Source of the DNA: Nitrospirota bacterium
Lineage (GTDB): Bacteria; Nitrospirota; Thermodesulfovibrionia; Thermodesulfovibrionales; Dissulfurispiraceae
Length of the DNA stretch: 59,006 nt
Reading direction: 5' to 3'
Assembly (NCBI GenBank): GCA_040758355.1
Contig: JBFLWF010000015.1
Coordinates: 1 to 59,006, forward strand
Shown here: positions 1 through 59,006 of the stretch, in pieces
How positions within the stretch are numbered: position 1 is the first letter of the stretch
How the letters are laid out: each line of letters begins with the position of its first letter
Program-made: the position numbers and the translations under genes
Notes under the pieces: generated by a model
What the model was told of the DNA's origin: nothing
The model's database searches: none
What the model saw: only the letters and a program-made list of their open reading frames with translations

Positions 1-148
1 TCTCATCTAAAGGCCTCCATATGGAATTAAGATGAGATATTTTAACAGGATTTGCGGTAAAAGAAAATCAGAATATACTCGCAGAACCTTGATTTTCAAG
101 GCTTAGCGAGTTGTTGAACAGGCTATTATACCCAAAAGGAGGTGTCCC

Positions 149-931
149 ATGCTTGTAATCGCTGAAAATCTTAATGCGAGGAATAAGGCTTACATGGAGG
201 CTGTTAAGAATCGGGATAAAAAGACCATAGAATCACTTGCTAAAACACTTGCTGATAAAGGTGCTGACATAATCAATGTCCAGTGCTCACTTGACGGCAG
301 CGGCGATGAAGAGACGCTTCCATTGGTTGCGGAGGCTGTTCAGAAGGCAGCAGAACTGCCCCTCTGCCTTGATTCGAGGAATGCAGAGGCTTTGAAAAAG
401 ACCCTTACTGTATGTAAAGAGCCTCCTTTGATAAATTATCTCTCTGCAGATGAAAAAAATGCCGATGAAATCCTTTCCCTTGTAAACAGATTCAAGGCAA
501 ATCTCATAATCAGGGCATTGAAAGGGACTGTGCCCACAACCCTTGAGGCCAAGCTCCTTATTCTGGAGGATTTGATAGAAAAGGCGAATGATGCCGATAT
601 ACCCAATGAAAGGTTGTTTGCAGACCCTTCTGTGGTGCATATAGGCGGAGGCATAGGACAGGAACATCTACTCAATACCCACGAGTGCATAATAGCCCTT
701 AATGAAATGGTCGATCCTCCCATAAACACTATTGCGTGGATTTCCAATGTATCAACAGGGCTCCCCAAGAAGTTGAAACCCCATGTGAATGCAGGATTCC
801 TCTGCTACATCGCGGGAGCAGGACTGGATGCTGCCATGGTGGATGTAACGGACGCAGAGGTAATGAAGACCGTATATCTGATAAGGTCATTCAGGGACGA
901 GGTGGTATTTTCGCCTGCTGATATTTCATAA
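149..931 (+). CDS. acsE: Pterin-binding methyltransferase, methyltetrahydrofolate:corrinoid Fe-S protein methyltransferase (AcsE-like)
   Basis: N-terminal 'LVIAENLN', 'PLCLDS', 'LFADP', 'ISNVSTGLP', 'AGLDAAMVD' match the pterin-binding TIM barrel of AcsE/MetH; GGAGG RBS upstream. Confidence 0.7.
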   Translation: MLVIAENLNARNKAYMEAVKNRDKKTIESLAKTLADKGADIINVQCSLDGSGDEETLPLVAEAVQKAAELPLCLDSRNAEALKKTLTVCKEPPLINYLSADEKNADEILSLVNRFKANLIIRALKGTVPTTLEAKLLILEDLIEKANDADIPNERLFADPSVVHIGGGIGQEHLLNTHECIIALNEMVDPPINTIAWISNVSTGLPKKLKPHVNAGFLCYIAGAGLDAAMVDVTDAEVMKTVYLIRSFRDEVVFSPADIS

Positions 932-934
932 AAC

Positions 935-1795
935 ATGCTTAAACTCCGTGACGGCATAATAGAGCTTTACAAAAAGGTTGCCACATCCATTCCCGGCGAT
1001 GTGGAAGAGGCATTAAAGACAGCCTATGCAAACGAGACAGAACCCCTTGCAAAGGAGTCTCTGAATGTAATTCTTCAGAATATTAAGATTGCAAGGACAA
1101 CATCCCGGCCCATATGCCAGGATACAGGATTCCCTGTGTTTTATGTTAAGGTCCCAAAGGGATTGAGCCATCAGCTTGTCAGGGATATGATAATGGATGC
1201 CACCCGCATTGCCACGAATAAAATACCATTAAGGCCCAATGCCGTAGATGTAATAACCGAAAAAAATACAGGGGACAATGTTGGAGACCACTTCCCCTTT
1301 GTTTATACAGAGGAGACAGAAGAGCAGACCCTTATTGTTGATCTTATGTTAAAGGGCGGAGGATGCGAGAATCTGGGGCAGACATATAAGCTGCCAGCGG
1401 TTTTAACATTCGGAGACAAAGAAGCAATAGCTGAGCGTGATTTTGACGGAGTGAGGAAATGTATTTTAGATGCTGTTTTTAGAGCTCAGGGCAGGGGATG
1501 TCCGCCATATACCATTGGTATTGCCATAGGCGGCGCCAAGGATCAGGTAACATTCCTTTCAAAGAAGCAACTGATGAGAAGGATTCCAGACATACAACCT
1601 AATACTGCAATAGCCGAACTCGAAAATAAAATCCTGAACGATATCAACAGACTCGGCATAGGCACTGCAGGATTAGGAGGCAGAACCACAGCCATCGGTA
1701 TAAAAATCGCAACAGCCCACAGGCATCCTGCTTCATATTTTGTGGATATATCATTTTCATGCTGGGCAAACAGAAGGGGAAGGCTGATATGGTAG
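935..1795 (+). CDS. Fe-S hydro-lyase (fumarate/tartrate) alpha subunit
   Basis: 'PICQDTG', 'KGGGCEN', 'GCPP', 'HRHPAS', 'SCWANR' motifs. Confidence 0.92.
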   Translation: MLKLRDGIIELYKKVATSIPGDVEEALKTAYANETEPLAKESLNVILQNIKIARTTSRPICQDTGFPVFYVKVPKGLSHQLVRDMIMDATRIATNKIPLRPNAVDVITEKNTGDNVGDHFPFVYTEETEEQTLIVDLMLKGGGCENLGQTYKLPAVLTFGDKEAIAERDFDGVRKCILDAVFRAQGRGCPPYTIGIAIGGAKDQVTFLSKKQLMRRIPDIQPNTAIAELENKILNDINRLGIGTAGLGGRTTAIGIKIATAHRHPASYFVDISFSCWANRRGRLIW

Positions 1796-2427
1796 AAAAG
1801 TCAGCGGTCAGCAGTCAGCAGTCAGCGTCCAAAAGAATAAATACACCTCTGACAGAAGATATTGTCATGAGTTTAAGGATTGGCGATATGGTGTTAGTAA
1901 ACGGTCTGATTGTTACAGGAAGGGATAAGGTTCACAAATTCCTTGCTCATGAAAAGCCTGATAAAAAAGACATCCCCTTTGAACTCCATGGGGGGATAAT
2001 CTATCACTGCGGCCCTATAATCAAAAAAGTGGACGATGCCTATAAGCTAATTGCTGCAGGACCGACAACGAGCATGAGAGTAGAGATGTATGAAGCAGAT
2101 GTCATTAAGGCATACGGCATTAGAGGCATAATAGGGAAAGGCGGGATGGGCAATAAGACCCTCGATGCGATGAAGGAATACGGATGCGTGTATCTGCATA
2201 CAATTAGCGGCGCAGCAGCATATCTTGCAGACAGGATCAAGAATGTTAGAGATGGGTGGAAGATAGAGGAATTCGGTGCACCAGAGGCAATGTGGTTACT
2301 GGAGGTGGAGGACTTTCCAGCAATAGTCACAATGGATGCCCGTGGAAACAGCCTGCACAGAGACATAGAAAAAATATCACTGGCGAAATTAAAAGAGTTA
2401 TTCTTAGAAAAAAGGGGGATTTCATAA
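1789..2427 (+). CDS. Fe-S hydro-lyase (fumarate/tartrate) beta subunit
   Basis: 'TGRDKVH', 'YHCGP', 'GPTTSMR', 'GKGGM'; ATG at 1789 overlaps the alpha stop. Confidence 0.92.
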   Translation: MVEKSAVSSQQSASKRINTPLTEDIVMSLRIGDMVLVNGLIVTGRDKVHKFLAHEKPDKKDIPFELHGGIIYHCGPIIKKVDDAYKLIAAGPTTSMRVEMYEADVIKAYGIRGIIGKGGMGNKTLDAMKEYGCVYLHTISGAAAYLADRIKNVRDGWKIEEFGAPEAMWLLEVEDFPAIVTMDARGNSLHRDIEKISLAKLKELFLEKRGIS

Positions 2428-2451
2428 GGGGGACAAAGTCCCCCTTATGAA
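2412..2451. repeat. REP-like hairpin, family A copy 1
   Basis: aagggggat + ttcataagggggac-aaa-gtcccccttatgaa; related copies at 24696, 25289, 26982. Confidence 0.85.
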
Positions 2452-2457
2452 CTTAGG

Positions 2458-3387
2458 ATGAGATTCTTTATTGCTGGCGGGACAGGTTTTATTGGTAGCC
2501 ATTTGGTGGATGCCCTTAGCAAAGGGAAATATGCTTCCCGGTGTTTGGTCAGGACAGAGGAGAGGGCTGCAGTTTGCAAAAAGGCGGGCTTTGAAGCAGC
2601 CATAGGCGATATTACAGACAGGGAAAGCCTGAAAGGAAAACTCGATAATTGCGATATCGTTGTCCATCTTGTCGGCATCATCGAAGAAAAGGGGGACATG
2701 ACATTTGAAAGGGTTCATGTTGAAGGGACAAGAAATCTTATAGAAGAGGCAAAAGGGGCAAACATAAAACATATATTTTATCAGAGTGCACTCGGTGCTT
2801 CTATAAACTCGTGGGCAAAGTATTACAAGACAAAGGCAGAGGCAGAAGATATTGTAAGGACATGCGGCATTCCCTACACTATATTCAGACCATCCCTTGT
2901 CATCGGGAAGAGTGACGGTTTTACAGAAAAACTCAAAGAGCTTGTCCGTCTCGGACCCTTTGTCCCAATCCCGGGCAGCGGCAACGGGAAACTTCAGCCC
3001 ATATATGTGGAAGATTGGGTGAAGTGCTTTCTGAAGATATTTTCTGACGCATCACGCATTACGCATTACGCATCACGCATCTATGAGTTCGGCGGTCCCG
3101 AACATCTCACATACAATGAAATAGTTCTGCAGCTTATGGAGGCAATGCAGATACACAAACCATTGGTGCATATACCTACAAAGCTGATAAAGCTGAGCCT
3201 GCCTTTTTCAGGAATATCTCGTGAGATAGGCAGCCTGCTCGGCAAAAAAATACCCACGGTTACAGGTGAACAGCTCGGTCTTTTGCAGGTGGATAACATC
3301 TGCGATATGGATTCTGTGGAAGGGAATTTCGGTTTTGTCCCGATGACATACAGAGAGGCACTAAAAAAGTTCATAGTTAACGGTTAA
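2458..3387 (+). CDS. Atypical SDR NAD(P)-binding protein, NDUFA9-like
   Basis: 'GGTGFIG', 'VHLVGII', 'YYKTKAEAE', 'FRPS', 'QPIYVED'. Confidence 0.85.
   Translation: MRFFIAGGTGFIGSHLVDALSKGKYASRCLVRTEERAAVCKKAGFEAAIGDITDRESLKGKLDNCDIVVHLVGIIEEKGDMTFERVHVEGTRNLIEEAKGANIKHIFYQSALGASINSWAKYYKTKAEAEDIVRTCGIPYTIFRPSLVIGKSDGFTEKLKELVRLGPFVPIPGSGNGKLQPIYVEDWVKCFLKIFSDASRITHYASRIYEFGGPEHLTYNEIVLQLMEAMQIHKPLVHIPTKLIKLSLPFSGISREIGSLLGKKIPTVTGEQLGLLQVDNICDMDSVEGNFGFVPMTYREALKKFIVNG
3046..3080. repeat. Heptamer tandem array (acgcatc/acgcatt x5) inside CDS
   Basis: gacgcatcacgcattacgcattacgcatcacgcat encodes DASRITHYASRI. Confidence 0.85.
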
Positions 3388-3410
3388 CGGTGAACGGATA
3401 ACGGAGAACG
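3376..3410. repeat. Heptamer tandem array (gttaacg-like x5)
   Basis: gttaacg gttaacg gtgaacg gataacg gagaacg. Confidence 0.85.
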
Positions 3411-3415
3411 AAATT

Positions 3416-6310
3416 ATGGCCACCCGAAGGGTGCATGAATTAATGACAACAGATGTTGTTACGCTGCCAAAGGACGCGAAATTAATCGAGGCTGTTGGAA
3501 AATTAGCAGATAACAATATAAGCAGCATCGTGATAACAGATAAGCAAACACCTTTAGGGATTATCACAGAGCGTGATATAACGAGGATAGCAACCGCTAC
3601 AAGCAGCACCGATGAAATGAACAGCCTGCCTGTTTCTAACTTTATGTCCAAAAACCCTGTAACCGTTTATAAAAATGCAGATGTTGTTACTGCCCTCGAA
3701 ATAATGGAGAGAAACCGTATAAGGAGACTCATAGTTACTGACAGGAGCGGGAAACTGAAGGGCATTATCACCTATTCGGATATCCTCAAGAAACTGGAAG
3801 AGGAGTTCTTTAAGGTCCACACAACCATCGATACCGTGACTACCAGGGGAATTGTGAAGGTATCCGCGGATACGCCGCTCGGGTCGGCAATACACAGGAT
3901 GTCCGAGGAAAAGAAGAGCTGTATACTCGTGACCTCCAGCGATGCATCTGCTGCGGATGTTACGGCAGGAATACTCACTGAAAGGGATATCGTCAAGCTC
4001 CTTCTTAAAAAGATACCCATGGACACGCCTGTGAAGGATGTATGCACAAAGAATATTGTATACGCAAGCCATGACACCCTTCTCTATGATGCCATAAGGA
4101 TTATGCACGAGCGCAGAATAAGACACCTTGTCGTTGTCGATGACAGGATGCAGTTAAAGGGCATAGTTACCCAGACGGACATCATAGGGCTTCTCCATGA
4201 GAACATAACAAAAGGGATAAGGGATCAGCTCCAGAGATTCAAGGAATCCCTCGACATATTGCAGACGGGATTTATCGAATTTGAACTGAATAACGAAGGC
4301 ACAATCCTATGGATCAATAAACACGGGGCAAAGGAACTGGGCTTTGACAACGTTGACAGCGCCATAGGCAGTTCTTTTGTCAGGCTGTTGAAAGACAGGG
4401 AACAGTGGTCTGATTTTGTGAACAAGGCAAACGGCAAGCCGGTCGCCGTCCCATTTATATTCCATCTGAATATTTCTGGCGGGAAGGTGATAGACGGCTC
4501 TTTCAGGATCAGGAAGTTTGCGGCAAGCGGAATATTCAAGGATATAACAGAACGGTTCAATGAGAGCGAATGCATAAGGAATGAAAGGAACAGGTTCGAG
4601 AATATTTTAAAGACCCTGTCGGAAGGTCTTGTGATATACGATGGGAACGGAGTTATAAAAGAGATAAACCAGACTGCACTGAATATGTTCGGCATGACAA
4701 AGGCTGAGATGATCGGGATGCCCTATTATTCCCCAAAGATCACTGTCATGGATGAATCGGGCAATGTTCTCGATGCCGACAGTTTATGTATATCCCATGT
4801 TATGGACAAAGGCAGCCCTGTTAAAAATGTGATAAGGGGAGTAAAAAGAGCAGACGGAACCATTACATGGTTTACGGCAAGCATTACCCCGATATTCAAT
4901 TCAGAAAATAAGATGGAAGAGATGGTCCATGTGCTTACCGATATTACGGAGCTTTATAACCTTGAAAAGAGGAATCAGAAGATACTCGAGACAGCGAAAG
5001 AGGGTTATTGGGAGGTCTCATTTGGCGGAAAAATCTTAAAGATTAACAAGTCATTATCTAAATTGCTCGGCTACAGAGAAGACGAACTGATCGGCAAAAG
5101 CATATACGACCTTGTCGATGAAGACAATAAAAGGATATTCGAGCAGGCGCTGGAGAGAAGGAAAGAAGGGGTGTCGGAAAGTTATGAGATAACGCTCAAG
5201 CATAAAAACGGCTCCTATGTTTATGCCATCGTATCTGCATCGCCGCAGATGGAATCTTCAGGCAGGATGCACGGCGCCTTTGCCTTTATAACGGATGTCA
5301 CGGATCTGAAATCAACGCATAATATGCTTCATACAATAGCATTATTTTACAAAGACCTCTCCCGCGCCCTCACAGAAGCAGAGGCTCATGTAATACTCAA
5401 ACACTATCTGCTCTCTCTAAGGAAAGGAGAGGCAAAGATAAATGCCGTCCATCTTATGAATATAGACTCAAGCAAACACTATATGGAGGAAGCAATAAGC
5501 CACAATGACTCCGGCCTGCAGGAATTGGGCAAATTTCCGGGTCTCGATAAATGCAAGGCTTACATCTATGCAGCGACATTTGTGGTAAATGACCTGTCAA
5601 AGGACTATGCCTGTCCTTTTCAGAGATTCGGTGCGGGCTCCGGGAGCTATTGCTGTACCGCCATTAACATCGGCGGTTCAACAGCGGGAATACTCCATTT
5701 ATACAGCAGGCATTCCAATTTTTTCACGGACGATATTAAAGAGGCAATAGACAGCTTCATTGCCCTGTTCGCCCCTGTGGTGAATAACATGAGACTCCTC
5801 GAAATGAATAAAAAGCTGGCGCTCATAGACCCCCTGACAGGTCTGTATAACAGGAGATATCTGGAGGCGTTTATGGAAAAGCAGCTTGCCATAGCTGACA
5901 GGAACAATCAGCTTTTAAGCATGGTCATGCTGGATATAGACAATTTTAAATATTTCAATGATACCAACGGGCACGAGGCAGGAGATATGGCATTGAGGAG
6001 CATTGCCCATGCCATAGGCAAGAATATTCGTGTGTCCGATATAGGTGTCAGATATGGTGGCGAGGAATTTATAATCGTCCTGCCAAATACGGATAAGGTC
6101 ACAGCCTTTGAAGTAGCAGAGAGAATACGGACTACAGTCGAAAGCACTCCTGTGGCTATAGGCCGTGACAAAAGAATGTTTGTAACCGCAAGCTTCGGGG
6201 TCGCTACTTATGGCATCGATGCAAACAGCTTTGATGCATTGCTGGCAAAGACTGACAATGCCCTTTACGATGCAAAGAAGGCAGGCAAAAATAGAATATG
6301 CCTTGCATGA
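3416..6310 (+). CDS. Diguanylate cyclase with two CBS pairs, PAS domains, GAF-like region and GGDEF
   Basis: CBS repeats ('LGIITERDI', 'GILTERDI', 'RIRHLVVVD'), PAS/PAC segments, 'DPLTGLYNRR', 'DIDNFKYFND', RxxD I-site 'RVSD', 'RYGGEEF'. Confidence 0.93.
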   Translation: MATRRVHELMTTDVVTLPKDAKLIEAVGKLADNNISSIVITDKQTPLGIITERDITRIATATSSTDEMNSLPVSNFMSKNPVTVYKNADVVTALEIMERNRIRRLIVTDRSGKLKGIITYSDILKKLEEEFFKVHTTIDTVTTRGIVKVSADTPLGSAIHRMSEEKKSCILVTSSDASAADVTAGILTERDIVKLLLKKIPMDTPVKDVCTKNIVYASHDTLLYDAIRIMHERRIRHLVVVDDRMQLKGIVTQTDIIGLLHENITKGIRDQLQRFKESLDILQTGFIEFELNNEGTILWINKHGAKELGFDNVDSAIGSSFVRLLKDREQWSDFVNKANGKPVAVPFIFHLNISGGKVIDGSFRIRKFAASGIFKDITERFNESECIRNERNRFENILKTLSEGLVIYDGNGVIKEINQTALNMFGMTKAEMIGMPYYSPKITVMDESGNVLDADSLCISHVMDKGSPVKNVIRGVKRADGTITWFTASITPIFNSENKMEEMVHVLTDITELYNLEKRNQKILETAKEGYWEVSFGGKILKINKSLSKLLGYREDELIGKSIYDLVDEDNKRIFEQALERRKEGVSESYEITLKHKNGSYVYAIVSASPQMESSGRMHGAFAFITDVTDLKSTHNMLHTIALFYKDLSRALTEAEAHVILKHYLLSLRKGEAKINAVHLMNIDSSKHYMEEAISHNDSGLQELGKFPGLDKCKAYIYAATFVVNDLSKDYACPFQRFGAGSGSYCCTAINIGGSTAGILHLYSRHSNFFTDDIKEAIDSFIALFAPVVNNMRLLEMNKKLALIDPLTGLYNRRYLEAFMEKQLAIADRNNQLLSMVMLDIDNFKYFNDTNGHEAGDMALRSIAHAIGKNIRVSDIGVRYGGEEFIIVLPNTDKVTAFEVAERIRTTVESTPVAIGRDKRMFVTASFGVATYGIDANSFDALLAKTDNALYDAKKAGKNRICLA

Positions 6311-6313
6311 AAC

Positions 6314-6733
6314 CTATTTAACTACAAGCACCGGACATTTGGAGTAATCAACTATTTTTGATGATACGCTTCCAAGCAGGAATTTCTTTGTGCCGTGCCT
6401 TCCATGGGAACCCGTAACAATCAGATCTACCTTCATCTTCTGGGCAGTTTCGAGTATTTTTTCTGCAGGGTCGCCCTGCCTGATAAGTGTTTTAACCTCC
6501 ATGGATTTGCCTGACAGGGACTTGCGTATCTTTTCCATTGCCTCTGCAGTCTCCCTCGAAAGTGCTTCGAAGATGCGGTTTCTGTCCGCGTCAGAAAGCT
6601 CTGTAAGATAGAGTTCGGGTATTACGGCAAGCACGGTAAGCGAAGCATTAAAGTTTATTGCCAGCTCTACAGCCTTTTTCAATGCCTTGTCTGAAGACTT
6701 GGAACCATCGTGTGCTACGAGTATTTTTTGCAT
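6314..6733 (-). CDS. Universal stress protein (UspA family)
   Basis: 'ILVAHDGS', 'DLIVTGSHGR', 'LGSVSSKIV', 'CPVLVV'. Confidence 0.93.
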   Translation of the reverse strand: MQKILVAHDGSKSSDKALKKAVELAINFNASLTVLAVIPELYLTELSDADRNRIFEALSRETAEAMEKIRKSLSGKSMEVKTLIRQGDPAEKILETAQKMKVDLIVTGSHGRHGTKKFLLGSVSSKIVDYSKCPVLVVK

Positions 6734-6744
6734 AAATATCCTCC

Positions 6745-7722
6745 TTATTGGGCGTCTTTCAGGTTTCTCACAAAGTCTCTATTTTCCATATACCAATTCA
6801 CGGTCTTTTCGATACCCTCCTCTATGGATGTCTTTGGGGACCAATTGAGCCTTTCCTTCGATGAATTTATATCCGCCCATGTGGCGGTTATATCTGCAGG
6901 ATGAAGGGGAAGCCATTGCATCTCTGCCTTTTTGCCGAGCCTTTCCTCTATCATGTTAATGACATACATGAGTTCCACAGGCCTGTCATTGCCGAGGTTG
7001 AATATCTCGTATCCGACACCCTTTAATCCCTTTATCGTGCCGTCGGCAATATCGTCTATATAGGTGAAGTCGCGTTTCTGCTTTCCATTGCCGAAGACAG
7101 GAATGGGTCTGCCGAGGTCTATGTTCTTTATGAACTTGAAGATGCTCATATCAGGACGGCCTGCAGGGCCGTACACCGTAAAATACCTGAAGACGGTTGT
7201 GTCAATGCCGTATAGGTAGTGATAGCTGTAACACATGACCTCTGCGCCTTTCTTGGTGGCTGAATATGGCGCAAGGGTATGATCCGTGTTGTCGCCAATG
7301 CTGAACGGCATCTTTGTGTTGTCGCCGTATACGCTGGATGTTGATGCGAGGACGAACTTTTTAACGTCATTTGTTTTGCAGCACTCAAGAAGATTCAGGG
7401 TTCCTTTTAAATTCGTATCGAGATATGCCCATGGGTCCTCGACGGATGCCCTGACCCCTGCCCTTGCCGCAAGGTTGATAACAGCATCTATTTTATAATT
7501 CGAGAATACTGTCTTTACCGAACTGAAATCGCCTATATCGCACTGATGAAAATGAAAGCTGCCATTGACCCTTAATTTCTCAAGACGCCACTCCTTCAGC
7601 CGCGGGTCATAGTAGTCGTTCATATTGTCTACGCCTGTAACAGTATTCCCCTGTCCTAAAAGAAGCTCAGAAACCTTGCAGCCTATAAAACCGCAGCATC
7701 CCGTAACAAGAATATTTCTCAA
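6745..7722 (-). CDS. NAD-dependent nucleotide-sugar epimerase (UDP-glucuronate 4-epimerase-like)
   Basis: 'TGCCGFIG', 'NLAARAGVR', 'STSSVYG', YxxxK 'YSATK', 'FTVYGPAGRPDM'; TTG start. Confidence 0.88.
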   Translation of the reverse strand: MRNILVTGCCGFIGCKVSELLLGQGNTVTGVDNMNDYYDPRLKEWRLEKLRVNGSFHFHQCDIGDFSSVKTVFSNYKIDAVINLAARAGVRASVEDPWAYLDTNLKGTLNLLECCKTNDVKKFVLASTSSVYGDNTKMPFSIGDNTDHTLAPYSATKKGAEVMCYSYHYLYGIDTTVFRYFTVYGPAGRPDMSIFKFIKNIDLGRPIPVFGNGKQKRDFTYIDDIADGTIKGLKGVGYEIFNLGNDRPVELMYVINMIEERLGKKAEMQWLPLHPADITATWADINSSKERLNWSPKTSIEEGIEKTVNWYMENRDFVRNLKDAQ

Positions 7723-7767
7723 CTTTTCTCCCTTGCTCTATTAAAAGTTCAACTATTTTACCATATT

Positions 7768-9120
7768 TTACCGAGACTTCACATGAATCCTTATAGGAGT
7801 CCCCTTAAAGGAATACTCTTCCCTCAATGCCTTCTCTATATGCCTGATGTGATGGTCTTTGACGCCGGAAGGATAATTTACAAACAGGGTAAAGGCAGGC
7901 GGTTTTACGCCAACCTGTGTTATATAGAAAAACTTCAACTCTTTCCCCTTATATGTAGGAAATGGTTTTGCCGATATGATTTTTGAAAGGAATTTATTGA
8001 GGTCTGCGGTTGGTATTCGTTTTTCCCTCTCAGCAATGATTTCGTCTATCAGGGGAAATATCTTTGTTATCCTTTTCTTTTCGAGACCCGATGTCGTGAT
8101 GCACGGGGCATAATCCATGAACCACATCTTATTTTTCAATTCCTGCGTGATCCGTTTGTATTCTGCCTCTGGCTCTTTTATAATATCCCATTTATTGAGA
8201 AGGAAAAGCGCACCCTTGCCATACTCTGCAACGACCCCTGCTATTTTTTTGTCCTGCTCTACTATTCCTTCGGATGCATCGAGGATGATTATCGCAACAT
8301 CCGCCTTTTCTATGCTCCTCATGGCCCTGACAACAGAGAATCTTTCTATATCAAATTTCTGGGAGTATATCTTGCCCCTTCTGCGAATGCCGGCAGTATC
8401 GATAAAGAGATATTTTTTGCCGTAGTAGCTGCAAACAGAATCAATGGAATCCCTTGTGGTTCCAGGAACAGGACTTACTATGAGTCTCTTTTTGCCCAGG
8501 AGGGAATTTATCAGCGTTGATTTGCCCACATTTGGTCTTCCAACTACCGCAACCCTGGGCATCTCCTCTTCTTCGGAGGGTCTGATTCCAGTTTCTTTTG
8601 GGATTGCAGCAGCAGCCTTATCCATCAGCTCGTCAAAGCCGTAGCCGGTTACTGCCGATACCGGTATAATCTCCTCTGCACCTATCCTGTAAAATTCCAG
8701 AAGCCTGTCTTCCTTTGCCGGGGTGTCTATTTTATTTGCGACCCACAATATTTTCTTGCCCGATTCCCTGAGGATATTTGCCAGTTCCATATCCGAAGGA
8801 TTAAGGCCTTCTTTTGCGTCAAGGAGATGGATTATCAGGTCGGCTTCTTCGATTGCGAACAGGGCCTGCTCCCTCACCTGACGGAGTATTTCCTTATCCT
8901 CGTGGGGCATTTCCTCTGCATAGAATCCGCCTGTATCTATCACAATAAACCTCTTTTCGTCCCATTCTGATTCAGCGTAGTTCCTGTCCCGTGTTACTCC
9001 GGGGATGCTTTCTGTGATAGCGGTGGATTTTGTGCGGTCTGCACCCATTCTCACCATACGGTTGAAGAGGGTTGATTTGCCCACATTTGCTCTTCCGACA
9101 ATTGCAATAACTGGTTTCAT
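7768..9120 (-). CDS. der: Ribosome biogenesis GTPase Der (EngA)
   Basis: Tandem G domains 'GRANVGKS...DTGG...NKID' and 'GRPNVGKS...DTAG...NKWD'; C-terminal 'FKGTPIRI'. Confidence 0.97.
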   Translation of the reverse strand: MKPVIAIVGRANVGKSTLFNRMVRMGADRTKSTAITESIPGVTRDRNYAESEWDEKRFIVIDTGGFYAEEMPHEDKEILRQVREQALFAIEEADLIIHLLDAKEGLNPSDMELANILRESGKKILWVANKIDTPAKEDRLLEFYRIGAEEIIPVSAVTGYGFDELMDKAAAAIPKETGIRPSEEEEMPRVAVVGRPNVGKSTLINSLLGKKRLIVSPVPGTTRDSIDSVCSYYGKKYLFIDTAGIRRRGKIYSQKFDIERFSVVRAMRSIEKADVAIIILDASEGIVEQDKKIAGVVAEYGKGALFLLNKWDIIKEPEAEYKRITQELKNKMWFMDYAPCITTSGLEKKRITKIFPLIDEIIAEREKRIPTADLNKFLSKIISAKPFPTYKGKELKFFYITQVGVKPPAFTLFVNYPSGVKDHHIRHIEKALREEYSFKGTPIRIHVKSR

Positions 9121-9126
9121 AATTAA

Positions 9127-10497
9127 TTAATTTTTCGGCTCCGAAATCTCGTATGCCTTTATTTTTTTGTGGAGATTGCTCCTTTCAACATCTATGACCT
9201 CTGCGGTTTTAGACACATTCCAGTTGTTTTCCTGGAGTTTTCTGATTATGAAGTCCTTTTCAAAGGCATCCCGTGCGTCCTTAAGTGTTTTATGAGAGAA
9301 ATAATCGTATTCTTTTAAGACCTGTTGTCCGAGCATCCCGAGTGCATCCACATCTCTTTTGGTGATAACGTCCGATGATATCATTATCATGAGCCTTTCC
9401 ACGGCATTTTTGAGCTCCCTTATATTGCCGGGCCAATAATAATCCTGGAATGTCTTCACTACATCGGGGGTAATCTCTTTTTGCCTGATGCCGTTTTCGG
9501 ATGCAAACAACTCTATAAAATGCTTGATTAACAGAGGTATGTCGTCGCTCCTTTCCTTCAGCGGAGGAACGATAATCGGAATAACATTCAGCCTGAAATA
9601 AAGGTCTTCCCTGAAATTCCCGTTTTTTACTTCTTCCATGAGGTTCTTGTTTGTTGCCGCGATAATCCTTACATCAACCTTTATATTCTTGCTGCCACCA
9701 ACTTTCTGGAATGCCTGTGTCTCTATTACCCTCAGCACCTTAGCCTGCGTCTGAAGGGTCATGTCGCCTATCTCATCGAGGAATAACGTGCCCCTGTCGG
9801 CAAGTTCGAACTTGCCGCTCTTTCTTTCTGTAGCGCCTGTAAAGGCTCCTTTTTCATGGCCGAACAATTCGCTTTCGATCAACTCCTGTGGTATGGCCGC
9901 ACAGTTTACCTCCACAAAAGGCCCGCTGGCCCGCTGACTTTTCTCGTGCAGCAGTCTTGCAACGAGCTCTTTGCCGGTGCCGCTCTCGCCAAGGATGAGG
10001 ACCCTGCTGTTGCTCTGGGCAGCCATCTCTATCTGCTGCCTCAATGTCCGTATTTTTTCGGAGTCGCCTATTAACCTGCATTTTTTAATTATATTTTCTT
10101 TTAATGAGCGGTTTTCTTCCTCGAGTATTTTGCGTTCCAGTGCCCGCTTTGCGGTTATGATTACCTTCTCGAGGGATAAAGGCTTTTCTAAAAAGTCATA
10201 CGCACCGAGCCGTGTGGCCTTGACGGCTATTTCTATATTCCCATGACCCGAAATCATAATAACCGGGATGTTTGCGTCTATCTCTTTCAGCCTCGGCAGT
10301 GTTTCAAGGCCGTCCATTTCAGGAAGCCATACATCCAGGAACACGATATCGGGCATATGCTCCTTTGTTATAGCCAATGCATCCTCGCCTGAAGATGCGG
10401 TCAGGACATCGTACCCCTCGTCCTCGAGTATTCCCGAAAGACTTTCCCTTATGCCTTCCTCATCATCTACGATCAATACTGATTTTCTGGACATCAT
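9127..10497 (-). CDS. ntrX: Sigma54-dependent response regulator, NtrX-like
   Basis: REC 'LDVWLP', 'MISGHG', AAA+ 'GESGTGKE', 'GAFTGA', Fis-type HTH; downstream of an NtrY-like kinase. Confidence 0.85.
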   Translation of the reverse strand: MMSRKSVLIVDDEEGIRESLSGILEDEGYDVLTASSGEDALAITKEHMPDIVFLDVWLPEMDGLETLPRLKEIDANIPVIMISGHGNIEIAVKATRLGAYDFLEKPLSLEKVIITAKRALERKILEEENRSLKENIIKKCRLIGDSEKIRTLRQQIEMAAQSNSRVLILGESGTGKELVARLLHEKSQRASGPFVEVNCAAIPQELIESELFGHEKGAFTGATERKSGKFELADRGTLFLDEIGDMTLQTQAKVLRVIETQAFQKVGGSKNIKVDVRIIAATNKNLMEEVKNGNFREDLYFRLNVIPIIVPPLKERSDDIPLLIKHFIELFASENGIRQKEITPDVVKTFQDYYWPGNIRELKNAVERLMIMISSDVITKRDVDALGMLGQQVLKEYDYFSHKTLKDARDAFEKDFIIRKLQENNWNVSKTAEVIDVERSNLHKKIKAYEISEPKN

Positions 10498-10503
10498 TTG
10501 CTC

Positions 10504-12528
10504 CTAAGTTATCGGTATTTCCACGGTAAAGATACTTCCCTTTGGATTATTGTCCCTGACAAGTATCCTTCCTCCGTGGTCCGATACTATTTTATGTGCA
10601 ATAGCAAGGCCGAGCCCTGTTCCGTCCTTTCTTTTCGAGAAATACGGGATAAAAAGCTTCGCCTTTTCCTCATCGCTTATGCCGGGCCCTTTATCTGCTA
10701 TATCGATGATTACTTTATTTTCATCCATCTTCACGGAAATATCAATGGTTCCCGTGTTGTTCATGGCCTTTATGGCATTGTCTATAATATTTATCAAAAC
10801 CCTTTTAATTTGCTCTGAGTCAACATTGACCATTGGGATTTCATTCTGTACAGTGATATTTATATCTACGTCTTTAAACCCTTTGTATAAGGATGCCACG
10901 TCATCTATCGACTCTGTCAGGTTCGAAGGGGCCTTGTTTACTTCAGGCATCCTTCCGTATCTGGAGAAAACATCGACAAGCCTTTTGAGGCTTTCCACCT
11001 CTGCGATTATGGTATTTGTCGACTTCTTGAAAACAGCATCGAAATCCTCGTCCCTCTGCTGCCATTTTTTTATTAATCTCTCTGTGGACAGCTTGATGGG
11101 TGTCAACGGGTTTTTAATCTCATGGGCCATCCTCCTTGCCACTTCCTGCCATGTTATCACCTTCTGTGCCTGGATAATATCGGTGAGGTCGTCAAACACC
11201 ACGAGCATGCCCAGTGAGCGGGATGTGTATGATTCCCGTATGCCTGATATATAGATTATGAGGGTGAGCATTTTCCCGTCTATATTGACCTTGACCTCCT
11301 TCTTGACTTCCCTTATTTCCTTGCCTTCCATATCCCTGACCATCGCGGACAGGTCTTCGGAATGAAGGCCTGAAATAAACTCCTTATAGTTTTTGCCGAT
11401 TACATCTTCCTGCTTTATACTGAGAATGGAACATGCTGACTTATTAATTGTCAGCATTCTGCCGGCGTTATCGAGGAATATCACGCCTGAATTAATGTTT
11501 TCAAGGATGTTTTCGAGGTAGAGCCTTCTCCTGTCAGATTCAATGTATGCCTTTTCAAGGGAATCCTTGCCCTCTTTCAACTGCTTTACCATCTGGTTAA
11601 AGGAGTTTATTAAAAGACCAACTTCGTCCTCGCTTCTCACATCAACATGGACATTCAGGTCTCCCGATGCCACCGTTTCTGTTGCCATTGCAAGGCTCTG
11701 TATGGGGATGGTAATGCCCCGTGATATTTTTAACGAGACCCACAGCCCTGTAAAAACTATCATAAGGGTTAGGAAACCGAGTATCAGTATGTAATTGAGC
11801 CTCAACGGTTCTTTGAAGGATTCGAGCTTTAAGTAGTCTTCATAAAGGCTCTGTATTTTTTCTGTCTTTTCAGAAAACGTCAGCGGAAGAACGAGCTCCA
11901 CTACAACCACACCCCCCTTTGAACGGTCAGGGACTGCAGCCCTTATAATGTCTCCGCTCTCCCTTGAAATGACTTCAGAGCCTTCTTTGCCGCGAAAGGC
12001 ATCTTTAATGGTATCGGTTGCATCAGGTGGCAGTACGGAATATCTGTGAATGGACATATCGGACATGATAGACTGTTTGCCGTTAGAAATCTGTCTTGCG
12101 GTTTCCATAACCCTTTCCCTTTCGAGGTCATAGAATGCCCTTGCGAGTTCAACCGACTTGTTAAACGGTTCTCTCATCTGTGGAGAGAATATTTTGCTGA
12201 TGTAATTGGTTGCGAGACCGCTTGCTGCTACAAAGAGAAATGCCGACGGTATCAAAGTGAGGATAACGAATATGGCCATAAGCTTTGTCCTGAACTTGTA
12301 GCCCAATACTCTATGCTGCTTCTCCATGTAGAGCCTGAAGATGTTTTTGCCGACAAAGAATATGAGGGTGAGAAGGGCAAGGATATTAACTGTGAGAAGA
12401 ACTATGAGTAAAATGCGTGTTGTTATGTCCACGGATGGCAGCTTTATAAAGTAAAGCTCTACTGCTGTTATAGCTGCAACTATGAACAGCAGTCCGAACA
12501 CGATTATCAATGGTCTTAGTACCTTCAT
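10504..12528 (-). CDS. ntrY: Membrane sensor histidine kinase, NtrY-like (HAMP, PAS)
   Basis: N-terminal TM helices, HAMP 'DEVGLLINSFNQM', H-box 'WQEVARRMAHEIKNPLTPI', 'GTGLGLAI'. Confidence 0.87.
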   Translation of the reverse strand: MKVLRPLIIVFGLLFIVAAITAVELYFIKLPSVDITTRILLIVLLTVNILALLTLIFFVGKNIFRLYMEKQHRVLGYKFRTKLMAIFVILTLIPSAFLFVAASGLATNYISKIFSPQMREPFNKSVELARAFYDLERERVMETARQISNGKQSIMSDMSIHRYSVLPPDATDTIKDAFRGKEGSEVISRESGDIIRAAVPDRSKGGVVVVELVLPLTFSEKTEKIQSLYEDYLKLESFKEPLRLNYILILGFLTLMIVFTGLWVSLKISRGITIPIQSLAMATETVASGDLNVHVDVRSEDEVGLLINSFNQMVKQLKEGKDSLEKAYIESDRRRLYLENILENINSGVIFLDNAGRMLTINKSACSILSIKQEDVIGKNYKEFISGLHSEDLSAMVRDMEGKEIREVKKEVKVNIDGKMLTLIIYISGIRESYTSRSLGMLVVFDDLTDIIQAQKVITWQEVARRMAHEIKNPLTPIKLSTERLIKKWQQRDEDFDAVFKKSTNTIIAEVESLKRLVDVFSRYGRMPEVNKAPSNLTESIDDVASLYKGFKDVDINITVQNEIPMVNVDSEQIKRVLINIIDNAIKAMNNTGTIDISVKMDENKVIIDIADKGPGISDEEKAKLFIPYFSKRKDGTGLGLAIAHKIVSDHGGRILVRDNNPKGSIFTVEIPIT

Positions 12529-13151
12529 TTTCTGTTTATCTCGAATTTCTGAGAATCCTTTGAGATGCTGAATTCCTTTTCAGGCACAAAGAACAGGAAG
12601 TATCCTATAACCGGGGGCAGTTTTCTTATGCGGGAATCAACAGTAATCTTTACAAAATATTCTCCAGGCTCCAGTTCCTTGATGTTGGTCAGTTTTATGT
12701 CGATAATATTCATCGCCCATTCAACCATCGACTCTAAATCCTTGAATCTCTTCTCGACCTGCACATTGCCGTCAACGCTTGCCGCAATATACTCCCTTTT
12801 TATCGGATTGCTTTTCAATATTTTTACCAGTTTTCTGCCCGTGACAAACTCATCGGGCCAGATGCTCCAGACCCTGAAAAGGTCTATATAGAATGTGAAC
12901 TCTTTAGAGAGCCCGTTGTTCATGTCGTCCATAAACTTCGAGTCAGGCTTTAAAGAGGTTGTAACGTATATGTCATTGCTTTGCAGTTTTACATTAACAG
13001 CAGAGACCTCTGTGGCAAGGCTTGGGACAGCAAAGCAAAAACAGAGCAACAGGGCAGTAGAGCAATAAAGCAGTAGTTTTTTAAGGAATAATTTATTCCA
13101 TAGTTTGATTGTTGCTCTGCTGGTCTGCTGCTCTGTTGCTCTGTTTTTCAT
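12525..13151 (-). CDS. DUF4390-like exported protein
   Basis: Signal-like N-terminus; 'WSIWPDE', 'KLPPVIGYFLFF'; typical position upstream of ntrY; start chosen at ATG 13151. Confidence 0.65.
   Translation of the reverse strand: MKNRATEQQTSRATIKLWNKLFLKKLLLYCSTALLLCFCFAVPSLATEVSAVNVKLQSNDIYVTTSLKPDSKFMDDMNNGLSKEFTFYIDLFRVWSIWPDEFVTGRKLVKILKSNPIKREYIAASVDGNVQVEKRFKDLESMVEWAMNIIDIKLTNIKELEPGEYFVKITVDSRIRKLPPVIGYFLFFVPEKEFSISKDSQKFEINRK
13041..13145. repeat. Inverted pair of octamer arrays (agagcaac-like) within the 5' end of the DUF4390-like gene
   Basis: cagagcaacagggcagtagagcaataaagcagtag ... gttgctctgctggtctgctgctctgttgctctg. Confidence 0.75.
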
Positions 13152-13283
13152 CTTGACATATAAGGGAAAATTTATTTTCATTATAACATAGACATTGATT
13201 TGCGTTTGACGGCAAGTAGATATCAAAACATCTCTACTTGCCTAATGATTAGATTAGCGCACTAAAAGAAGGAGGAGGTAGAT

Positions 13284-13766
13284 ATGGAAACAAGAGCAGT
13301 TAAAATCAATATCCCGGATGGCTGCAACATAATACTCGGGCAGACGCATTTTATTAAAACAGCAGAAGACCTTTATGAAATAATCGCCACAACTGTTCCC
13401 CATGCAAGGTTTGGAATAGCCTTTACAGAGGCTTCTGGGCCATGTCTCATAAGGACAGAAGGCAATGATGACGAACTTATAAGCACATGCGTAAAGAATC
13501 TTCAGGAAATCGGCGCAGGCCACGTGTTCTGCATACTGTTGAAAAATGCATTTCCAATCAATGTCCTTAACCCCATAAAAAACTGTCCCGAGGTCTGCAG
13601 GATATACTGCGCTACTGCAAATCCGCTTGAGGTGCTTGTTGCCTCAACAGAGCAGGGAAATGGTATCATAGGCGTTATTGACGGCTTCCCGCCAAAAGGC
13701 GTGGAGGGCGAAGAAGATAAAAAGAACAGGAAGGAGTTTTTGAGGAAGATAGGATATAAGTTGTGA
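13284..13766 (+). CDS. DUF355 / adenosine-specific kinase family protein
   Basis: '[16 protein letters not shown]', '[10 protein letters not shown]', 'GAGHVF', 'YCATANP', 'GVIDG'. Confidence 0.85.
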
Positions 13767-13770
13767 CAAA

Positions 13771-13824
13771 ACTTTATTCTTTACTGACAAAATAAAGGCG
13801 GGTGAAACTTTATGGGAAAAATGA
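13771..13824 (+). pseudogene. 3' remnant of a toxin-like gene upstream of the DUF2283-like gene
   Basis: Reads TLFFTDKIKAGETLWEK* with no start, overlapping the next ATG; resembles C-termini of DUF2283 partner toxins. Confidence 0.5.
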
Positions 13825-14039
13825 AGATATGGTATGACGAGGAAGGAGATTATCTTGAGATAGGCTTCGGGAAAAAGAAAGGCTGCATGAAGGATATAGG
13901 AAATGATATGTGGGAAAGGATTGAGGAGGGTAAGGTTACCGGCATACCTATTCTAAATTTCAATAAAAGGCTTAAGAAAGGGAAGTCTGAAGTAAGACTT
14001 CCTTTAGAGGTGAGTTTTAAGGAAGTGGTGAACAAGTGA
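13812..14039 (+). CDS. DUF2283-like putative antitoxin
   Basis: 'MKIWYDEEGDYLEI...GKVTGIPILNF' pattern, 75 aa. Confidence 0.75.
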   Translation: MGKMKIWYDEEGDYLEIGFGKKKGCMKDIGNDMWERIEEGKVTGIPILNFNKRLKKGKSEVRLPLEVSFKEVVNK

Positions 14040-14162
14040 AATGAGCGGTTTATGAAAGAATTGTCTGACAGTCATATTGATAAGATTGTAAGCCTTTTAG
14101 AAAAAGGCAAGTTAAAGGTATAATCATCCTTACGATATTTTAATAAGGAGATAGTGTAAGTA

Positions 14163-15803
14163 ATGGCGACGCTGAGCTTTAAAGGCAAGACCTTTGTTCA
14201 GAATCATCACCTGTCGGTGAAGTATCATCAGCTTATACCGAGGAAAGAGAAAAGCCTTACCGATAAGGTCAACCTCAATGACAATCTGATAATCCACGGA
14301 GACAATCTTATAGCTCTGAAAGCCCTCCTTCCCACTTATGCAGGAAAAGTGAAGTGTATCTACATAGACCCGCCTTACAATACAGGCAATGAGAAATGGG
14401 TCTATAACGACAATGTCAACTCGCCGATGATGCAGGAATGGCTTGGTAAGGTTGTAGACAAAGAAGACTTCACCCGCCACGATAAATGGCTCTGCATGAT
14501 GATGCCGAGATTGAAGTTGTTGAGGGAGTTGCTTGCTGATGATGGAGTGATATTTATAAGTATAGAAAATAACGAAGTCCATCATCTAATAATGCTTATG
14601 GACGAAATATTTCAAGGTAATTTTGTAGGCAACTTAATTTGGAGGAAAAAAGAGGGAGGCGGACAAACAGACCAATACTTCGTCACAGAACATGAGTATA
14701 TTCTTGTTTATGCCAAATCTCCTGCATTTCAGTGGCTTGATGAAACAATTCCAATAGATGAAGCTAAATTCAATAAGAAAGATGAAAACGGTAAATTTGA
14801 TGCAGTAAAACTTGCAAAGTGGGGAAGCGGCGCTCGCAGAGAAGACCGACCTTCAATGTATTTCCCTATCAAATCTCCTGATGGCAAAAACATATATCCA
14901 AAAGCGCCCGATGGAAGTGAAGGCAGATGGAGAGTCGGGAAAATAAGAATGGATAATCTGATTGACAATGACCTTATTTATTGGGAAAAGAAGAATGGCG
15001 AGTGGATTCCTTATGAAAAAATTTATTACCAAGAAGAAGCGGTTAAGAAAATTAAAGAGAGAAGCATTCTATACGAACTGGCTAATACAGGGGATGCTAC
15101 AAAAATGCTGACGAATATATTCGGCAAGAAAGATGTATTTGAAAATGCAAAGCCACTAGAATTAGTAAAATTCCTTATTAGCCATACCACTGATAAAAAT
15201 TCCATTATTCTCGACTCCTTTGCCGGCTCAGGCACAACCGCCCATGCAGTATTAGACCTAAACAATGAGGACGGCGGGAATCGCAAGTTTATTTTAGTTG
15301 AATGTGAGGATTATGCGGATAAGATTACTGCTGAGAGGGTCAGGCGGGTTATTAAAGGTGTTAAAACAGCAAAGGACGAGAAGCTCAAAAAAGGGCTTGG
15401 CGGGACTTTTAGTTACTTTGAACTCGGCGAGCCTATTGAGATGGAAAGCATCTTGGAGGGCAAGAAGCTGCCTGATTATATGGAGCTTGCACGATATATT
15501 TTTTACACAGCCACAGGAGAGGAATTTAATCCTTCCAAAGTAAAGCAGGACAAGAACTTCATCGGCGAAACAGAAGACCACGAGGTGTATCTCTTTTATG
15601 AGCCTGATATAGAAAAACTTAAGAAATTAGCTCTCACCCTTGATACTGCAAAGAAGCTTGGGACATTCAGAGGAAAGAAGCGGCTGGTCTTTGCCCCTGC
15701 CAAATATCTTGACCTCAATGATGCAGACCTGATCGAAAAGCACGGCCTGAAGGGGATTGAATACTGCCAACTGCCTTTTGAGATTTACAAGATGAGGGGG
15801 TGA
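14163..15803 (+). CDS. mod: Type III restriction-modification methyltransferase (Mod)
   Basis: 'LIIHGDNL', motif IV 'YIDPPYN', motif I 'LDSFAGSGTT' in beta order, 'GGNRKFILVE'. Confidence 0.92.
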   Translation: MATLSFKGKTFVQNHHLSVKYHQLIPRKEKSLTDKVNLNDNLIIHGDNLIALKALLPTYAGKVKCIYIDPPYNTGNEKWVYNDNVNSPMMQEWLGKVVDKEDFTRHDKWLCMMMPRLKLLRELLADDGVIFISIENNEVHHLIMLMDEIFQGNFVGNLIWRKKEGGGQTDQYFVTEHEYILVYAKSPAFQWLDETIPIDEAKFNKKDENGKFDAVKLAKWGSGARREDRPSMYFPIKSPDGKNIYPKAPDGSEGRWRVGKIRMDNLIDNDLIYWEKKNGEWIPYEKIYYQEEAVKKIKERSILYELANTGDATKMLTNIFGKKDVFENAKPLELVKFLISHTTDKNSIILDSFAGSGTTAHAVLDLNNEDGGNRKFILVECEDYADKITAERVRRVIKGVKTAKDEKLKKGLGGTFSYFELGEPIEMESILEGKKLPDYMELARYIFYTATGEEFNPSKVKQDKNFIGETEDHEVYLFYEPDIEKLKKLALTLDTAKKLGTFRGKKRLVFAPAKYLDLNDADLIEKHGLKGIEYCQLPFEIYKMRG

Positions 15804-15804
15804 G

Positions 15805-17271
15805 ATGCCTAAAGAAGATTTGATAAATAATATCCTCTCAATTCCTTCAGAGTCCCGCACACTTGAGTTTAAACGTTTGGGCAGCAGAAACGAGGGTGTT
15901 GACAGAACTCTTCAATCAATCGTTGCAATGGCTAATACTGATGGCGGAGTCATTATTTTTGGAGTTGACGATCCTCAGAAAACAACCAAAAAAGGATTTG
16001 ATAGGATTTTAGGCATAGAGGAGAATCTTGAGTTGTTTGATGAGATTGGACGCGCAGTTAAAAAAATCTCACCTCCGCTCTCAGGTATTTGGCCGCCTGA
16101 TTTATTTGAAATCACCGATAAAAATGTTCGCATAGGCTTACTCGGCATTCCCAAAGTTGGCGACGGGTTCCGGTCAATTGAAAATCATGTATATATCCGG
16201 CAGGAGAAAGGCAACAAAAGACTTTCTCCTCAGGAAATTGTTCATTTTGCCTATGTAAAGGGATTTGAAAGAGCAGATAAGGAACTGGTTAAAGTAGACT
16301 TTAACTTACTAAAGACTCATTACTATGAATCATGGCGGAGGAAGCGCGGCATCAGTGAAGATTCCATTGAAACTGTTTTGGAAAAAACCGGACTTGCAAG
16401 AAAAGATGCGCACGGCAGATTGCTGCCAACACGGGCAGCAGTTTTATTATTTGCTGAATTCCCTAACGACCTTCTTGATACAAAATGCACAATAAGAATT
16501 TTTCAATATGAAGGCAATTTAGAGACTATTCAAGAAACTTTAAATCTCATAGGAACTCCTAAAACCATAGATGGTCCGGTAATTAAACAAATTACCGAAG
16601 CTCATGAATATGTCTTGACATTATTACGCACAGGAATTAGAGTTCCATCGGGATTTGTAACGACATATCGAATACCGGAAAGAGCGATTAAGGAAGCTAT
16701 CACCAATGCAGTTATCCATCGTGATTATCACACTAAAAGAGATATAGAAATAAGAATTTTTGAAGATAGAATTGAAATTGAAAGCCCGGGCTTATTTCCA
16801 TACAATATTACTCCCTCAAACATTGGCTGTGAAAGAGCACACGGCTATCGAAATGATCTTTTAGTAAAGCATCTAAGAGAATTCCCTGACCCGCCTAATC
16901 TTGATCAGAACGAAGGGGTTAGGGCAATGCGTCAGGCAATGAATCAAGCCAATCTTTATCCGCCGATTTTTTTCACTTATCCACATTTGCAGGATGCTAT
17001 TCGTGTCGTGCTTTTTAATGAAAAAGCCCCCACTGAATGGGATAAAGTTTCTCATTATCTTAAAGCAAATAAATATATTGGTAATAAAGAGGCGCGGCAG
17101 ATTTTACATTTAGACGATTCAGTTAAAGTCTCAAAAATTTTTAATAGATGGGTCAAACAGGGAGTGTTAACTAAGATTGTCCCAAGAACTGGCGCTAAAC
17201 GAAGTGTTCGATACAGACTGCCTTCTGCCGATGAGAAGGGTTATTTATTTGCCACAGATAAAAGTAAATAA
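15805..17271 (+). CDS. AlbA_2 (Schlafen-like) + HATPase_c_4 + winged-HTH protein
   Basis: 'ESRTLEFKR', 'AMANTDGGVIIFGV', 'EAITNAVIHRDY', 'DRIEIESPG', C-terminal wHTH-like segment. Confidence 0.85.
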   Translation: MPKEDLINNILSIPSESRTLEFKRLGSRNEGVDRTLQSIVAMANTDGGVIIFGVDDPQKTTKKGFDRILGIEENLELFDEIGRAVKKISPPLSGIWPPDLFEITDKNVRIGLLGIPKVGDGFRSIENHVYIRQEKGNKRLSPQEIVHFAYVKGFERADKELVKVDFNLLKTHYYESWRRKRGISEDSIETVLEKTGLARKDAHGRLLPTRAAVLLFAEFPNDLLDTKCTIRIFQYEGNLETIQETLNLIGTPKTIDGPVIKQITEAHEYVLTLLRTGIRVPSGFVTTYRIPERAIKEAITNAVIHRDYHTKRDIEIRIFEDRIEIESPGLFPYNITPSNIGCERAHGYRNDLLVKHLREFPDPPNLDQNEGVRAMRQAMNQANLYPPIFFTYPHLQDAIRVVLFNEKAPTEWDKVSHYLKANKYIGNKEARQILHLDDSVKVSKIFNRWVKQGVLTKIVPRTGAKRSVRYRLPSADEKGYLFATDKSK

Positions 17272-17530
17272 AATTAAACTATATGATTTATAAGCCTTTT
17301 ATGAGAGTTTATTTTCCATGAATTAAGTTGCAAGCTCAAATGTGGCATTTGCATAGGGGTTTGCAAATGGAAGCGAAAAAACGTTATTTTTACAGTAAAT
17401 TCAAGGTGTTAAAGCAGCACTACATTTGTATATGCGGACACATTGCATAAATATGTTTATTTACCAGAGTTGAAAGTAAATAAAATAAAAATCCTTATTT
17501 CATAAGGACTTATTTGGAGTTTATTTTCCA
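17244..17530. repeat. Two degenerate 75-bp direct repeats (17244-17318, 17456-17530) containing palindromes
   Basis: Both read tttattt-N15-aaataaaat...ataag...gagtttattttcca; a related palindrome catttgca-N8-tgcaaatg lies at 17346-17369. Confidence 0.75.
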
Positions 17531-17541
17531 ACGGGGTAGCA

Positions 17542-20055
17542 ATGGAACTTAAGGAATATCAGAAAAAGACCTTAGATCTGGTCAAGAGCTATCTCGATTC
17601 TCTTGCCGAATACAGGGGCAAGTATGAAAAGCTTATAGCCGATGACCCAGACCTTGCCATAGACTTTCCTTTTAAGGCTTGGGAAAGGGTTATTGGAACA
17701 TCCTTTCATTCAAGCAAGAACGGACTCGGCGAACCCCTCCCTGACTTTTACCTGAAAATTCCCACTGGCGGCGGAAAGACCATCCTCGCCTGCCATGCCA
17801 TTGATCTGATTAACAGGACTTATTTAAAGAAGCAAACGGGGATTGTCCTCTGGATAGTGCCGACCACCCAAATATATAGGCAGACATTTTCCAATCTGAA
17901 AAACCGTGAACACCCTTATAGACAGGTATTGGACATTTCAAGCGGTGGAAGAACTCTGATTTTAGAGAAGCTGGATAAGTTTACACCTTTGGATGTAGAG
18001 GAAAATCTTGTGGTGATGCTTTTGATGCTCCCCTCTGCAAGCAGGCAGAACAAGGAGACATTGAAGGTATTCAAGGACAGCGGCGGTTTTACTCAATTTT
18101 TCCCTCCTGAAGACGCAATAGAGCAGCAAAAAGACCTCTTAGAGAAATTCCCGAATCTGGATTTTTTTGGAAGAGAAAGTGATTTCTTCGGCAGGATGGC
18201 AAGGACATCTCTTGGGAATACCCTGAGACTACTTAACCCCATAATCATTATTGACGAAGGCCATAAGGCTTATACTGAAACAGCCCGTGATACAATCAGA
18301 GGTTTCAACCCTTCAATAATTGTTGAGCTTTCCGCCACGCCGCCAAAGAGCACAAATCTTCTGGTAAACATCAGCGGACAGGCTCTTAACAGGGAGGAAA
18401 TGATTAAGCTTGATCTGAACATCATCAATAAATCAAGTCCTGATTGGAAAGACGTAATGCTTGCCTCAAAAGAGAAAAGAGATTTCTTGGAGCGCAAGGC
18501 AAAGGAGTACGAGGCGAACACCGGTGAATATATACGTCCTATCTGTCTGGTTCAGGCAGAAAGGACAGGCAAAGAGCAGAGGGGGACAAAATATATTCAT
18601 GCAGAGGATGTCAAAGAATATCTGATTAAGCAGTGTGGCGTATCGGAAAATGAGATAGCCATCAAAAGCAGTGAAAAAGATGACATAGAAGGCATGGACC
18701 TTTTAAGCCGTGATTGCGAGATCAGATATATCATTACCAAGCAGGCATTGCAGGAAGGATGGGACTGTGCCTTTGCATATATTCTTACAATATTGACAAA
18801 TCCCGGTTCCCAGTTAAGCATCACGCAGCTTGTAGGAAGAATTCTCAGGCAGTATAAAGCCCGCAAAACCAAAGTCAAAGACCTTGATGAGAGCTATGTC
18901 TTTTGCCATAGGCCGAAAGCAGGCGTACTTTTGGAGAGCATAAAGAAGGGTTTTGAGAATGAGGGGCTGGGCGATTTGGCTTCAAGGGTGACTGTTAAAG
19001 AGGGTGATACTGCCTTAGAGGATGCTACAAAGGAAAAGATTGTCAGATACAGAGACAAATTCAAAGTATTTGAGGGCAAAGTCTATCTGCCTAAATTTGT
19101 GATTCAGGAAAGAGGCGGCTGGCGGGACATTAACTATGACATGGACATTTTAAGCAGGATAAACTGGAATGATGCGGACTTAAAACCGGTAAAAGGCCTT
19201 CCACTCGGGGAGAAAAAATTAAGGGATGAAGAAATAACGGTTGGGCTGAGCGAGGATGTAAAAGAACTTCTTGAAAGAAAGAGCAGCATAGAAAGACATG
19301 GTGGGTTGAAGCTTGACCACGTTCTTATGACAAGGCAGTTGCTGGATATTATCCCAAATCCCTGGATTGCCCATGATATCGGGAAAGAGGTTCTGGCTGC
19401 CTTGCTGAAGAATAATAGTAAAGAGAAAGTTACAAATAATCTTGCTTTTATCATTGAAGAAACCCGCAAACAGTTGTTTGAAGAACGGGACAGGTTATCC
19501 GAGAAAATATTCAGAGATTTGATTGACAAGAAAAAGCTCTGGTTTTTTCTTCTATCGGATAAGGGAGGTTATGAACTTCCGCCGAGCATAGCCGTGAAAA
19601 AGAGCAGCAGAAAGCTTATCAGGGACGATCATTCTGAAGTTCAGAGGAGCCTTTTTGATTATGTCCCTGAAGAAGAATTCAATGAGATGGAAAAATCTAT
19701 CGCGATATATCTTGACGAACAGGAAAAGCTTTTATGGTGGTACAGGAATCTTTCAAGACAGGATTATTACATTCAGGGATGGCGAAAGTATAAAATATAT
19801 CCTGATTTTATTTTTACAAAAGCCGATGATACGGGCAAAGATTTTAGCATGGTTTATGTCGTAGAAACAAAAGGCATTCACCTGAAAGGCAGCGAAGACA
19901 CTAAGTATAAGAAAAATGTTTTTAAATTTTGTAATGAATTGGGGAAGAAGATAGAATGGAAAGAACTGAATAAAGAATTTTCAAAAAGGTTAGAGTTTCA
20001 GGTTATTGATGAAAAGGAATGGCAGAGGCGAATAAATGAGATTTTCGGGGTTTAA
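17542..20055 (+). CDS. res: Type III restriction endonuclease subunit (Res), SF2 helicase + PD-(D/E)xK nuclease
   Basis: 'PTGGGKT', 'IIDEGH', 'LSATP', 'ALQEGWD', 'QLVGRILR', C-terminal 'YPDFI...VVETKG'. Confidence 0.92.
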   Translation: MELKEYQKKTLDLVKSYLDSLAEYRGKYEKLIADDPDLAIDFPFKAWERVIGTSFHSSKNGLGEPLPDFYLKIPTGGGKTILACHAIDLINRTYLKKQTGIVLWIVPTTQIYRQTFSNLKNREHPYRQVLDISSGGRTLILEKLDKFTPLDVEENLVVMLLMLPSASRQNKETLKVFKDSGGFTQFFPPEDAIEQQKDLLEKFPNLDFFGRESDFFGRMARTSLGNTLRLLNPIIIIDEGHKAYTETARDTIRGFNPSIIVELSATPPKSTNLLVNISGQALNREEMIKLDLNIINKSSPDWKDVMLASKEKRDFLERKAKEYEANTGEYIRPICLVQAERTGKEQRGTKYIHAEDVKEYLIKQCGVSENEIAIKSSEKDDIEGMDLLSRDCEIRYIITKQALQEGWDCAFAYILTILTNPGSQLSITQLVGRILRQYKARKTKVKDLDESYVFCHRPKAGVLLESIKKGFENEGLGDLASRVTVKEGDTALEDATKEKIVRYRDKFKVFEGKVYLPKFVIQERGGWRDINYDMDILSRINWNDADLKPVKGLPLGEKKLRDEEITVGLSEDVKELLERKSSIERHGGLKLDHVLMTRQLLDIIPNPWIAHDIGKEVLAALLKNNSKEKVTNNLAFIIEETRKQLFEERDRLSEKIFRDLIDKKKLWFFLLSDKGGYELPPSIAVKKSSRKLIRDDHSEVQRSLFDYVPEEEFNEMEKSIAIYLDEQEKLLWWYRNLSRQDYYIQGWRKYKIYPDFIFTKADDTGKDFSMVYVVETKGIHLKGSEDTKYKKNVFKFCNELGKKIEWKELNKEFSKRLEFQVIDEKEWQRRINEIFGV

Positions 20056-20107
20056 TTTTCATAGAGATTTTAAATCAGAAATTGAGGCAAGATTGGAGGG
20101 GTAAAAT

Positions 20108-20428
20108 ATGCTGCCAGAACTTAAATACGATGATAAAGGTCTTATCCCAGCCATAATACAGGATGTCGAGAACGGAGATGTGCTGATGATGGCGTATATG
20201 AATGAGGCTTCTTTGAAAATGACCATCAATACAGGCTTTACTCACTTCTGGTCGAGGTCGAGGCAGAAGTACTGGAAAAAGGGCGAGACATCAGGCAATT
20301 TGCAGGAGGTAAGGGAGATATTCTACGATTGCGATGCAGACACGCTTTTGATCAAGGTCAAGCAGCATGGTGGAGTGGCATGCCACACAGGGAATAGGAC
20401 ATGCTTTTACAGAAAGATAGAAAATTGA
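20108..20428 (+). CDS. hisI: Phosphoribosyl-AMP cyclohydrolase
   Basis: 'FWSRSR', 'WKKGETSG', 'DCDADTL', '[10 protein letters not shown]'. Confidence 0.96.
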
Positions 20429-20499
20429 TAGAAGAAGAAAGGCATCAGCAGGACAATGTATCCGCTTGAATCAAAATAATGGAAGAAGAAAGGCATCAG

Positions 20500-20635
20500 A
20501 AGGGGCAATGACATCTACTTGGAGCGACTTGGACAGCCCAAGCGTGGCATGGATGCCTAAGCGGGCTGTCTTTGCTTCGGAGAATGGCTGGATGCCATTC
20601 GAGAATGAAGCGGAAAGCAGATGCCATTGCCCCTT
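20500..20635. mobile_element. MITE/REP-like element with 21-bp imperfect terminal inverted repeats and two internal hairpins
   Basis: aaggggcaatgacatctactt / aagcagatgccattgcccctt (19/21); internal gacagccc..gggctgtc and gaatggc..gccattc. Confidence 0.65.
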
Positions 20636-20659
20636 AGAACTATTCAATTTGGAGGTTTT

Positions 20660-21004
20660 ATGAGCGATTGCATTTTTTGCAAGATTATCGATAAGAAGAT
20701 ACCAGCCAGAATAATTTACGAGGACGAACATGCCATTGCCTTTGAGGATGTAAACCCACAAGCCCCTGTTCATACCCTCGTGATTCCGAGGAAGCATATA
20801 CCAACGCTACTCGATATTAAAGAGGAAGACAATAACCTCATTGGACATCTGGTGAAGGTTGCGAATAAGATTGCAAATGACAAGGGCATTGCAGAAAGGG
20901 GGTTCAGAGTTGTGACAAACTGCAATCCTGAAAGCGGGCAGACGGTTTATCACATTCACCTCCACATTCTCGGCGGACGCCAGATGCACTGGCCTCCGGG
21001 ATAG
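20660..21004 (+). CDS. hinT: Histidine triad nucleotide-binding protein (HinT-like)
   Basis: 'DCIFCKI', 'GQTVYHIHLHILGGRQMHWPPG'; GGAGG RBS before ATG 20660. Confidence 0.92.
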   Translation: MSDCIFCKIIDKKIPARIIYEDEHAIAFEDVNPQAPVHTLVIPRKHIPTLLDIKEEDNNLIGHLVKVANKIANDKGIAERGFRVVTNCNPESGQTVYHIHLHILGGRQMHWPPG

Positions 21005-21036
21005 AACAGGTGAAGATGGATTATGGGCATTAAGAA

Positions 21037-21594
21037 ATGGAAATAATTGATAAAAAGACAGTCTGGGAAGGAAGGTTTATCAGATCGATAATCCTCACAT
21101 ATAAAGACCATTCAGGAAATTTGAGGAACTGGGAGGCTGTAGAGAGGGTTAACTGTAACGGCATAATTGCTGTTGTCCCTGTGACAAAAAATGGAGAGCT
21201 TCTTTTGATACGACAGTTCAGGCCTGTTGTGAATAATTTCGTCATAGAGTTCCCTGCAGGTCTAAATGATAAAGGTGAAAGCCTTGTTGATGCGGCAAAA
21301 AGGGAGCTGATAGAGGAGACAGGCTATTCTGCCGATGATTTCATATTTCTCTGCGAAGGGCCCTTGTCATCCGGCCTGTCCACAGAAATATTAAGCGTAT
21401 TCCTGGCAAAAGATGCGATTCCCGCCACAAGTAAATTGAAGCAGCAATATCCTGCTGAAGAGACCGAGAATATCGAGTTAATAAAAACACCCATGTCTGA
21501 ATTGCATGATGCCCTCGAAGCCTTCCGTAAAGGGGGAGATTACATAGACCTGAAGATTTATGGACTCGTGGAGTTAGCTAAAAAGTATTTTTAG
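21037..21594 (+). CDS. NUDIX hydrolase (ADP-ribose pyrophosphatase-like)
   Basis: Nudix box 'EFPAGLNDKGESLVDAAKRELIEETG', 'IRQFRP'. Confidence 0.9.
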   Translation: MEIIDKKTVWEGRFIRSIILTYKDHSGNLRNWEAVERVNCNGIIAVVPVTKNGELLLIRQFRPVVNNFVIEFPAGLNDKGESLVDAAKRELIEETGYSADDFIFLCEGPLSSGLSTEILSVFLAKDAIPATSKLKQQYPAEETENIELIKTPMSELHDALEAFRKGGDYIDLKIYGLVELAKKYF

Positions 21595-21662
21595 CAATCA
21601 GCTGTCAGCAATCAGCATTTAATTAATTCTAAATTTGCTGAAAGCTGACGGCTAATTGCTGA
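21591..21662. repeat. Inverted pair of heptamer arrays between convergent genes (possible bidirectional terminator)
   Basis: ttagcaatcagctgtcagcaatcagca ... tgctgaaagctgacggctaattgctga. Confidence 0.7.
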
Positions 21663-21666
21663 ATGG

Positions 21667-21852
21667 TTACTCAAACTTTATTGCTTCAACAGGACAGATG
21701 CTTGCTGCTTCTTCGCAGTCACATGTATTGCATTTGTCGGGTCCTATAACCCATGCCTTGTCATCCCTGAGCTCAAAGACCTCTGGACATACCTCGACGC
21801 ATGAGCCGCAGCCAATACAAAGATCCATATCAACTACCGGTGTTTTTGCCAT
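21667..21852 (-). CDS. Single-cluster ferredoxin
   Basis: 'CIGCGSCVEVCPEVF...CEEAASICPVEAI'; AGGAGG RBS before ATG 21852. Confidence 0.92.
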   Translation of the reverse strand: MAKTPVVDMDLCIGCGSCVEVCPEVFELRDDKAWVIGPDKCNTCDCEEAASICPVEAIKFE

Positions 21853-22045
21853 AAAAACCTCCTGAAAATTTTTAATTAAGCTATTATAACAAAAATTTCC
21901 CCCCAATATCCTATGATAAAAATCAGTTTTCTGAAAAATTTATTGATTTTGAGGCTTATTTTGAGGATAATTAGAAACAGTATACGAGTGTATGGGTGAA
22001 TGGGTAGATGAGTCCGTTACACATCCACTTGAGAATGGAGGTTTT

Positions 22046-23302
22046 ATGGATATAAAGCAGTTTGTTCTTAATAAGGCAAGGGAAGCCAAAGAAGGTGCGA
22101 GAAGCCTTGCAAAGGCGTCATCAAAACAGAAAAATATTGCACTCATAAAAATGGCAGGGGCTTTAAAGGACAGGGCAGGAGAGCTCATTTCCGAAAACAA
22201 AAAGGATATAGAGTACGCAGAGAAAAAGGGACTCTCAAAAGCACTCATCGACAGATTAACCCTGAATGAAAAACGCATTGATGAAATGTCACAGGGCCTT
22301 GTGGAAGTTGCCCAATTGCCTGACCCTGTGGGTGAGATAACAAGGATGTGGCAGAGGCCCAATGGCATGACCGTGGGCAGGATGAGGGTGCCAATAGGAG
22401 TCATAGGAATAATTTATGAGGCACGTCCCAATGTCACAGCAGATGCAACGAGCCTCTGTTTGAAGGCAGGCAATGCGGTCATATTGAGGGGCGGGTCAGA
22501 GGCCATAAATTCCAACAGGGCTATAGTTAATATATTGAGGGATACTGCAAAGGCAGAAGGCATTCATGAGGGCGCCATTACATTTATCGATATGCCCGAG
22601 AGGGAAGCAGTAATGGAAATGCTGAAGCTCGAAGGAATTATCGACCTCATAATCCCGAGGGGAGGGGAAGGTCTTATCAGAACAGTTACCGAGAATTCGA
22701 GGATACCTGTGCTTAAGCATTACAAGGGGGTTTGCCACGTGTTTGTTGACAGGGATGCTGATTTAATAATGGCAGAAGAGATATGTTTCAATGCAAAGGT
22801 GCAGAGGCCGGGAACCTGCAATGCGATGGAGACAATGCTCGTTGATGAGGCCATTGCCGAGGGGTTTTTGCCAAAGATGCTCAAGAGATTTGAAGAAGCA
22901 GGGGTTGAACTGAGAGGATGTCCGAAGACCATATCCATTTACCCTGATATAAACGAGGTTAAGGAAGGTGATTTCTACAATGAATACCTCGACCTGATTT
23001 TAAACGTCAAGGTTGTCAAGGACATGGAAGATGCAATGGATCATATTGCGAAATACAGTTCTGCCCATTCAGATGCGATTGTTACCATGAACTATGACAG
23101 GGCAATGAGATTTTTAAAAGAGGTGGATTCTTCTGCAGTGCTGGTGAATGCATCTACAAGGCTGAACGACGGGTTCCAGTTTGGCCTCGGCGCAGAGATA
23201 GGAATATCCACGGATAAGATACACGCGAGGGGGCCTATGGGGCTTGAAGAGTTAACCTGTACAAAGTTCATAGTTTTTGGAAGCGGCCAACTAAGAGAGT
23301 GA
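22046..23302 (+). CDS. proA: Gamma-glutamyl phosphate reductase
   Basis: 'PIGVIGIIYEARPNVT', 'RPGTCNAMET', 'VNASTR', 'GAEIGIST.KIHARGPMGL'. Confidence 0.97.
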   Translation: MDIKQFVLNKAREAKEGARSLAKASSKQKNIALIKMAGALKDRAGELISENKKDIEYAEKKGLSKALIDRLTLNEKRIDEMSQGLVEVAQLPDPVGEITRMWQRPNGMTVGRMRVPIGVIGIIYEARPNVTADATSLCLKAGNAVILRGGSEAINSNRAIVNILRDTAKAEGIHEGAITFIDMPEREAVMEMLKLEGIIDLIIPRGGEGLIRTVTENSRIPVLKHYKGVCHVFVDRDADLIMAEEICFNAKVQRPGTCNAMETMLVDEAIAEGFLPKMLKRFEEAGVELRGCPKTISIYPDINEVKEGDFYNEYLDLILNVKVVKDMEDAMDHIAKYSSAHSDAIVTMNYDRAMRFLKEVDSSAVLVNASTRLNDGFQFGLGAEIGISTDKIHARGPMGLEELTCTKFIVFGSGQLRE

Positions 23303-23369
23303 ATGAGTAAATGAGTTAATGGGTGAAAAGACCTCATATACCCATCTACTCATTTACCCATATACATAC
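23297..23369. repeat. Inverted pair of octamer arrays (gagtgaat-like); a related array lies at 21980-22013
   Basis: gagtgaat gagtaaat gagttaat gggtgaaa ... cctcatat acccatct actcattt acccatat. Confidence 0.75.
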
Positions 23370-23387
23370 TTTAAGGAGGAAACTAAT

Positions 23388-23666
23388 ATGTCGGAAAAGT
23401 TGAGCTATGAGGAGTTTGTAAAAAAGGCAATAGTGAGTCTCAGGAAAGAGGGGTATAAAGGCATACACACAGTATATTCAGGATTTAATGATGCGTTCAA
23501 GAAATACTTTGGAGGAGAAGACCCAATAAAGATAACCAACCAGCTTGCTGCAGAGGGGAAGATAGTGATAAGACCAGTTAAGGGTGGGGTAATGCTCTAT
23601 CTTCCTGAAGATGCCCCTGCATCGAGGACAAGGGGAGAAGATGCGCTGGAGAAAATGGGGTTGTAG
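23388..23666 (+). CDS. Hypothetical protein (92 aa), possibly winged-helix
   Basis: Strong AAGGAGGA RBS before ATG 23388; in line between proA and nadD. Confidence 0.7.
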   Translation: MSEKLSYEEFVKKAIVSLRKEGYKGIHTVYSGFNDAFKKYFGGEDPIKITNQLAAEGKIVIRPVKGGVMLYLPEDAPASRTRGEDALEKMGL

Positions 23667-23669
23667 TGT

Positions 23670-24344
23670 GTGCGTTTAGGAATCCTTGGCGGTACATTTA
23701 ATCCTATACATTTTGGCCATTTGAGGGCTGCAGAAGAGGCGAGGGAAAGAGGCAATCTCGATAAGGTTATATTTATGCCTTCCGGGAATCCGCCCCTCAA
23801 GATCGTGGATTTAATAGATGCGTCCCACAGATACGCAATGGCAAGGCTTGCAACAGCCTCAAATGTGAACTTCGTTGTCTCTGATCTGGAAATAAGGCAG
23901 ATAGAAAAGTCCTATACAGTCAATACCATTCAGAGGCTTTGCGAGATTTATCCAGGAGACGAACTCTTTTTTATCTTAGGAATAGACGCCTTTCTTGATA
24001 TTCCTAACTGGTGGCAGCCTGATGTGCTGACAGGCATGGTTGATTTTATACTGGTGACAAGACCTGGATTTGATTTGATGGATGTCTTGAAATCACCTTA
24101 TATTAATAAGGGTCAAGGGTCAAAGGTCAACCCCGTTAGAAGCGACGCTTCTAACGAGGTCAAGGGTCAAGGAGAAGAGATAAGATTGAAGAGCGGAAGA
24201 AAGGCACTTGTTCTCCAGATGACGCCCATGGGAATATCGTCAACAGAGATAAGGAGGCTTTTAAGGGAAGGCAAAAGCATAAAGTACCTTCTGCCGGATA
24301 AGGTCGAAGAATATATATATAAGCATAACCTATATCATCCATAG
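23670..24344 (+). CDS. nadD: Nicotinate-nucleotide adenylyltransferase
   Basis: 'GGTFNPIHFGHL', 'SYTVNT', 'FILGID', 'ISSTEIR'; GTG start. Confidence 0.95.
   Translation: MRLGILGGTFNPIHFGHLRAAEEARERGNLDKVIFMPSGNPPLKIVDLIDASHRYAMARLATASNVNFVVSDLEIRQIEKSYTVNTIQRLCEIYPGDELFFILGIDAFLDIPNWWQPDVLTGMVDFILVTRPGFDLMDVLKSPYINKGQGSKVNPVRSDASNEVKGQGEEIRLKSGRKALVLQMTPMGISSTEIRRLLREGKSIKYLLPDKVEEYIYKHNLYHP
24108..24172. repeat. ggtcaag heptamer array with a nested 31-bp palindrome, in-frame within nadD
   Basis: accccgttagaagcg-a-cgcttctaacgaggt (24130-24160) flanked by ggtcaa repeats. Confidence 0.85.
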
Positions 24345-24385
24345 CCTATTGCCTATTGTTTCACGTATCCTGTATCCTGTATCTT

Positions 24386-25567
24386 ATGGTATCCCTCGAT
24401 GCAGTCGTTAATAATCTTGACGAGGCTATTTTCTTATTCGATAAAAAGGGCAGACTGATTTTCATCAACAAGGCAGGAGAGGAGTTCTTCGGCAGGAGCT
24501 ATAAGGAGATAAAACACAGGCAGTTTAAGGATTTGTTTTTGGATGCAAAGGACGTTGTAATGCTTATCCAGAAGACTATAACAGAGGGTCGTTCATTCAA
24601 CTGCAAGGAAATGGAAGTGGACATAGGCAGGGCTGCCAATATAGACCTCAATCTAACGCCGTTTTATTATGACGATTCTTCTGAAGGTTTTTCTAAAGGG
24701 GGGTCACGCAGGGGGGACGAAAGTCCAACCTGCGCACATGGTGCTATCCTCTGCATCAGGGAGAATCTGTCATTGACCGAAAGGGAGGATTATCAATTCG
24801 ATTCCCTTTTATACCTGCTCGGCTCCATTGCACACGAGATAAAAAACCCGTTGAGCGGCATAAAAGGGGCGGCACAGATATTAAGGGCCAATGCTGAAGA
24901 TTCTAAGAAATTAGAGGCTGAAGAGTGTGTGGATCTGATATTAAAGGAGACGGACAGGCTTAACTCCGTTTTACACAGCTACCTCACCATGACAAGGACG
25001 CCTGTTTTTAACCAGTTGAACATCCATGAGGTTTTGGAGCATGCGCTGAAGGTAATGAAGACATCTATCGAAGAAAAAAGGATTGCTGTAAATAAATCCT
25101 ATGACCCCAGTCTTCCCAATATAGCCGGAGACGAAAGTAAACTACTGCAGGTATTTATAAATCTCCTCAAGAATGCCGCTGAGGCCATGAAGGCATCCAG
25201 GAGCAGGATGTTAAGAATCTCCACAAGGCCTTCCAATGAATATATGGTAATCTATGAAAAGGAAGGTATGAAAAACGGAAGTATCAGGAAGGGGGATTTC
25301 GTAAGGGGGACGAAGTCCCCCTTACGCTGCAAGAAGCAGAGGTGGGTCGTTGTCAGCATAGAGGATACCGGCATAGGCATACCCAAGGATGAGATCAGCA
25401 GGATATTTCTTCCTTTCTATACAAAAAAAGACGGGGGGAGTGGCCTTGGTCTTGCCCTTTCAAAGAAGATAGTGAAGGACCACGGCGGGATTATAAAGGT
25501 CAAGAGCAAAGAGGGTGCCGGAGCAACGTTCAGTATATATCTGCCAATGACAGGCGAAGGTAAATAA
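24386..25567 (+). CDS. PAS sensor histidine kinase, NtrB/GlnL-like
   Basis: PAS N-terminus, 'AHEIKNPLSGIKGAAQIL', 'YDPSLP', 'QVFINLLKNAAEA', 'GSGLGLA'. Confidence 0.85.
   Translation: MVSLDAVVNNLDEAIFLFDKKGRLIFINKAGEEFFGRSYKEIKHRQFKDLFLDAKDVVMLIQKTITEGRSFNCKEMEVDIGRAANIDLNLTPFYYDDSSEGFSKGGSRRGDESPTCAHGAILCIRENLSLTEREDYQFDSLLYLLGSIAHEIKNPLSGIKGAAQILRANAEDSKKLEAEECVDLILKETDRLNSVLHSYLTMTRTPVFNQLNIHEVLEHALKVMKTSIEEKRIAVNKSYDPSLPNIAGDESKLLQVFINLLKNAAEAMKASRSRMLRISTRPSNEYMVIYEKEGMKNGSIRKGDFVRGTKSPLRCKKQRWVVVSIEDTGIGIPKDEISRIFLPFYTKKDGGSGLGLALSKKIVKDHGGIIKVKSKEGAGATFSIYLPMTGEGK
24696..24734. repeat. REP-like hairpin, family A divergent copy, in-frame in kinase
   Basis: aaggggggtca-cgcaggggggac-gaaa-gtccaacctgcg. 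Confidence 0.65.
25289..25326. repeat. REP-like hairpin, family A copy, in-frame in kinase
   Basis: aagggggattt-cgtaagggggac-gaa-gtcccccttacg encoding KGDFVRGTKSPLR. Confidence 0.85.
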
Positions 25568-25570
25568 CCA

Positions 25571-26959
25571 ATGAATAGAAAGATACTGGTCATAGATGAC
25601 GATGAAAGCGTAATCTGGGTTATCAGAAAGGCCCTTGAGCCTCTCGGTTATGAGATAGAGGCAAAGACCAATATACGGTCGGGCGTAAGGGCAATCGATA
25701 AATTCAAGCTCATACTCCTTGACCTAATGCTCCCTGATGGAAGCGGAATGGATGCCCTGAAGGAGATAAGGGTTTTCAATCCCGATGCCCTCGTTGTTAT
25801 GGTCACAGCGCATGGAAGAATGGAGAGCGCCATCGATGCAATGAAGGAAGGGGCATACGACTATCTGGAGAAGCCATTCGACATCGAAGAGCTGAAAATA
25901 ACGGTGGAAAAGGCTTTCAGGGACATAGCCATGAGGGAAGAGCTTTTAAAATTGAGGCAGAACAAGGAAGAAGTGCTGCCTTTTCAGATAATAGGAAAAT
26001 CAAAAGGCATGCTCAAGGTGTTTAAAGAGATAGGCAGGGCTGCACCAAAGGATGTCACTATACTTATTTCCGGCGAGAGCGGAACAGGGAAGGAGCTTGT
26101 TGCCAGGGCAATACATAATAACAGCAGGAGGAAGTTCGGGCCTTTCATTGCCATAAATTCAGCCTCGATCCCGAAGGAGCTTATGGAGGCAGAGTTGTTC
26201 GGCTGGGAAAAGGGTGCATTCACAGGAGCCGTGGGCAAGACAGCAGGAAAGGTACAGGCTGCAGACGGCGGAACAATCTTCCTTGACGAGATCTCCGAGC
26301 TCGATATCGACCTCCAGGCAAAACTGCTCAGATTCCTCCAGGAACAGGAGTACAGTCCCCTCGGAAGCAATAAGATAATAAAGGCCGATGTGAGGATAAT
26401 AGGCGCTACAAATAAAGACCTCATGGAATGCGTAAAGAACAATCTTTTCAGGGAAGATCTATATTACAGGTTTAATGTAATTGAGATAAAGCTGCCTCCG
26501 CTGAGGGAGAGGAAAGAGGACATTTTATCACTTGCACAGCACTTTCTCGCGGAATCCATAAGGACGTTCGAACTTCAGCCAAAGGATTTTTCAAGGGATG
26601 CTGCAAAGGCCCTTGCCGGATACGGCTGGCCGGGTAATGTCAGGGAACTGGAAAATACCATAAAGAGGGCTACCATACTTTCAAAAGGGAGCCTCATCGA
26701 GAGAAGGGATTTGTTCTCCAATGATTACACCCTTTGCTCCATAAAGGAATTTCTGGAAGGCAAGCTCAATGGGTTCCTAAACAAGATGGCAAAGATCGAA
26801 AATTCAAACCTCTACGAGTCTGTGGTATCGGAGGTTGAAAAGGCGCTCTTCAGCATAGTGCTCAAAGAGACAAATGGCAATCAGGTCAGGGCTGCAAAAA
26901 TGCTGGGAATAAACAGGAACACCCTTAGCAAAAAGGTAAAAGAATATAAACTTGTTTGA
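25571..26959 (+). CDS. Sigma54-dependent response regulator, NtrC/GlnG-like
   Basis: REC, 'GESGTGKE', 'GAFTGA', 'WPGNVREL', 'GNQVRAAKMLGINRNTL'. Confidence 0.88.
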   Translation: MNRKILVIDDDESVIWVIRKALEPLGYEIEAKTNIRSGVRAIDKFKLILLDLMLPDGSGMDALKEIRVFNPDALVVMVTAHGRMESAIDAMKEGAYDYLEKPFDIEELKITVEKAFRDIAMREELLKLRQNKEEVLPFQIIGKSKGMLKVFKEIGRAAPKDVTILISGESGTGKELVARAIHNNSRRKFGPFIAINSASIPKELMEAELFGWEKGAFTGAVGKTAGKVQAADGGTIFLDEISELDIDLQAKLLRFLQEQEYSPLGSNKIIKADVRIIGATNKDLMECVKNNLFREDLYYRFNVIEIKLPPLRERKEDILSLAQHFLAESIRTFELQPKDFSRDAAKALAGYGWPGNVRELENTIKRATILSKGSLIERRDLFSNDYTLCSIKEFLEGKLNGFLNKMAKIENSNLYESVVSEVEKALFSIVLKETNGNQVRAAKMLGINRNTLSKKVKEYKLV

Positions 26960-26981
26960 CCAAAAGGATAATAATTTTTAA

Positions 26982-27019
26982 AAGGGGGATTTCGCAAAGG
27001 GGACTTTGTCCCCTTTGCG
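26982..27019. repeat. REP-like hairpin, family A copy downstream of the NtrC-like gene
   Basis: aagggggattt-cgcaaaggggac-ttt-gtcccctttgcg. Confidence 0.85.
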
Positions 27020-27069
27020 GAGTGAACTCATTTGATTTTAAAGCAGTCTATATGTTATAAAATACAGTT

Positions 27070-27118
27070 GTCTCCATGCCCTTTCTTTGCGAAAGGGCTT
27101 TAAATCCATGTGGAGGTG
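27070..27118 (+). promoter_or_regulatory. Probable S6:S18 ribosomal protein leader RNA
   Basis: ctcc..gccctttc-tttgc-gaaagggc...tcca..ggagg: hairpin plus anti-SD pairing with the rpsF RBS. Confidence 0.6.
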
Positions 27119-27121
27119 TTT

Positions 27122-27472
27122 ATGAACATCTATGAGAATGTAGTTATCCTGAACCCGTCCCTCAATGAAGAGGAACTAAAGTCTGCCGTAGATAAAATCA
27201 CAGACCTCATAAAAAATTCAGGCGGAGATGTCCTCAAGGTCGATAACTGGGGAAAGAAGAAACTCGCATACGAGCTCAACAAGCAAAAAATGGGGGTTTA
27301 CTTCCTCTTTTTATTCAAGGCGCCTTCTTCTACAGTGAAGAAGATCGAGGATTACTTTAAGGTCTTCGACCCTGTAGTGAAGTTTATGGTCGTAAAGCTC
27401 GGCAAGAAACAGGTAGCCGCACTTCCTAAAGACATTACAGGGATGCTTGTTGCATCCCATGAGGCGGCTTAA
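27122..27472 (+). CDS. rpsF: 30S ribosomal protein S6
   Basis: 'YENVVILNP', 'WGKKKLAYEL'. Confidence 0.96.
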   Translation: MNIYENVVILNPSLNEEELKSAVDKITDLIKNSGGDVLKVDNWGKKKLAYELNKQKMGVYFLFLFKAPSSTVKKIEDYFKVFDPVVKFMVVKLGKKQVAALPKDITGMLVASHEAA

Positions 27473-27485
27473 GTGGTAGAGACCG

Positions 27486-27887
27486 ATGTTTAACAGGATA
27501 ATATTGATAGGCAATCTGACCAAGGATCCGGACGTAAGGTACACGCCGGGAGGGACACCCGTCACAACCATGAGGCTGGCTGTAACAACCAAGTACAAGC
27601 AAGGCGATGAGATGAAGGACGATACCCTTTTTATAGACGCTGTTGTTTTCGGCAAGCAGGCCGAAAGCTGCGGACAATACTTGAGCAAGGGCAATCCGGT
27701 ACTTGTGGAAGGCAGGCTGCGTGAAAGGAGATGGGAATCCGAAGGAACCCAAAAGAGCAGGTTTGAAGTAATAGCAAATAGCGTGAGATTCCTGCCGAAA
27801 AGGGAATCCCGTCAGGCAGGGGCCGGGGAGTCAGGCACTTCTGACATTGCACCCCCCGATGAGATTACAGACTTAGAGCCATTTTAA
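27486..27887 (+). CDS. ssb: Single-stranded DNA-binding protein
   Basis: 'NRIILIGNLTKDP', 'LVEGRL', acidic tail ending 'DLEPF'. Confidence 0.97.
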   Translation: MFNRIILIGNLTKDPDVRYTPGGTPVTTMRLAVTTKYKQGDEMKDDTLFIDAVVFGKQAESCGQYLSKGNPVLVEGRLRERRWESEGTQKSRFEVIANSVRFLPKRESRQAGAGESGTSDIAPPDEITDLEPF

Positions 27888-27888
27888 A

Positions 27889-27955
27889 ATAAGTAATTAA
27901 GTCATTGAGTAATTGAGTTATTGATGTCTTGTTAACTTAATAACTTAATGACTAA
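27889..27955. repeat. Inverted pair of octamer arrays (agtaattg-like)
   Basis: aagtaattaagtcattgagtaattgagttattga ... ttaacttaataacttaatgactaa. Confidence 0.7.
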
Positions 27956-27973
27956 AACGGAAGGGAGATAAAT

Positions 27974-28198
27974 ATGCAGCAGAAGAGATTTCAGAGGAGA
28001 AAGTTCTGCAGGTTCTGTGCTGATAAGGTGTCGTTCATAGATTACAAGGATTTGAAAACCCTTAAGAGCTATATGACAGAGCGCGGCAAGATACTTTCGA
28101 GGAAGATGACAGGCACATGCTCTGACCATCAGAGGGAGTTGACGGGTGCAATAAAAAGGGCAAGAACCATAGCCCTTCTTCCGTTTATGGAAAGATAG
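27974..28198 (+). CDS. rpsR: 30S ribosomal protein S18 (Zn-binding C+ form)
   Basis: 'KFCRFC', 'IDYKD', 'ERGKI', 'TGTCSDHQR', 'ALLPF'. Confidence 0.97.
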
Positions 28199-28199
28199 T

Positions 28200-28481
28200 A
28201 TGCGCATACCTAAGAGCTGGGTGCCGTCCATGGCAAGGCGGATTGTAGATAACCTTATAAAAAAGGAGCTCATCGAGCCGGCCATTTCTGTGAATACCCT
28301 TATAGAGGAAACAGAAAAGCTCCTTATGGACGAGCTCATGGTTGAGGACAGGCTCAATGAAGAGGTGCGCCATCTGCTCAGGAAATACGAGTCCGATATA
28401 GAAAAGGGAAGGCTTGACTACAGGAAGCTCTTTGACATGACAAAGCAGAAACTGGTGAAAGAGAGAAGTATCGTATTATGA
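28200..28481 (+). CDS. DUF507 family protein
   Basis: 'MRIPK...EDRLNEEVR..L...DYRKLF...K.KL.KER..VL'. Confidence 0.8.
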   Translation: MRIPKSWVPSMARRIVDNLIKKELIEPAISVNTLIEETEKLLMDELMVEDRLNEEVRHLLRKYESDIEKGRLDYRKLFDMTKQKLVKERSIVL

Positions 28482-28756
28482 TGCTTTCCAATGATAAAAT
28501 AACCCATATGACCCATGTTGTGCTCAAGGGCTTGATGGATAAGGGCCTGATAACCTTGAAAGAAGACGACGGCCTGCTCAGAAGAGAAATAAAACGGACC
28601 ATCATGGGAGAACTAAAGATAGGCGAAGATATTGATGAGGCAGTGAGAAGAAAGCTCCAGTCTTTCTCGAAGAAGCTCGTGGAAGGTAGCCCTGAATGGG
28701 AAGTCCTTTACAAAAAGTATTACGAAGAAGAGGAAGTAAAGAGAGGAAGAAGATAA
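28478..28756 (+). CDS. DUF507 family protein (second paralog)
   Basis: 'MLSNDKITH', 'IDEAVRRKL.S', 'EGSPEWEVLY.KYYEEE'. Confidence 0.8.
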   Translation: MMLSNDKITHMTHVVLKGLMDKGLITLKEDDGLLRREIKRTIMGELKIGEDIDEAVRRKLQSFSKKLVEGSPEWEVLYKKYYEEEEVKRGRR

Positions 28757-28783
28757 ACACTGGAGTAATGGAGCATTGGAGTA

Positions 28784-29071
28784 ATGCAGTTTGTTTCTGA
28801 AGTTACAGATGAAGATATAAAAAGAGAGCGAAGAATAGCCCGTGATCTTCGCAAGAGCGCATGGTGGAAGAGGAAGTGCGCTGACGGCAGATGCTACTAC
28901 TGCGACACAAAAATCCATCCCGGTGAACTCACTATGGATCACATTGTCCCGGTTATCAGGGGCGGCAGATCAACAAAGAGCAATATTGTTACAGCCTGCA
29001 AGGAATGCAACACCAAGAAAAAATATATGCTTCCCATGGAATGGGAAGAGTATATTAATGGTCTGAATTAA
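28784..29071 (+). CDS. Small HNH endonuclease domain protein
   Basis: 'CYYC...LTMDHIVP..RGG.S.KSNIV.ACKECN.KK'. Confidence 0.9.
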   Translation: MQFVSEVTDEDIKRERRIARDLRKSAWWKRKCADGRCYYCDTKIHPGELTMDHIVPVIRGGRSTKSNIVTACKECNTKKKYMLPMEWEEYINGLN

Positions 29072-29140
29072 CTTTTATTAAATAATTTCATTTTGACCGG
29101 CATGTTTTAACTATTCCCTTTTGTGTTAAAATATTCACAG

Positions 29141-31660
29141 ATGGGAAATTCAGATAGCCACGGAAAAGACCTCATTTCACTGCTTAACAAGGTCATTGAT
29201 AAACTCATAAAAGTTAAATTCTGCCATTTATTATGGATGTCTGTCCTTTCAGCGGTAGTCATCACTGAAATAATCGTATCCATATCAAGTATTGCATTTC
29301 ATGGAAGGGTTACCAATGATTATTTAATTACAGGCGCTGTTGCCGCACTCCTTGTCTCTTTTGTAGTCGTTTTTGTCCTTTTGTCCATTTTTAAACGGTT
29401 GAGAGAAACAGACGAGGCATTAAAAAAATCTCACGAAAGTTTCGTATCTATCATGGACAGTCTGGATGCCATTGTTTATGTCGCTGATATGGAGACCTAC
29501 GAAATGCTTTTTGTTAATAAATACTCGCGTGATATTTGGGGAGATGTCGTCGGGAAGACCTGCTGGAAGACCTTGCAGTCTGGCCAGTCTGGTCCCTGTA
29601 ATTTCTGCACCAATAAATATTTGCTGACGCCTGATGGGAAACCCGCAGGGGTCTATAACTGGGAATTCCAGAATACAATTACCGGAAGGTGGTACGAGAT
29701 TCGTGACAGGGCGATGCAATGGATTGATGGACGTACAGTCAGGCTCGAAATTGCTATGGACATTACAAAACGAAAACAATCAGAGGCAGAGCGCAATCGG
29801 CTCTTGAATGTCCTTGAGGCCAGCCTCAACGAAATCTATATGTTTGATCCTGATACGCTCCGTTTTAAATATGTCAATGCCGGGGCGGTTCGCAACCTTG
29901 GGTACAGCATGGATGAATTGAAGGAAATGACACCCCTTGACCTGAAACCCGAATTTAATGAAGGTTCTTTCAGGGATCTCATTGCCCCTTTGCTCAAATA
30001 CGAAAAAGAAAAAGTCATATTTCAAACAGTCCATCGCCGTGCGGATGGCAGCCTCTATCCTGTTGATGTCCATCTGCAGCGCATCGGATATGATGGAGAA
30101 AAGGTATTCCTGGCTGTAATCCTCGATATAACAGAGCGCAAAAAGACAGAGGAATTCATGAGAGGCATTCTTGAAAGCGTTGGCGAGGGATTTTTAGTGA
30201 TAGACCCTGCATACAGGATTATTTTGGCGAATAAATCGTATTGTGAACGGACAAAGATGTCCCTCGAGGAGATTAAAGGCAGATGCTGTTATGAGGTTTC
30301 CCACCGCATAGATAAGCCCTGTTTTGAAGCAGGGGAGACATGTGCGCCAAGGCATACCTTTGAGACAGGGGAGGCTTGCACAGCCCTTCATACCCACTAT
30401 GATAGGGACGGCAATCCCATATATGTTGAAACAAGGTCATTTCCCATGAATGATGCACTGGGGAATGTGATTGCAGTTATAGAGATCGTAGATGATATTA
30501 CAGAGAAAAAGAGGCTCGAAGACCAGTTAAGGGAGTCCCAAAAGATGGAGGCAATCGGCAAGCTTGCAGGCGGTATTGCCCATGACTTCAATAATATCCT
30601 CACAGCAATAATGGGATATGGAAGTCTCTTGCAGGCAGATATAGGAAAAGACAGCCGTCTGATTTCCCGGTTGGAGCATATACTCTCCTCGGCAGGAAAG
30701 GCAGCCGATTTAACCAGGCAACTCCTCGCATTCAGCAGAAAACAGATAATGAGCCCAAAGTCTGTAAATCTCAATGACATCATAAGGGATTTGGAGAAAC
30801 TTCTGACAAGACTGGTCAGCGAAGATGTCGAAATTAAAATCATGCTTTCTGAGAAAGATTTAACGATAATGGCAGACAGCGGACAGATGGGACAGGTGGT
30901 AATGAACCTTGCGACAAATGCGAGGGATGCCATGCCACATGGAGGACAATTAACCATAACTACAGAAATTTTTAGAATGGCCCCGGGATTTATAAAGGAA
31001 AAAGGTTTTGGCAAAAGAGGACGCTATGCATGCATATCAGTTGCAGATACTGGCGAGGGATTGGATGAGAGGACGAAAGAGAGGATATTTGAGCCGTTCT
31101 TCACAACAAAAGAGGTCGGCAAAGGAACGGGATTGGGTCTTGCTGTTGTCTATGGGATAGTCTCACAGCACAATGGTTATATAGATGTACAGAGTGAGTT
31201 GGGCAGGGGTACGACATTTAAGATATATCTTCCATTGACTGAAAAAGAGATAGAAGAAGCCGAACCGATTATATCAGGACCGGTTGGCGGAACAGAGATG
31301 ATACTCCTTGCCGAGGACGATGAAATTGTAAGGAGACTCGTAAAGGAAACCCTTGAGGGGTTTGGTTACAGGGTAATAGAGGCTGTGGATGGAGAGGATG
31401 CGATTGCAAAATTTATGGAGGATAAAGACGAAATCCGACTGCTCCTCTTTGATGTGGTGATGCCAAAGAAGAGCGGCAAGGATGCATATGAAAATATAAA
31501 GAAAATAAAACCTGATGTGAAGGTTGTATTTATAAGCGGCTATACGGCTGATATTGTCCATAAAAAAGGCATATTTGAAGAGAAGATACCTTTCCTCTTT
31601 AAACCTGTCTCTCCTGATGAAATTTTAAGGAAGACAAGGGAGGTGCTGGATAGAAAATGA
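29141..31660 (+). CDS. Hybrid sensor histidine kinase (TM, 3 PAS, HisKA, HATPase, REC)
   Basis: '[19 protein letters not shown]', '[10 protein letters not shown]', 'GKGTGLGL', C-terminal REC 'DVVMP'. Confidence 0.92.
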
Positions 31661-31696
31661 AAAGCCCTGCTCCGGCCCAAAGCAGGGCTTTTCATT
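31656..31696. terminator. Bidirectional intrinsic terminator
   Basis: Perfect 16-bp stem aatgaaaagccctgct / agcagggcttttcatt between convergent genes. Confidence 0.85.
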
Positions 31697-31697
31697 A

Positions 31698-32162
31698 CTA
31701 TCTTCTCCATCCTGCCCATGCAGGGATTCCATTATCGTCCCTGAGCTTCAGAACATTATCTCCTTTCTTGACCTCTGCAGCGATAATTGCAGGCTTGTCC
31801 ATCATTGTCACCCTTGAGCCTTTGACCTCGATCTTATCGCCCTTTTCTATCTTTGTGTCCAACCTTTCAATGTACCAGCCCGGGCCGAGGTGCACCGATA
31901 TGGTCTCTTTTTCTGTTTTTAACTGAAGGTGGACGCCATAAGACATTCCTTTCATCGGTGTGATCCTATGAACCAATTCGACAGTGCCTGATATTGTTTC
32001 TACGGTTGCGGGGTTATACATCCTCTGATACTGCGTCCCCATTCCCCATCCGCCGCTCCCTCGCCAGCCTTTCCATCCTTTCATTGGCTGTGCAAAGGCA
32101 AATGAAGCAGCAAGAACCAATGATACTGCCACCAATAAACTTAAAACTTTTCTCATTCTCAT
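31698..32162 (-). CDS. Exported OB-fold-like protein with Gly/Trp-rich N-terminal linker
   Basis: Signal peptide ending AFA; 'YNPATVETISG', 'VHLGP.WY', 'LRDDNGIP.WAG'. Confidence 0.7.
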   Translation of the reverse strand: MRMRKVLSLLVAVSLVLAASFAFAQPMKGWKGWRGSGGWGMGTQYQRMYNPATVETISGTVELVHRITPMKGMSYGVHLQLKTEKETISVHLGPGWYIERLDTKIEKGDKIEVKGSRVTMMDKPAIIAAEVKKGDNVLKLRDDNGIPAWAGWRR

Positions 32163-32339
32163 AAATACCTCCTTGAGCCGGATTTAATTAAAATATAGCA
32201 CTTTCTGGCCTTTAACTATATCTTTATCTTTGAAATTGCAACAGCTATGCCAGTTTATTAAGTCTTTAAAATCAAGCCGTTTGAAAATCTGTGATCCTTG
32301 TATGAGTGCAACTTTTGCACTTGTATGCAGATATTGCAT

Positions 32340-33419
32340 TCAGAGAGGCATGGAGCCGTTTATCCTGCAGTATTCGTCACGAAAATATCTTCTCTGGAAA
32401 TATCTTGCAACATTTACGAGAGCTATTAAAACAGGCACTTCAACAAGCGGGCCTATTACAGCAGCAAAGGCTGCACCTGAATTAATCCCGAATACTGCTA
32501 CTGCAACAGCAATGGCGAGTTCGAAATTATTGCTGGCAGCAGTAAAGGAAAGGGTTGCCGTTTTTTGGTAATCGGTGCCCAATTTTTTACCCATATAAAA
32601 CGACACGAGGAACATGACAACAAAATAAATGAGCAGCGGGATTGCAATGCGCACCACATCCATTGGGAGTTTCACAATGTAATTGCCTTTCAAAGAAAAC
32701 ATCACGACAATGGTGAATAATAAGGATATTAAAGTAATGGGGCTTATCTTTGGAATAAATACCTGCTCATACCACTGACGGTTTTTTATTTTTATAAGGC
32801 TGAACCTTGTTATCATCCCTGCTATGAATGGTATTCCGAGATAAATGAAAACACTCTCTGCAATCTGCCCCATTGTAATCTCTACTACGGCTCCTTTTAG
32901 ACCAAACAATGATGGCAGCATCGTTATAAAGATATATGCATAGACCGAATAAAAGAGAACCTGAAATACAGAATTAAAAGCCACAAGCCCTGCAGCATAC
33001 TCCGGGTCGCCGCATGCAAGGTCATTCCATACTATGACCATTGCAATGCATCTTGCCAGCCCTATCATGATGAGTCCAACCATGTACTCAGGATAATTGG
33101 GCAGTAAGCCTATAGCCAGAAGGAACATCAGCACAGGGCCGATTATCCAGTTTTGAATAAGGGACAGTCCCAGGACCTTTTTGTTTTTGAATACCTCGCC
33201 CAGTTCTTCATATTTCACCTTTGCAAGTGGAGGGTACATCATCAGGATGAGGCCGATTGCAATGGGGATATTTGTTGTGCCGACCTGAAATCTGTTTATA
33301 AAACCTTCTGTCTCTGGAATAAAATACCCGAGACTTACGCCGACGGCCATTGCAGCGAATATCCAGACTGTAAGGTATCTGTCAATAAATGAAAGTCTTT
33401 TGCCTGTATTTTTAGTCAT
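32340..33419 (-). CDS. acr3: ACR3 family arsenite efflux transporter
   Basis: '[12 protein letters not shown]', 'MMYPPLAKV', 'GLARCIAMV', '[11 protein letters not shown]', 'GPLVEVPV'. Confidence 0.96.
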
Positions 33420-33819
33420 AATGTCTTACCTCTCTACGAGTCATCGACCCGCAGCATCTGCTTTTATTCTTAATAGGAACAATCTCTGCCTTTGGGCCCT
33501 TGTTCTTTAGAAATTTATTTAGCCTCTTTTTGTCTTCCATTACTTCGCTTTCAGAAACTTTTTCGAGCACGGAAAGAACCAGAAATCTTTTGAACATATC
33601 GGAGTCGTCAATCCTGTAATGTATCCACTTGCCCTGTTTTCTGTCCTTTATTAATCCTGCATCTTTCAGTACGCCGAGATGAAAAGAAACCTTCGGCTGT
33701 ATAATGTCAAGAGCAGCAACGATGTCGCACACGCAGAGTTCGCCATGCTCAAGGAGCTTTAATATCCTGAGCCTCGTTTCATCAGAGAGGGCTTTGAATA
33801 TGCTCAGTAATTCCTGCAT
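33412..33819 (-). CDS. arsR: ArsR family metalloregulator
   Basis: '[12 protein letters not shown]', 'ELCVCDI', 'SFHL..LK.AGL'; additional C-terminal 'RCCG'. Confidence 0.93.
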
Positions 33820-33820
33820 G

Positions 33821-34060
33821 CTACATCTCCGACTTTATCAATTCTTTGACCTTATCGGGGCCCGGCAAAGGCTTGCCCGAATGCTTGAGTTTCCCATTGA
33901 CCACAAGACCGGGGGTTGACATAGTGTATTTCATAATTTCCTGAATATCTGAGACCTTTTCAATATTCGCATCGATATCCAATTCACTCACCGCTTTTTT
34001 TGCCATCTCTGCCATCTTCTCGCAGTTTGCGCATCCCGGGCCTAATACCTTAATTTCCAT
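33821..34060 (-). CDS. Small thioredoxin-like redox-active disulfide protein
   Basis: 'IKVLGPGCANC', 'TPGLVVNG'. Confidence 0.9.
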   Translation of the reverse strand: MEIKVLGPGCANCEKMAEMAKKAVSELDIDANIEKVSDIQEIMKYTMSTPGLVVNGKLKHSGKPLPGPDKVKELIKSEM

Positions 34061-34073
34061 TTTCTTAATCCTC

Positions 34074-35024
34074 CTATAAAATTACATTAAACAAATAGCC
34101 CACTGCTATTATTGTTACGGTCATTATCCCTGCAAAGACTCCGAGCAAAGGGATCTTCAATACCTTTCTCAAGATTATCATCTCGGGCAATGACAATGCA
34201 GTCAATGCCATCATAAAGGCAAGCACTGTTCCAACGCTCAGACCTTTTTCCATCAATGCATAGACAATCGGAAGGACCCCTGCTGCATTGGAATAGAGCG
34301 GCACGCCGATAGCGACTGCAACCGGTACGGCAAATGGATTTCCCTTGCCTGCATAATTTGCCAGAAAATCCTGAGGCACATAACCATGTATAAAACCACC
34401 GATGCTGATGGCTATTACGATAAAAAGCCATACCCTTTTCAGTATGTCTGTTGTATTCCATCTTGCGTACTGAAGCCTCTCTTTGAATGTCTGCTTTAAT
34501 ATCTCCTGCTCCTGTCCCATATGGAATTTGTAAACATATTCCTCGACCCAATTTTCGAGCTTGAGTTTCCCGATGATGAATCCTCCGAAGATGGCGACTA
34601 AGAGTCCTGTTCCCATATATATCGCTGCAATCTTCCATCCAAAAAGCCCCCAGAGCAAAACAACTGCAACTTCGTTTACCATAGGAGATGATATTAAAAA
34701 TGAAAATGTCACCCCGAGAGGCACCCCTGCCTCAACAAAACCGATAAAGAGCGGCACCGCCGAGCAGGAGCAGAAGGGGGTTACCACTCCGAGCAGCGCC
34801 GCAAGGATATTACCTATAAATTCTTTTTTATGCGAAAGGATCTTTTTAGTTTTCTCAGGCGGGAAATAGCTTCTGATTATGGATACGATAAAAATGATGA
34901 CCGAAAGGAGCAGGAATATCTTTATCGTGTCATATATAAAGAATTCTATGGCATCTCCAAGATGTGAGCCGTGTTCAAGTTTTATGAGGTTGTATGTGAT
35001 ATGCGATGCAAACTCTTTCAGCAT
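34074..35024 (-). CDS. arsP: ArsP/DUF318 permease
   Basis: 'FFIYDTIKI', 'TPFCSCS', 'SSPMVN', 'GVPLY', 'ALSLPE'. Confidence 0.88.
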   Translation of the reverse strand: MLKEFASHITYNLIKLEHGSHLGDAIEFFIYDTIKIFLLLSVIIFIVSIIRSYFPPEKTKKILSHKKEFIGNILAALLGVVTPFCSCSAVPLFIGFVEAGVPLGVTFSFLISSPMVNEVAVVLLWGLFGWKIAAIYMGTGLLVAIFGGFIIGKLKLENWVEEYVYKFHMGQEQEILKQTFKERLQYARWNTTDILKRVWLFIVIAISIGGFIHGYVPQDFLANYAGKGNPFAVPVAVAIGVPLYSNAAGVLPIVYALMEKGLSVGTVLAFMMALTALSLPEMIILRKVLKIPLLGVFAGIMTVTIIAVGYLFNVIL

Positions 35025-35053
35025 TTAAAGCCTCTCCGGAATAGTATCGCCTT

Positions 35054-35088
35054 AAAACATATAAACAAAATTTGATATGTTTTGTCAA
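35054..35088 (-). promoter_or_regulatory. Putative ArsR operator overlapping a sigma70 promoter
   Basis: Inverted repeat aaaacatat-N12-atatgtttt (35054-35083); minus-strand TTGACA at 35083-35088. Confidence 0.7.
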
Positions 35089-35191
35089 GATTTATTCAGC
35101 AAGATTCGCTCAAGCCAACCCTGCTTGCGAATCTTGCTAATTGCCCTTTAATTATATTTTTGTTGTACAATTAAGCAGGGGGAGACAAAAG

Positions 35192-36325
35192 GTGACAAAC
35201 CTTTATTCAATTTTTTTCCTTAACCTTGCACTGGGCCTGATATTGGGCTTTGTATTCCACAGGTCTGACCTTTGCATGGCCGGAATATTCCGCGACATAT
35301 TTCTCCTGAAGCGCACCTTCCTGCTAAGGATACTTTATTTGCAGGTGATTGTTACAATGGCGCTTTTCTTTATCGCAAAGAAAGCAGATCTTATCAGCCT
35401 TTATCCTCCTCCCAACCTGAATATCGCATCGCTTGGAACACTGGCCGGAGGCATGATATTCGGAATAGGGATGGTGCTGGCAGGGGGTTGTGTAATAGGA
35501 ATCCTTTATAAAATGGGCTCCGGAAGCATTATCAGCATTATTGCATTTGCAGGACTCATCATCGGAAGCGCTGTCTTCGCAGAGTTCTATCCATTCTGGG
35601 CAGAGTTTTCAAAAAGAACCATGGTCTCTGAAGCTGTATTGCTGCCGCAGCTTATCGATGAACACCTCCTTACGCTTCCCATCCTGATTATATCATCAGT
35701 GCTTATTTTCAGATGGATACGCTCCAAAAAATTGCACCAAAAGGCTTATGCAGAGGGGTACATCCATCCGTGGAAGGTTGTAATTATCATTGCACTTTTA
35801 AATTTGATCATTTATATAAGCTCTGATATGCCAATGGCTGTCAGTACAGGATATGCAAAGATCGCTGCATACATTGAAAAGATCCTTATCCCGGAGCACT
35901 TTGAAACCGTTGCATTCTTTAAAAGAGAATCATACTCGGTTTTACATCCGGCGAGTAAGGCTTTAATTGCAGGCGGCCCTGGCGCCAGGTTTGACCACAT
36001 TTTTTCCACTGAGATTTCATTAATCATCGGGGTCATATTCGGGTCTTTTATATCCGCAATCTCGCTGGGAGAGTTCAAGCTGACTCTAAGTACGCTCCCC
36101 CCTTTGAGACAGAATATATCCGCCTTATTTGGTGGCATACTACTTGCAATAGGTTCGAGGATGGCAGGAGGATGTAATGTAAAGCTTCTAATGAGCGGTC
36201 TTCCCCTGCTTTCCATCCAGGCATTCCTGTTCCTTTTCGGGATGTTGCCCGGCGCCTGGCTTGGAACTTATTTATTCAAAAAACTTGTTATCAGCTATGA
36301 CAGGGAGGGTGGCGATGGAAAATAG
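35192..36325 (+). CDS. YeeE/YedE thiosulfate/sulfur transporter (canonical half order)
   Basis: Multi-TM; three conserved Cys motifs 'RSDLCMAG', 'LAGGCV', 'MAGGCN'; GTG start after GGGGAG. Confidence 0.88.
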   Translation: MTNLYSIFFLNLALGLILGFVFHRSDLCMAGIFRDIFLLKRTFLLRILYLQVIVTMALFFIAKKADLISLYPPPNLNIASLGTLAGGMIFGIGMVLAGGCVIGILYKMGSGSIISIIAFAGLIIGSAVFAEFYPFWAEFSKRTMVSEAVLLPQLIDEHLLTLPILIISSVLIFRWIRSKKLHQKAYAEGYIHPWKVVIIIALLNLIIYISSDMPMAVSTGYAKIAAYIEKILIPEHFETVAFFKRESYSVLHPASKALIAGGPGARFDHIFSTEISLIIGVIFGSFISAISLGEFKLTLSTLPPLRQNISALFGGILLAIGSRMAGGCNVKLLMSGLPLLSIQAFLFLFGMLPGAWLGTYLFKKLVISYDREGGDGK

Positions 36326-36593
36326 AACAGCGATTGATCTCGATGTAATCAACCTGGATATTCGGGGACAGATATGTCCTGCATGCCTTCTTATTTCCTT
36401 AAAGGAGATAAATAAACACAAAGGACTCCTGAGAAACGGCGAGGCAAACCTGATAGTAAAGACAGACCACAGGGATGCCACAAGGACGATTCCCGATGCA
36501 GCCACTGCAATGGGATATGCAGTTTTTGTGGAAAAGAAAAAGGGATACTATGAGATTACGGTGGGGCGAAAAGATGAAGACCAGAAGGCATGA
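36315..36593 (+). CDS. TusA/YeeD-family sulfur carrier
   Basis: 'LDIRGQICPAC', 'TDHRDA..TIP'; overlaps yeeE stop. Confidence 0.85.
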   Translation: MENRTAIDLDVINLDIRGQICPACLLISLKEINKHKGLLRNGEANLIVKTDHRDATRTIPDAATAMGYAVFVEKKKGYYEITVGRKDEDQKA

Positions 36594-37875
36594 CAACCAC
36601 ACGCATATTTCAGCAGGAAGTGAAGATATGGAGAGGAAGAACAGGATACTTCTTCAATACATCAAGGAGAAGGTAAACCAGCTCCTGCAGATTATGGGGA
36701 CAAAACCCCTGAGGGATGAGGAACTCAATGACGAGAGCCTTATTGCCATAGACCCGATAGGCATCATCGCAGAATCATTCGAACAGGTGCTCGAACATCT
36801 GAGGGAGAGCAACAGACAGTTGCAGCTTGCGAGGGATTACCTGCAGGCAGTCTTTGACACTGCAGGCGTTGGCATATCTATCATTGATCGGGATTTGAAA
36901 ATTATTAAATGCAATGAAAAACAAAAGGAGCTCCTGGTGAACGGCGTATCGCAGATAGAAGGCAGGCACTGCTATGAGGTTTATTGCGGGATAGACTCGC
37001 CTCCTCTGATATGCCCTGCCATAGAGACATTGGAGAGAGAGCGAGCGGTTTTATTAAAAGAGGTAACCAAAAAGGGAAAGGTATTTCAAATCATCACATC
37101 TCCCCTTAAAGGCAAAGGTGGCGACATTATTGGCGTTATAGAGGTATCCATGGATATCACGGAAAAGAAAAGGGCATTGGAGGCTATGTGCCAATCGGAA
37201 AAGCTTGCTGCAGTGGGACAGCTTGCCGCAGGCATTGCCCATGAATTGAACAATCCACTGGGCAATATCCTCGGTTATGCAAAGCTTCTTCTCATGGAAC
37301 AAGACACTACGGAATTTCAGAGGAATAGGCTGGAGGTTATTATAGAGCAGGCAAAGAGGGGAAGCGGCATCATAAAGGGTCTTCTCGAATTTTCACACCA
37401 AAAGATGCCTGTCTTCTGGAAGATTTCCCTTAATACATGCATACAGCGGGCACTCCAGTCCCTGAGCGATGAAATTAAGGACAATAATATAGAGGTTTTA
37501 ACAAAATTGGGTGCGGTTCCTTATGTAATGGCCGATCCAAAGCAGATGGAACAGGTAATCTACAACATACTCCTCAATGCCATACAGGCTATGGAAGGAA
37601 GGGGCGGTATTGTGGAGATAAAGAGCGAGGCATTAAACGGCTCTGTGGAAGTAGCCATAAAGGATAATGGCCCGGGCATACCAAGGGAGCATTTGAGCAG
37701 GATTTTCGAGCCCTTCTTCACCACAAAACCTGTAGGGAAGGGTACCGGGCTTGGCCTCAGTATATGCGCAGAGATATTGAAAAAGCATAGCAGCAATATC
37801 TGTGTTGAGAGCGAAGCGGGCAAAGGGACTAAATTCTCCTTCAGGATAATGGATGGAGTAACGGGCAATGTTTGA
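36574..37875 (+). CDS. Soluble PAS histidine kinase with an uncharacterised N-terminal domain
   Basis: No TM; Cys-containing PAS 'CYEVYCG..SPP..CP'; 'AGIAHELNNPL', 'GKGTGLGL'. Confidence 0.88.
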   Translation: MKTRRHDNHTHISAGSEDMERKNRILLQYIKEKVNQLLQIMGTKPLRDEELNDESLIAIDPIGIIAESFEQVLEHLRESNRQLQLARDYLQAVFDTAGVGISIIDRDLKIIKCNEKQKELLVNGVSQIEGRHCYEVYCGIDSPPLICPAIETLERERAVLLKEVTKKGKVFQIITSPLKGKGGDIIGVIEVSMDITEKKRALEAMCQSEKLAAVGQLAAGIAHELNNPLGNILGYAKLLLMEQDTTEFQRNRLEVIIEQAKRGSGIIKGLLEFSHQKMPVFWKISLNTCIQRALQSLSDEIKDNNIEVLTKLGAVPYVMADPKQMEQVIYNILLNAIQAMEGRGGIVEIKSEALNGSVEVAIKDNGPGIPREHLSRIFEPFFTTKPVGKGTGLGLSICAEILKKHSSNICVESEAGKGTKFSFRIMDGVTGNV

Positions 37876-39205
37876 TATTCTGGCAATAGAAGACGACCGG
37901 AGGATGAGGGAGCTCCTAATGGAGATACTGAGCCGGGATGGATGCTCTGTATTTACTGCAAAGAACGGTGAAGAAGGAATCGGTCTTCTTGAGAGGAGGA
38001 TTTTTGATCTTGTTATTACAGACCTCAAGATGCCCGATATAGACGGCATTACCATCCTCTCAAGGGCAAGGGAGCTTAATCCCGAGAGCCTGGTCATAGT
38101 AATCACCGCATACGGGACTGTGGAGTCAGCCATTGAGGCCATGAAACTCGGCGCCTACGACTACATCCAGAAGCCCTTTGAGCCCGAGGAGCTGATGCTG
38201 GTTATAAAGAAGGCACTGGACTATAAAAGGCTTGCCGATGAAAACTTAAGGTTATCAAGTCAGCTCGAATCCTGCAGGTCAGAGGAGTTGATAGGGACAA
38301 GCCCGCGGATGACAGAGGTAAAGAGGCTTGTGGATAGGATTGCGCCCCTCGACACCACTGTGGTCATAGAAGGAGAAACAGGGACAGGGAAAAACCTTGT
38401 AGCAAAGACCATCCACAGGATAAGCAAAAGGTCATCCGGAAAATTTCTGAGCATAAACTGCGGGGCACTCACAGAGACACTGCTTGAATCAGAGCTATTC
38501 GGACACGAAAAAGGGGCATTTACCGGCGCCATAAAACAGAAGCAGGGCCTTTTTGAGGCTGCCCATGGAGGGACATTGTTCCTCGACGAGATAAACAATG
38601 CAAGCCTCAACATGCAGATAAAGCTCCTCAAGGTATTGGAGGAAGGAAGGATTATGAGGATTGGCTCCACAGAATCCGTGCCTGTGGATGTCCGCATTAT
38701 TGCTGCAAGCAATATCCCGCTTAAAAAGGAGGTGGATGAAGGCAAGTTCAGGCAGGATCTGTACTACCGCCTTAAGGTAGTTACTGTTACCATGCCTTCC
38801 CTCAGGGAAAGGCGTGATGATATACCGCTCCTGGCGCATCACTTCCTCGACAGGTATCGAGAGAGATTCGGCAAAGAGATTCAGGGATTTACAACAGAGG
38901 CCATGGATACGCTCCTGACATATGACTGGCCGGGCAATGTCAGGGAGCTTGAACACGTTATAGAGAGGGCGGTCATCTTAGAATATGGTAAAAAGATCGG
39001 TATATCTTCCCTTCCTGCAGAACTCCGTTCAAGACCGAGGGAGATTATGTCGTCGAAAAGTGTAATGAGGCTTGAAGACATGGAAAGACAGTTAATCCAA
39101 TCCACATTGAGGTTCTTTGACGGCAAAAGGGATTCTGCTGCCCGTGCATTGGGCATCAGCACTGCCACCCTCTGGAGAAAGCTCAAGAAATATAATCTCT
39201 CCTAA
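37868..39205 (+). CDS. Sigma54-dependent response regulator
   Basis: REC 'TDLKMP', 'GETGTGK', 'GAFTGA', 'WPGNVREL', HTH 'AARALGISTATLWRKL'. Confidence 0.93.
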   Translation: MFDILAIEDDRRMRELLMEILSRDGCSVFTAKNGEEGIGLLERRIFDLVITDLKMPDIDGITILSRARELNPESLVIVITAYGTVESAIEAMKLGAYDYIQKPFEPEELMLVIKKALDYKRLADENLRLSSQLESCRSEELIGTSPRMTEVKRLVDRIAPLDTTVVIEGETGTGKNLVAKTIHRISKRSSGKFLSINCGALTETLLESELFGHEKGAFTGAIKQKQGLFEAAHGGTLFLDEINNASLNMQIKLLKVLEEGRIMRIGSTESVPVDVRIIAASNIPLKKEVDEGKFRQDLYYRLKVVTVTMPSLRERRDDIPLLAHHFLDRYRERFGKEIQGFTTEAMDTLLTYDWPGNVRELEHVIERAVILEYGKKIGISSLPAELRSRPREIMSSKSVMRLEDMERQLIQSTLRFFDGKRDSAARALGISTATLWRKLKKYNLS

Positions 39206-39208
39206 ATT

Positions 39209-39243
39209 TCTTTCACTTTGAAATAATCTTTCATTTTGAAATA
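39209..39243. promoter_or_regulatory. Tandem palindromic sites, putative enhancer (UAS) for the adjacent sigma54 activator
   Basis: tctttcactttgaaata and tctttcattttgaaata, 18-bp period, each tttca-N3-tgaaa. Confidence 0.65.
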
Positions 39244-39245
39244 CA

Positions 39246-39420
39246 CGATAAGGATAGGTCTCTTCCGTTCAGACGCTCTATTTTGACAGTTCTATGGCTC
39301 GTTCCGCTACAGCCGCAAAACTCACCCTTCGGGTTCAAACACTTGCGGCTGTTTAACGCTCCGCTCGCCGAGAACTGTTACCAAAACATCACGATTCACT
39401 CCAGAGACCTATCCTTATCG
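39246..39420. mobile_element. 175-bp MITE-like nested palindrome with perfect 18-bp terminal inverted repeats
   Basis: cgataaggataggtctct / agagacctatccttatcg; inner stems acagttct/agaactgt and acagccgcaa/ttgcggctgt; cTTCGg loop. Confidence 0.75.
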
Positions 39421-39439
39421 CACTATGAATAATCTGGGT

Positions 39440-39455
39440 TGGCATGTCTATTGCT
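39440..39455 (+). promoter_or_regulatory. Sigma54 (-24/-12) promoter
   Basis: TGGCAT-gtcta-TTGCT, GG-N10-GC spacing, about 40 bp upstream of the rhodanese ATG. Confidence 0.85.
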
Positions 39456-39494
39456 TTCACCTCATCAATCATTTCTGTAAAAGGGAGGTATGAG

Positions 39495-40490
39495 ATGAGG
39501 GCAAAGGGTTTATTAATAATGGTGATGATGGTGGTTGCAGCTATATCCACTAATGCCTATGGATGGGCAAATCCGGATATCTTAATGAATCCCGATGATG
39601 TGGAGAAGGTTGCTGCAAAACCTGACTGGGTAATCCTTGACTGCCGGGGCAAAGAGGCATACGAGAAAGGGCATATCCCCGGAGCTATAGTCCTTGATTG
39701 CAGGAAAGACCTGAGGGATGGGACAGAAAGGGCATTAAAGCCTGCACAGTTGGAAAAGATACTCGGAAATGCAGGCATTGGTAACGACAAGAATGTTGTT
39801 GTATATGGAGATGCAAAGGATATAGTCCATGCAAGTGTAGGATTCTGGATACTTGAGTACATGGGGCATGATAAGGTCCATTTCCTCGACGGCGGTCTTA
39901 CTGAATGGAAAGCGGCTGGAAAACCTGTAACAACAGAGCCGAAGACATTGCCGCCGGCAACATTCAAGGCTAAGGTTGTTCCATCAAGGTATTCCTCAAC
40001 AGATGAGATTGTTAAGATTGCAAAGGGAGAGACAAAAGGTATTCAGGTTATAGATGCAAGGACGGAAAAGGAATACAATGGTAAAGAGTCCCGCTCCTTA
40101 AGGGGAGGCCGTGTTCCCAATACAACCATAAATGTATCCCACGAGCTTACATACGACAAGCGCACAGGAAAGCTGCTTCCCGAGAAGTTTTTAGAAAAAT
40201 CTTACGGCAGTCTTGATAAGAATAAAAGGACGGTAGGATTGTGCCAGACAGGCTCACGCTCCACGCTTACATATCTGCAGTTGAGGCTTATGGGCTTCAA
40301 AGACCCTGCAAATTATGATGATTCATGGATTGTGTACGGCAGCAGCATTTATCCACCCTATCCGGTGGAGAACGAGCAATGGATAAATCTGGAGGGCATT
40401 GTGAAAATGGCGGCTGACATAAAGAAGCTTAAGAAAGAGATCGCGGACCTGAGGAAAGAGTTAAATCTGCCGCCGAAAGAAGAGAAGTAA
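39495..40490 (+). CDS. Exported tandem-domain rhodanese (sulfurtransferase)
   Basis: Signal peptide ending AYG; 'YEKGHIPGA', 'LDGG..EWK', active loop 'LCQTGSRS', 'NYDDSW'; C-terminal coiled coil. Confidence 0.92.
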   Translation: MRAKGLLIMVMMVVAAISTNAYGWANPDILMNPDDVEKVAAKPDWVILDCRGKEAYEKGHIPGAIVLDCRKDLRDGTERALKPAQLEKILGNAGIGNDKNVVVYGDAKDIVHASVGFWILEYMGHDKVHFLDGGLTEWKAAGKPVTTEPKTLPPATFKAKVVPSRYSSTDEIVKIAKGETKGIQVIDARTEKEYNGKESRSLRGGRVPNTTINVSHELTYDKRTGKLLPEKFLEKSYGSLDKNKRTVGLCQTGSRSTLTYLQLRLMGFKDPANYDDSWIVYGSSIYPPYPVENEQWINLEGIVKMAADIKKLKKEIADLRKELNLPPKEEK

Positions 40491-40509
40491 GGAGATTGCA
40501 GAGGTCAGC

Positions 40510-41040
40510 ATGGGTGAAAGGATAAAAATAGTTCCGCTTGGCGAAGTTGATGGGGGTCTTATTATGGAGGTTGCAACTCAGGTCAGTATGACATTAGGAA
40601 TAACCGCAATAGTTGACGAGATGCAGCACTATCATGAATCCGCCTATAACCGCCAGAGGAACCAATATTCTGCCGAAGCCTTCCTGAGATTTATGGAAGG
40701 GGTTCGAGGGGAAACCCCGTTTCCTCTCGAACACAGGCTGCTCGGCATCACCGATGTTGACCTCTATATTCCTGATTTGAATTACGTATTCGGACTTGCA
40801 GATGGGTCCAGTGCTGTTGCCATTGTCTCTGTTTCGAGATTTAAAAAAGGGAATGGGAAGGTTGTTGAGAGGGCTGTTAAAACCGCAGTCCATGAGCTCG
40901 GGCACACATACGGGCTTGACCACTGCCATGACAACAAATGCGTCATGTATTTCTCCTACAATCTTTCGGATACGGATTATAAGGGGAAAGAATTCTGCAT
41001 CAAATGCCGGAAGATATTGAATAAAAGGAATATCACATGA
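40510..41040 (+). CDS. Archaemetzincin-family Zn metalloprotease
   Basis: 'HELGHTYGLDHC...CVM.FS......D.K...FC..C', 'NYVFGLA'. Confidence 0.9.
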   Translation: MGERIKIVPLGEVDGGLIMEVATQVSMTLGITAIVDEMQHYHESAYNRQRNQYSAEAFLRFMEGVRGETPFPLEHRLLGITDVDLYIPDLNYVFGLADGSSAVAIVSVSRFKKGNGKVVERAVKTAVHELGHTYGLDHCHDNKCVMYFSYNLSDTDYKGKEFCIKCRKILNKRNIT

Positions 41041-41339
41041 AACTGGGTATCTTAGTAAACACAGACAAAAATCTCAATCATATATTGGGCATTACAAAGG
41101 CTGCGATAGAGAAAGGGCATGAGGTCATCATATTCAATATGGACGAAGGGGTCAGGCTCTTTAACGAGCATGCCTTCAGGGCATTATGCAGCACGAGAGG
41201 CGTATCCATGAGCTTCTGCGACCACAGCACCCATGTCATGAATGTATCAAAGGAAGGCATCCCTGAAGAAATAATCTGCGGCAGCCAGTACAACAATGCT
41301 GTCATGAACAACGATGCAGACAGGGTTATTGTTTTGTAA
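41037..41339 (+). CDS. DsrE-like sulfur relay protein
   Basis: 'GHEVIIFNMDEGV', conserved Cys in 'SFCDHS', 'GSQY', 'ADRVIVL'. Confidence 0.8.
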   Translation: MKLGILVNTDKNLNHILGITKAAIEKGHEVIIFNMDEGVRLFNEHAFRALCSTRGVSMSFCDHSTHVMNVSKEGIPEEIICGSQYNNAVMNNDADRVIVL

Positions 41340-41348
41340 GGAGATATT

Positions 41349-41630
41349 GTGGATAAGAAGAAAATAGCAGTAATTATTAGAGACAGACAGGCAGAGGCAT
41401 TCAGGATGAGCGTTGGCCTCACTGTCCTTGATGACACAATAGACGTATTCATAACTCAACCTGTTAAGGATGACAAGGAGACCCTTACCCAACTTGAAGG
41501 GGCAAAGGAAATGAAGGAACTGGGCATCATAAATATTCTTACAACTGTTGAAGGAACAGACTTTGAGTTTATAACCATAAATGATATGGCAGAAAAACTG
41601 CTCCAATACGACAACATCCTGCCGTATTGA
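41349..41630 (+). CDS. DsrF-like small protein (Cys-free)
   Basis: 'KIAVIIRDRQAEAFRMSVGL', '.D.ILPY' C-terminus; follows DsrE-like gene; GTG start after GGAG. Confidence 0.6.
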   Translation: MDKKKIAVIIRDRQAEAFRMSVGLTVLDDTIDVFITQPVKDDKETLTQLEGAKEMKELGIINILTTVEGTDFEFITINDMAEKLLQYDNILPY

Positions 41631-41654
41631 GGAGCCAAATATTGTGGAGAGTAT

Positions 41655-41825
41655 ATGAGGGTCTTATATCTGATTAAATCCGGACATGATGAAACCATAA
41701 ATAAGATAATAGATGTGCATAAAGCAGAAAACGATGTTAAGGTCATTGACCTCACAGAGGGCAATATTTCTTATGGGAGTCTCGTAGAAGACATGTTTAG
41801 TTATGACAAAGTTATATCATGGTGA
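41655..41825 (+). CDS. DsrH/TusB-like 56-aa protein (absent from ORF track)
   Basis: Hand translation MRVLYLIKSGHDE...ISYGSLVEDMFSYDKVISW*; the 'Y..LV.......VISW' ending resembles DsrH; GGAG RBS. Confidence 0.7.
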   Translation: MRVLYLIKSGHDETINKIIDVHKAENDVKVIDLTEGNISYGSLVEDMFSYDKVISW

Positions 41826-41837
41826 AGGAGGGTAAGA

Positions 41838-42002
41838 ATGGGTGAGGTAAGAGGCGGATTGACATTACCGTGGCTGTGGGTAGCAGTTATTATTGCCCTT
41901 TTGTCTCTGGGCTTTATACTGCCGCCCCTTGATAAGCCGCTAAGGGATCTTGCCAAGCAGGCAGAGCAGATGAAGGCGGCACAGGAACCTGTTTCTCAAT
42001 AA
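41838..42002 (+). CDS. 54-aa single-TM membrane protein (absent from ORF track)
   Basis: MGEVRGGLTLPWLWVAVIIALLSLGFILPPLDKPLRDLAKQAEQMKAAQEPVSQ*; strong AAGGAGG RBS. Confidence 0.65.
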   Translation: MGEVRGGLTLPWLWVAVIIALLSLGFILPPLDKPLRDLAKQAEQMKAAQEPVSQ

Positions 42003-42040
42003 GACTTTTTAGACAAAATATCAATATGGAGGTATAAGAG

Positions 42041-42517
42041 ATGAAAACGAAAAAGACAATAGTATTGGCGGTTATGCTGTCACTGGCATTTTTGACAATG
42101 CCTTTGATAAGCGGGCTTAAAAAGGCACAGACTACTGTTTCACTGGTATCTGTGGCATATGCTGATGAGGCAAAGGATTTTAAATGGATCCCGAGAAGAC
42201 CAGGGATTACGAGGGCACAGATAGCCCTCGGAAGGGCTGTTACAATACCCTTTGAATTTACAGTTACAGGAAATGTGAAAAAGGTGAGGTTTGAATTGCC
42301 AAAGAAATTTGTAGACCTCGGCATTGATATTCTGGAAGACGAAGTGGCTGTTAAGGGCGGTAAGGCTTCGTCATCCGTTGCGTTCACCGTGCCACCTGGA
42401 AAACCATTGGGCAAGTTCGACATGGCAGTTACTGCAAAGGATGCAGCAACAGGAAAAGAGATAGGCAAAGGCACAATACAGTTTATGCTGCTACCGCCGG
42501 GTGTGGGTGGATGTTAG
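42041..42517 (+). CDS. Exported beta-sandwich-like protein with a C-terminal GGC (putative sulfur carrier)
   Basis: N-terminal hydrophobic leader with an AYA site; beta-strand pattern; sole Cys is the last residue (PPGVGGC*). Confidence 0.7.
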   Translation: MKTKKTIVLAVMLSLAFLTMPLISGLKKAQTTVSLVSVAYADEAKDFKWIPRRPGITRAQIALGRAVTIPFEFTVTGNVKKVRFELPKKFVDLGIDILEDEVAVKGGKASSSVAFTVPPGKPLGKFDMAVTAKDAATGKEIGKGTIQFMLLPPGVGGC

Positions 42518-42546
42518 AGGTAAAAACAAAAGGGGAGGGATGATAT

Positions 42547-43953
42547 ATGAGCGACTTTGATTTTGGCATAAAAGGCTGGTGGGACTCATGGTACAAAAAA
42601 TTCTTCAGGGAAAAATGGCCCCTATGGATAGCAGCCATATTCATGGCGCTTTCAGGGATAATAGCATACGGAATAGCCGTATGGTCATTGTCGAGGACAG
42701 TTACGGGTGAGAATCCCTATGATCAGGCAAAACCGCTCGGAACATTCCTGGGACTTAAAGAACTCGGAGGCATTATCAACAGCTTCCTCGGCAAGATAGG
42801 TCTGCCTCACTATCCTTTCAATGGCTATATATGGCCTGACGGGCAGACCATAAACTATTTTGTCCAGTATCCCAATCCTTTCCTTGAGCCGACAGCAGGG
42901 ACGATGCTCGGCATACTCTTCGGAGGGCTGATCGCCGCGCTTTTGGCAAAGGAGTTCGCACTCAAGGTGCCTCTTGACAAGACGGAGTACGGACTTGCGC
43001 TTTCCGGCGGAGTGATGATGGGTATAGGCGCGGTCTTTATGTTCGGTTGTCCCCTGGTAAGTACGACTAATATAGGCGCCATGGGTGTTCAGGCTATTCT
43101 TATGGTTATAGGCATGACCATAGGCTCATTCTTTGGAGCAAAGATAATTATCTGGCTTGAGAAGCGAAGGCTGGCATCCCTCGCGTGCGCTGCCGATGGT
43201 GCAGGCTATAGACCATTAATGCATTTTGAAAAGACAAAGACCATATGGCCTAAAATGCCGGCTAATGCGGACGGAGGCGAGCCATTCGGCATAAGGTTCC
43301 AGCCTGTAATGGCAATAATCCTTACGGTCGTTATGTTCATGGTTTTGGCACGGTTCACCAAGATCGGCTACCCTGCCCTCTCCATGTCATTTCTGGCAGC
43401 AACACTAACGGGCTTTGCAATGCAGAGGGGAGGCATGTGCTTTGCCTATGCATACAGGGAACCCTTTTTAACAGGCTTCAGCGATATGTCGAGGGCAATG
43501 GCGCTTCTCTACGCACTGCTGGTGATAGGTTTTCTCCCATTCAAACTCCTTGGCTCCGTGTCCCCTGATATCGCCTATGCCGAGATATTCGCCATAAGCC
43601 CTGCAGGTATCGGAATACTCATTGGTTCAGCCCTGTTCGGGCTCGGCATGGCGCTCAACGGAGCGTGCGTTAGCGACAGTCTCTGGAGAACTGCCGAGGG
43701 GCAGGTAAAAATATGGGTAGGGCTCTTAACACTCATATGCGTTTCCTCATGGCTCTTCCCGATGAGGGAGGAGGCATGGTTTAAGACCATCTTTGCGCCG
43801 TACGGCTCAAAGAATATAACGGATGTGTATCTGCCCCAGATATTCGGGAGTTATCCCATAGCGGTCGTATTTACCATAAGTGTGATACTTCTATGGGCGC
43901 TCGTTATGACATGGTTTGCAGGCAGGACATTCAAAAAATATATGGAAGGATAG
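42547..43953 (+). CDS. YeeE/YedE-family transporter with swapped half order
   Basis: 'GGVMMGIGAVFMFGCP' precedes 'QRGGMCF' and 'GMALNGACV'. Confidence 0.85.
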   Translation: MSDFDFGIKGWWDSWYKKFFREKWPLWIAAIFMALSGIIAYGIAVWSLSRTVTGENPYDQAKPLGTFLGLKELGGIINSFLGKIGLPHYPFNGYIWPDGQTINYFVQYPNPFLEPTAGTMLGILFGGLIAALLAKEFALKVPLDKTEYGLALSGGVMMGIGAVFMFGCPLVSTTNIGAMGVQAILMVIGMTIGSFFGAKIIIWLEKRRLASLACAADGAGYRPLMHFEKTKTIWPKMPANADGGEPFGIRFQPVMAIILTVVMFMVLARFTKIGYPALSMSFLAATLTGFAMQRGGMCFAYAYREPFLTGFSDMSRAMALLYALLVIGFLPFKLLGSVSPDIAYAEIFAISPAGIGILIGSALFGLGMALNGACVSDSLWRTAEGQVKIWVGLLTLICVSSWLFPMREEAWFKTIFAPYGSKNITDVYLPQIFGSYPIAVVFTISVILLWALVMTWFAGRTFKKYMEG

Positions 43954-43963
43954 GAGGGTTGAA

Positions 43964-44200
43964 ATGACAACAGAAGTCAAAATCGATAAAGTCCTCGACG
44001 TTAAAGGCTTGGTATGCCCGAGGCCTATGGTAATGACCATGAACACATTAAAAACCATGGAAAAGGGGCAGGTTCTTCATGTGCTGGCAAATGACAGCAG
44101 CACAAAGCACAGCATCCCTGCCCTCTGCGAGAGGAGCGGCTATAAGCTTGTGGAGATGAAAGATGAGGCTGGTACTATCAGCTTCATCATTCAAAAATAA
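43964..44200 (+). CDS. tusA: Sulfur carrier TusA
   Basis: 'LDVKGLVCPRP', 'GQVLHVLAND', 'IPALC'. Confidence 0.9.
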   Translation: MTTEVKIDKVLDVKGLVCPRPMVMTMNTLKTMEKGQVLHVLANDSSTKHSIPALCERSGYKLVEMKDEAGTISFIIQK

Positions 44201-44226
44201 CCGGCCAGAAGTGATTTGGAGGTCAT

Positions 44227-44685
44227 ATGTATAAGAACATTTTGTTGCCGACAGATGGCTCTGAACTCTCGGAGAAGGCAGTAAAAAGCGGTGTCGCCCT
44301 TGCTAAACTCCTTAATGCAAAGGTGACAGGGCTTTATGTGATACCAAAACCTTCTTCAGGCGATATCTGGGATGTGTGGGCGCCTGAAAATACAGAAGAA
44401 GGAAGGATGTTCAGGACTAAATTCGAGGCATCATTTGAGTGTGTGGCAGCGAGGTATCTCGATGCGATCGAGAATGCAGCGAAAGAGGCAGGAGTGCCCT
44501 GTGAATGCCTTTATGTAAAAGGCGAGTCTCCTTCGGAGGAAATAATAAAAACAGCAGAAAACAAGGGCTGCGACCTCATCTTTATGGCATCCCACGGCAA
44601 GAGAGGTATAGGTTCTATCCTCGGAAGCGTGACAACAAAGGTTTTGGCGAGTTCAAAGGTCTCCGTGCTGGTACATAGATTATAA
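44227..44685 (+). CDS. Universal stress protein
   Basis: 'ILLPTDGSELS', 'DLIFMASHGKRG', 'LGSVT.KVL'. Confidence 0.92.
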   Translation: MYKNILLPTDGSELSEKAVKSGVALAKLLNAKVTGLYVIPKPSSGDIWDVWAPENTEEGRMFRTKFEASFECVAARYLDAIENAAKEAGVPCECLYVKGESPSEEIIKTAENKGCDLIFMASHGKRGIGSILGSVTTKVLASSKVSVLVHRL

Positions 44686-44725
44686 GCGGGAGGCGGAACC
44701 TCTGAAACCCTCCATTCCGCCAATT

Positions 44726-44755
44726 GGGCGAACCTTAGTGTTCGCCCTCCTTTTT
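44726..44755 (+). terminator. Probable intrinsic terminator ending the sulfur operon
   Basis: gggcgaac-cttagt-gttcgccc followed by tccttttt; a second hairpin at 44692-44721. Confidence 0.55.
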
Positions 44756-45536
44756 AACCTTCCATTAACTCATCGATCTTTTTTCCGATGTCCTCTGCTT
44801 CCATCAGTGAAGTGCCGATGAGCATCGCATCTATTCCTGCATCTTGCAGCTTGACCACATCATTTCTATTCTTGATTCCGCTTTCGCTTACCACTATTTT
44901 GTCTTTTGGGATATTCTTTTTTAATCTGAAGGTTGTTGATAAATCGATCTTTAATGTTTTCAGGTTGCGATTGTTAATTCCGATTGTATCTGCATCTATC
45001 AATAGCGCCTTCTCCAGATCATCCTCATCGTGAACCTCGAACAATACATAAAGCCCCAACTCTTTTGCGAGGTGGAGGTATTCCTCTGCCTGATTTTTAT
45101 CGAGAATTGCTGCGATCAAGAGCATGGCATCGGCGTGATTCACACTTGATTCATATATCTGGTATTCATCGAAGATAAAATCTTTTCTTAAAACTGGCTT
45201 TGATATTATATCTTTGACTGCCTTGATATACGAGATATGCCCCTGGAAAAAATCTTCTTCAGTTAAAACAGATATGGCATTTGCATCTTTTTTATCATAT
45301 ATGGATGCTATTTTGATCAGGTCAAAATCTTTTCTTATAATGCCCTTTGATGGCGATGCCTTTTTTATCTCTGCTATGAGTTTTATCTTTTCGCCATTTC
45401 TTTTTATGGCACTTCCGAAGTCCCTTGTTTTATCTACATCCCGCAGGCGATTTTTTAGGTCATTAATGGGAATGGCGATTTTTGAATGCCTTAGCCGTTC
45501 AGCTTTCTTTTTGACGATTTCATTTAAAATGTTCAT
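44754..45536 (-). CDS. trpC: Indole-3-glycerol phosphate synthase
   Basis: 'IAEIKKASPSKG', 'SVLTE', 'LRKDFI', 'GINNRNL', 'SESGI'. Confidence 0.97.
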   Translation of the reverse strand: MNILNEIVKKKAERLRHSKIAIPINDLKNRLRDVDKTRDFGSAIKRNGEKIKLIAEIKKASPSKGIIRKDFDLIKIASIYDKKDANAISVLTEEDFFQGHISYIKAVKDIISKPVLRKDFIFDEYQIYESSVNHADAMLLIAAILDKNQAEEYLHLAKELGLYVLFEVHDEDDLEKALLIDADTIGINNRNLKTLKIDLSTTFRLKKNIPKDKIVVSESGIKNRNDVVKLQDAGIDAMLIGTSLMEAEDIGKKIDELMEG

Positions 45537-45596
45537 CCAAAATTTTACTTGAATTTCAAAAAAGAAAACAACCTTTCTACCTTAATCCCCGTAACG

Positions 45597-45766
45597 ATGG
45601 ATGTCGAGCATGCTTACAAAGCCTTTACAAAGTGTTGGTCTTTAATTTATACCAGAGATGATCTATGCATCACTCGATAAGAGAGCAATGTTGTAGATGA
45701 CGGATTCAAGATAATGCAGTTGAATATTCCGAGTGCAAAGGCTTTTTCAGCACACTCGACATTCAT
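45597..45766. mobile_element. Degenerate MITE-like element with about 30-bp imperfect inverted ends
   Basis: atgtcgagcatgcttacaaagcctttaca versus tgcaaaggctttttcagcacactcgacat. Confidence 0.5.
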
Positions 45767-45866
45767 TTCGAAATATTTGGCTGCGGATTTAGCTTTCTAT
45801 TTGTTGGATTAATTTCTCGCATATCGTGCTATGATTTTAAAAAGTCCTCGAAAGGGGGAATGACAC

Positions 45867-46280
45867 ATGAAGCTATGCATTACTACTACCGGAAGGGATT
45901 TAGATTCAAGTGTTGACGAGAGGTTTGGAAGGGCATCGTATTTTCTGATAATCGATACGGAAACGATGAAGTTTGAGGCTGTCCGTAACACCGCACAAAC
46001 AGCAGGACGCGGTGCCGGTATCGGTGCAGCGCAGATAATATCTGATAAAGGCGCAGATGCACTGCTCACAGGCGTTGTGGGTCCCAATGCATTCGCTGCC
46101 CTGAAGGCGGCAAACATTAAAATCTATGAAGGCGCATCAGGGGCCGATTCTGTGAGGGATGCCGTGGAGAAATTCAAAAATGGTGAATATAAAGAGGCAT
46201 CTGCTCCATCGGGAGGCACTGGTTATGGATGGGGACGGGGGAGAGGCCTCGGTTATGGAAGGGGTAGAGGGAAATGGTAA
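45867..46280 (+). CDS. NifB/NifX-like (COG1433) metal-cluster-binding protein with Gly/Arg tail
   Basis: 'VDERFGRASYF', 'GAGIGAAQ', 'TGVVGPNAF'; tail GWGRGRGLGYGRGRG. Confidence 0.88.
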   Translation: MKLCITTTGRDLDSSVDERFGRASYFLIIDTETMKFEAVRNTAQTAGRGAGIGAAQIISDKGADALLTGVVGPNAFAALKAANIKIYEGASGADSVRDAVEKFKNGEYKEASAPSGGTGYGWGRGRGLGYGRGRGKW

Positions 46281-47212
46281 AGGCAGAGGGTTTACCGATA
46301 GAGGTGATAAAGTCCATTCACGAAAAGGACTTCAAGACACCTGTAATCTCCATTACAGGCGGGAAAGGCGGCACAGGAAAGACTACAGTGGCTGTAAATC
46401 TTGCTGTGGCGCTGGCGGATGCCGGCTATAAAGCAGCGCTTGCAGATGCTGATGTGGATGCCCCAAATGCAGCTATTCTTCTCGGCATCAGCCTTGACAA
46501 CCCTGATGATGTGTTTATCACCATTCCGCTAATAGACAAAGACAAATGCACATCTTGCGGCGACTGTGTGAAGGCCTGCAGGAGAAACGCCCTCTTTATG
46601 CCGAAAGGAAAGCCTCCCATCCTCATGGGGGAGTGCAATGGATGCGAGGCATGCATTCTCATATGCCCGTCGGATGCGATAGAGAGAGGTAAAAGGGCAG
46701 TGGGCAGGACATACAGAAGCGAAATGCAAAACCTGACTATCTTTACAGGAGAGCTCACTCCGGGTATAGAGGAGAGCTCATTTGTTGTGAATGCCCTTAA
46801 AGAAAGACTCTTCAAAAAGGCAGGGGATTTTGACATAATCATCATCGATACTTCACCGGGTGCTCATTGCAATGTTATAAATGCACTGAGAGGGTCCGAT
46901 GAGGCCTTTGCTGTAACCGAGCCAACCCCTCTCGGCGCCCATGATCTCAAGCTAATCCTCGGACTTTTACATATACTTCAAGTAAGATCGAATATCATTC
47001 TGAACCGGTCTGACCTGCCGGGAATAAAAGGGCAGATAGAGTCCGTCATGAAGATTTATAATGCCGGCATTTCCATAGATATCCCCATGGACGACCTGCT
47101 TGTGAGGAGTTATGTGGAAGGAACTCCTGTTGTGAGGATGTATCCTGAGGCAGAGAGTTCTTTAAGGATTTCTAAACTGGCTAAAGAAATAATACAAAGG
47201 CATCTCACATGA
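46274..47212 (+). CDS. MinD-superfamily P-loop ATPase with inserted ferredoxin domain
   Basis: 'GGKGGTGKTT', 'DADVDAPN', two CxxCxxCxxxC motifs, 'DTSPG..C', 'VTEPTP.G.HDL'. Confidence 0.9.
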   Translation: MVKAEGLPIEVIKSIHEKDFKTPVISITGGKGGTGKTTVAVNLAVALADAGYKAALADADVDAPNAAILLGISLDNPDDVFITIPLIDKDKCTSCGDCVKACRRNALFMPKGKPPILMGECNGCEACILICPSDAIERGKRAVGRTYRSEMQNLTIFTGELTPGIEESSFVVNALKERLFKKAGDFDIIIIDTSPGAHCNVINALRGSDEAFAVTEPTPLGAHDLKLILGLLHILQVRSNIILNRSDLPGIKGQIESVMKIYNAGISIDIPMDDLLVRSYVEGTPVVRMYPEAESSLRISKLAKEIIQRHLT

Positions 47213-48096
47213 AAGAGATAGTTGTATTAAGCGGAAAAGGCGGGGTGGGCAAATCCACAATCACTGCATCCCTCGGCTCTATCCTGTCAGATGAATATAG
47301 AGTGGTCATGTCAGATACGGATGTGGATGCCCCCAATCTTGCCTTATTCTTTCATGCATCGCTGAATAAGTCATGGGATATACAGGCATCTGAGAAGGCA
47401 TTTATTGATTATGAGAAGTGTTCAGGATGTCTTGCCTGTGTGGATGCATGCAGATTTTCCTCAATGGTCATTTTTAATGATAAACCCTTTGTTGTTCCAT
47501 TTTCGTGTGAAGGCTGCGGCGCATGCGCCATTGTCTGCCCTGAAAATGCCATTGAGATAAAGGCAGCAAGAAACGGTAAGATCAATGTTTTTGATACGGA
47601 AAAGGCAGTGATTGTATCCGGTGAACTCAAGATTGGTGAAAGCAGTTCGGGCCGTCTTGTTGATGTAGTCAAAAGGGCGGTAAGGCAGAAGGCGGAGGAA
47701 ACCAATGCTGATTTGATACTAACGGATGGGCCTCCGGGCATAGGATGTCCTGTGATAGCATCCATAAGAGGCAGCGATTATGTGATTGCAGTTACAGAGC
47801 CTACACCTGCAGCGCTCCATGACCTGAAGAGGCTCCTTGAGGTTATAGGATACTTTAAGATACCGACAGGAATAGTGGTAAACAAGTCTGATATACATAT
47901 GAAATCGAGACAGGCAATAATGGATTTTGCAGAGGAGAGAGGGATTCCCGTCCTTGCAGAGATACCTTATGACATGAGCATTCCAAAGGCAATTGCAAAG
48001 GCAGTGCCCGTGATAAAGACATATCCTGAGTCTCCGGCGTCAAAGGCCATTTTTGAGCTTGCAGATAAGATGAAAAGTATGATTGCAGGGATGTGA
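47209..48096 (+). CDS. MinD-superfamily P-loop ATPase with inserted ferredoxin domain (paralog)
   Basis: 'SGKGGVGKS', 'CSGCLACVDAC', 'CEGCGACAIVCP', 'DGPPGIGCPVIAS'. Confidence 0.9.
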   Translation: MKEIVVLSGKGGVGKSTITASLGSILSDEYRVVMSDTDVDAPNLALFFHASLNKSWDIQASEKAFIDYEKCSGCLACVDACRFSSMVIFNDKPFVVPFSCEGCGACAIVCPENAIEIKAARNGKINVFDTEKAVIVSGELKIGESSSGRLVDVVKRAVRQKAEETNADLILTDGPPGIGCPVIASIRGSDYVIAVTEPTPAALHDLKRLLEVIGYFKIPTGIVVNKSDIHMKSRQAIMDFAEERGIPVLAEIPYDMSIPKAIAKAVPVIKTYPESPASKAIFELADKMKSMIAGM

Positions 48097-48097
48097 A

Positions 48098-49285
48098 ATG
48101 GGCAATAATATGGAAGTTAACGACGGCAAAAGACTTGCTGTCTTATCCATGAGTCTTAACATTGCCCTCACCGCTGTGCTCTTTACTCTTTATCTCTTTA
48201 CAGGTAGTTCAGCCCTTCTTGCCGAGTCAGTGCATTTCTTTACCGATGTTATCGCCTCCCTTCTCATAATAGCGGGCATATATCTATCCGAGAAGAAATC
48301 GGAAAAATTCCCGTGGGGATTATACAAGGTTGAAAATATAGCGGCAACGCTTCTATCAATCCTGATATTCCTCTCCTCATATGAAATTGCAAGGACGATA
48401 TTCAAACCCTCCTCTGAAGGCATTAGAAATATTGATATAACTTTGATAGTCCTATTTCTAATGGCAATGCCGATAATGCTTTTTTCAAGATATGAAACAA
48501 AAGGGGCAAGAAAGCTCAATTCCCCATCGCTAATGGCCGATGCTTTGCACTGGAAAGCGGATATCGCACCCCTCGCTATTGCGGCAGTCAGTCTCATTGG
48601 CGCGAAGTTTTCTTATCCGGTTGTGGATAAAATCGCTGCTTCCATAATTCTTGTGTTTGTTGTTAAATCCGGCTATGAGATCATCAGGGATTCCATGAAG
48701 AGCCTCCTCGATGCATCTGTTGACAGGAAGACGCTAAAGGATATAGATGAAGTGATAAAAGGTTTTCCACAGGTGACGGAAATAGTCTCTTTGAACGCAA
48801 GGAACTCGGGGAGGTTTATCTTTGTGTATCTGGATCTAAGCCTCTCCCTCAAGAGGCTTAAGGCTGCCCATGAGGTTTCAGGAAGTATCGAAAGGAAGAT
48901 AAGGGAGAATATTCCATTTGTTGACAGGGTCGTCATCCATTATGAGCCTGAAAGAAAGGACTATTTAAGATATGCCGTGCCTCTTGCAAATACAGAAGGA
49001 GATATCTCAGAACATTTTGGCAGCGCCCCATTCATAGCTATATGGGATAAGCGGATATCCGATGCAGCTTTGTTGTCTCAGGAGATGCTAAAAAATCCAT
49101 TTCTACAAATGGAAAAGGGAAAGGGGATAAGGCTTGCGGAACTCCTTGTGGAAAAGGGAATCGATATCCTTTATTTAAAGGAAGATTTTGAAGGCAAGGG
49201 CCCGGAGTATGTCCTTTCCGATGCCGAAGTTGATGTAAGAAAAACATCCTTGCAAAATCTGAAGGAACTGATAGAATTGAAATAG
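48098..49285 (+). CDS. Cation diffusion facilitator with C-terminal NifX-like domain
   Basis: 'ESVHFFTD', 'ADALHWKAD', ZT dimer region 'VVIHYEP', then 'ISEHFGSAP'. Confidence 0.88.
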   Translation: MGNNMEVNDGKRLAVLSMSLNIALTAVLFTLYLFTGSSALLAESVHFFTDVIASLLIIAGIYLSEKKSEKFPWGLYKVENIAATLLSILIFLSSYEIARTIFKPSSEGIRNIDITLIVLFLMAMPIMLFSRYETKGARKLNSPSLMADALHWKADIAPLAIAAVSLIGAKFSYPVVDKIAASIILVFVVKSGYEIIRDSMKSLLDASVDRKTLKDIDEVIKGFPQVTEIVSLNARNSGRFIFVYLDLSLSLKRLKAAHEVSGSIERKIRENIPFVDRVVIHYEPERKDYLRYAVPLANTEGDISEHFGSAPFIAIWDKRISDAALLSQEMLKNPFLQMEKGKGIRLAELLVEKGIDILYLKEDFEGKGPEYVLSDAEVDVRKTSLQNLKELIELK

Positions 49286-49316
49286 GCAATCATTTTGGAA
49301 AAAAGGAGGATACAAA

Positions 49317-50120
49317 ATGAGAAGGATAGAAAAGAAAAAGAATGCCTTTATTATGCTTTGCACTATTCTTGCATTTGTAATATTGACCTTACAGACATCG
49401 CCGGTGCTTGCAAGATCAACGGGTGAGAAATTATATCTGCAGCATTGCGCTGCTTGTCATCAACCTGATGGCAGAGGAATCCCTGGTTTCTTCCCGGCAT
49501 TGGCAGGTAATCCGCTTGTCACATCTGAGGAACCTGCAAAGGTTCAGGAATATCTTGAAAGAATCATCTTTGGTTACCACGGCGCATTGACGGTAAGAGG
49601 TGAACTCTATGCCGGCACTATGCCGCCCATTGGATACTTTGGACGCCTTAGTGACAGCGAACTTTTGGATCTTATTAATTACCAGAGGACAGCCTGGGGG
49701 AATAAAGCAAAACAAATAGCGCTTTCAGATCTTAAAATGGCCCGTGACAGATGGGGGTTCCTGGCGGAAATAGAAGATTTATGTATTGTGCAATATGATA
49801 GGGAGAGTGTCTCTTATCTACCTGATGGCCGCGTCAGCGCATTGATGAGGACATCCCATAACCCAAAATGTAAGGAATATAAAGAAATAATTAATTTATT
49901 GAAGAAACTTGGAAAGAGGTATGAAGACTTTCAATATAATATGGACCTTTATGAAATAAACTGTAGAAAGAATACCTTTAAATTATTAGAGACATCCCAT
50001 CTTACAAGAGATGGGAAAACCATCCATTCCTTTAAGCACAAAGGTGATGAACTGGAAATCCCTGCAGGTAGCGTCCTGAACATATTGAAAGACATTGTGT
50101 GCAAGAAAGAACGAAGGTAA
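49317..50120 (+). CDS. Exported monoheme cytochrome c fused to a C-terminal Cys-containing domain
   Basis: Signal peptide; 'CAACHQPDGRG.PG.FPALAG', axial Met candidate 'GTMPP'; about 120-aa C-terminal extension. Confidence 0.82.
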   Translation: MRRIEKKKNAFIMLCTILAFVILTLQTSPVLARSTGEKLYLQHCAACHQPDGRGIPGFFPALAGNPLVTSEEPAKVQEYLERIIFGYHGALTVRGELYAGTMPPIGYFGRLSDSELLDLINYQRTAWGNKAKQIALSDLKMARDRWGFLAEIEDLCIVQYDRESVSYLPDGRVSALMRTSHNPKCKEYKEIINLLKKLGKRYEDFQYNMDLYEINCRKNTFKLLETSHLTRDGKTIHSFKHKGDELEIPAGSVLNILKDIVCKKERR

Positions 50121-50224
50121 TTCATAAGGGGGGGCAGTTCAGTCAATCTGATTGAAGTAAAGGGCAGTTATGGAAGCAGTCTTTAAATAGCTGCTGAGTT
50201 GTTTTTATTAAAACAGAACCGATA

Positions 50225-50360
50225 ATGTCATTCCTGCAAAAGCAGGAATCCATGGCTTCTTGTAAACGGGAATCTATTCCCTTTGTATATTTTCTTGCTT
50301 CTGTATGGCCTGTCCTATTAAGGGACGGCGTCTGGATTCCCACCCTCGCGGGAATGACAT
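50225..50360. repeat. Paired attcc-N-ggaat palindromes (dRS3/REP-like element)
   Basis: gtcattcctgcaaaagcaggaatcca ... tggattcccaccctcgcgggaatgac. Confidence 0.8.
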
Positions 50361-50381
50361 CTGTCACTTGTTTAGCTATTT

Positions 50382-51119
50382 ATGCTCATATTCTGGATCA
50401 TCATCTTCAGCCTCCTCGGAAGCATTGGCTCGATTGGCGGAGCTGCGTTGATGCTGTTCTTTCCTGAAAAAGTCAGGAGAACCCTTATCCCCTGTCTTAT
50501 CAGCTACGCCACAGGGACGCTCCTTGGTGCGGCATTTTTAGGCATGATACCCCATGCCCTAAAACACACGCCATCCTTACCCATACTTGCAACTGTGCTG
50601 GTCGGGATCATCCTTTTCTTTCTGCTTGAAAAACTGGTCATCTGGCGCCACTGCCATGATGGGGAATGCGAGGTGCATGGTACTGCAGGCCCCCTCATTC
50701 TCTTTGGAGACGCCTTCCACAATTTTGTAGATGGAGTGGTTATTGCAGCGGCGTTCCTTATATCCATTCCGTTGGGAGTGGCAACTGCTCTCGCAGTAGT
50801 CGCCCATGAGCTCCCACAGGAGATAGGGGATTTTGGCATCCTTCTGGATAGCGGCTATTCGAGGAAAAAGGCCTTCATTTATAACTTTCTGTCTTCAATT
50901 GCCACCCTTCCAGGGGCATTAGTTGCTTTTCTGTATTTGAAGACAACAGAGGCAGCAGTGCCCTATATCCTTGCCCTTTCTGCTGCCAGTTTTATTTACA
51001 TTGCGACGGCTGACCTCATTCCAATGCTTCACAGAAAAGCGGGTTTAAAGGTCAGCGCCAGGCAGTTTGCGCTGCTCCTGGCAGGCGTAGGAACTATTTT
51101 ATTCTTCCACCATGGGTAG
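50382..51119 (+). CDS. ZIP family metal transporter
   Basis: 'WRHCHDGECEVH', 'GDAFHNFVDG', 'AHELPQEIGDF'. Confidence 0.93.
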   Translation: MLIFWIIIFSLLGSIGSIGGAALMLFFPEKVRRTLIPCLISYATGTLLGAAFLGMIPHALKHTPSLPILATVLVGIILFFLLEKLVIWRHCHDGECEVHGTAGPLILFGDAFHNFVDGVVIAAAFLISIPLGVATALAVVAHELPQEIGDFGILLDSGYSRKKAFIYNFLSSIATLPGALVAFLYLKTTEAAVPYILALSAASFIYIATADLIPMLHRKAGLKVSARQFALLLAGVGTILFFHHG

Positions 51120-51188
51120 AGAGGAGGCGATGCACACAGTTTCTCGGGATCGGGACTCGTTTATTAATAACCTTCAAACCGAAAGGAG

Positions 51189-51431
51189 GTGAAAATCATG
51201 CCAATAAGATTAAGAAGACGTATGCGTCTCTACTGGCCATATTGTCGGTATGAGGGATGGGGATGGCACCACCCCTATGGCCCATACGCAGCTCCTCCAC
51301 CGCCTCCATGGTGGACGGAAAGGCCGACCGCAGAAGATGAGATAGAAGACCTCAAGGAACATATCGAGATGCTTAAGGAGGAATTAAAGGCTGCTGAGGA
51401 AGACCTCAAGGAACTGGAGAAGTCCAAGTGA
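51189..51431 (+). CDS. Small DUF5320-like protein (aromatic/Pro-rich N-terminus, C-terminal coiled coil)
   Basis: AAGGAGG RBS; 'GWGWHHPYGPY..PPPP', 'EIEDLKEHIEMLKEEL...EEDLKELE'; exact start uncertain. Confidence 0.6.
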   Translation: MKIMPIRLRRRMRLYWPYCRYEGWGWHHPYGPYAAPPPPPWWTERPTAEDEIEDLKEHIEMLKEELKAAEEDLKELEKSK

Positions 51432-51494
51432 TAGTATTGGCCCTGATGGAGGGGCATGAAGCCCCTCCGAAGATAAAAACCGCAGGAGAAACTT

Positions 51495-52499
51495 ATGCAT
51501 AAAAGCAGACTTGAAAAGGGAGGGTTTCCCCTTGAAGGTATAAACATGGCCCTCTGTGAAAACCCACTCCCTCCCATAGATGAGGCAATAGAGGCAGCTA
51601 AGGCAGAAGCGCCCTTGAGCAACCACTATACAGAGCCATATTCATGGAAGCTGAAAGAGAAAATATCAGATTATGCCAATGTGCCTGTGGAGAATATCCA
51701 CATAAACGCCGGCTCCGAGCTTATACTCCGCCAGTTATTTTTACTTTATGGGCATAGGGTTCATTTGATATCCCCTACCTATTACCTCTTTGAGGAGATA
51801 GCTGAAAACAAGACATATACATTTCTGGACGAAAAAGAGGATTTCCTTTTTGACATGAAAAAGCTCGAAATACCGAAGGATACGACCCTTGCAGTAATCG
51901 TAAACCTCAATAATCCCACAGGCACTATCTTTGATATAAAAGAAAATTTGGGGATTATCGAGACGCACCCTGATGCAATGTTCCTGATTGATGAGGCATT
52001 CATCGAATTCGGAGGAGAGCCGGCAACAGACCTGATTTTTGCATACAAGAATGTCATTATAACTAGGACATTCTCAAAGGCATTCAGCCTGGCAGGATGC
52101 AGGGTTGGATATGCCATTGCGAATAGAGAATTGATAGACCATTTTAATGGCAGCAATGACGCCTATCCGCTGGCAAGGACTGCAGAGGCCGCAGCCATTG
52201 CATCTCTTGAGCATCTGGATAAGATAAGAGAAAGGGTTAAATTTTTAAAAAATCAGGCAGGGGATTTTGCAAATTCATTACAGAATCTTGGTATTAAGAC
52301 ATATCCTACAGAGACATTTTTCTTCCTCGGCAAAGTGCCTATGGATGCTGATGAATTCGCAAAAGCATTGAGCAAAAAGAATATCAACATCAGGCCGATT
52401 CATCTTGAGGGCATGGAAAATAAGTTTTTAAAATTTGCGGCGTCAACTCCTGAAAACAACAGGACAGTCCTTGAGGCTGTAAAAGAGATTCTGAAATGA
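51495..52499 (+). CDS. PLP-dependent aminotransferase class I/II (HisC/CobD-like)
   Basis: 'CENP', 'NNPTG', 'IDEAFIEF', PLP Lys in 'RTFSKAFSLAG.RVG'. Confidence 0.88.
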   Translation: MHKSRLEKGGFPLEGINMALCENPLPPIDEAIEAAKAEAPLSNHYTEPYSWKLKEKISDYANVPVENIHINAGSELILRQLFLLYGHRVHLISPTYYLFEEIAENKTYTFLDEKEDFLFDMKKLEIPKDTTLAVIVNLNNPTGTIFDIKENLGIIETHPDAMFLIDEAFIEFGGEPATDLIFAYKNVIITRTFSKAFSLAGCRVGYAIANRELIDHFNGSNDAYPLARTAEAAAIASLEHLDKIRERVKFLKNQAGDFANSLQNLGIKTYPTETFFFLGKVPMDADEFAKALSKKNINIRPIHLEGMENKFLKFAASTPENNRTVLEAVKEILK

Positions 52500-53146
52500 C
52501 AAACATTTTCGACATCCTTACCGATAAATACGATGCATGGTATGACTCAGAGGATGGAAGGCCGCTTTATGAAAGTGAGCTTTTGTGCCTAAAGCCATTG
52601 GTCGAAAATGCTTCTAAACCCATCCTCGAAATCGGCGTGGGCACAGGAAGATTTGCAATGCACTTCCATGATGCTATTGGAATCGATCCATCCCTGAATG
52701 CGCTCAAAATGGCGGAAAAAAGAGGGGTGAAAACCGTGCATGGTTATGGAGAGAAGCTTCCCTTTGAGAATGAAACATTCGGCTGCATTCTCATCATCGT
52801 GACATTGTGTTTTGTCGAAAAACCCCTTGATGTACTGAGAGAAGCTAAAAGGGTTCTGAGAAAGAATGGAAGTATCATAATAGGGCTTGTCCCAAAGGAT
52901 TCAGCGTGGGGCATATTTTATGAGGAGAAAAAGAAATCAGGGCATCCCTTTTACAGAGATGCCAGATTCTATACTTTGAAGGACGTTGAGGATATGCTGC
53001 GAACGGCAGGTCTTAAAATTTCGAGAATCAGGAGCACCTTGCTGCAGAGGCCCAATGAGCCACGAAGGATTGAGGAGCCAATTGAAGGATATGTCGAGGA
53101 TGCGGGATTTCTCTGCATAGAGGCAAAGCCCGCAATTGAGGCATAA
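52496..53146 (+). CDS. Class I SAM-dependent methyltransferase
   Basis: 'YDAWY', 'LEIGVGTGRF', 'GIDPS', 'LPF', 'TLCFV'. Confidence 0.9.
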   Translation: MTNIFDILTDKYDAWYDSEDGRPLYESELLCLKPLVENASKPILEIGVGTGRFAMHFHDAIGIDPSLNALKMAEKRGVKTVHGYGEKLPFENETFGCILIIVTLCFVEKPLDVLREAKRVLRKNGSIIIGLVPKDSAWGIFYEEKKKSGHPFYRDARFYTLKDVEDMLRTAGLKISRIRSTLLQRPNEPRRIEEPIEGYVEDAGFLCIEAKPAIEA

Positions 53147-53157
53147 AAATTCAAAAC

Positions 53158-53271
53158 ATGGAAGTCGCCAGTTTTAATGTCAATTCCATAAGGGGCATGG
53201 ACAGATATCGATCCGAGGCTTAGGGAAAGGCATTTGACCATACATTTGTTGTGGCGGAATTCGAAACATAA
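53158..53271 (+). pseudogene. xth: Exodeoxyribonuclease III remnant with a large internal deletion
   Basis: MEVASFNVNSIRG (Xth N-terminus) joined to AWTDIDPRLRER and, after a frameshift, DHTFVVAEFET* (Xth C-terminal SDH region). Confidence 0.7.
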
Positions 53272-53303
53272 TCTTTAAAACTTTTTAGGAGGCGTGGTGT
53301 TTG

Positions 53304-54749
53304 ATGGGAATAGAGATGCTTATCAGGATAGATGAAAATAAGCTTGAAGTCCCTGTCGTCTATAAGGAAGGGATGAGGACAAAGGGTATTATTTATGTGG
53401 ACAGGGTTTTAGAGAAGGAACTTGAATCAGAATCCATTGAGCAGGTTGCCAATGTTGCGACACTTCCGGGCATTGTCGGCTCCTCCATGGCAATGCCTGA
53501 CATACACACAGGCTATGGGTTTCCCATAGGCGGCGTTGCAGCCTTCGATATCAGAGAAGGGGTAATTTCTCCGGGAGGAGTCGGTTATGACATAAACTGC
53601 GGGGTGAGGCTTTTGAGGAGCAATCTCAAAAAGGACATGGTTGTCCCGCGACTAAGGGAGTTAATCGAGGCCCTTTTTCGTGAGATACCGACAGGGGTTG
53701 GCTCAAAGGGCAGGATAAGACTGAGCCCCGAAGAGGAAAGAGAACTGCTCTTAAAGGGGGCGGGATGGGCTGTTGAAAATGGATTTGGTGAACCATCCGA
53801 CCTCGAAAGGATTGAGTCAGGAGGATGCCTTGATGGCGCAGACCCATCTGTGATAAGCCAGAAGGCGTATGAAAGGGGAAAGGCACAGCAGGGAACACTG
53901 GGATCAGGAAACCATTTCCTTGAGGTTCAGCATGTTGACGAGATATACGATGAAAATGCGGCAAAGGCATTGGGTCTGTTTAAAGACCATGTAACGGTCA
54001 TGATACACACAGGCTCAAGGGGATTCGGTCATCAGGTTTGCACTGACTTTCTTGAGGTTATGGGAAGGGCCATCCAGAGATATAATATCCATCTGCCCGA
54101 CAGAGAGCTTGCCTGTGCGCCCCTTGACAGCCCTGAGGCACAGGACTATTTTGGTGCAATGAAGGCTGCCGCAAACTACGCATGGTCAAACAGGCAGTTC
54201 ATTATGCATTGGACGAGGGAGGTTTTTAAGTCCGTATTTAGTGCTTCTTCTGAGGAGTTAGGGATGACGCTCATCTATGATGTAGCCCATAACATAGCAA
54301 AGATAGAGGAACACATCGTTAATGAAGAGAAGAGAAAACTGGTGGTCCACAGAAAGGGAGCTACAAGGGCATTCCCGCCAGGGCATCCGGAGTTGCCGGA
54401 GGTCTACAGGAATCTCGGTCAGCCCGTCCTCATTCCCGGCGACATGGGCAGGGCGTCCTTTGTGCTCATCGGAACAGAGGGGGCAATGAAAGAGACCTTC
54501 GGCTCCACATGTCACGGGGCGGGAAGGGTGATGTCCCGGCACCAGGCAATAAGACAGGCAAAGGGGCGAGCCATATGGCGTGAGATGGAGGACAGGGGAA
54601 TAATCGTAAGGGCTACTGGAAGGGGAACCCTGGCAGAGGAGATGTCAGAGGCATATAAAGACATATCAAATGTCGTAGAAGTTGTGCATAAGGCAGGCAT
54701 TTCAAGAAAAGTTGCTCGACTCAGACCAGTAGGAGTGATAAAGGGGTAA
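53304..54749 (+). CDS. rtcB: RtcB RNA ligase (archaeal-like long form)
   Basis: 'MPDIH.GYGFPIG', 'GVGYDINCG', 'GTLGSGNHF', 'HTGSRG', 'DVAHN', 'HRKGAT', 'HGAGR'. Confidence 0.95.
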   Translation: MGIEMLIRIDENKLEVPVVYKEGMRTKGIIYVDRVLEKELESESIEQVANVATLPGIVGSSMAMPDIHTGYGFPIGGVAAFDIREGVISPGGVGYDINCGVRLLRSNLKKDMVVPRLRELIEALFREIPTGVGSKGRIRLSPEEERELLLKGAGWAVENGFGEPSDLERIESGGCLDGADPSVISQKAYERGKAQQGTLGSGNHFLEVQHVDEIYDENAAKALGLFKDHVTVMIHTGSRGFGHQVCTDFLEVMGRAIQRYNIHLPDRELACAPLDSPEAQDYFGAMKAAANYAWSNRQFIMHWTREVFKSVFSASSEELGMTLIYDVAHNIAKIEEHIVNEEKRKLVVHRKGATRAFPPGHPELPEVYRNLGQPVLIPGDMGRASFVLIGTEGAMKETFGSTCHGAGRVMSRHQAIRQAKGRAIWREMEDRGIIVRATGRGTLAEEMSEAYKDISNVVEVVHKAGISRKVARLRPVGVIKG

Positions 54750-54801
54750 TATTGTTTGTTATGTCAAAATAGAGATGCTGACACAACCTTAAAAAAGCAC
54801 T

Positions 54802-55548
54802 ATGTTGCAAACAACTTATATCGCTGTAATTTTACTGGCATTCCTTTCAGGTCTTACTACATTAATAGGAGTTGCACTTGCACTCTATTTTAGAAAAAGT
54901 ATAAAAGGAATAGTTATCGGAATAGGTTTTTCAGCAGGAATTATGTTGCTGATTTCTTTTTTTGAACTTATACCTGAGTCGGCTGGTGCAGCAGGAATTC
55001 CAGGGACTCTAATAGCTGTACTTTCAGGTATTTTGTTGGTTGGGATTTTGAATTTTGTAATCCCTCATACCCATTTTGTTGAAGAAAAGGGGCATGTTGA
55101 TATCCATTTACTCAAAACAGCTTATTTGGTTGCTTTTGGACTTATCTTGCATGATTTCCCGGAGGGTTTTGCAATGGCCAATTCCTATATTCACTCGCCT
55201 TCTTTAGGATTGTTAGTAGCTTTAGCAATAGCAATTCACAATATTCCGGAGGAATTTGCAATGGCTGTCCCTATTCTACAAACCGGAAAGAAAAAACTTT
55301 TATTTAAAATAGCCTTTCTTTCTGGATTAGCTGAGCCAGCGGGAGCTGTTTTAGGGTTAATTGCAGTGAGTTTTCTTCCTGGTTTAAATCCTCTCTTCAT
55401 GGCTTTTGCTGCAGGCGCCATGATATTTGTTTCAATACATGAATTACTGCCTATGGCTCATAGATATAAGAGAATATCTTTATTTGTCGTAGGAATAATT
55501 TTAAGTATAGTTGTTTATATGGGTCTGGCTGCGTTGATTCCCGAATAA
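54802..55548 (+). CDS. ZIP family (ZupT-like) metal transporter
   Basis: 'GFSAGIML', 'LHDFPEG', 'IAIHNIPEE', 'SGLAEP', 'HELLP'. Confidence 0.92.
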   Translation: MLQTTYIAVILLAFLSGLTTLIGVALALYFRKSIKGIVIGIGFSAGIMLLISFFELIPESAGAAGIPGTLIAVLSGILLVGILNFVIPHTHFVEEKGHVDIHLLKTAYLVAFGLILHDFPEGFAMANSYIHSPSLGLLVALAIAIHNIPEEFAMAVPILQTGKKKLLFKIAFLSGLAEPAGAVLGLIAVSFLPGLNPLFMAFAAGAMIFVSIHELLPMAHRYKRISLFVVGIILSIVVYMGLAALIPE

Positions 55549-55561
55549 TTATTTAATTTCT

Positions 55562-56419
55562 TTGCGGGGTAATGTCTTGGAATATGAACGAAAAGTAATC
55601 ATCTGGATATTATCTGTCTTTCTTTCGGTTATGGCTGCTACAGCATGGGCAACTGACTTTGGGGAAGATGGCATTATGCACGGATCGAGGGAAGTTAAGA
55701 ATCTCGAAATTACAGTAATCTATGACAATAACCCATATGATGATAGATTGGAGACTGCCTGGGGATTTTCCTGCCTCATAAGGGGAACAGAGAAGACAAT
55801 CCTCTTTGATACGGGTGGAGATGGTTCAAGATTGCTGAAGAACATGGGAAAGCTGGGCATCCATCCAGAAGAAATAGATGCAATCATTCTCTCACATATA
55901 CACGGAGATCACGTTGGGGGATTGCGCAGTGTTCTGGAAAAGAATCCAGATGTTATCGTTTATCTTCCAAAATCCTTTCCGGAGAGCTTTAAAGATGGAG
56001 TGAAGGGATGCGGAGCAAGGGTAATTGATGTTCTCGGGCCTTTAAAGATATGTGAAAATGTCTATTCCACCGGCGAAATGGATGGAGGGATAAAAGAGCA
56101 GTCGTTGATTATCAAAACAGAAAAGGGGATTATAGTTATAACAGGATGTGCACACCCTGGTATTGTGGGAATAGTGAAAGAGGCAAGGAATTTGATTGAG
56201 AATAGAGTGCTTTTGGTAATGGGCGGATTTCACTTGAGCGGTAAAAACACATCTGAAATAGAAAACATCATCAGGGATTTCAAGAAATTGGGCGTGCGTT
56301 ATGTCGGCCCCTGCCATTGCACAGGGGACAAGGCAAGACAATTGTTTGAAAGGGAATATCAAGAAAATTATATCGATGCAGGTGCAGGGAAAATTATAAC
56401 CATGGACGATTTGAAATGA
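55562..56419 (+). CDS. Metallo-beta-lactamase-fold hydrolase (COG1237-like)
   Basis: 'WGFSCL', 'LFDTG', 'LSHIHGDHVGG', 'TGCAHPG', 'GGFH', 'PCHCTG'; possible N-terminal signal; start uncertain. Confidence 0.87.
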   Translation: MRGNVLEYERKVIIWILSVFLSVMAATAWATDFGEDGIMHGSREVKNLEITVIYDNNPYDDRLETAWGFSCLIRGTEKTILFDTGGDGSRLLKNMGKLGIHPEEIDAIILSHIHGDHVGGLRSVLEKNPDVIVYLPKSFPESFKDGVKGCGARVIDVLGPLKICENVYSTGEMDGGIKEQSLIIKTEKGIIVITGCAHPGIVGIVKEARNLIENRVLLVMGGFHLSGKNTSEIENIIRDFKKLGVRYVGPCHCTGDKARQLFEREYQENYIDAGAGKIITMDDLK

Positions 56420-56643
56420 AGTTCCTTAGTGAGATAGAAGAAGGCAAAAAGGCGAAGGTACTGCACATCGCTGGCGGTATGGGCGTGAGGCAGCATCTAT
56501 CCACCATTGGCATCCATGTCGGAGATACTGTCCTTGTCAAAAGACATGCTGTATGGGGCGGTCCCATCCTCGTAGAAGTCCACGGAAGCGAGGTGGCATT
56601 GGGAAGGGGTGTTGCCTCAAAGGTTCAGGTGGAGGAGGTGTGA
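56416..56643 (+). CDS. feoA: Ferrous iron transport protein A
   Basis: 'RQHL..IGI..GD.V.V', 'GGPI.VEV.GSEVALGRG.A.KV.VE'. Confidence 0.92.
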   Translation: MKFLSEIEEGKKAKVLHIAGGMGVRQHLSTIGIHVGDTVLVKRHAVWGGPILVEVHGSEVALGRGVASKVQVEEV

Positions 56644-58553
56644 AAATAGCCCTTGCAGGACAGCCAAACTGCGGAAAGAGCACCATTTTCAATGCCCTGG
56701 CAGGATATAAGGCGGTTACTGCAAACTTCCCGGGTAAGACCGTCCAGTATACCTTGAGCACGGTAACCTTTGAAGGCAAGACCTTTGAGATAGTTGATTT
56801 ACCGGGAATATATTCCCTCACATCCATGGATCTGGCGGAGTTTGAGGCAAGGAAATACATCCTCTCGGGGCAGGCCGATGTGGTTATAAATGTCATAGAC
56901 GCATCCCTTTTATCCAGAAGCCTTGAGTTCACCATCCAGCTTATGGATATGGATATCCCCATGGTTATCTGCCTGAATATGATGGATGAGGCAAGGCGAA
57001 AGGGAGTACATATAGACACCGAAAAACTCTCCCAAATCCTTGGTATTCCTGTAGTGGAAACCATTGCCGTGAAAGGTCAGGGATTGGAGACCCTTTTCTA
57101 TGAGGCCCAGCGCGTTTTTGAGAAAAAAATCAAAGGAAAGCCCCCATCCTGCCATAAGGATGTGGAAGATGTCATCGAAGAGCTATCAGGGTTCATAGAT
57201 GAAAGGATTCTCAGGGAATTTAGAGTGCCGAGGAAGTTTTTGGCTAAAAAACTTCTTGAAGGAGACGGCTTTTTTATGGAAGAGGTAAAGAGATTTCCAG
57301 AGATGTCCAATGCCACAAAGAGCCTCCAAGCCTTTCTGGAAAAGACGCACGGCAGGCCATCCGATGCGGTCATATCATCCGAGAGACATGCCATAGCCAT
57401 GAACATCTTCGAGCAGGTGGCAAGGGTGGGCGAGTCTGTGAAGACCCTTCAGGACAGGATTGATAAATTGATCATGCATAAGTATCTCGGCTATGTAATT
57501 CTTTTCTTACTCCTTGTGATGTTCTTCGGTATTGTCTTTCAGTTGGGAAAGACACTGGAAGAACCTATTATTACAGCATTTGAGGGTCTCATGGAAAGTA
57601 TGGGTGATGAGATGGGGAAAGAGACATTATCCTTTTTCTTCGCAAAGGGAATAATGGAAGGACTGGCCGGAGGCATAGGAATAGTTCTTCCTTATCTGCT
57701 CCCATTTCTCATCGGTATGGCCATGCTTGAAGATGTGGGTTATCTGCCGAGGATGGCCTTTCTAATGGATGCCTTCATGCACAGGATCGGCCTTCATGGA
57801 AAATCCATTCTCCCCTTTGTCCTCGGTTATGGGTGCAATGTCCCGGCTATTATGGCAACAAGGATACTGGAAACACCGAGGGACAGGTTTATAACAGCGC
57901 TCCTTGCCACCATGATTCCCTGTGCGGCGAGGACGACTATTATCTATGCGCTTGTGGCCTATTATATCGGACCATGGGCAGCCCTTTTCATTTATATTCT
58001 TAATATCTTTGTTATTGCATTAACAGGGAAAATACTGACATATTTTATTCCGGAGGTCACACCCGGTCTTATCCTTGAGGTGCCTTCCCTCAAAAAGCCC
58101 TCTGCAAGGGTGGTGTTTGCAAAGACATGGCTCAGGATGAAGGAGTTTGTCTTTATTGCATGGCCGCTCCTTATTTTAAGCAGCATTTTCCTGAGTTTCC
58201 TCGAATATATAAAGGGAGACAGGATAATAAACAATATCCTCTCTCCCTTGACTTATATCCTCGGTCTTCCCGAGGCCGTAGGGACTACACTCATATTCGG
58301 TATTTTGAGGAAGGAGCTATCCATGCTCATGCTCTTTCAGGCGCTGGGGACTATGGATGTCTCCAGCGTCATGTCCCATGAGCAGATTCTCGTATTCACG
58401 ATCTTTGTCCTCTTCTATGTGCCCTGTGTTGCAACAATAGCCGTTTTATGGAAGGAGTTCGGATGGAAGAGGATGGCAGTGATAAGCCTTGCAACACTCA
58501 CTATTGCCCTTGCCGTTGCCATGGCAGTCAGGGGATTCATAGCGGTATTCTGA
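56640..58553 (+). CDS. feoB: Ferrous iron transport protein B
   Basis: 'GQPNCGKS', 'NFPG.TV', 'DLPGIYS', 'NMMD', 'GYGCNVPA', 'YVPCVAT'; GTG start at 56640. Confidence 0.96.
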   Translation: MKIALAGQPNCGKSTIFNALAGYKAVTANFPGKTVQYTLSTVTFEGKTFEIVDLPGIYSLTSMDLAEFEARKYILSGQADVVINVIDASLLSRSLEFTIQLMDMDIPMVICLNMMDEARRKGVHIDTEKLSQILGIPVVETIAVKGQGLETLFYEAQRVFEKKIKGKPPSCHKDVEDVIEELSGFIDERILREFRVPRKFLAKKLLEGDGFFMEEVKRFPEMSNATKSLQAFLEKTHGRPSDAVISSERHAIAMNIFEQVARVGESVKTLQDRIDKLIMHKYLGYVILFLLLVMFFGIVFQLGKTLEEPIITAFEGLMESMGDEMGKETLSFFFAKGIMEGLAGGIGIVLPYLLPFLIGMAMLEDVGYLPRMAFLMDAFMHRIGLHGKSILPFVLGYGCNVPAIMATRILETPRDRFITALLATMIPCAARTTIIYALVAYYIGPWAALFIYILNIFVIALTGKILTYFIPEVTPGLILEVPSLKKPSARVVFAKTWLRMKEFVFIAWPLLILSSIFLSFLEYIKGDRIINNILSPLTYILGLPEAVGTTLIFGILRKELSMLMLFQALGTMDVSSVMSHEQILVFTIFVLFYVPCVATIAVLWKEFGWKRMAVISLATLTIALAVAMAVRGFIAVF

Positions 58554-58773
58554 TATGAAACCGAAGCCCTTCGCAGCATTTCAAATAGAGCCTACATCTA
58601 ATCGACTTGAGACTTGCTTCAGCCATGATCTAAAAACAAGGATATTCTTATAAGCAATTTAATATTTTTAATTTGACATTTAGACCAGATGAATTATAAA
58701 ACTGACTAATGTTATATTATGGGTGTTTTATGATTATTTTGAGACCGTAACTGCGGGATTTTATATTTTTTGC

Positions 58774-58803
58774 TTGACAAGCCTTTATAACTTGAAGTAT
58801 AAA
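58774..58803 (+). promoter_or_regulatory. Putative sigma70 promoter for the nuo operon
   Basis: TTGACA-N18-TATAAA; a second TTGACA-N16-TATAAA at 58673-58700. Confidence 0.5.
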
Positions 58804-58850
58804 ATAGGTCGTTTTGGGTGTATAGAAAAAATATACATATTGAGGTGAGC

Positions 58851-59006
58851 ATGACCCCCCAGACCATGAATACAATGACACCGGGCAGTTACATACCAAC
58901 CGATTACCTGCCGATATTAATCATCATGATGATAGCCTTTGCCTTTGGATTAGGTGCATTGCTTGTAGGCAACCTGTTCAGGCTCAGGAGGCCCTACAAA
59001 GAGAAG
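58851..59006 (+). CDS. nuoA: NADH-quinone oxidoreductase subunit A, 5' partial
   Basis: Hand translation ...TDYLPILIIMMIAFAFGLGALLVGNLFRLRRPYKEK, typical NuoA first TM; runs off the window. Confidence 0.75.
   Translation, partial: MTPQTMNTMTPGSYIPTDYLPILIIMMIAFAFGLGALLVGNLFRLRRPYKEK

Follow-up and report, generated by a model that had tools for sequence, protein, structure and literature searches.

Uptake and sensing of sulfane sulfur by disproportionators and by Dsr-based sulfur oxidisers are described as unresolved in the available text of two 2026 papers (PMC13293266; PMC12998232). According to the available portions of the former, the YTD cluster, comprising yeeE, tusA and dsrEFH type II, occurs in just 25 of 63 cultured disproportionators and is argued to mark a capacity for sulfur oxidation, not disproportionation. 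The relay from TusA through DsrEFH-II to DsrC has been shown in vitro with cable-bacterial homologues, and thiosulfate failed to persulfidate either TusA or DsrEFH-II of cable bacteria (PMC13293266, same portions). The text available from both papers describes no regulator or periplasmic partner for these clusters. A second related system is that of Hyphomicrobium denitrificans (PMC11582611), in which two YeeE-like channels share one locus: SoxT1B, for signalling, lies beside TusA and the ArsR-type repressor SoxR, while the inducible SoxT1A serves bulk import, with a periplasmic Cys-tail carrier, SoxYZ, proposed as donor and sHdr as the sink. Further relatives are TsuA-TsuB of E. coli and Spirochaeta (YeeE-YeeD; PDB 6LEO, 8J4C) and, in Geobacter, ExtH-ExtI, a rhodanese lipoprotein and a porin (PMC5877670).

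The locus described here lies in a window of 59,006 nucleotides (the whole stretch of DNA analysed; Nitrospirota bacterium, assembly GCA_040758355.1, contig JBFLWF010000015.1). Like the YTD clusters, it has small dsrE, dsrF and dsrH genes syntenic with those for YeeE and TusA in a Dsr-containing Nitrospirota genome, with a conserved DsrE cysteine and about 22% identity to the type I-like set of that genome. Unlike them, it has yeeE and tusA twice each, together with a dedicated sigma54 two-component system, an exported rhodanese, a candidate carrier ending in Gly-Gly-Cys (the GGC protein), a TM peptide and a protease. Gene content, synteny, conserved cysteines and conserved promoter elements were observed directly. 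On balance we favour, with modest confidence, a two-part unit of Dsr-containing Nitrospirota in which YeeE1 and TusA1 test for sulfane sulfur outside the cell and relay the signal to a soluble kinase, which turns on a sigma54 import operon supplying Dsr.

Layout of the locus

Annotation of the window by open reading frames and profiles places 14 co-oriented genes at 35192-44685; the original prediction had their content, orientation and order right and counted 13. Intergenic gaps run from -20 to +38 nt, with the sole exception of 289 nt between the activator and rhodanese genes, so the cluster divides into two units of 4 and 10 genes. The features are as follows.

35192..36325, plus strand: YeeE1, YeeE/YedE channel of canonical order, 377 aa, Cys28/Cys100/Cys328 (PF04143, E 2.7e-51)
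36315..36593, plus strand: TusA1, TusA-family carrier with CPAC motif (PF01206)
36574..37875, plus strand: soluble histidine kinase with N-terminal helical domain (about aa 28-86), PAS domain with Cys133/138/147, HisKA and HATPase
37868..39205, plus strand: NtrC-type sigma54 activator (receiver, AAA+, Fis HTH)
39211..39241, no strand: tandem palindromes TTTCA-N3-TGAAA at 39211 and 39229, 18 bp apart
39246..39420, no strand: dispersed palindromic repeat (MITE/REP-like), 175 nt, with 18-nt perfect terminal inverted repeats (z -8.35)
39440..39454, plus strand: predicted sigma54 -24/-12 promoter, TGGCA-N6-TTGC
39495..40490, plus strand: exported tandem-domain rhodanese, active loop C250-QTGSR (PF00581)
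40510..41040, plus strand: archaemetzincin (NF033823, 160.4 against a cut-off of 145)
41037..41339, plus strand: DsrE, type II-like, invariant Cys61 and Cys81 (PF02635, 25.7 against a cut-off of 22.7)
41349..41630, plus strand: DsrF-like, type II-like, no Cys (by position; 22 identities over 93 aa with the genome's TusC/DsrF-like protein; weak in hhalign)
41655..41825, plus strand: DsrH-like, 56 aa, no Cys (by position; paralogue in the C4 cluster)
41838..42002, plus strand: TM54, 54-aa single-TM peptide, 87-98% identity in four close relatives
42041..42517, plus strand: GGC protein, exported, Ig-fold, ending PGVGGC, its sole Cys the last residue
42547..43953, plus strand: YeeE2, circularly permuted YeeE, 468 aa, Cys168/Cys298/Cys374 (PF04143)
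43964..44200, plus strand: TusA2, canonical CPxP TusA
44227..44685, plus strand: universal stress protein, found in closer relatives only
44726..44757, plus strand: terminator-like hairpin (scan hit 44726-44747), ahead of a trpC-like gene

Neighbourhood comparison found all 14 genes syntenic in four close relatives, bearing out the co-conservation expected of them. The most strictly conserved unit is yeeE1-tusA1-kinase, to which the original prediction gave too little weight. The analysis did not take in loci L035-L038 or the kinase's partial matches, found in G107 and G230. The predicted terminator is present as a hairpin, which is weak evidence taken alone (13 such sites in the scan against 9.0 +/- 3.4 expected); the trpC-like gene beyond it is convergent. 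Genes of an ars cluster flank the locus in the window and at L001 and L004, and an ars cluster is also found near L055.

The DsrEFH-like core, exported proteins and second channel

The dsrE/F/H genes occupy 41037-41825, with yeeE2-tusA2 0.7 kb downstream. Only position and weak similarity assign F and H, whose products gave no Pfam or NCBIfam match, and the DsrEFH-like proteins gave no relevant match among PDB sequences. With the genome's own dsr-linked set standing in for type I, identity is 22/100, 22/93 and 12/56, below the bound of about 30% for type II. Cys61 of DsrE is invariant (9/9) and aligns with the ACEAC cysteine of the genome's type I-like DsrE; it is the putative counterpart of the cable-bacterial Cys67/Cys78. 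Judged from sequence, the dsrE/F/H-yeeE-tusA core appears to fit the published YTD or DsrEFH type II cluster, as predicted, whereas the link drawn from YTD to disproportionation is contested by the survey of cultured disproportionators cited above (PMC13293266, available portions). Nor do the DsrEFH genes form the constant element of the sigma54 operon. The archaemetzincin-TM54-GGC-YeeE2-TusA2 block varies less, and DsrEFH is absent from L042 and L045. Because of these absences, and of two further DsrEFH sets in the genome, the operon does not fix the downstream sink. The genome encodes dsrA, aprA, soxA, soxB and soxY, each over cut-off, and dsrA is present in 28 of 30 other kinase genomes against a baseline of 194/401, a difference confounded by lineage.

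The rhodanese, which aligns with solved thiosulfate sulfurtransferases (E 1.5e-33), carries an N-terminal hydrophobic segment (aa 5-23) and its catalytic Cys, in keeping with the predicted export. The archaemetzincin has an intact HExxHxxGxxH motif, Met-turn and four Cys in alignment, as expected of its family; no signal peptide was found in it, which places it outside the periplasmic arm. Archaemetzincin went unmentioned among the literature matches listed.

The GGC protein is a candidate periplasmic persulfide carrier, with TM54, fused to a GGC domain in P0038, as a putative membrane anchor or partner. Its model is a beta-sandwich (pLDDT 90), and 71 of 73 homologues end in VGGC, against a genome background of 17 Cys-ending proteins among 1802 long ORFs. 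The family is present in 17 of 401 phylum genomes, and every genome with a close GGC homologue has the kinase (12/12); four distant relatives of the fold end in CSC and none adjoins YeeE. As in SoxY, with its GGCGG swinging arm, an exported beta-sandwich bears Gly-Gly-Cys at the C-terminus; the GGC protein, in contrast, ends at the Cys, has a leader without a twin-arginine motif, and is accompanied not by SoxZ but by the TM peptide or a CxC-ending paralogue. Homology to SoxY was rejected at sequence level, there being no match to SoxY in Pfam (PF13501), NCBIfam (TIGR04488) or PDB sequences and an hhalign probability of 0.3% against the genome's own SoxY. Structure search with the model returned 9i1y_A as best (Z 10.1, rmsd 3.0, 106 aligned) among many tied generic Ig-like matches, and SoxY was not among the best 50, which does not exclude a SoxY fold; the ESM Atlas gave generic Ig-like leads only (<=0.90). 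Sox as an obligatory partner or general donor was also ruled out, SoxY occurring in merely 8 of 31 genomes tested.

YeeE2 was correctly predicted to be permuted, its aa 101-198 matching 6LEO 225-324 and its aa 283-393 matching 6LEO 7-110. The order is not unique, since it is also the one in which an NCBIfam YedE/FdhT model aligns, and identity across 10 loci is 76-98%. Both YeeE proteins belong to the channel family by PF04143 and, as expected, have three pore Cys; YeeE2 is presumably the bulk channel. The ExtI porin and an ExtH-type rhodanese are encoded at the end of the same operon in four relatives, three with GC tails, whereas this genome, in which no ExtI match was found, has the different tandem rhodanese instead.

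The same sensing and relay chemistry could instead run outward or reductively, with sulfane sulfur exported, detoxified or handed to a sulfur reductase of the periplasm or membrane. YeeE direction is unreadable from sequence, transfer between TusA and DsrEFH-II goes both ways in vitro (PMC13293266, available portions) and the genome has 13 molybdopterin-oxidoreductase matches; yet the operon holds no reductase gene, characterised YeeE/SoxT proteins import (PMC11582611) and transfer from DsrEFH-II to DsrC is one-way, and we regard net outward or reductive flow as unlikely. A substrate of selenium, tellurium or thio-arsenic species seems a poor prospect. Its attraction lies in the selenium-linked YedE/FdhT family, among the best NCBIfam matches of both YeeEs at scores far below cut-off, in selB, in the ExtH/ExtI names, derived from selenite/tellurite reduction, and in the adjoining ars genes, which are, however, absent at most trio loci, and the operon itself has DsrEFH-like genes and a rhodanese of thiosulfate-sulfurtransferase type.

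The YeeE1-TusA1-kinase trio and its sigma54 output

5' of the kinase gene, tusA1 is found in 30/30 loci examined and yeeE1 in 29/30, the one miss being a contig end. The trio is kept both in the 17 loci whose output is a sigma54 activator and in the 12 where it is a kinase lacking one. The three pore Cys of YeeE1, a putative signalling channel, are invariant (10/10 aligned rows). TusA1, the candidate signal carrier, has the CPAC motif in 120/120 homologues among the matches listed, and CPxT/S takes its place in the 12 loci that have no activator alongside. A TusA1-type protein is recorded in the cultured disproportionator Dissulfurispira thermophila (P0144).

Domain annotation recovered the cluster's own sensor system, as predicted, in the form of the soluble PAS histidine kinase and the NtrC-type activator. 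Sequence prediction found no TM segment in the kinase, which must therefore receive its signal from inside the cell. Its N-terminal domain carries no family name, was found in 135 clusters by homologue search and is portable, occurring on GGDEF/EAL proteins (GGDEF motif in 11 of 72 long members). Docking prediction gave the TusA1-kinase complex a score of 0.56 against 0.00 for the best control, a range more often wrong than right according to the tool unless the pairing is likely beforehand. At least 14% of contacts agreed between runs, with partner pLDDT of at least 77. Among solved pairs, 116 of 157 attained the mark, as did 2 of 215 mismatched pairs, scores of 0.60 or lower comprising just 18 solved pairs and both mismatches. 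TusA1 may dock, on this weak model, to the N-terminal domain/PAS dimer.

A kinase responding to redox, oxygen or metal through its PAS cysteines, with yeeE1-tusA1 as co-transcribed housekeeping importers and not its input, would suit the weakness of the docking prediction and the invariance of the Cys triad (30/30 loci). This genome has many Cys-rich PAS domains (of 16 PAS matches, 2 share the triad spacing and most carry several Cys), so the triad cannot serve as diagnostic and was discarded as a unique sulfur-sensing signature. Such a kinase is nevertheless improbable, for it leaves unexplained both why the kinase always lies directly behind its own TusA subfamily and why the second TusA Cys tracks output type.

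The sigma54 pattern alone occurs at chance (51 window matches with <=2 mismatches against 49.0 +/- 6.8 expected) and was dropped as stand-alone evidence. The predicted promoter is convincing because the two palindromes followed by the sigma54 site recur at 15 of the 16 loci examined that have a linked activator, the exception being L053, where the promoter pattern is absent. The palindrome tandem, predicted to bind the activator, is unique in the 2.77-Mb genome. The first gene behind the promoter is the rhodanese in 10 of the 15 loci, and the archaemetzincin in L041, L042 and L044. No sigma54/enhancer site was found 5' of yeeE1 in the window, nor was one conserved among 8 regions examined. Between enhancer and promoter sits the 175-nt repeat, overlooked previously, with many genomic copies and absent from aligned relatives; its insertion is incidental, and no clear target-site duplication was found among 11 copies compared.

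A proposed route for outside sulfur

Overall, the cluster joins a known internal sulfur relay to an unnamed exported Cys-tipped protein and to a channel, carrier and kinase that together likely sample sulfur from outside. Small amounts of polysulfide or thiosulfate would enter through YeeE1 and persulfidate TusA1, which, on the weak docking prediction, may alter kinase activity at the N-terminal domain/PAS dimer; phosphorylated activator on the tandem palindromes would then fire the sigma54 promoter, as the footprint suggests. Drawing on thiosulfate, polysulfide or SoxY, the exported rhodanese would mobilise sulfane sulfur and load it onto the last Cys of the GGC protein, which, held at the membrane, would present it to YeeE2. 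By the cable-bacterial in vitro precedent, TusA2 would hand sulfur through DsrE Cys61 to DsrC, and DsrAB may oxidise it in sulfur oxidation or the oxidative branch of disproportionation. Assimilatory thiosulfate uptake or supply for cofactor/tRNA thiolation, as by E. coli TsuA-TsuB and TusBCD, would suit the family membership of YeeE and TusA, but is very improbable given scores far under the TsuA/TsuB cut-offs (NF041049, NF052577 and NF041048: 85/645, 112/400 and 17/147.5 for YeeE1/TusA1; 54/645, 64/400 and 20/147.5 for YeeE2/TusA2), occurrence just in families where dsrA is common, and the lack of cysteine-synthesis or thiolase genes alongside. TsuA-TsuB share three pore Cys and a neighbouring TusA-like partner with this locus, whose setting is non-assimilatory and whose YeeE2 is permuted.

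By analogy, the proposed two-part unit likely works as SoxT1B (signal) and SoxT1A (flux) do in Hyphomicrobium, with the same inferred division between a signalling channel beside TusA and a regulator, and an inducible bulk channel. It is not a member of that system: its output is a PAS histidine kinase with sigma54 activator, or a hybrid kinase, in place of SoxR, its sink would be Dsr, its carrier is not SoxYZ and its bulk channel is permuted. The open-access literature searched yielded no description combining YeeE, TusA, histidine kinase, sigma54 and persulfide, the nearest being from Acidithiobacillus with YeeE unmentioned. The yeeE-tusA-PAS kinase trio, the tandem enhancer with its sigma54 site, and an exported VGGC-ending Ig-fold protein beside a permuted YeeE appear undescribed there.

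More tentatively, and with less than even confidence, YeeE1-TusA1 with the 60-residue docking domain may form a general three-component persulfide sensor that serves c-di-GMP enzymes as well as hybrid and sigma54 kinases, and the GGC protein may be an independently evolved SoxY-like swinging-arm carrier. If true, this would fill the missing sensing and periplasm-to-channel hand-off for elemental-sulfur-derived sulfur in bacteria with reductive-type Dsr. The locus offers small soluble candidates for uptake and sensing (rhodanese, GGC protein, TusA1 and kinase N-domain), amenable to the MALDI persulfide assays already applied to DsrEFH type II, and a predicted operator sequence usable for regulon mapping. 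The cluster suggests how sulfur-cycling Nitrospirota could detect and import sulfur.

The cluster and its control region

Between 35192 and 44685, the ORF list and sequence of the window give 14 genes, all in the same orientation, which agrees with the original prediction on co-orientation and corrects its count of 13. A synteny comparison recovers all 14 genes, in unchanged order, in four named relatives (Nitrospirota/Thermodesulfovibrionales records), and the cluster is a real, conserved system. Ten of the 14 genes receive a family name from Pfam and NCBIfam; neither database yields a family for the dsrF-like and dsrH-like genes, the 54-aa peptide or the exported protein ending VGGC (the GGC protein). 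Intergenic gaps run from -20 to +38 nt, with the sole exception of 289 nt located 5' of the rhodanese gene.

Features of the cluster (families from Pfam/NCBIfam)
35192-44685, family-named genes: two YeeE/YedE, two TusA, PAS histidine kinase, NtrC-type activator
35192-44685, further family-named genes: tandem rhodanese, archaemetzincin, DsrE, Usp
39211 and 39229, inside the 289-nt gap: two TTTCA-N3-TGAAA palindromes
39246-39420, inside the 289-nt gap: 175-nt hairpin repeat
39440, inside the 289-nt gap: sigma54 site

Taken alone, the sigma54 pattern occurs at chance frequency. The predicted promoter with upstream tandem palindromes is borne out as a combination, present in 15 of 16 activator-linked loci (a count that leaves out L070) and missing from L053 only; the tandem palindrome is also unique within the genome. 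The hairpin is a dispersed genomic repeat, absent from aligned relatives, that stretches the enhancer-promoter spacing from ~74 to 229 bp. Its palindromic family comprises forms of 171-175, 208-210 and 300-301 nt, with 43 matches in the genome to the terminal repeat and no clear target duplication in 11 copies. In one relative, 3.6 kb with two genes is inserted between activator and rhodanese (L002:3750-7365); part of the enhancer stays 3' of the activator, and a complete copy lies 5' of the rhodanese.

Window positions 32340-35024 hold arsenic genes in divergent orientation (arsP-thioredoxin-like-arsR-acr3, names assigned by reading the sequence), and the L001 and L004 loci are also adjoined by an arsenic cluster. 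Just past the 14-gene cluster (45867-48096), a NifB/NifX-like protein, assigned by eye, is followed by two P-loop ATPases with ferredoxin motifs.

The yeeE1-tusA1-kinase trio

A profile of the kinase N-terminal and PAS domains has matches in 31 of 401 phylum genomes. Across 30 trio loci (the window, L001-L004 and 25 others), tusA1 is directly upstream of the kinase in all 30 and yeeE1 lies upstream in 29, the sole miss being a contig end; yeeE1 is truncated in L042. The activator follows the kinase in 17 loci, where TusA carries CPxC wherever visible, while 12 have no adjacent activator and a TusA with CPxT/S; in the last, the contig ends in the kinase. No membrane segment was found in the kinase sequence. 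Its 59-residue N-terminal domain has no family name, and the 50% library contains 135 clusters that carry it; the GGDEF motif appears in 11 of 72 long members of these clusters, and a Pfam scan of seven long members returned GGDEF in four, kinase domains in two and nothing in one.

Co-folding of TusA1 with the N-domain/PAS dimer scored 0.56 versus 0.00 for the best control, with contact agreement of at least 14% and partner pLDDT of at least 77. Of 157 solved complexes, only 18 passed with a score of 0.60 or lower, a range that also includes both passing mismatches (of 215). The model hints that TusA1 may dock on this dimer. dsrA is found in 28 of the 30 other kinase genomes versus 194 of 401 overall, a co-occurrence confounded by kinship, and the two misses are 74% complete.

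The DsrEFH core and the periplasmic arm

The cytoplasmic relay is already known. In PMC13293266, the YTD (yedE-tusA-dsrE) cluster is equated with yeeE-tusA-dsrEFH type II, found in 985 genomes with subtype 1 mostly in Nitrospirota, and TusA->DsrE->DsrC transfer is demonstrated in vitro. The association with disproportionation cited in the original prediction is contested: YTD still ranks among the best markers, yet is insufficient alone (PMC12998232), and only 25 of 63 cultured disproportionators carry it, an oxidation role being favoured (PMC13293266). Synteny, size and cysteine place the cluster's DsrEFH as a putative YTD/type II member. DsrE Cys61 is invariant in nine of nine sequences; in the alignment to the type I-like paralogue (22% identity) it falls on that protein's active-site-like Cys. 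We infer both the direction of sulfur flow and the substrate.

The archaemetzincin is intact and is the first gene 3' of the promoter in three relatives; no signal peptide was found in its sequence, and turnover of over-oxidised carriers is our guess at its role.

The rhodanese sequence begins with a leader and contains the catalytic loop C250-QTGSR. The GGC protein (42041..42517) shares its VGGC end with 71 of 73 homologues, and its mature domain is modelled with confidence (pLDDT 90) as an Ig-like sandwich of generic type (best Z 10.1, rmsd 3.0, 106 aligned). A PDB-sequence search and hhalign to the genome's SoxY gave no link to SoxY by sequence. In one homologue (P0038) the GGC domain is fused to the 54-aa TM peptide, which suggests that this peptide may be its membrane anchor. 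The family occurs in 17 of 401 genomes, and all 12 close members are in kinase-bearing genomes; yeeE2 follows directly in nine, comes later in the same operon in one, is lost to a contig end in one and is absent in one. Five relatives have a second GGC paralogue, ending CxC in four, and four have added rhodanese and porin genes of the ExtH/ExtI families. One of five distant members precedes a YeeE-TusA pair; the other four do not. Distant relatives ending CSC (L047:611-1084, L048:3154-3603, L049:12577-13041) are not behind YeeE, and the gene preceding each is, by its motif, presumably Fur/PerR-like. ExtH-family genes at L044:13963-14943 and L045:2357-3316 stop at TGA just past 'VY', the remainder lying downstream in L045; this TGA possibly encodes selenocysteine at a rhodanese active site.

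YeeE2 (42547..43953) is circularly permuted relative to 6LEO, as predicted, and keeps all three pore cysteines; the same order is matched by the NCBIfam YedE/FdhT model.

Other sulfur genes and the standing of the arrangement

The genome holds three DsrEFH sets. The dsr cluster that contains dsrA also has a tusA and a type I-like dsrEFH set of its own, and aprA is present; soxA, soxB and soxY score over the cut-off, soxX below it, and a soxZ-like ORF was assigned by eye. On contig C11 (L071:6374-16565), one cluster brings together soxXYZA, a molybdoenzyme operon of the DMSO-reductase family, soxB, a two-component system and a rhodanese predicted to be exported; the same genome thereby combines sox with dsr and apr genes. 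Contig C4 carries a second dsrEFH-yeeE cluster. In its YeeE (L005:8403-9500), in-frame TGA replaces two of the three pore-Cys codons (U32, U324), and as selB is in the genome, this YeeE is likely a selenoprotein. Directly 3' (L005:9657-9881) lies a 74-aa exported peptide, rich in Lys and Asp, with a single Cys at its very end (..AIEGC), a putative second terminal-Cys partner. GCTGATA-type 7-base repeats run between dsrE and dsrF (L005:7850-7920).

The original prediction did not recognise the full arrangement as described, and this applies to some of its parts. Besides the known relay, the two-channel logic has precedent by analogy with Hyphomicrobium denitrificans, where SoxT1B serves signalling and SoxT1A import (PMC11582611). 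For the sensor with its kinase output, the predicted operator and the Ig-fold carrier, no description appeared in the literature searched (subscription journals excluded), and within that literature they are apparently new; the PMC12998232 supplement (HMMs, synteny figures) may show parts of the arrangement.

Follow-up and report, generated by a model that had tools for sequence, protein, structure and literature searches.

The route by which sulfur travels from outside the cell to the YeeE/TusA/DsrEFH-II relay is unknown or only proposed in the portions of the literature consulted (PMC13293266, PMC11582611). According to the sections of those studies available to us, the three small proteins of the YTD cluster are DsrEFH type II (PMC13293266, PMC13047784), transfer of sulfur from TusA through DsrEFH-II to DsrC has been shown in vitro, and import of polysulfide through YeeE has been proposed (both PMC13293266). 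A locus in a Nitrospirota bacterium (assembly GCA_040758355.1, contig JBFLWF010000015.1) raises the question of whether a small exported protein with a single, terminal cysteine takes part in this step. The window, by which we mean the whole 59,006-nucleotide stretch of DNA analysed, encodes this protein at 42041..42517. In this report, we found that it belongs to a real, conserved, Cys-tailed family that is unnamed in Pfam and NCBIfam. Its gene is consistently flanked by those for a secreted sulfurtransferase and a sulfur channel, and the protein likely moves sulfur across the periplasm into the cell.

The Cys-tailed protein and its operon

The features of the locus, with the basis of each assignment, are as follows.

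35141..36593, + strand: additional YeeE gene (TsuA half order) with an additional TusA-like gene, ahead of the two-component pair (profile matches)
36475..39205, + strand: PAS histidine kinase and sigma-54 response regulator, likely the operon activator (profile matches)
39440..39455, + strand: sigma-54-like -24/-12 site before the operon (such a site precedes the first gene in 20 of 24 loci, the window included)
39495..40490, + strand: secreted two-domain rhodanese with active-site loop CQTGSR (Cys250) (profile matches, sequence)
40510..41040, + strand: archaemetzincin-family Zn protease, no leader (profile matches; kept in the operon)
41037..41339, + strand: DsrE-like protein (DsrEFH type II / YTD) (PF02635 above cut-off)
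41349..41630, + strand: DsrF-like protein, YTD CHP1 (size and position are the sole basis)
41655..41825, + strand: DsrH-like protein (YTD CHP2), 56 aa (by-eye match to the published CHP2 alignment)
41838..42002, + strand: 54-aa single-helix membrane peptide, likely a tether or YedE-associated subunit (profile, fusions)
42041..42517, + strand: Cys-tailed Ig-like protein, 158 aa, GC-tailed clade of the unnamed family (translation, homologs, alignment, AlphaFold)
42041..42163, + strand: its leader (residues 1-41), predicted to be of Sec type and probably cleaved behind AYA (hydropathy, AxA and RRxF counts)
42176..42493, + strand: its predicted Ig-like beta-sandwich, residues 46-151 (AlphaFold, fold searches)
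42494..42514, + strand: its C-terminal tail PPGVGGC with terminal Cys158 (translation, 53-row alignment)
42547..43953, + strand: YeeE/YedE-family membrane protein, YedE/FdhT half order (profile matches)
43964..44200, + strand: TusA-family sulfur acceptor (CPRP) (profile matches)
44227..44685, + strand: universal stress protein, encoded at the end of the operon ahead of the terminator-like site (profile match)
44726..44757, + strand: intrinsic-terminator-like hairpin with T run (sequence)

The gene for the Cys-tailed protein follows immediately on a purine-rich stretch resembling a ribosome-binding site and closes with a TAG stop. The first-pass annotation had held that the C-terminal residue is the only cysteine among the 158, and translation confirms it (codon 42512-42514). 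It had also posited an export leader. A hydrophobic stretch is present in all 53 aligned homologs (mean hydropathy of at least 2 over a 12-residue window), an AxA motif stands shortly upstream of the conserved F47-x-W49 in 49 of them, A39 is nearly invariant, and RRxF occurs in none, as scored with our own hydropathy and motif script, not SignalP. The hydrophobic N-terminus, the AxA motif and the lack of a twin-Arg signal thus predict Sec export with cleavage near residue 41. The alternating beta-strand pattern first read from the sequence reappears in the AlphaFold model (mean pLDDT 80) as predicted strands across residues 46-151 (blocks of 89-97 for residues 51-150). In the tail that had been called flexible, residues 152-158 are coil in the model, but their pLDDT is 82, and flexibility is a prediction only.

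Fold searches with this model returned generic Ig-like domains, the best being WxLIP (Z 10.2) and a sialidase linker (Z 9.4); matches in the ESM Atlas (NEW3/NPCBM-associated, FixG_C) were all below 0.9 and serve as leads only. The protein is unannotated, as had been supposed: Pfam and NCBIfam profile searches gave no match to it, and a PDB sequence search gave one chance match only (E 0.45). Among 39 family members, Pfam detected only weak beta-sandwich matches (MalQ_N in 7). A search of the source genome found no paralog.

The operon genes lie on the same strand as the gene for the Cys-tailed protein, with that of the rhodanese first and that of the universal stress protein last, and the YeeE gene is indeed directly downstream, as first noted, across a gap of 30 bp. 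Cys168, Cys298 and Cys374 of this YedE-type channel are invariant in 22 rows. The combination by which YTD clusters are recognized (yeeE/yedE, tusA, a dsrE-like gene and genes for two small conserved proteins) is present, and the locus is, judged from sequence, an extended YTD (DsrEFH type II) operon. It has the same cytoplasmic relay genes as the YTD cluster in the consulted parts of its description (PMC12998232). Beyond that cluster, it adds the secreted rhodanese, the Cys-tailed protein, the 54-aa peptide, the archaemetzincin and the sigma-54 two-component system. In the descriptions of Desulfobacterota YTD clusters that we consulted, no such Cys-tailed gene is mentioned, and the protein is therefore not essential to the relay. 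We rejected an identity with YTD CHP3, the published rows of which (PMC12998232, supplement 3, compared by eye) are leaderless, have internal cysteines and show no GGC end.

Of 23 loci, 21 retain the leaderless archaemetzincin as part of the operon. Two of the four loci in which no -24/-12-like site was found lack the region before the first gene; the site was scored against the sigma-54 -24/-12 consensus. The two YeeE proteins of the window (35141-36325 and 42547-43953) have opposite half orders, TsuA-like in the first and YedE-like in the second. The upstream YeeE-TusA pair, which sits beside the sensor kinase, is possibly a sensing or signalling module, by analogy with SoxT1B as treated in the sections consulted of PMC11582611. 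Elsewhere in the window, open reading frames at 14163-20055 resemble, by eye, a type III restriction-modification island (methyltransferase-, ATPase-domain- and restriction-subunit-like). The source genome has dsrA, and a DsrD match below cut-off lies beside dsrAB.

Conservation of the tail and its neighbours

In a word-indexed search, 71 of 73 close homologs end in VGGC, and the two that do not stop mid-domain in a frameshift-like manner. All 73 are unnamed or "hypothetical" and, where labelled, are assigned to Nitrospirota/Thermodesulfovibrionales. Because a word-indexed search may favour proteins that share the tail, an index-free search matters here. The tail Cys is kept in 32 of its 35 matches (8 with GC or HC, 14 with (E/D)C(M/L)C and 10 with CSC), and the three exceptions are a frameshift-like sequence, a Cys-less paralog and a chance match to a repeat protein. 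P152, G154, V155, G156, G157 and C158 are invariant in 53 aligned rows, and in the 39-row alignment of the family, four positions past the initiator Met are nearly invariant, the tail Cys being one of them. Invariance of the terminal Cys had been set as a check on the original proposal, and it holds in the GC-tailed clade; distant members retain the Cys but not the GG (ends AAGC, AVGC and ITHC). Further, of 69 sequences that end in GGC, 60 lack any other Cys in the mature domain, as would suit a carrier with a single thiol.

None of 2461 crudely called open reading frames of the genome has a sole terminal Cys, and only the true SoxY ends in GGC(GG); these figures are background only, as the crude caller replaced the gene in question by an antisense frame. 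TGA follows the GGC in only four loci (L008-L010 and L016), with unrelated sequence beyond it, and the stops are otherwise mostly TAA or TAG. We therefore rejected a selenoprotein made by read-through of TGA after the terminal Cys.

The neighbours are conserved as well. Among 23 loci from related genomes, a set that includes the near-duplicates L013 and L015, YeeE/YedE is present in all 23 and a secreted rhodanese in 22; the gene after that of the Cys-tailed protein encodes YeeE in 20 and a rhodanese in 3. It had been asked whether homologs leave sulfur loci. The GC-tailed clade stays in rhodanese/YeeE/TusA loci even as the type of partner changes, and the triad is kept whether the rhodanese is the two-domain CQTGSR form, an ExtH lipoprotein or a single-domain secreted protein. 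In L030, L039 and L050, a distant GC-type member has a single-domain secreted rhodanese on one side and a TsuA-order YeeE on the other, and two of these three members directly follow DsrEFH-II genes.

We found the family in 34 of 317 genomes of the order, 25 with GC-type and 9 with only CSC-type members (tail types were read from the loci that were fetched and, for the rest, judged by the span and score of the match). The YedE subtype is present in 25 of the 317, of which 24 are GC-type, and the 54-aa peptide in 24, of which 23 are GC-type, so that the three go together with very few exceptions; neither was found in any of the nine CSC-only genomes. These counts, and those from 29 chosen genomes that encode the protein, cover related genomes, which are not independent. 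In the one genome that has the YedE subtype and no match to the Cys-tailed protein (G244), the contig ends 124 bp past the peptide gene. Of the 29 chosen genomes, 28 have dsrA, a gene common in the class, and 14 have ExtH; SoxY is present in 12, and none was found in 17.

The 54-aa peptide comprises one hydrophobic helix followed by PPLDKPL. One protein record (P0039) joins it to an Ig-GGC domain by way of a long, charged linker and without another leader, and in two others (P0111/P0086) a diverged copy is fused likewise. The latter pair is labelled Euryarchaeota by NCBI and is ~30% identical to the window protein. Among the gathered proteins, the peptide profile matches P0039 with E 9e-30 and P0111 with E 9e-7; all of these fusions are known from protein records. 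We also looked for fused forms of greater length (329-2000 aa) and detected none, a weak indication only. In two genomes (G254 and G021), the Cys-tailed gene lies beside that for ExtH, with neither the YedE subtype nor the peptide in the locus. The two loci of this kind are L019 and L038, and across the whole of genome G254 the searches for the YedE subtype and for the peptide were likewise negative. From its absence where the YedE subtype is absent, and from its fusions, we infer that the peptide belongs with the YedE channel and holds the Cys-tailed protein near it.

Comparison with SoxY and other carriers

The first-pass annotation had called the protein SoxY-analogous. The analogy in the GGC arm stands; the likeness stops there in sequence and profile, in the Sec leader and in the position of the Cys as the very last residue. 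Neither PF13501 nor TIGR04488 matches the protein at E<=0.1 or any of the 39 family members, whereas the SoxY encoded in the same genome scores 153 bits against the SoxY model. HHalign of the family against 11 SoxY sequences gave probabilities of 0.1-0.4%, and BLAST against the genome's own SoxY gave E 2.1. The SoxY arm motif is given as VTIGGC(GG) in the consulted part of PMC11237559; the tail LPPGVGGC* has the GGC in common with it and lacks both the VTI and the trailing GG. The leader is of Sec type, in contrast to the twin-Arg leaders of the 11 SoxY proteins examined, and the locus has no SoxZ or SoxXAB. As had been noted, no soxZ was seen in the window; the single SoxZ match in the genome lies on contig C11, next to the true soxY and within soxXYZAB. 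A complete soxXYZAB on another contig means that the Cys-tailed protein does not replace SoxY, and on these grounds we rejected it as a SoxY homolog or replacement. The two would be alike in being small periplasmic beta-sandwiches with GGC on a C-terminal arm. SoxY was not among the 50 fold matches listed, and the PDB holds SoxY chains; this is not evidence of a different fold. The model is an Ig-like sandwich that matches many generic Ig domains.

Two observations on sox genes may be recorded. In the source genome, which bears dsrA, an operon for a DMSO-reductase type II enzyme is inserted between soxA and soxB of the soxXYZAB cluster (L027; G000:C11:44000-62000). In one relative, three divergent SoxY-like matches (L069-L071; G262:C23) lie on the same contig as the operon described here.

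Other carriers offer looser parallels. DsrC has a C-terminal arm ending in a Cys that bears sulfur, as is proposed here, but differs in being cytoplasmic, helical and furnished with two Cys. We rejected a ubiquitin-like carrier (ThiS/MoaD/CysO), on account of the export leader and the Ig-like model as against a cytoplasmic beta-grasp, and its variant trimmed by the archaemetzincin, as the protease is leaderless and the GG not invariant. The source genome encodes a second small GC-tailed exported protein: 102 aa long, ending in AAGC and without an NCBIfam name, it follows a CxxCH-rich multiheme cytochrome (L072:3162-5114; G000:C27). The extHIJKL cluster of Geobacter (ExtH rhodanese, ExtI porin, MccSep) is also related, insofar as ExtH and ExtI adjoin the Cys-tailed protein in many relatives; however, no Ext model matches the protein itself, and a profile search of the source genome found neither ExtH nor ExtI. 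In the sulfur and ext literature that we text-searched, mostly the open-access parts of it (the papers cited above with PMC13510729, PMC5877670 and PMC8906906), this protein is nowhere described.

ExtH itself shows two features of interest. In L012, L013, L014 and L018-L023, it ends in a Gly-rich linker and IGC or VGC, a second possible swinging Cys arm; this GC tail might make a separate carrier redundant. In L016:11971-13420 (+) and L038:1934-3316 (-), an in-frame TGA of the gene falls precisely on the catalytic residue (VY*RTG, against VHCRTG in other loci), and thus ExtH is likely a selenoprotein in these two loci.

Proposed sulfur carriage and its rivals

On balance, and with a modest leaning rather than assurance, we favour a role for the protein as a persulfide carrier that is loaded by the rhodanese and delivers to YedE, from which sulfur would pass to TusA, DsrEFH-II and DsrC; the loading and delivery steps put forward in the first-pass annotation are thereby partly supported. 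In favour are the invariant terminal Cys, the conserved neighbours, the co-occurrence with the YedE subtype and the 54-aa peptide, the fusions and the frequency of dsrA. Against are the CSC, ECxC and Cys-less forms treated below, the GC tail of ExtH, the Desulfobacterota YTD clusters, the two loci beside ExtH with neither YedE subtype nor peptide, and the tail pLDDT of 82. In such a scheme, Cys250 of the rhodanese would take sulfur from polysulfide or thiosulfate and persulfidate Cys158. The carrier would then dock at YedE, kept nearby by the 54-aa peptide or its fused copy, and pass the sulfur into the channel's Cys relay (C168, C298, C374), whence TusA and DsrEFH-II might bring it to DsrC/DsrAB. 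Import of sulfur is the likelier direction than export. The mechanism would parallel the hand-over from SoxY to SoxT that has been proposed for Hyphomicrobium in the consulted portion of PMC11582611.

An alternative that we consider unlikely, yet worth weighing, is that the protein is a thiol-redox helper, the terminal thiol of which forms transient mixed disulfides and strips sulfur from, or re-reduces, the rhodanese and the channel Cys; the CxC paralog is possibly the reductant of that thiol. The sister clades lend this some weight. CxC tails occur in 24 of 35 representatives, and Ext-type operons have an ECxC paralog and the GC gene as a tandem, with the paralog first; some such operons also encode a Cys-less paralog (AGGD). 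The CSC gene lies outside sulfur loci and, in 9 of the 10 genomes that we examined, comes right after a Fur/PerR-like gene (four of the Fur/PerR-like calls were scanned and fell below curated cut-offs, and the rest were recognized by eye), with genes for AhpC, rubrerythrin, catalase or catalase-peroxidase nearby and no YeeE. Such a role has also been proposed for SoxS/DsbA beside SoxT, in the part of PMC11582611 consulted. Against these points, the window protein has one Cys and its genome no paralog, a combination that speaks for carrying rather than for disulfide exchange; the fold is predicted to be that of an Ig-like sandwich and not of thioredoxin; and GC members group apart from the CxC clades. 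This separation comes from a tail-free tree of 39 rows (five of them trimmed earlier than intended, with the tails still removed), in which GC, ECxC and CSC members form distinct clades and the CSC sister clade has support 96/93.

The CSC-tailed members read as an unannotated exported oxidative-stress protein; those behind Fur/PerR-like genes with peroxide defence are in L031, L032, L033, L036, L037, L040, L043 and L044. In L032 and L033, the AhpC frame stops after YPADFTFV and then resumes, which suggests a selenocysteine peroxiredoxin. Taken together, the contexts of the CSC, ECxC and Cys-less forms indicate that the scaffold offers a C-terminal thiol for more than one purpose, and it also serves a non-sulfur context, probably a redox one.

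It is improbable, in our estimation, that the terminal thiol instead binds selenide, selenite-derived selenium or a soft metal for a YedE/YedF-like uptake system. Selenium-linked YedE/FdhT and YedF models are among the top NCBIfam matches for the channel and for TusA, albeit below cut-off; relatives carry ExtH and ExtI, named for selenite/tellurite reduction (PMC5877670, in the part consulted); and the in-frame TGA of ExtH falls at the active site in two loci. However, DsrEFH-II, for which sulfur transfer has been shown, is in the same operon, MccSep of the ext cluster has been shown to reduce polysulfide (PMC13510729, likewise consulted in part), and the mostly TAA or TAG stops mean that the Cys-tailed protein is itself no selenoprotein. 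We hold it to be very improbable that the protein is a structural adaptor of the YedE channel or the rhodanese, with its Cys tying it by a permanent disulfide to a partner or to another copy of itself. Close homologs do have the surface stretch RPGITRAQIALGR in common, the Ig domains matched in the fold searches are generic ones of the spacer and adhesion kind, and a Cys-less paralog exists, but distant GC-type members lose the stretch and keep the Gly-Cys end, and the partners differ between loci while the tail is constant.

Possible implications for sulfur import

Cys-arm sulfur carriers are already known; what is new here is an unnamed family in a new position. The operon names a small, soluble, one-Cys candidate together with a putative donor enzyme, channel, tether and acceptor, and the import step is thus testable in vitro with recombinant proteins. 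A broader proposal, which we advance tentatively and with more doubt than conviction, is that a convergent, SoxY-independent periplasmic shuttle, tethered to a YedE channel by the 54-aa peptide as a dedicated membrane subunit, is the missing first step of S0/polysulfide uptake in Dsr-type Nitrospirota, and that tail swaps (GC, ECxC, CSC) have re-tuned one Ig scaffold. If this were true, the uptake would feed sulfur disproportionation or oxidation, and the tail swaps would have yielded a sulfur carrier, a redox partner and a PerR-controlled peroxide-stress protein. The family was found in roughly a tenth of the order's genomes and may mark sulfur import in uncultured Thermodesulfovibrionia-type bacteria.
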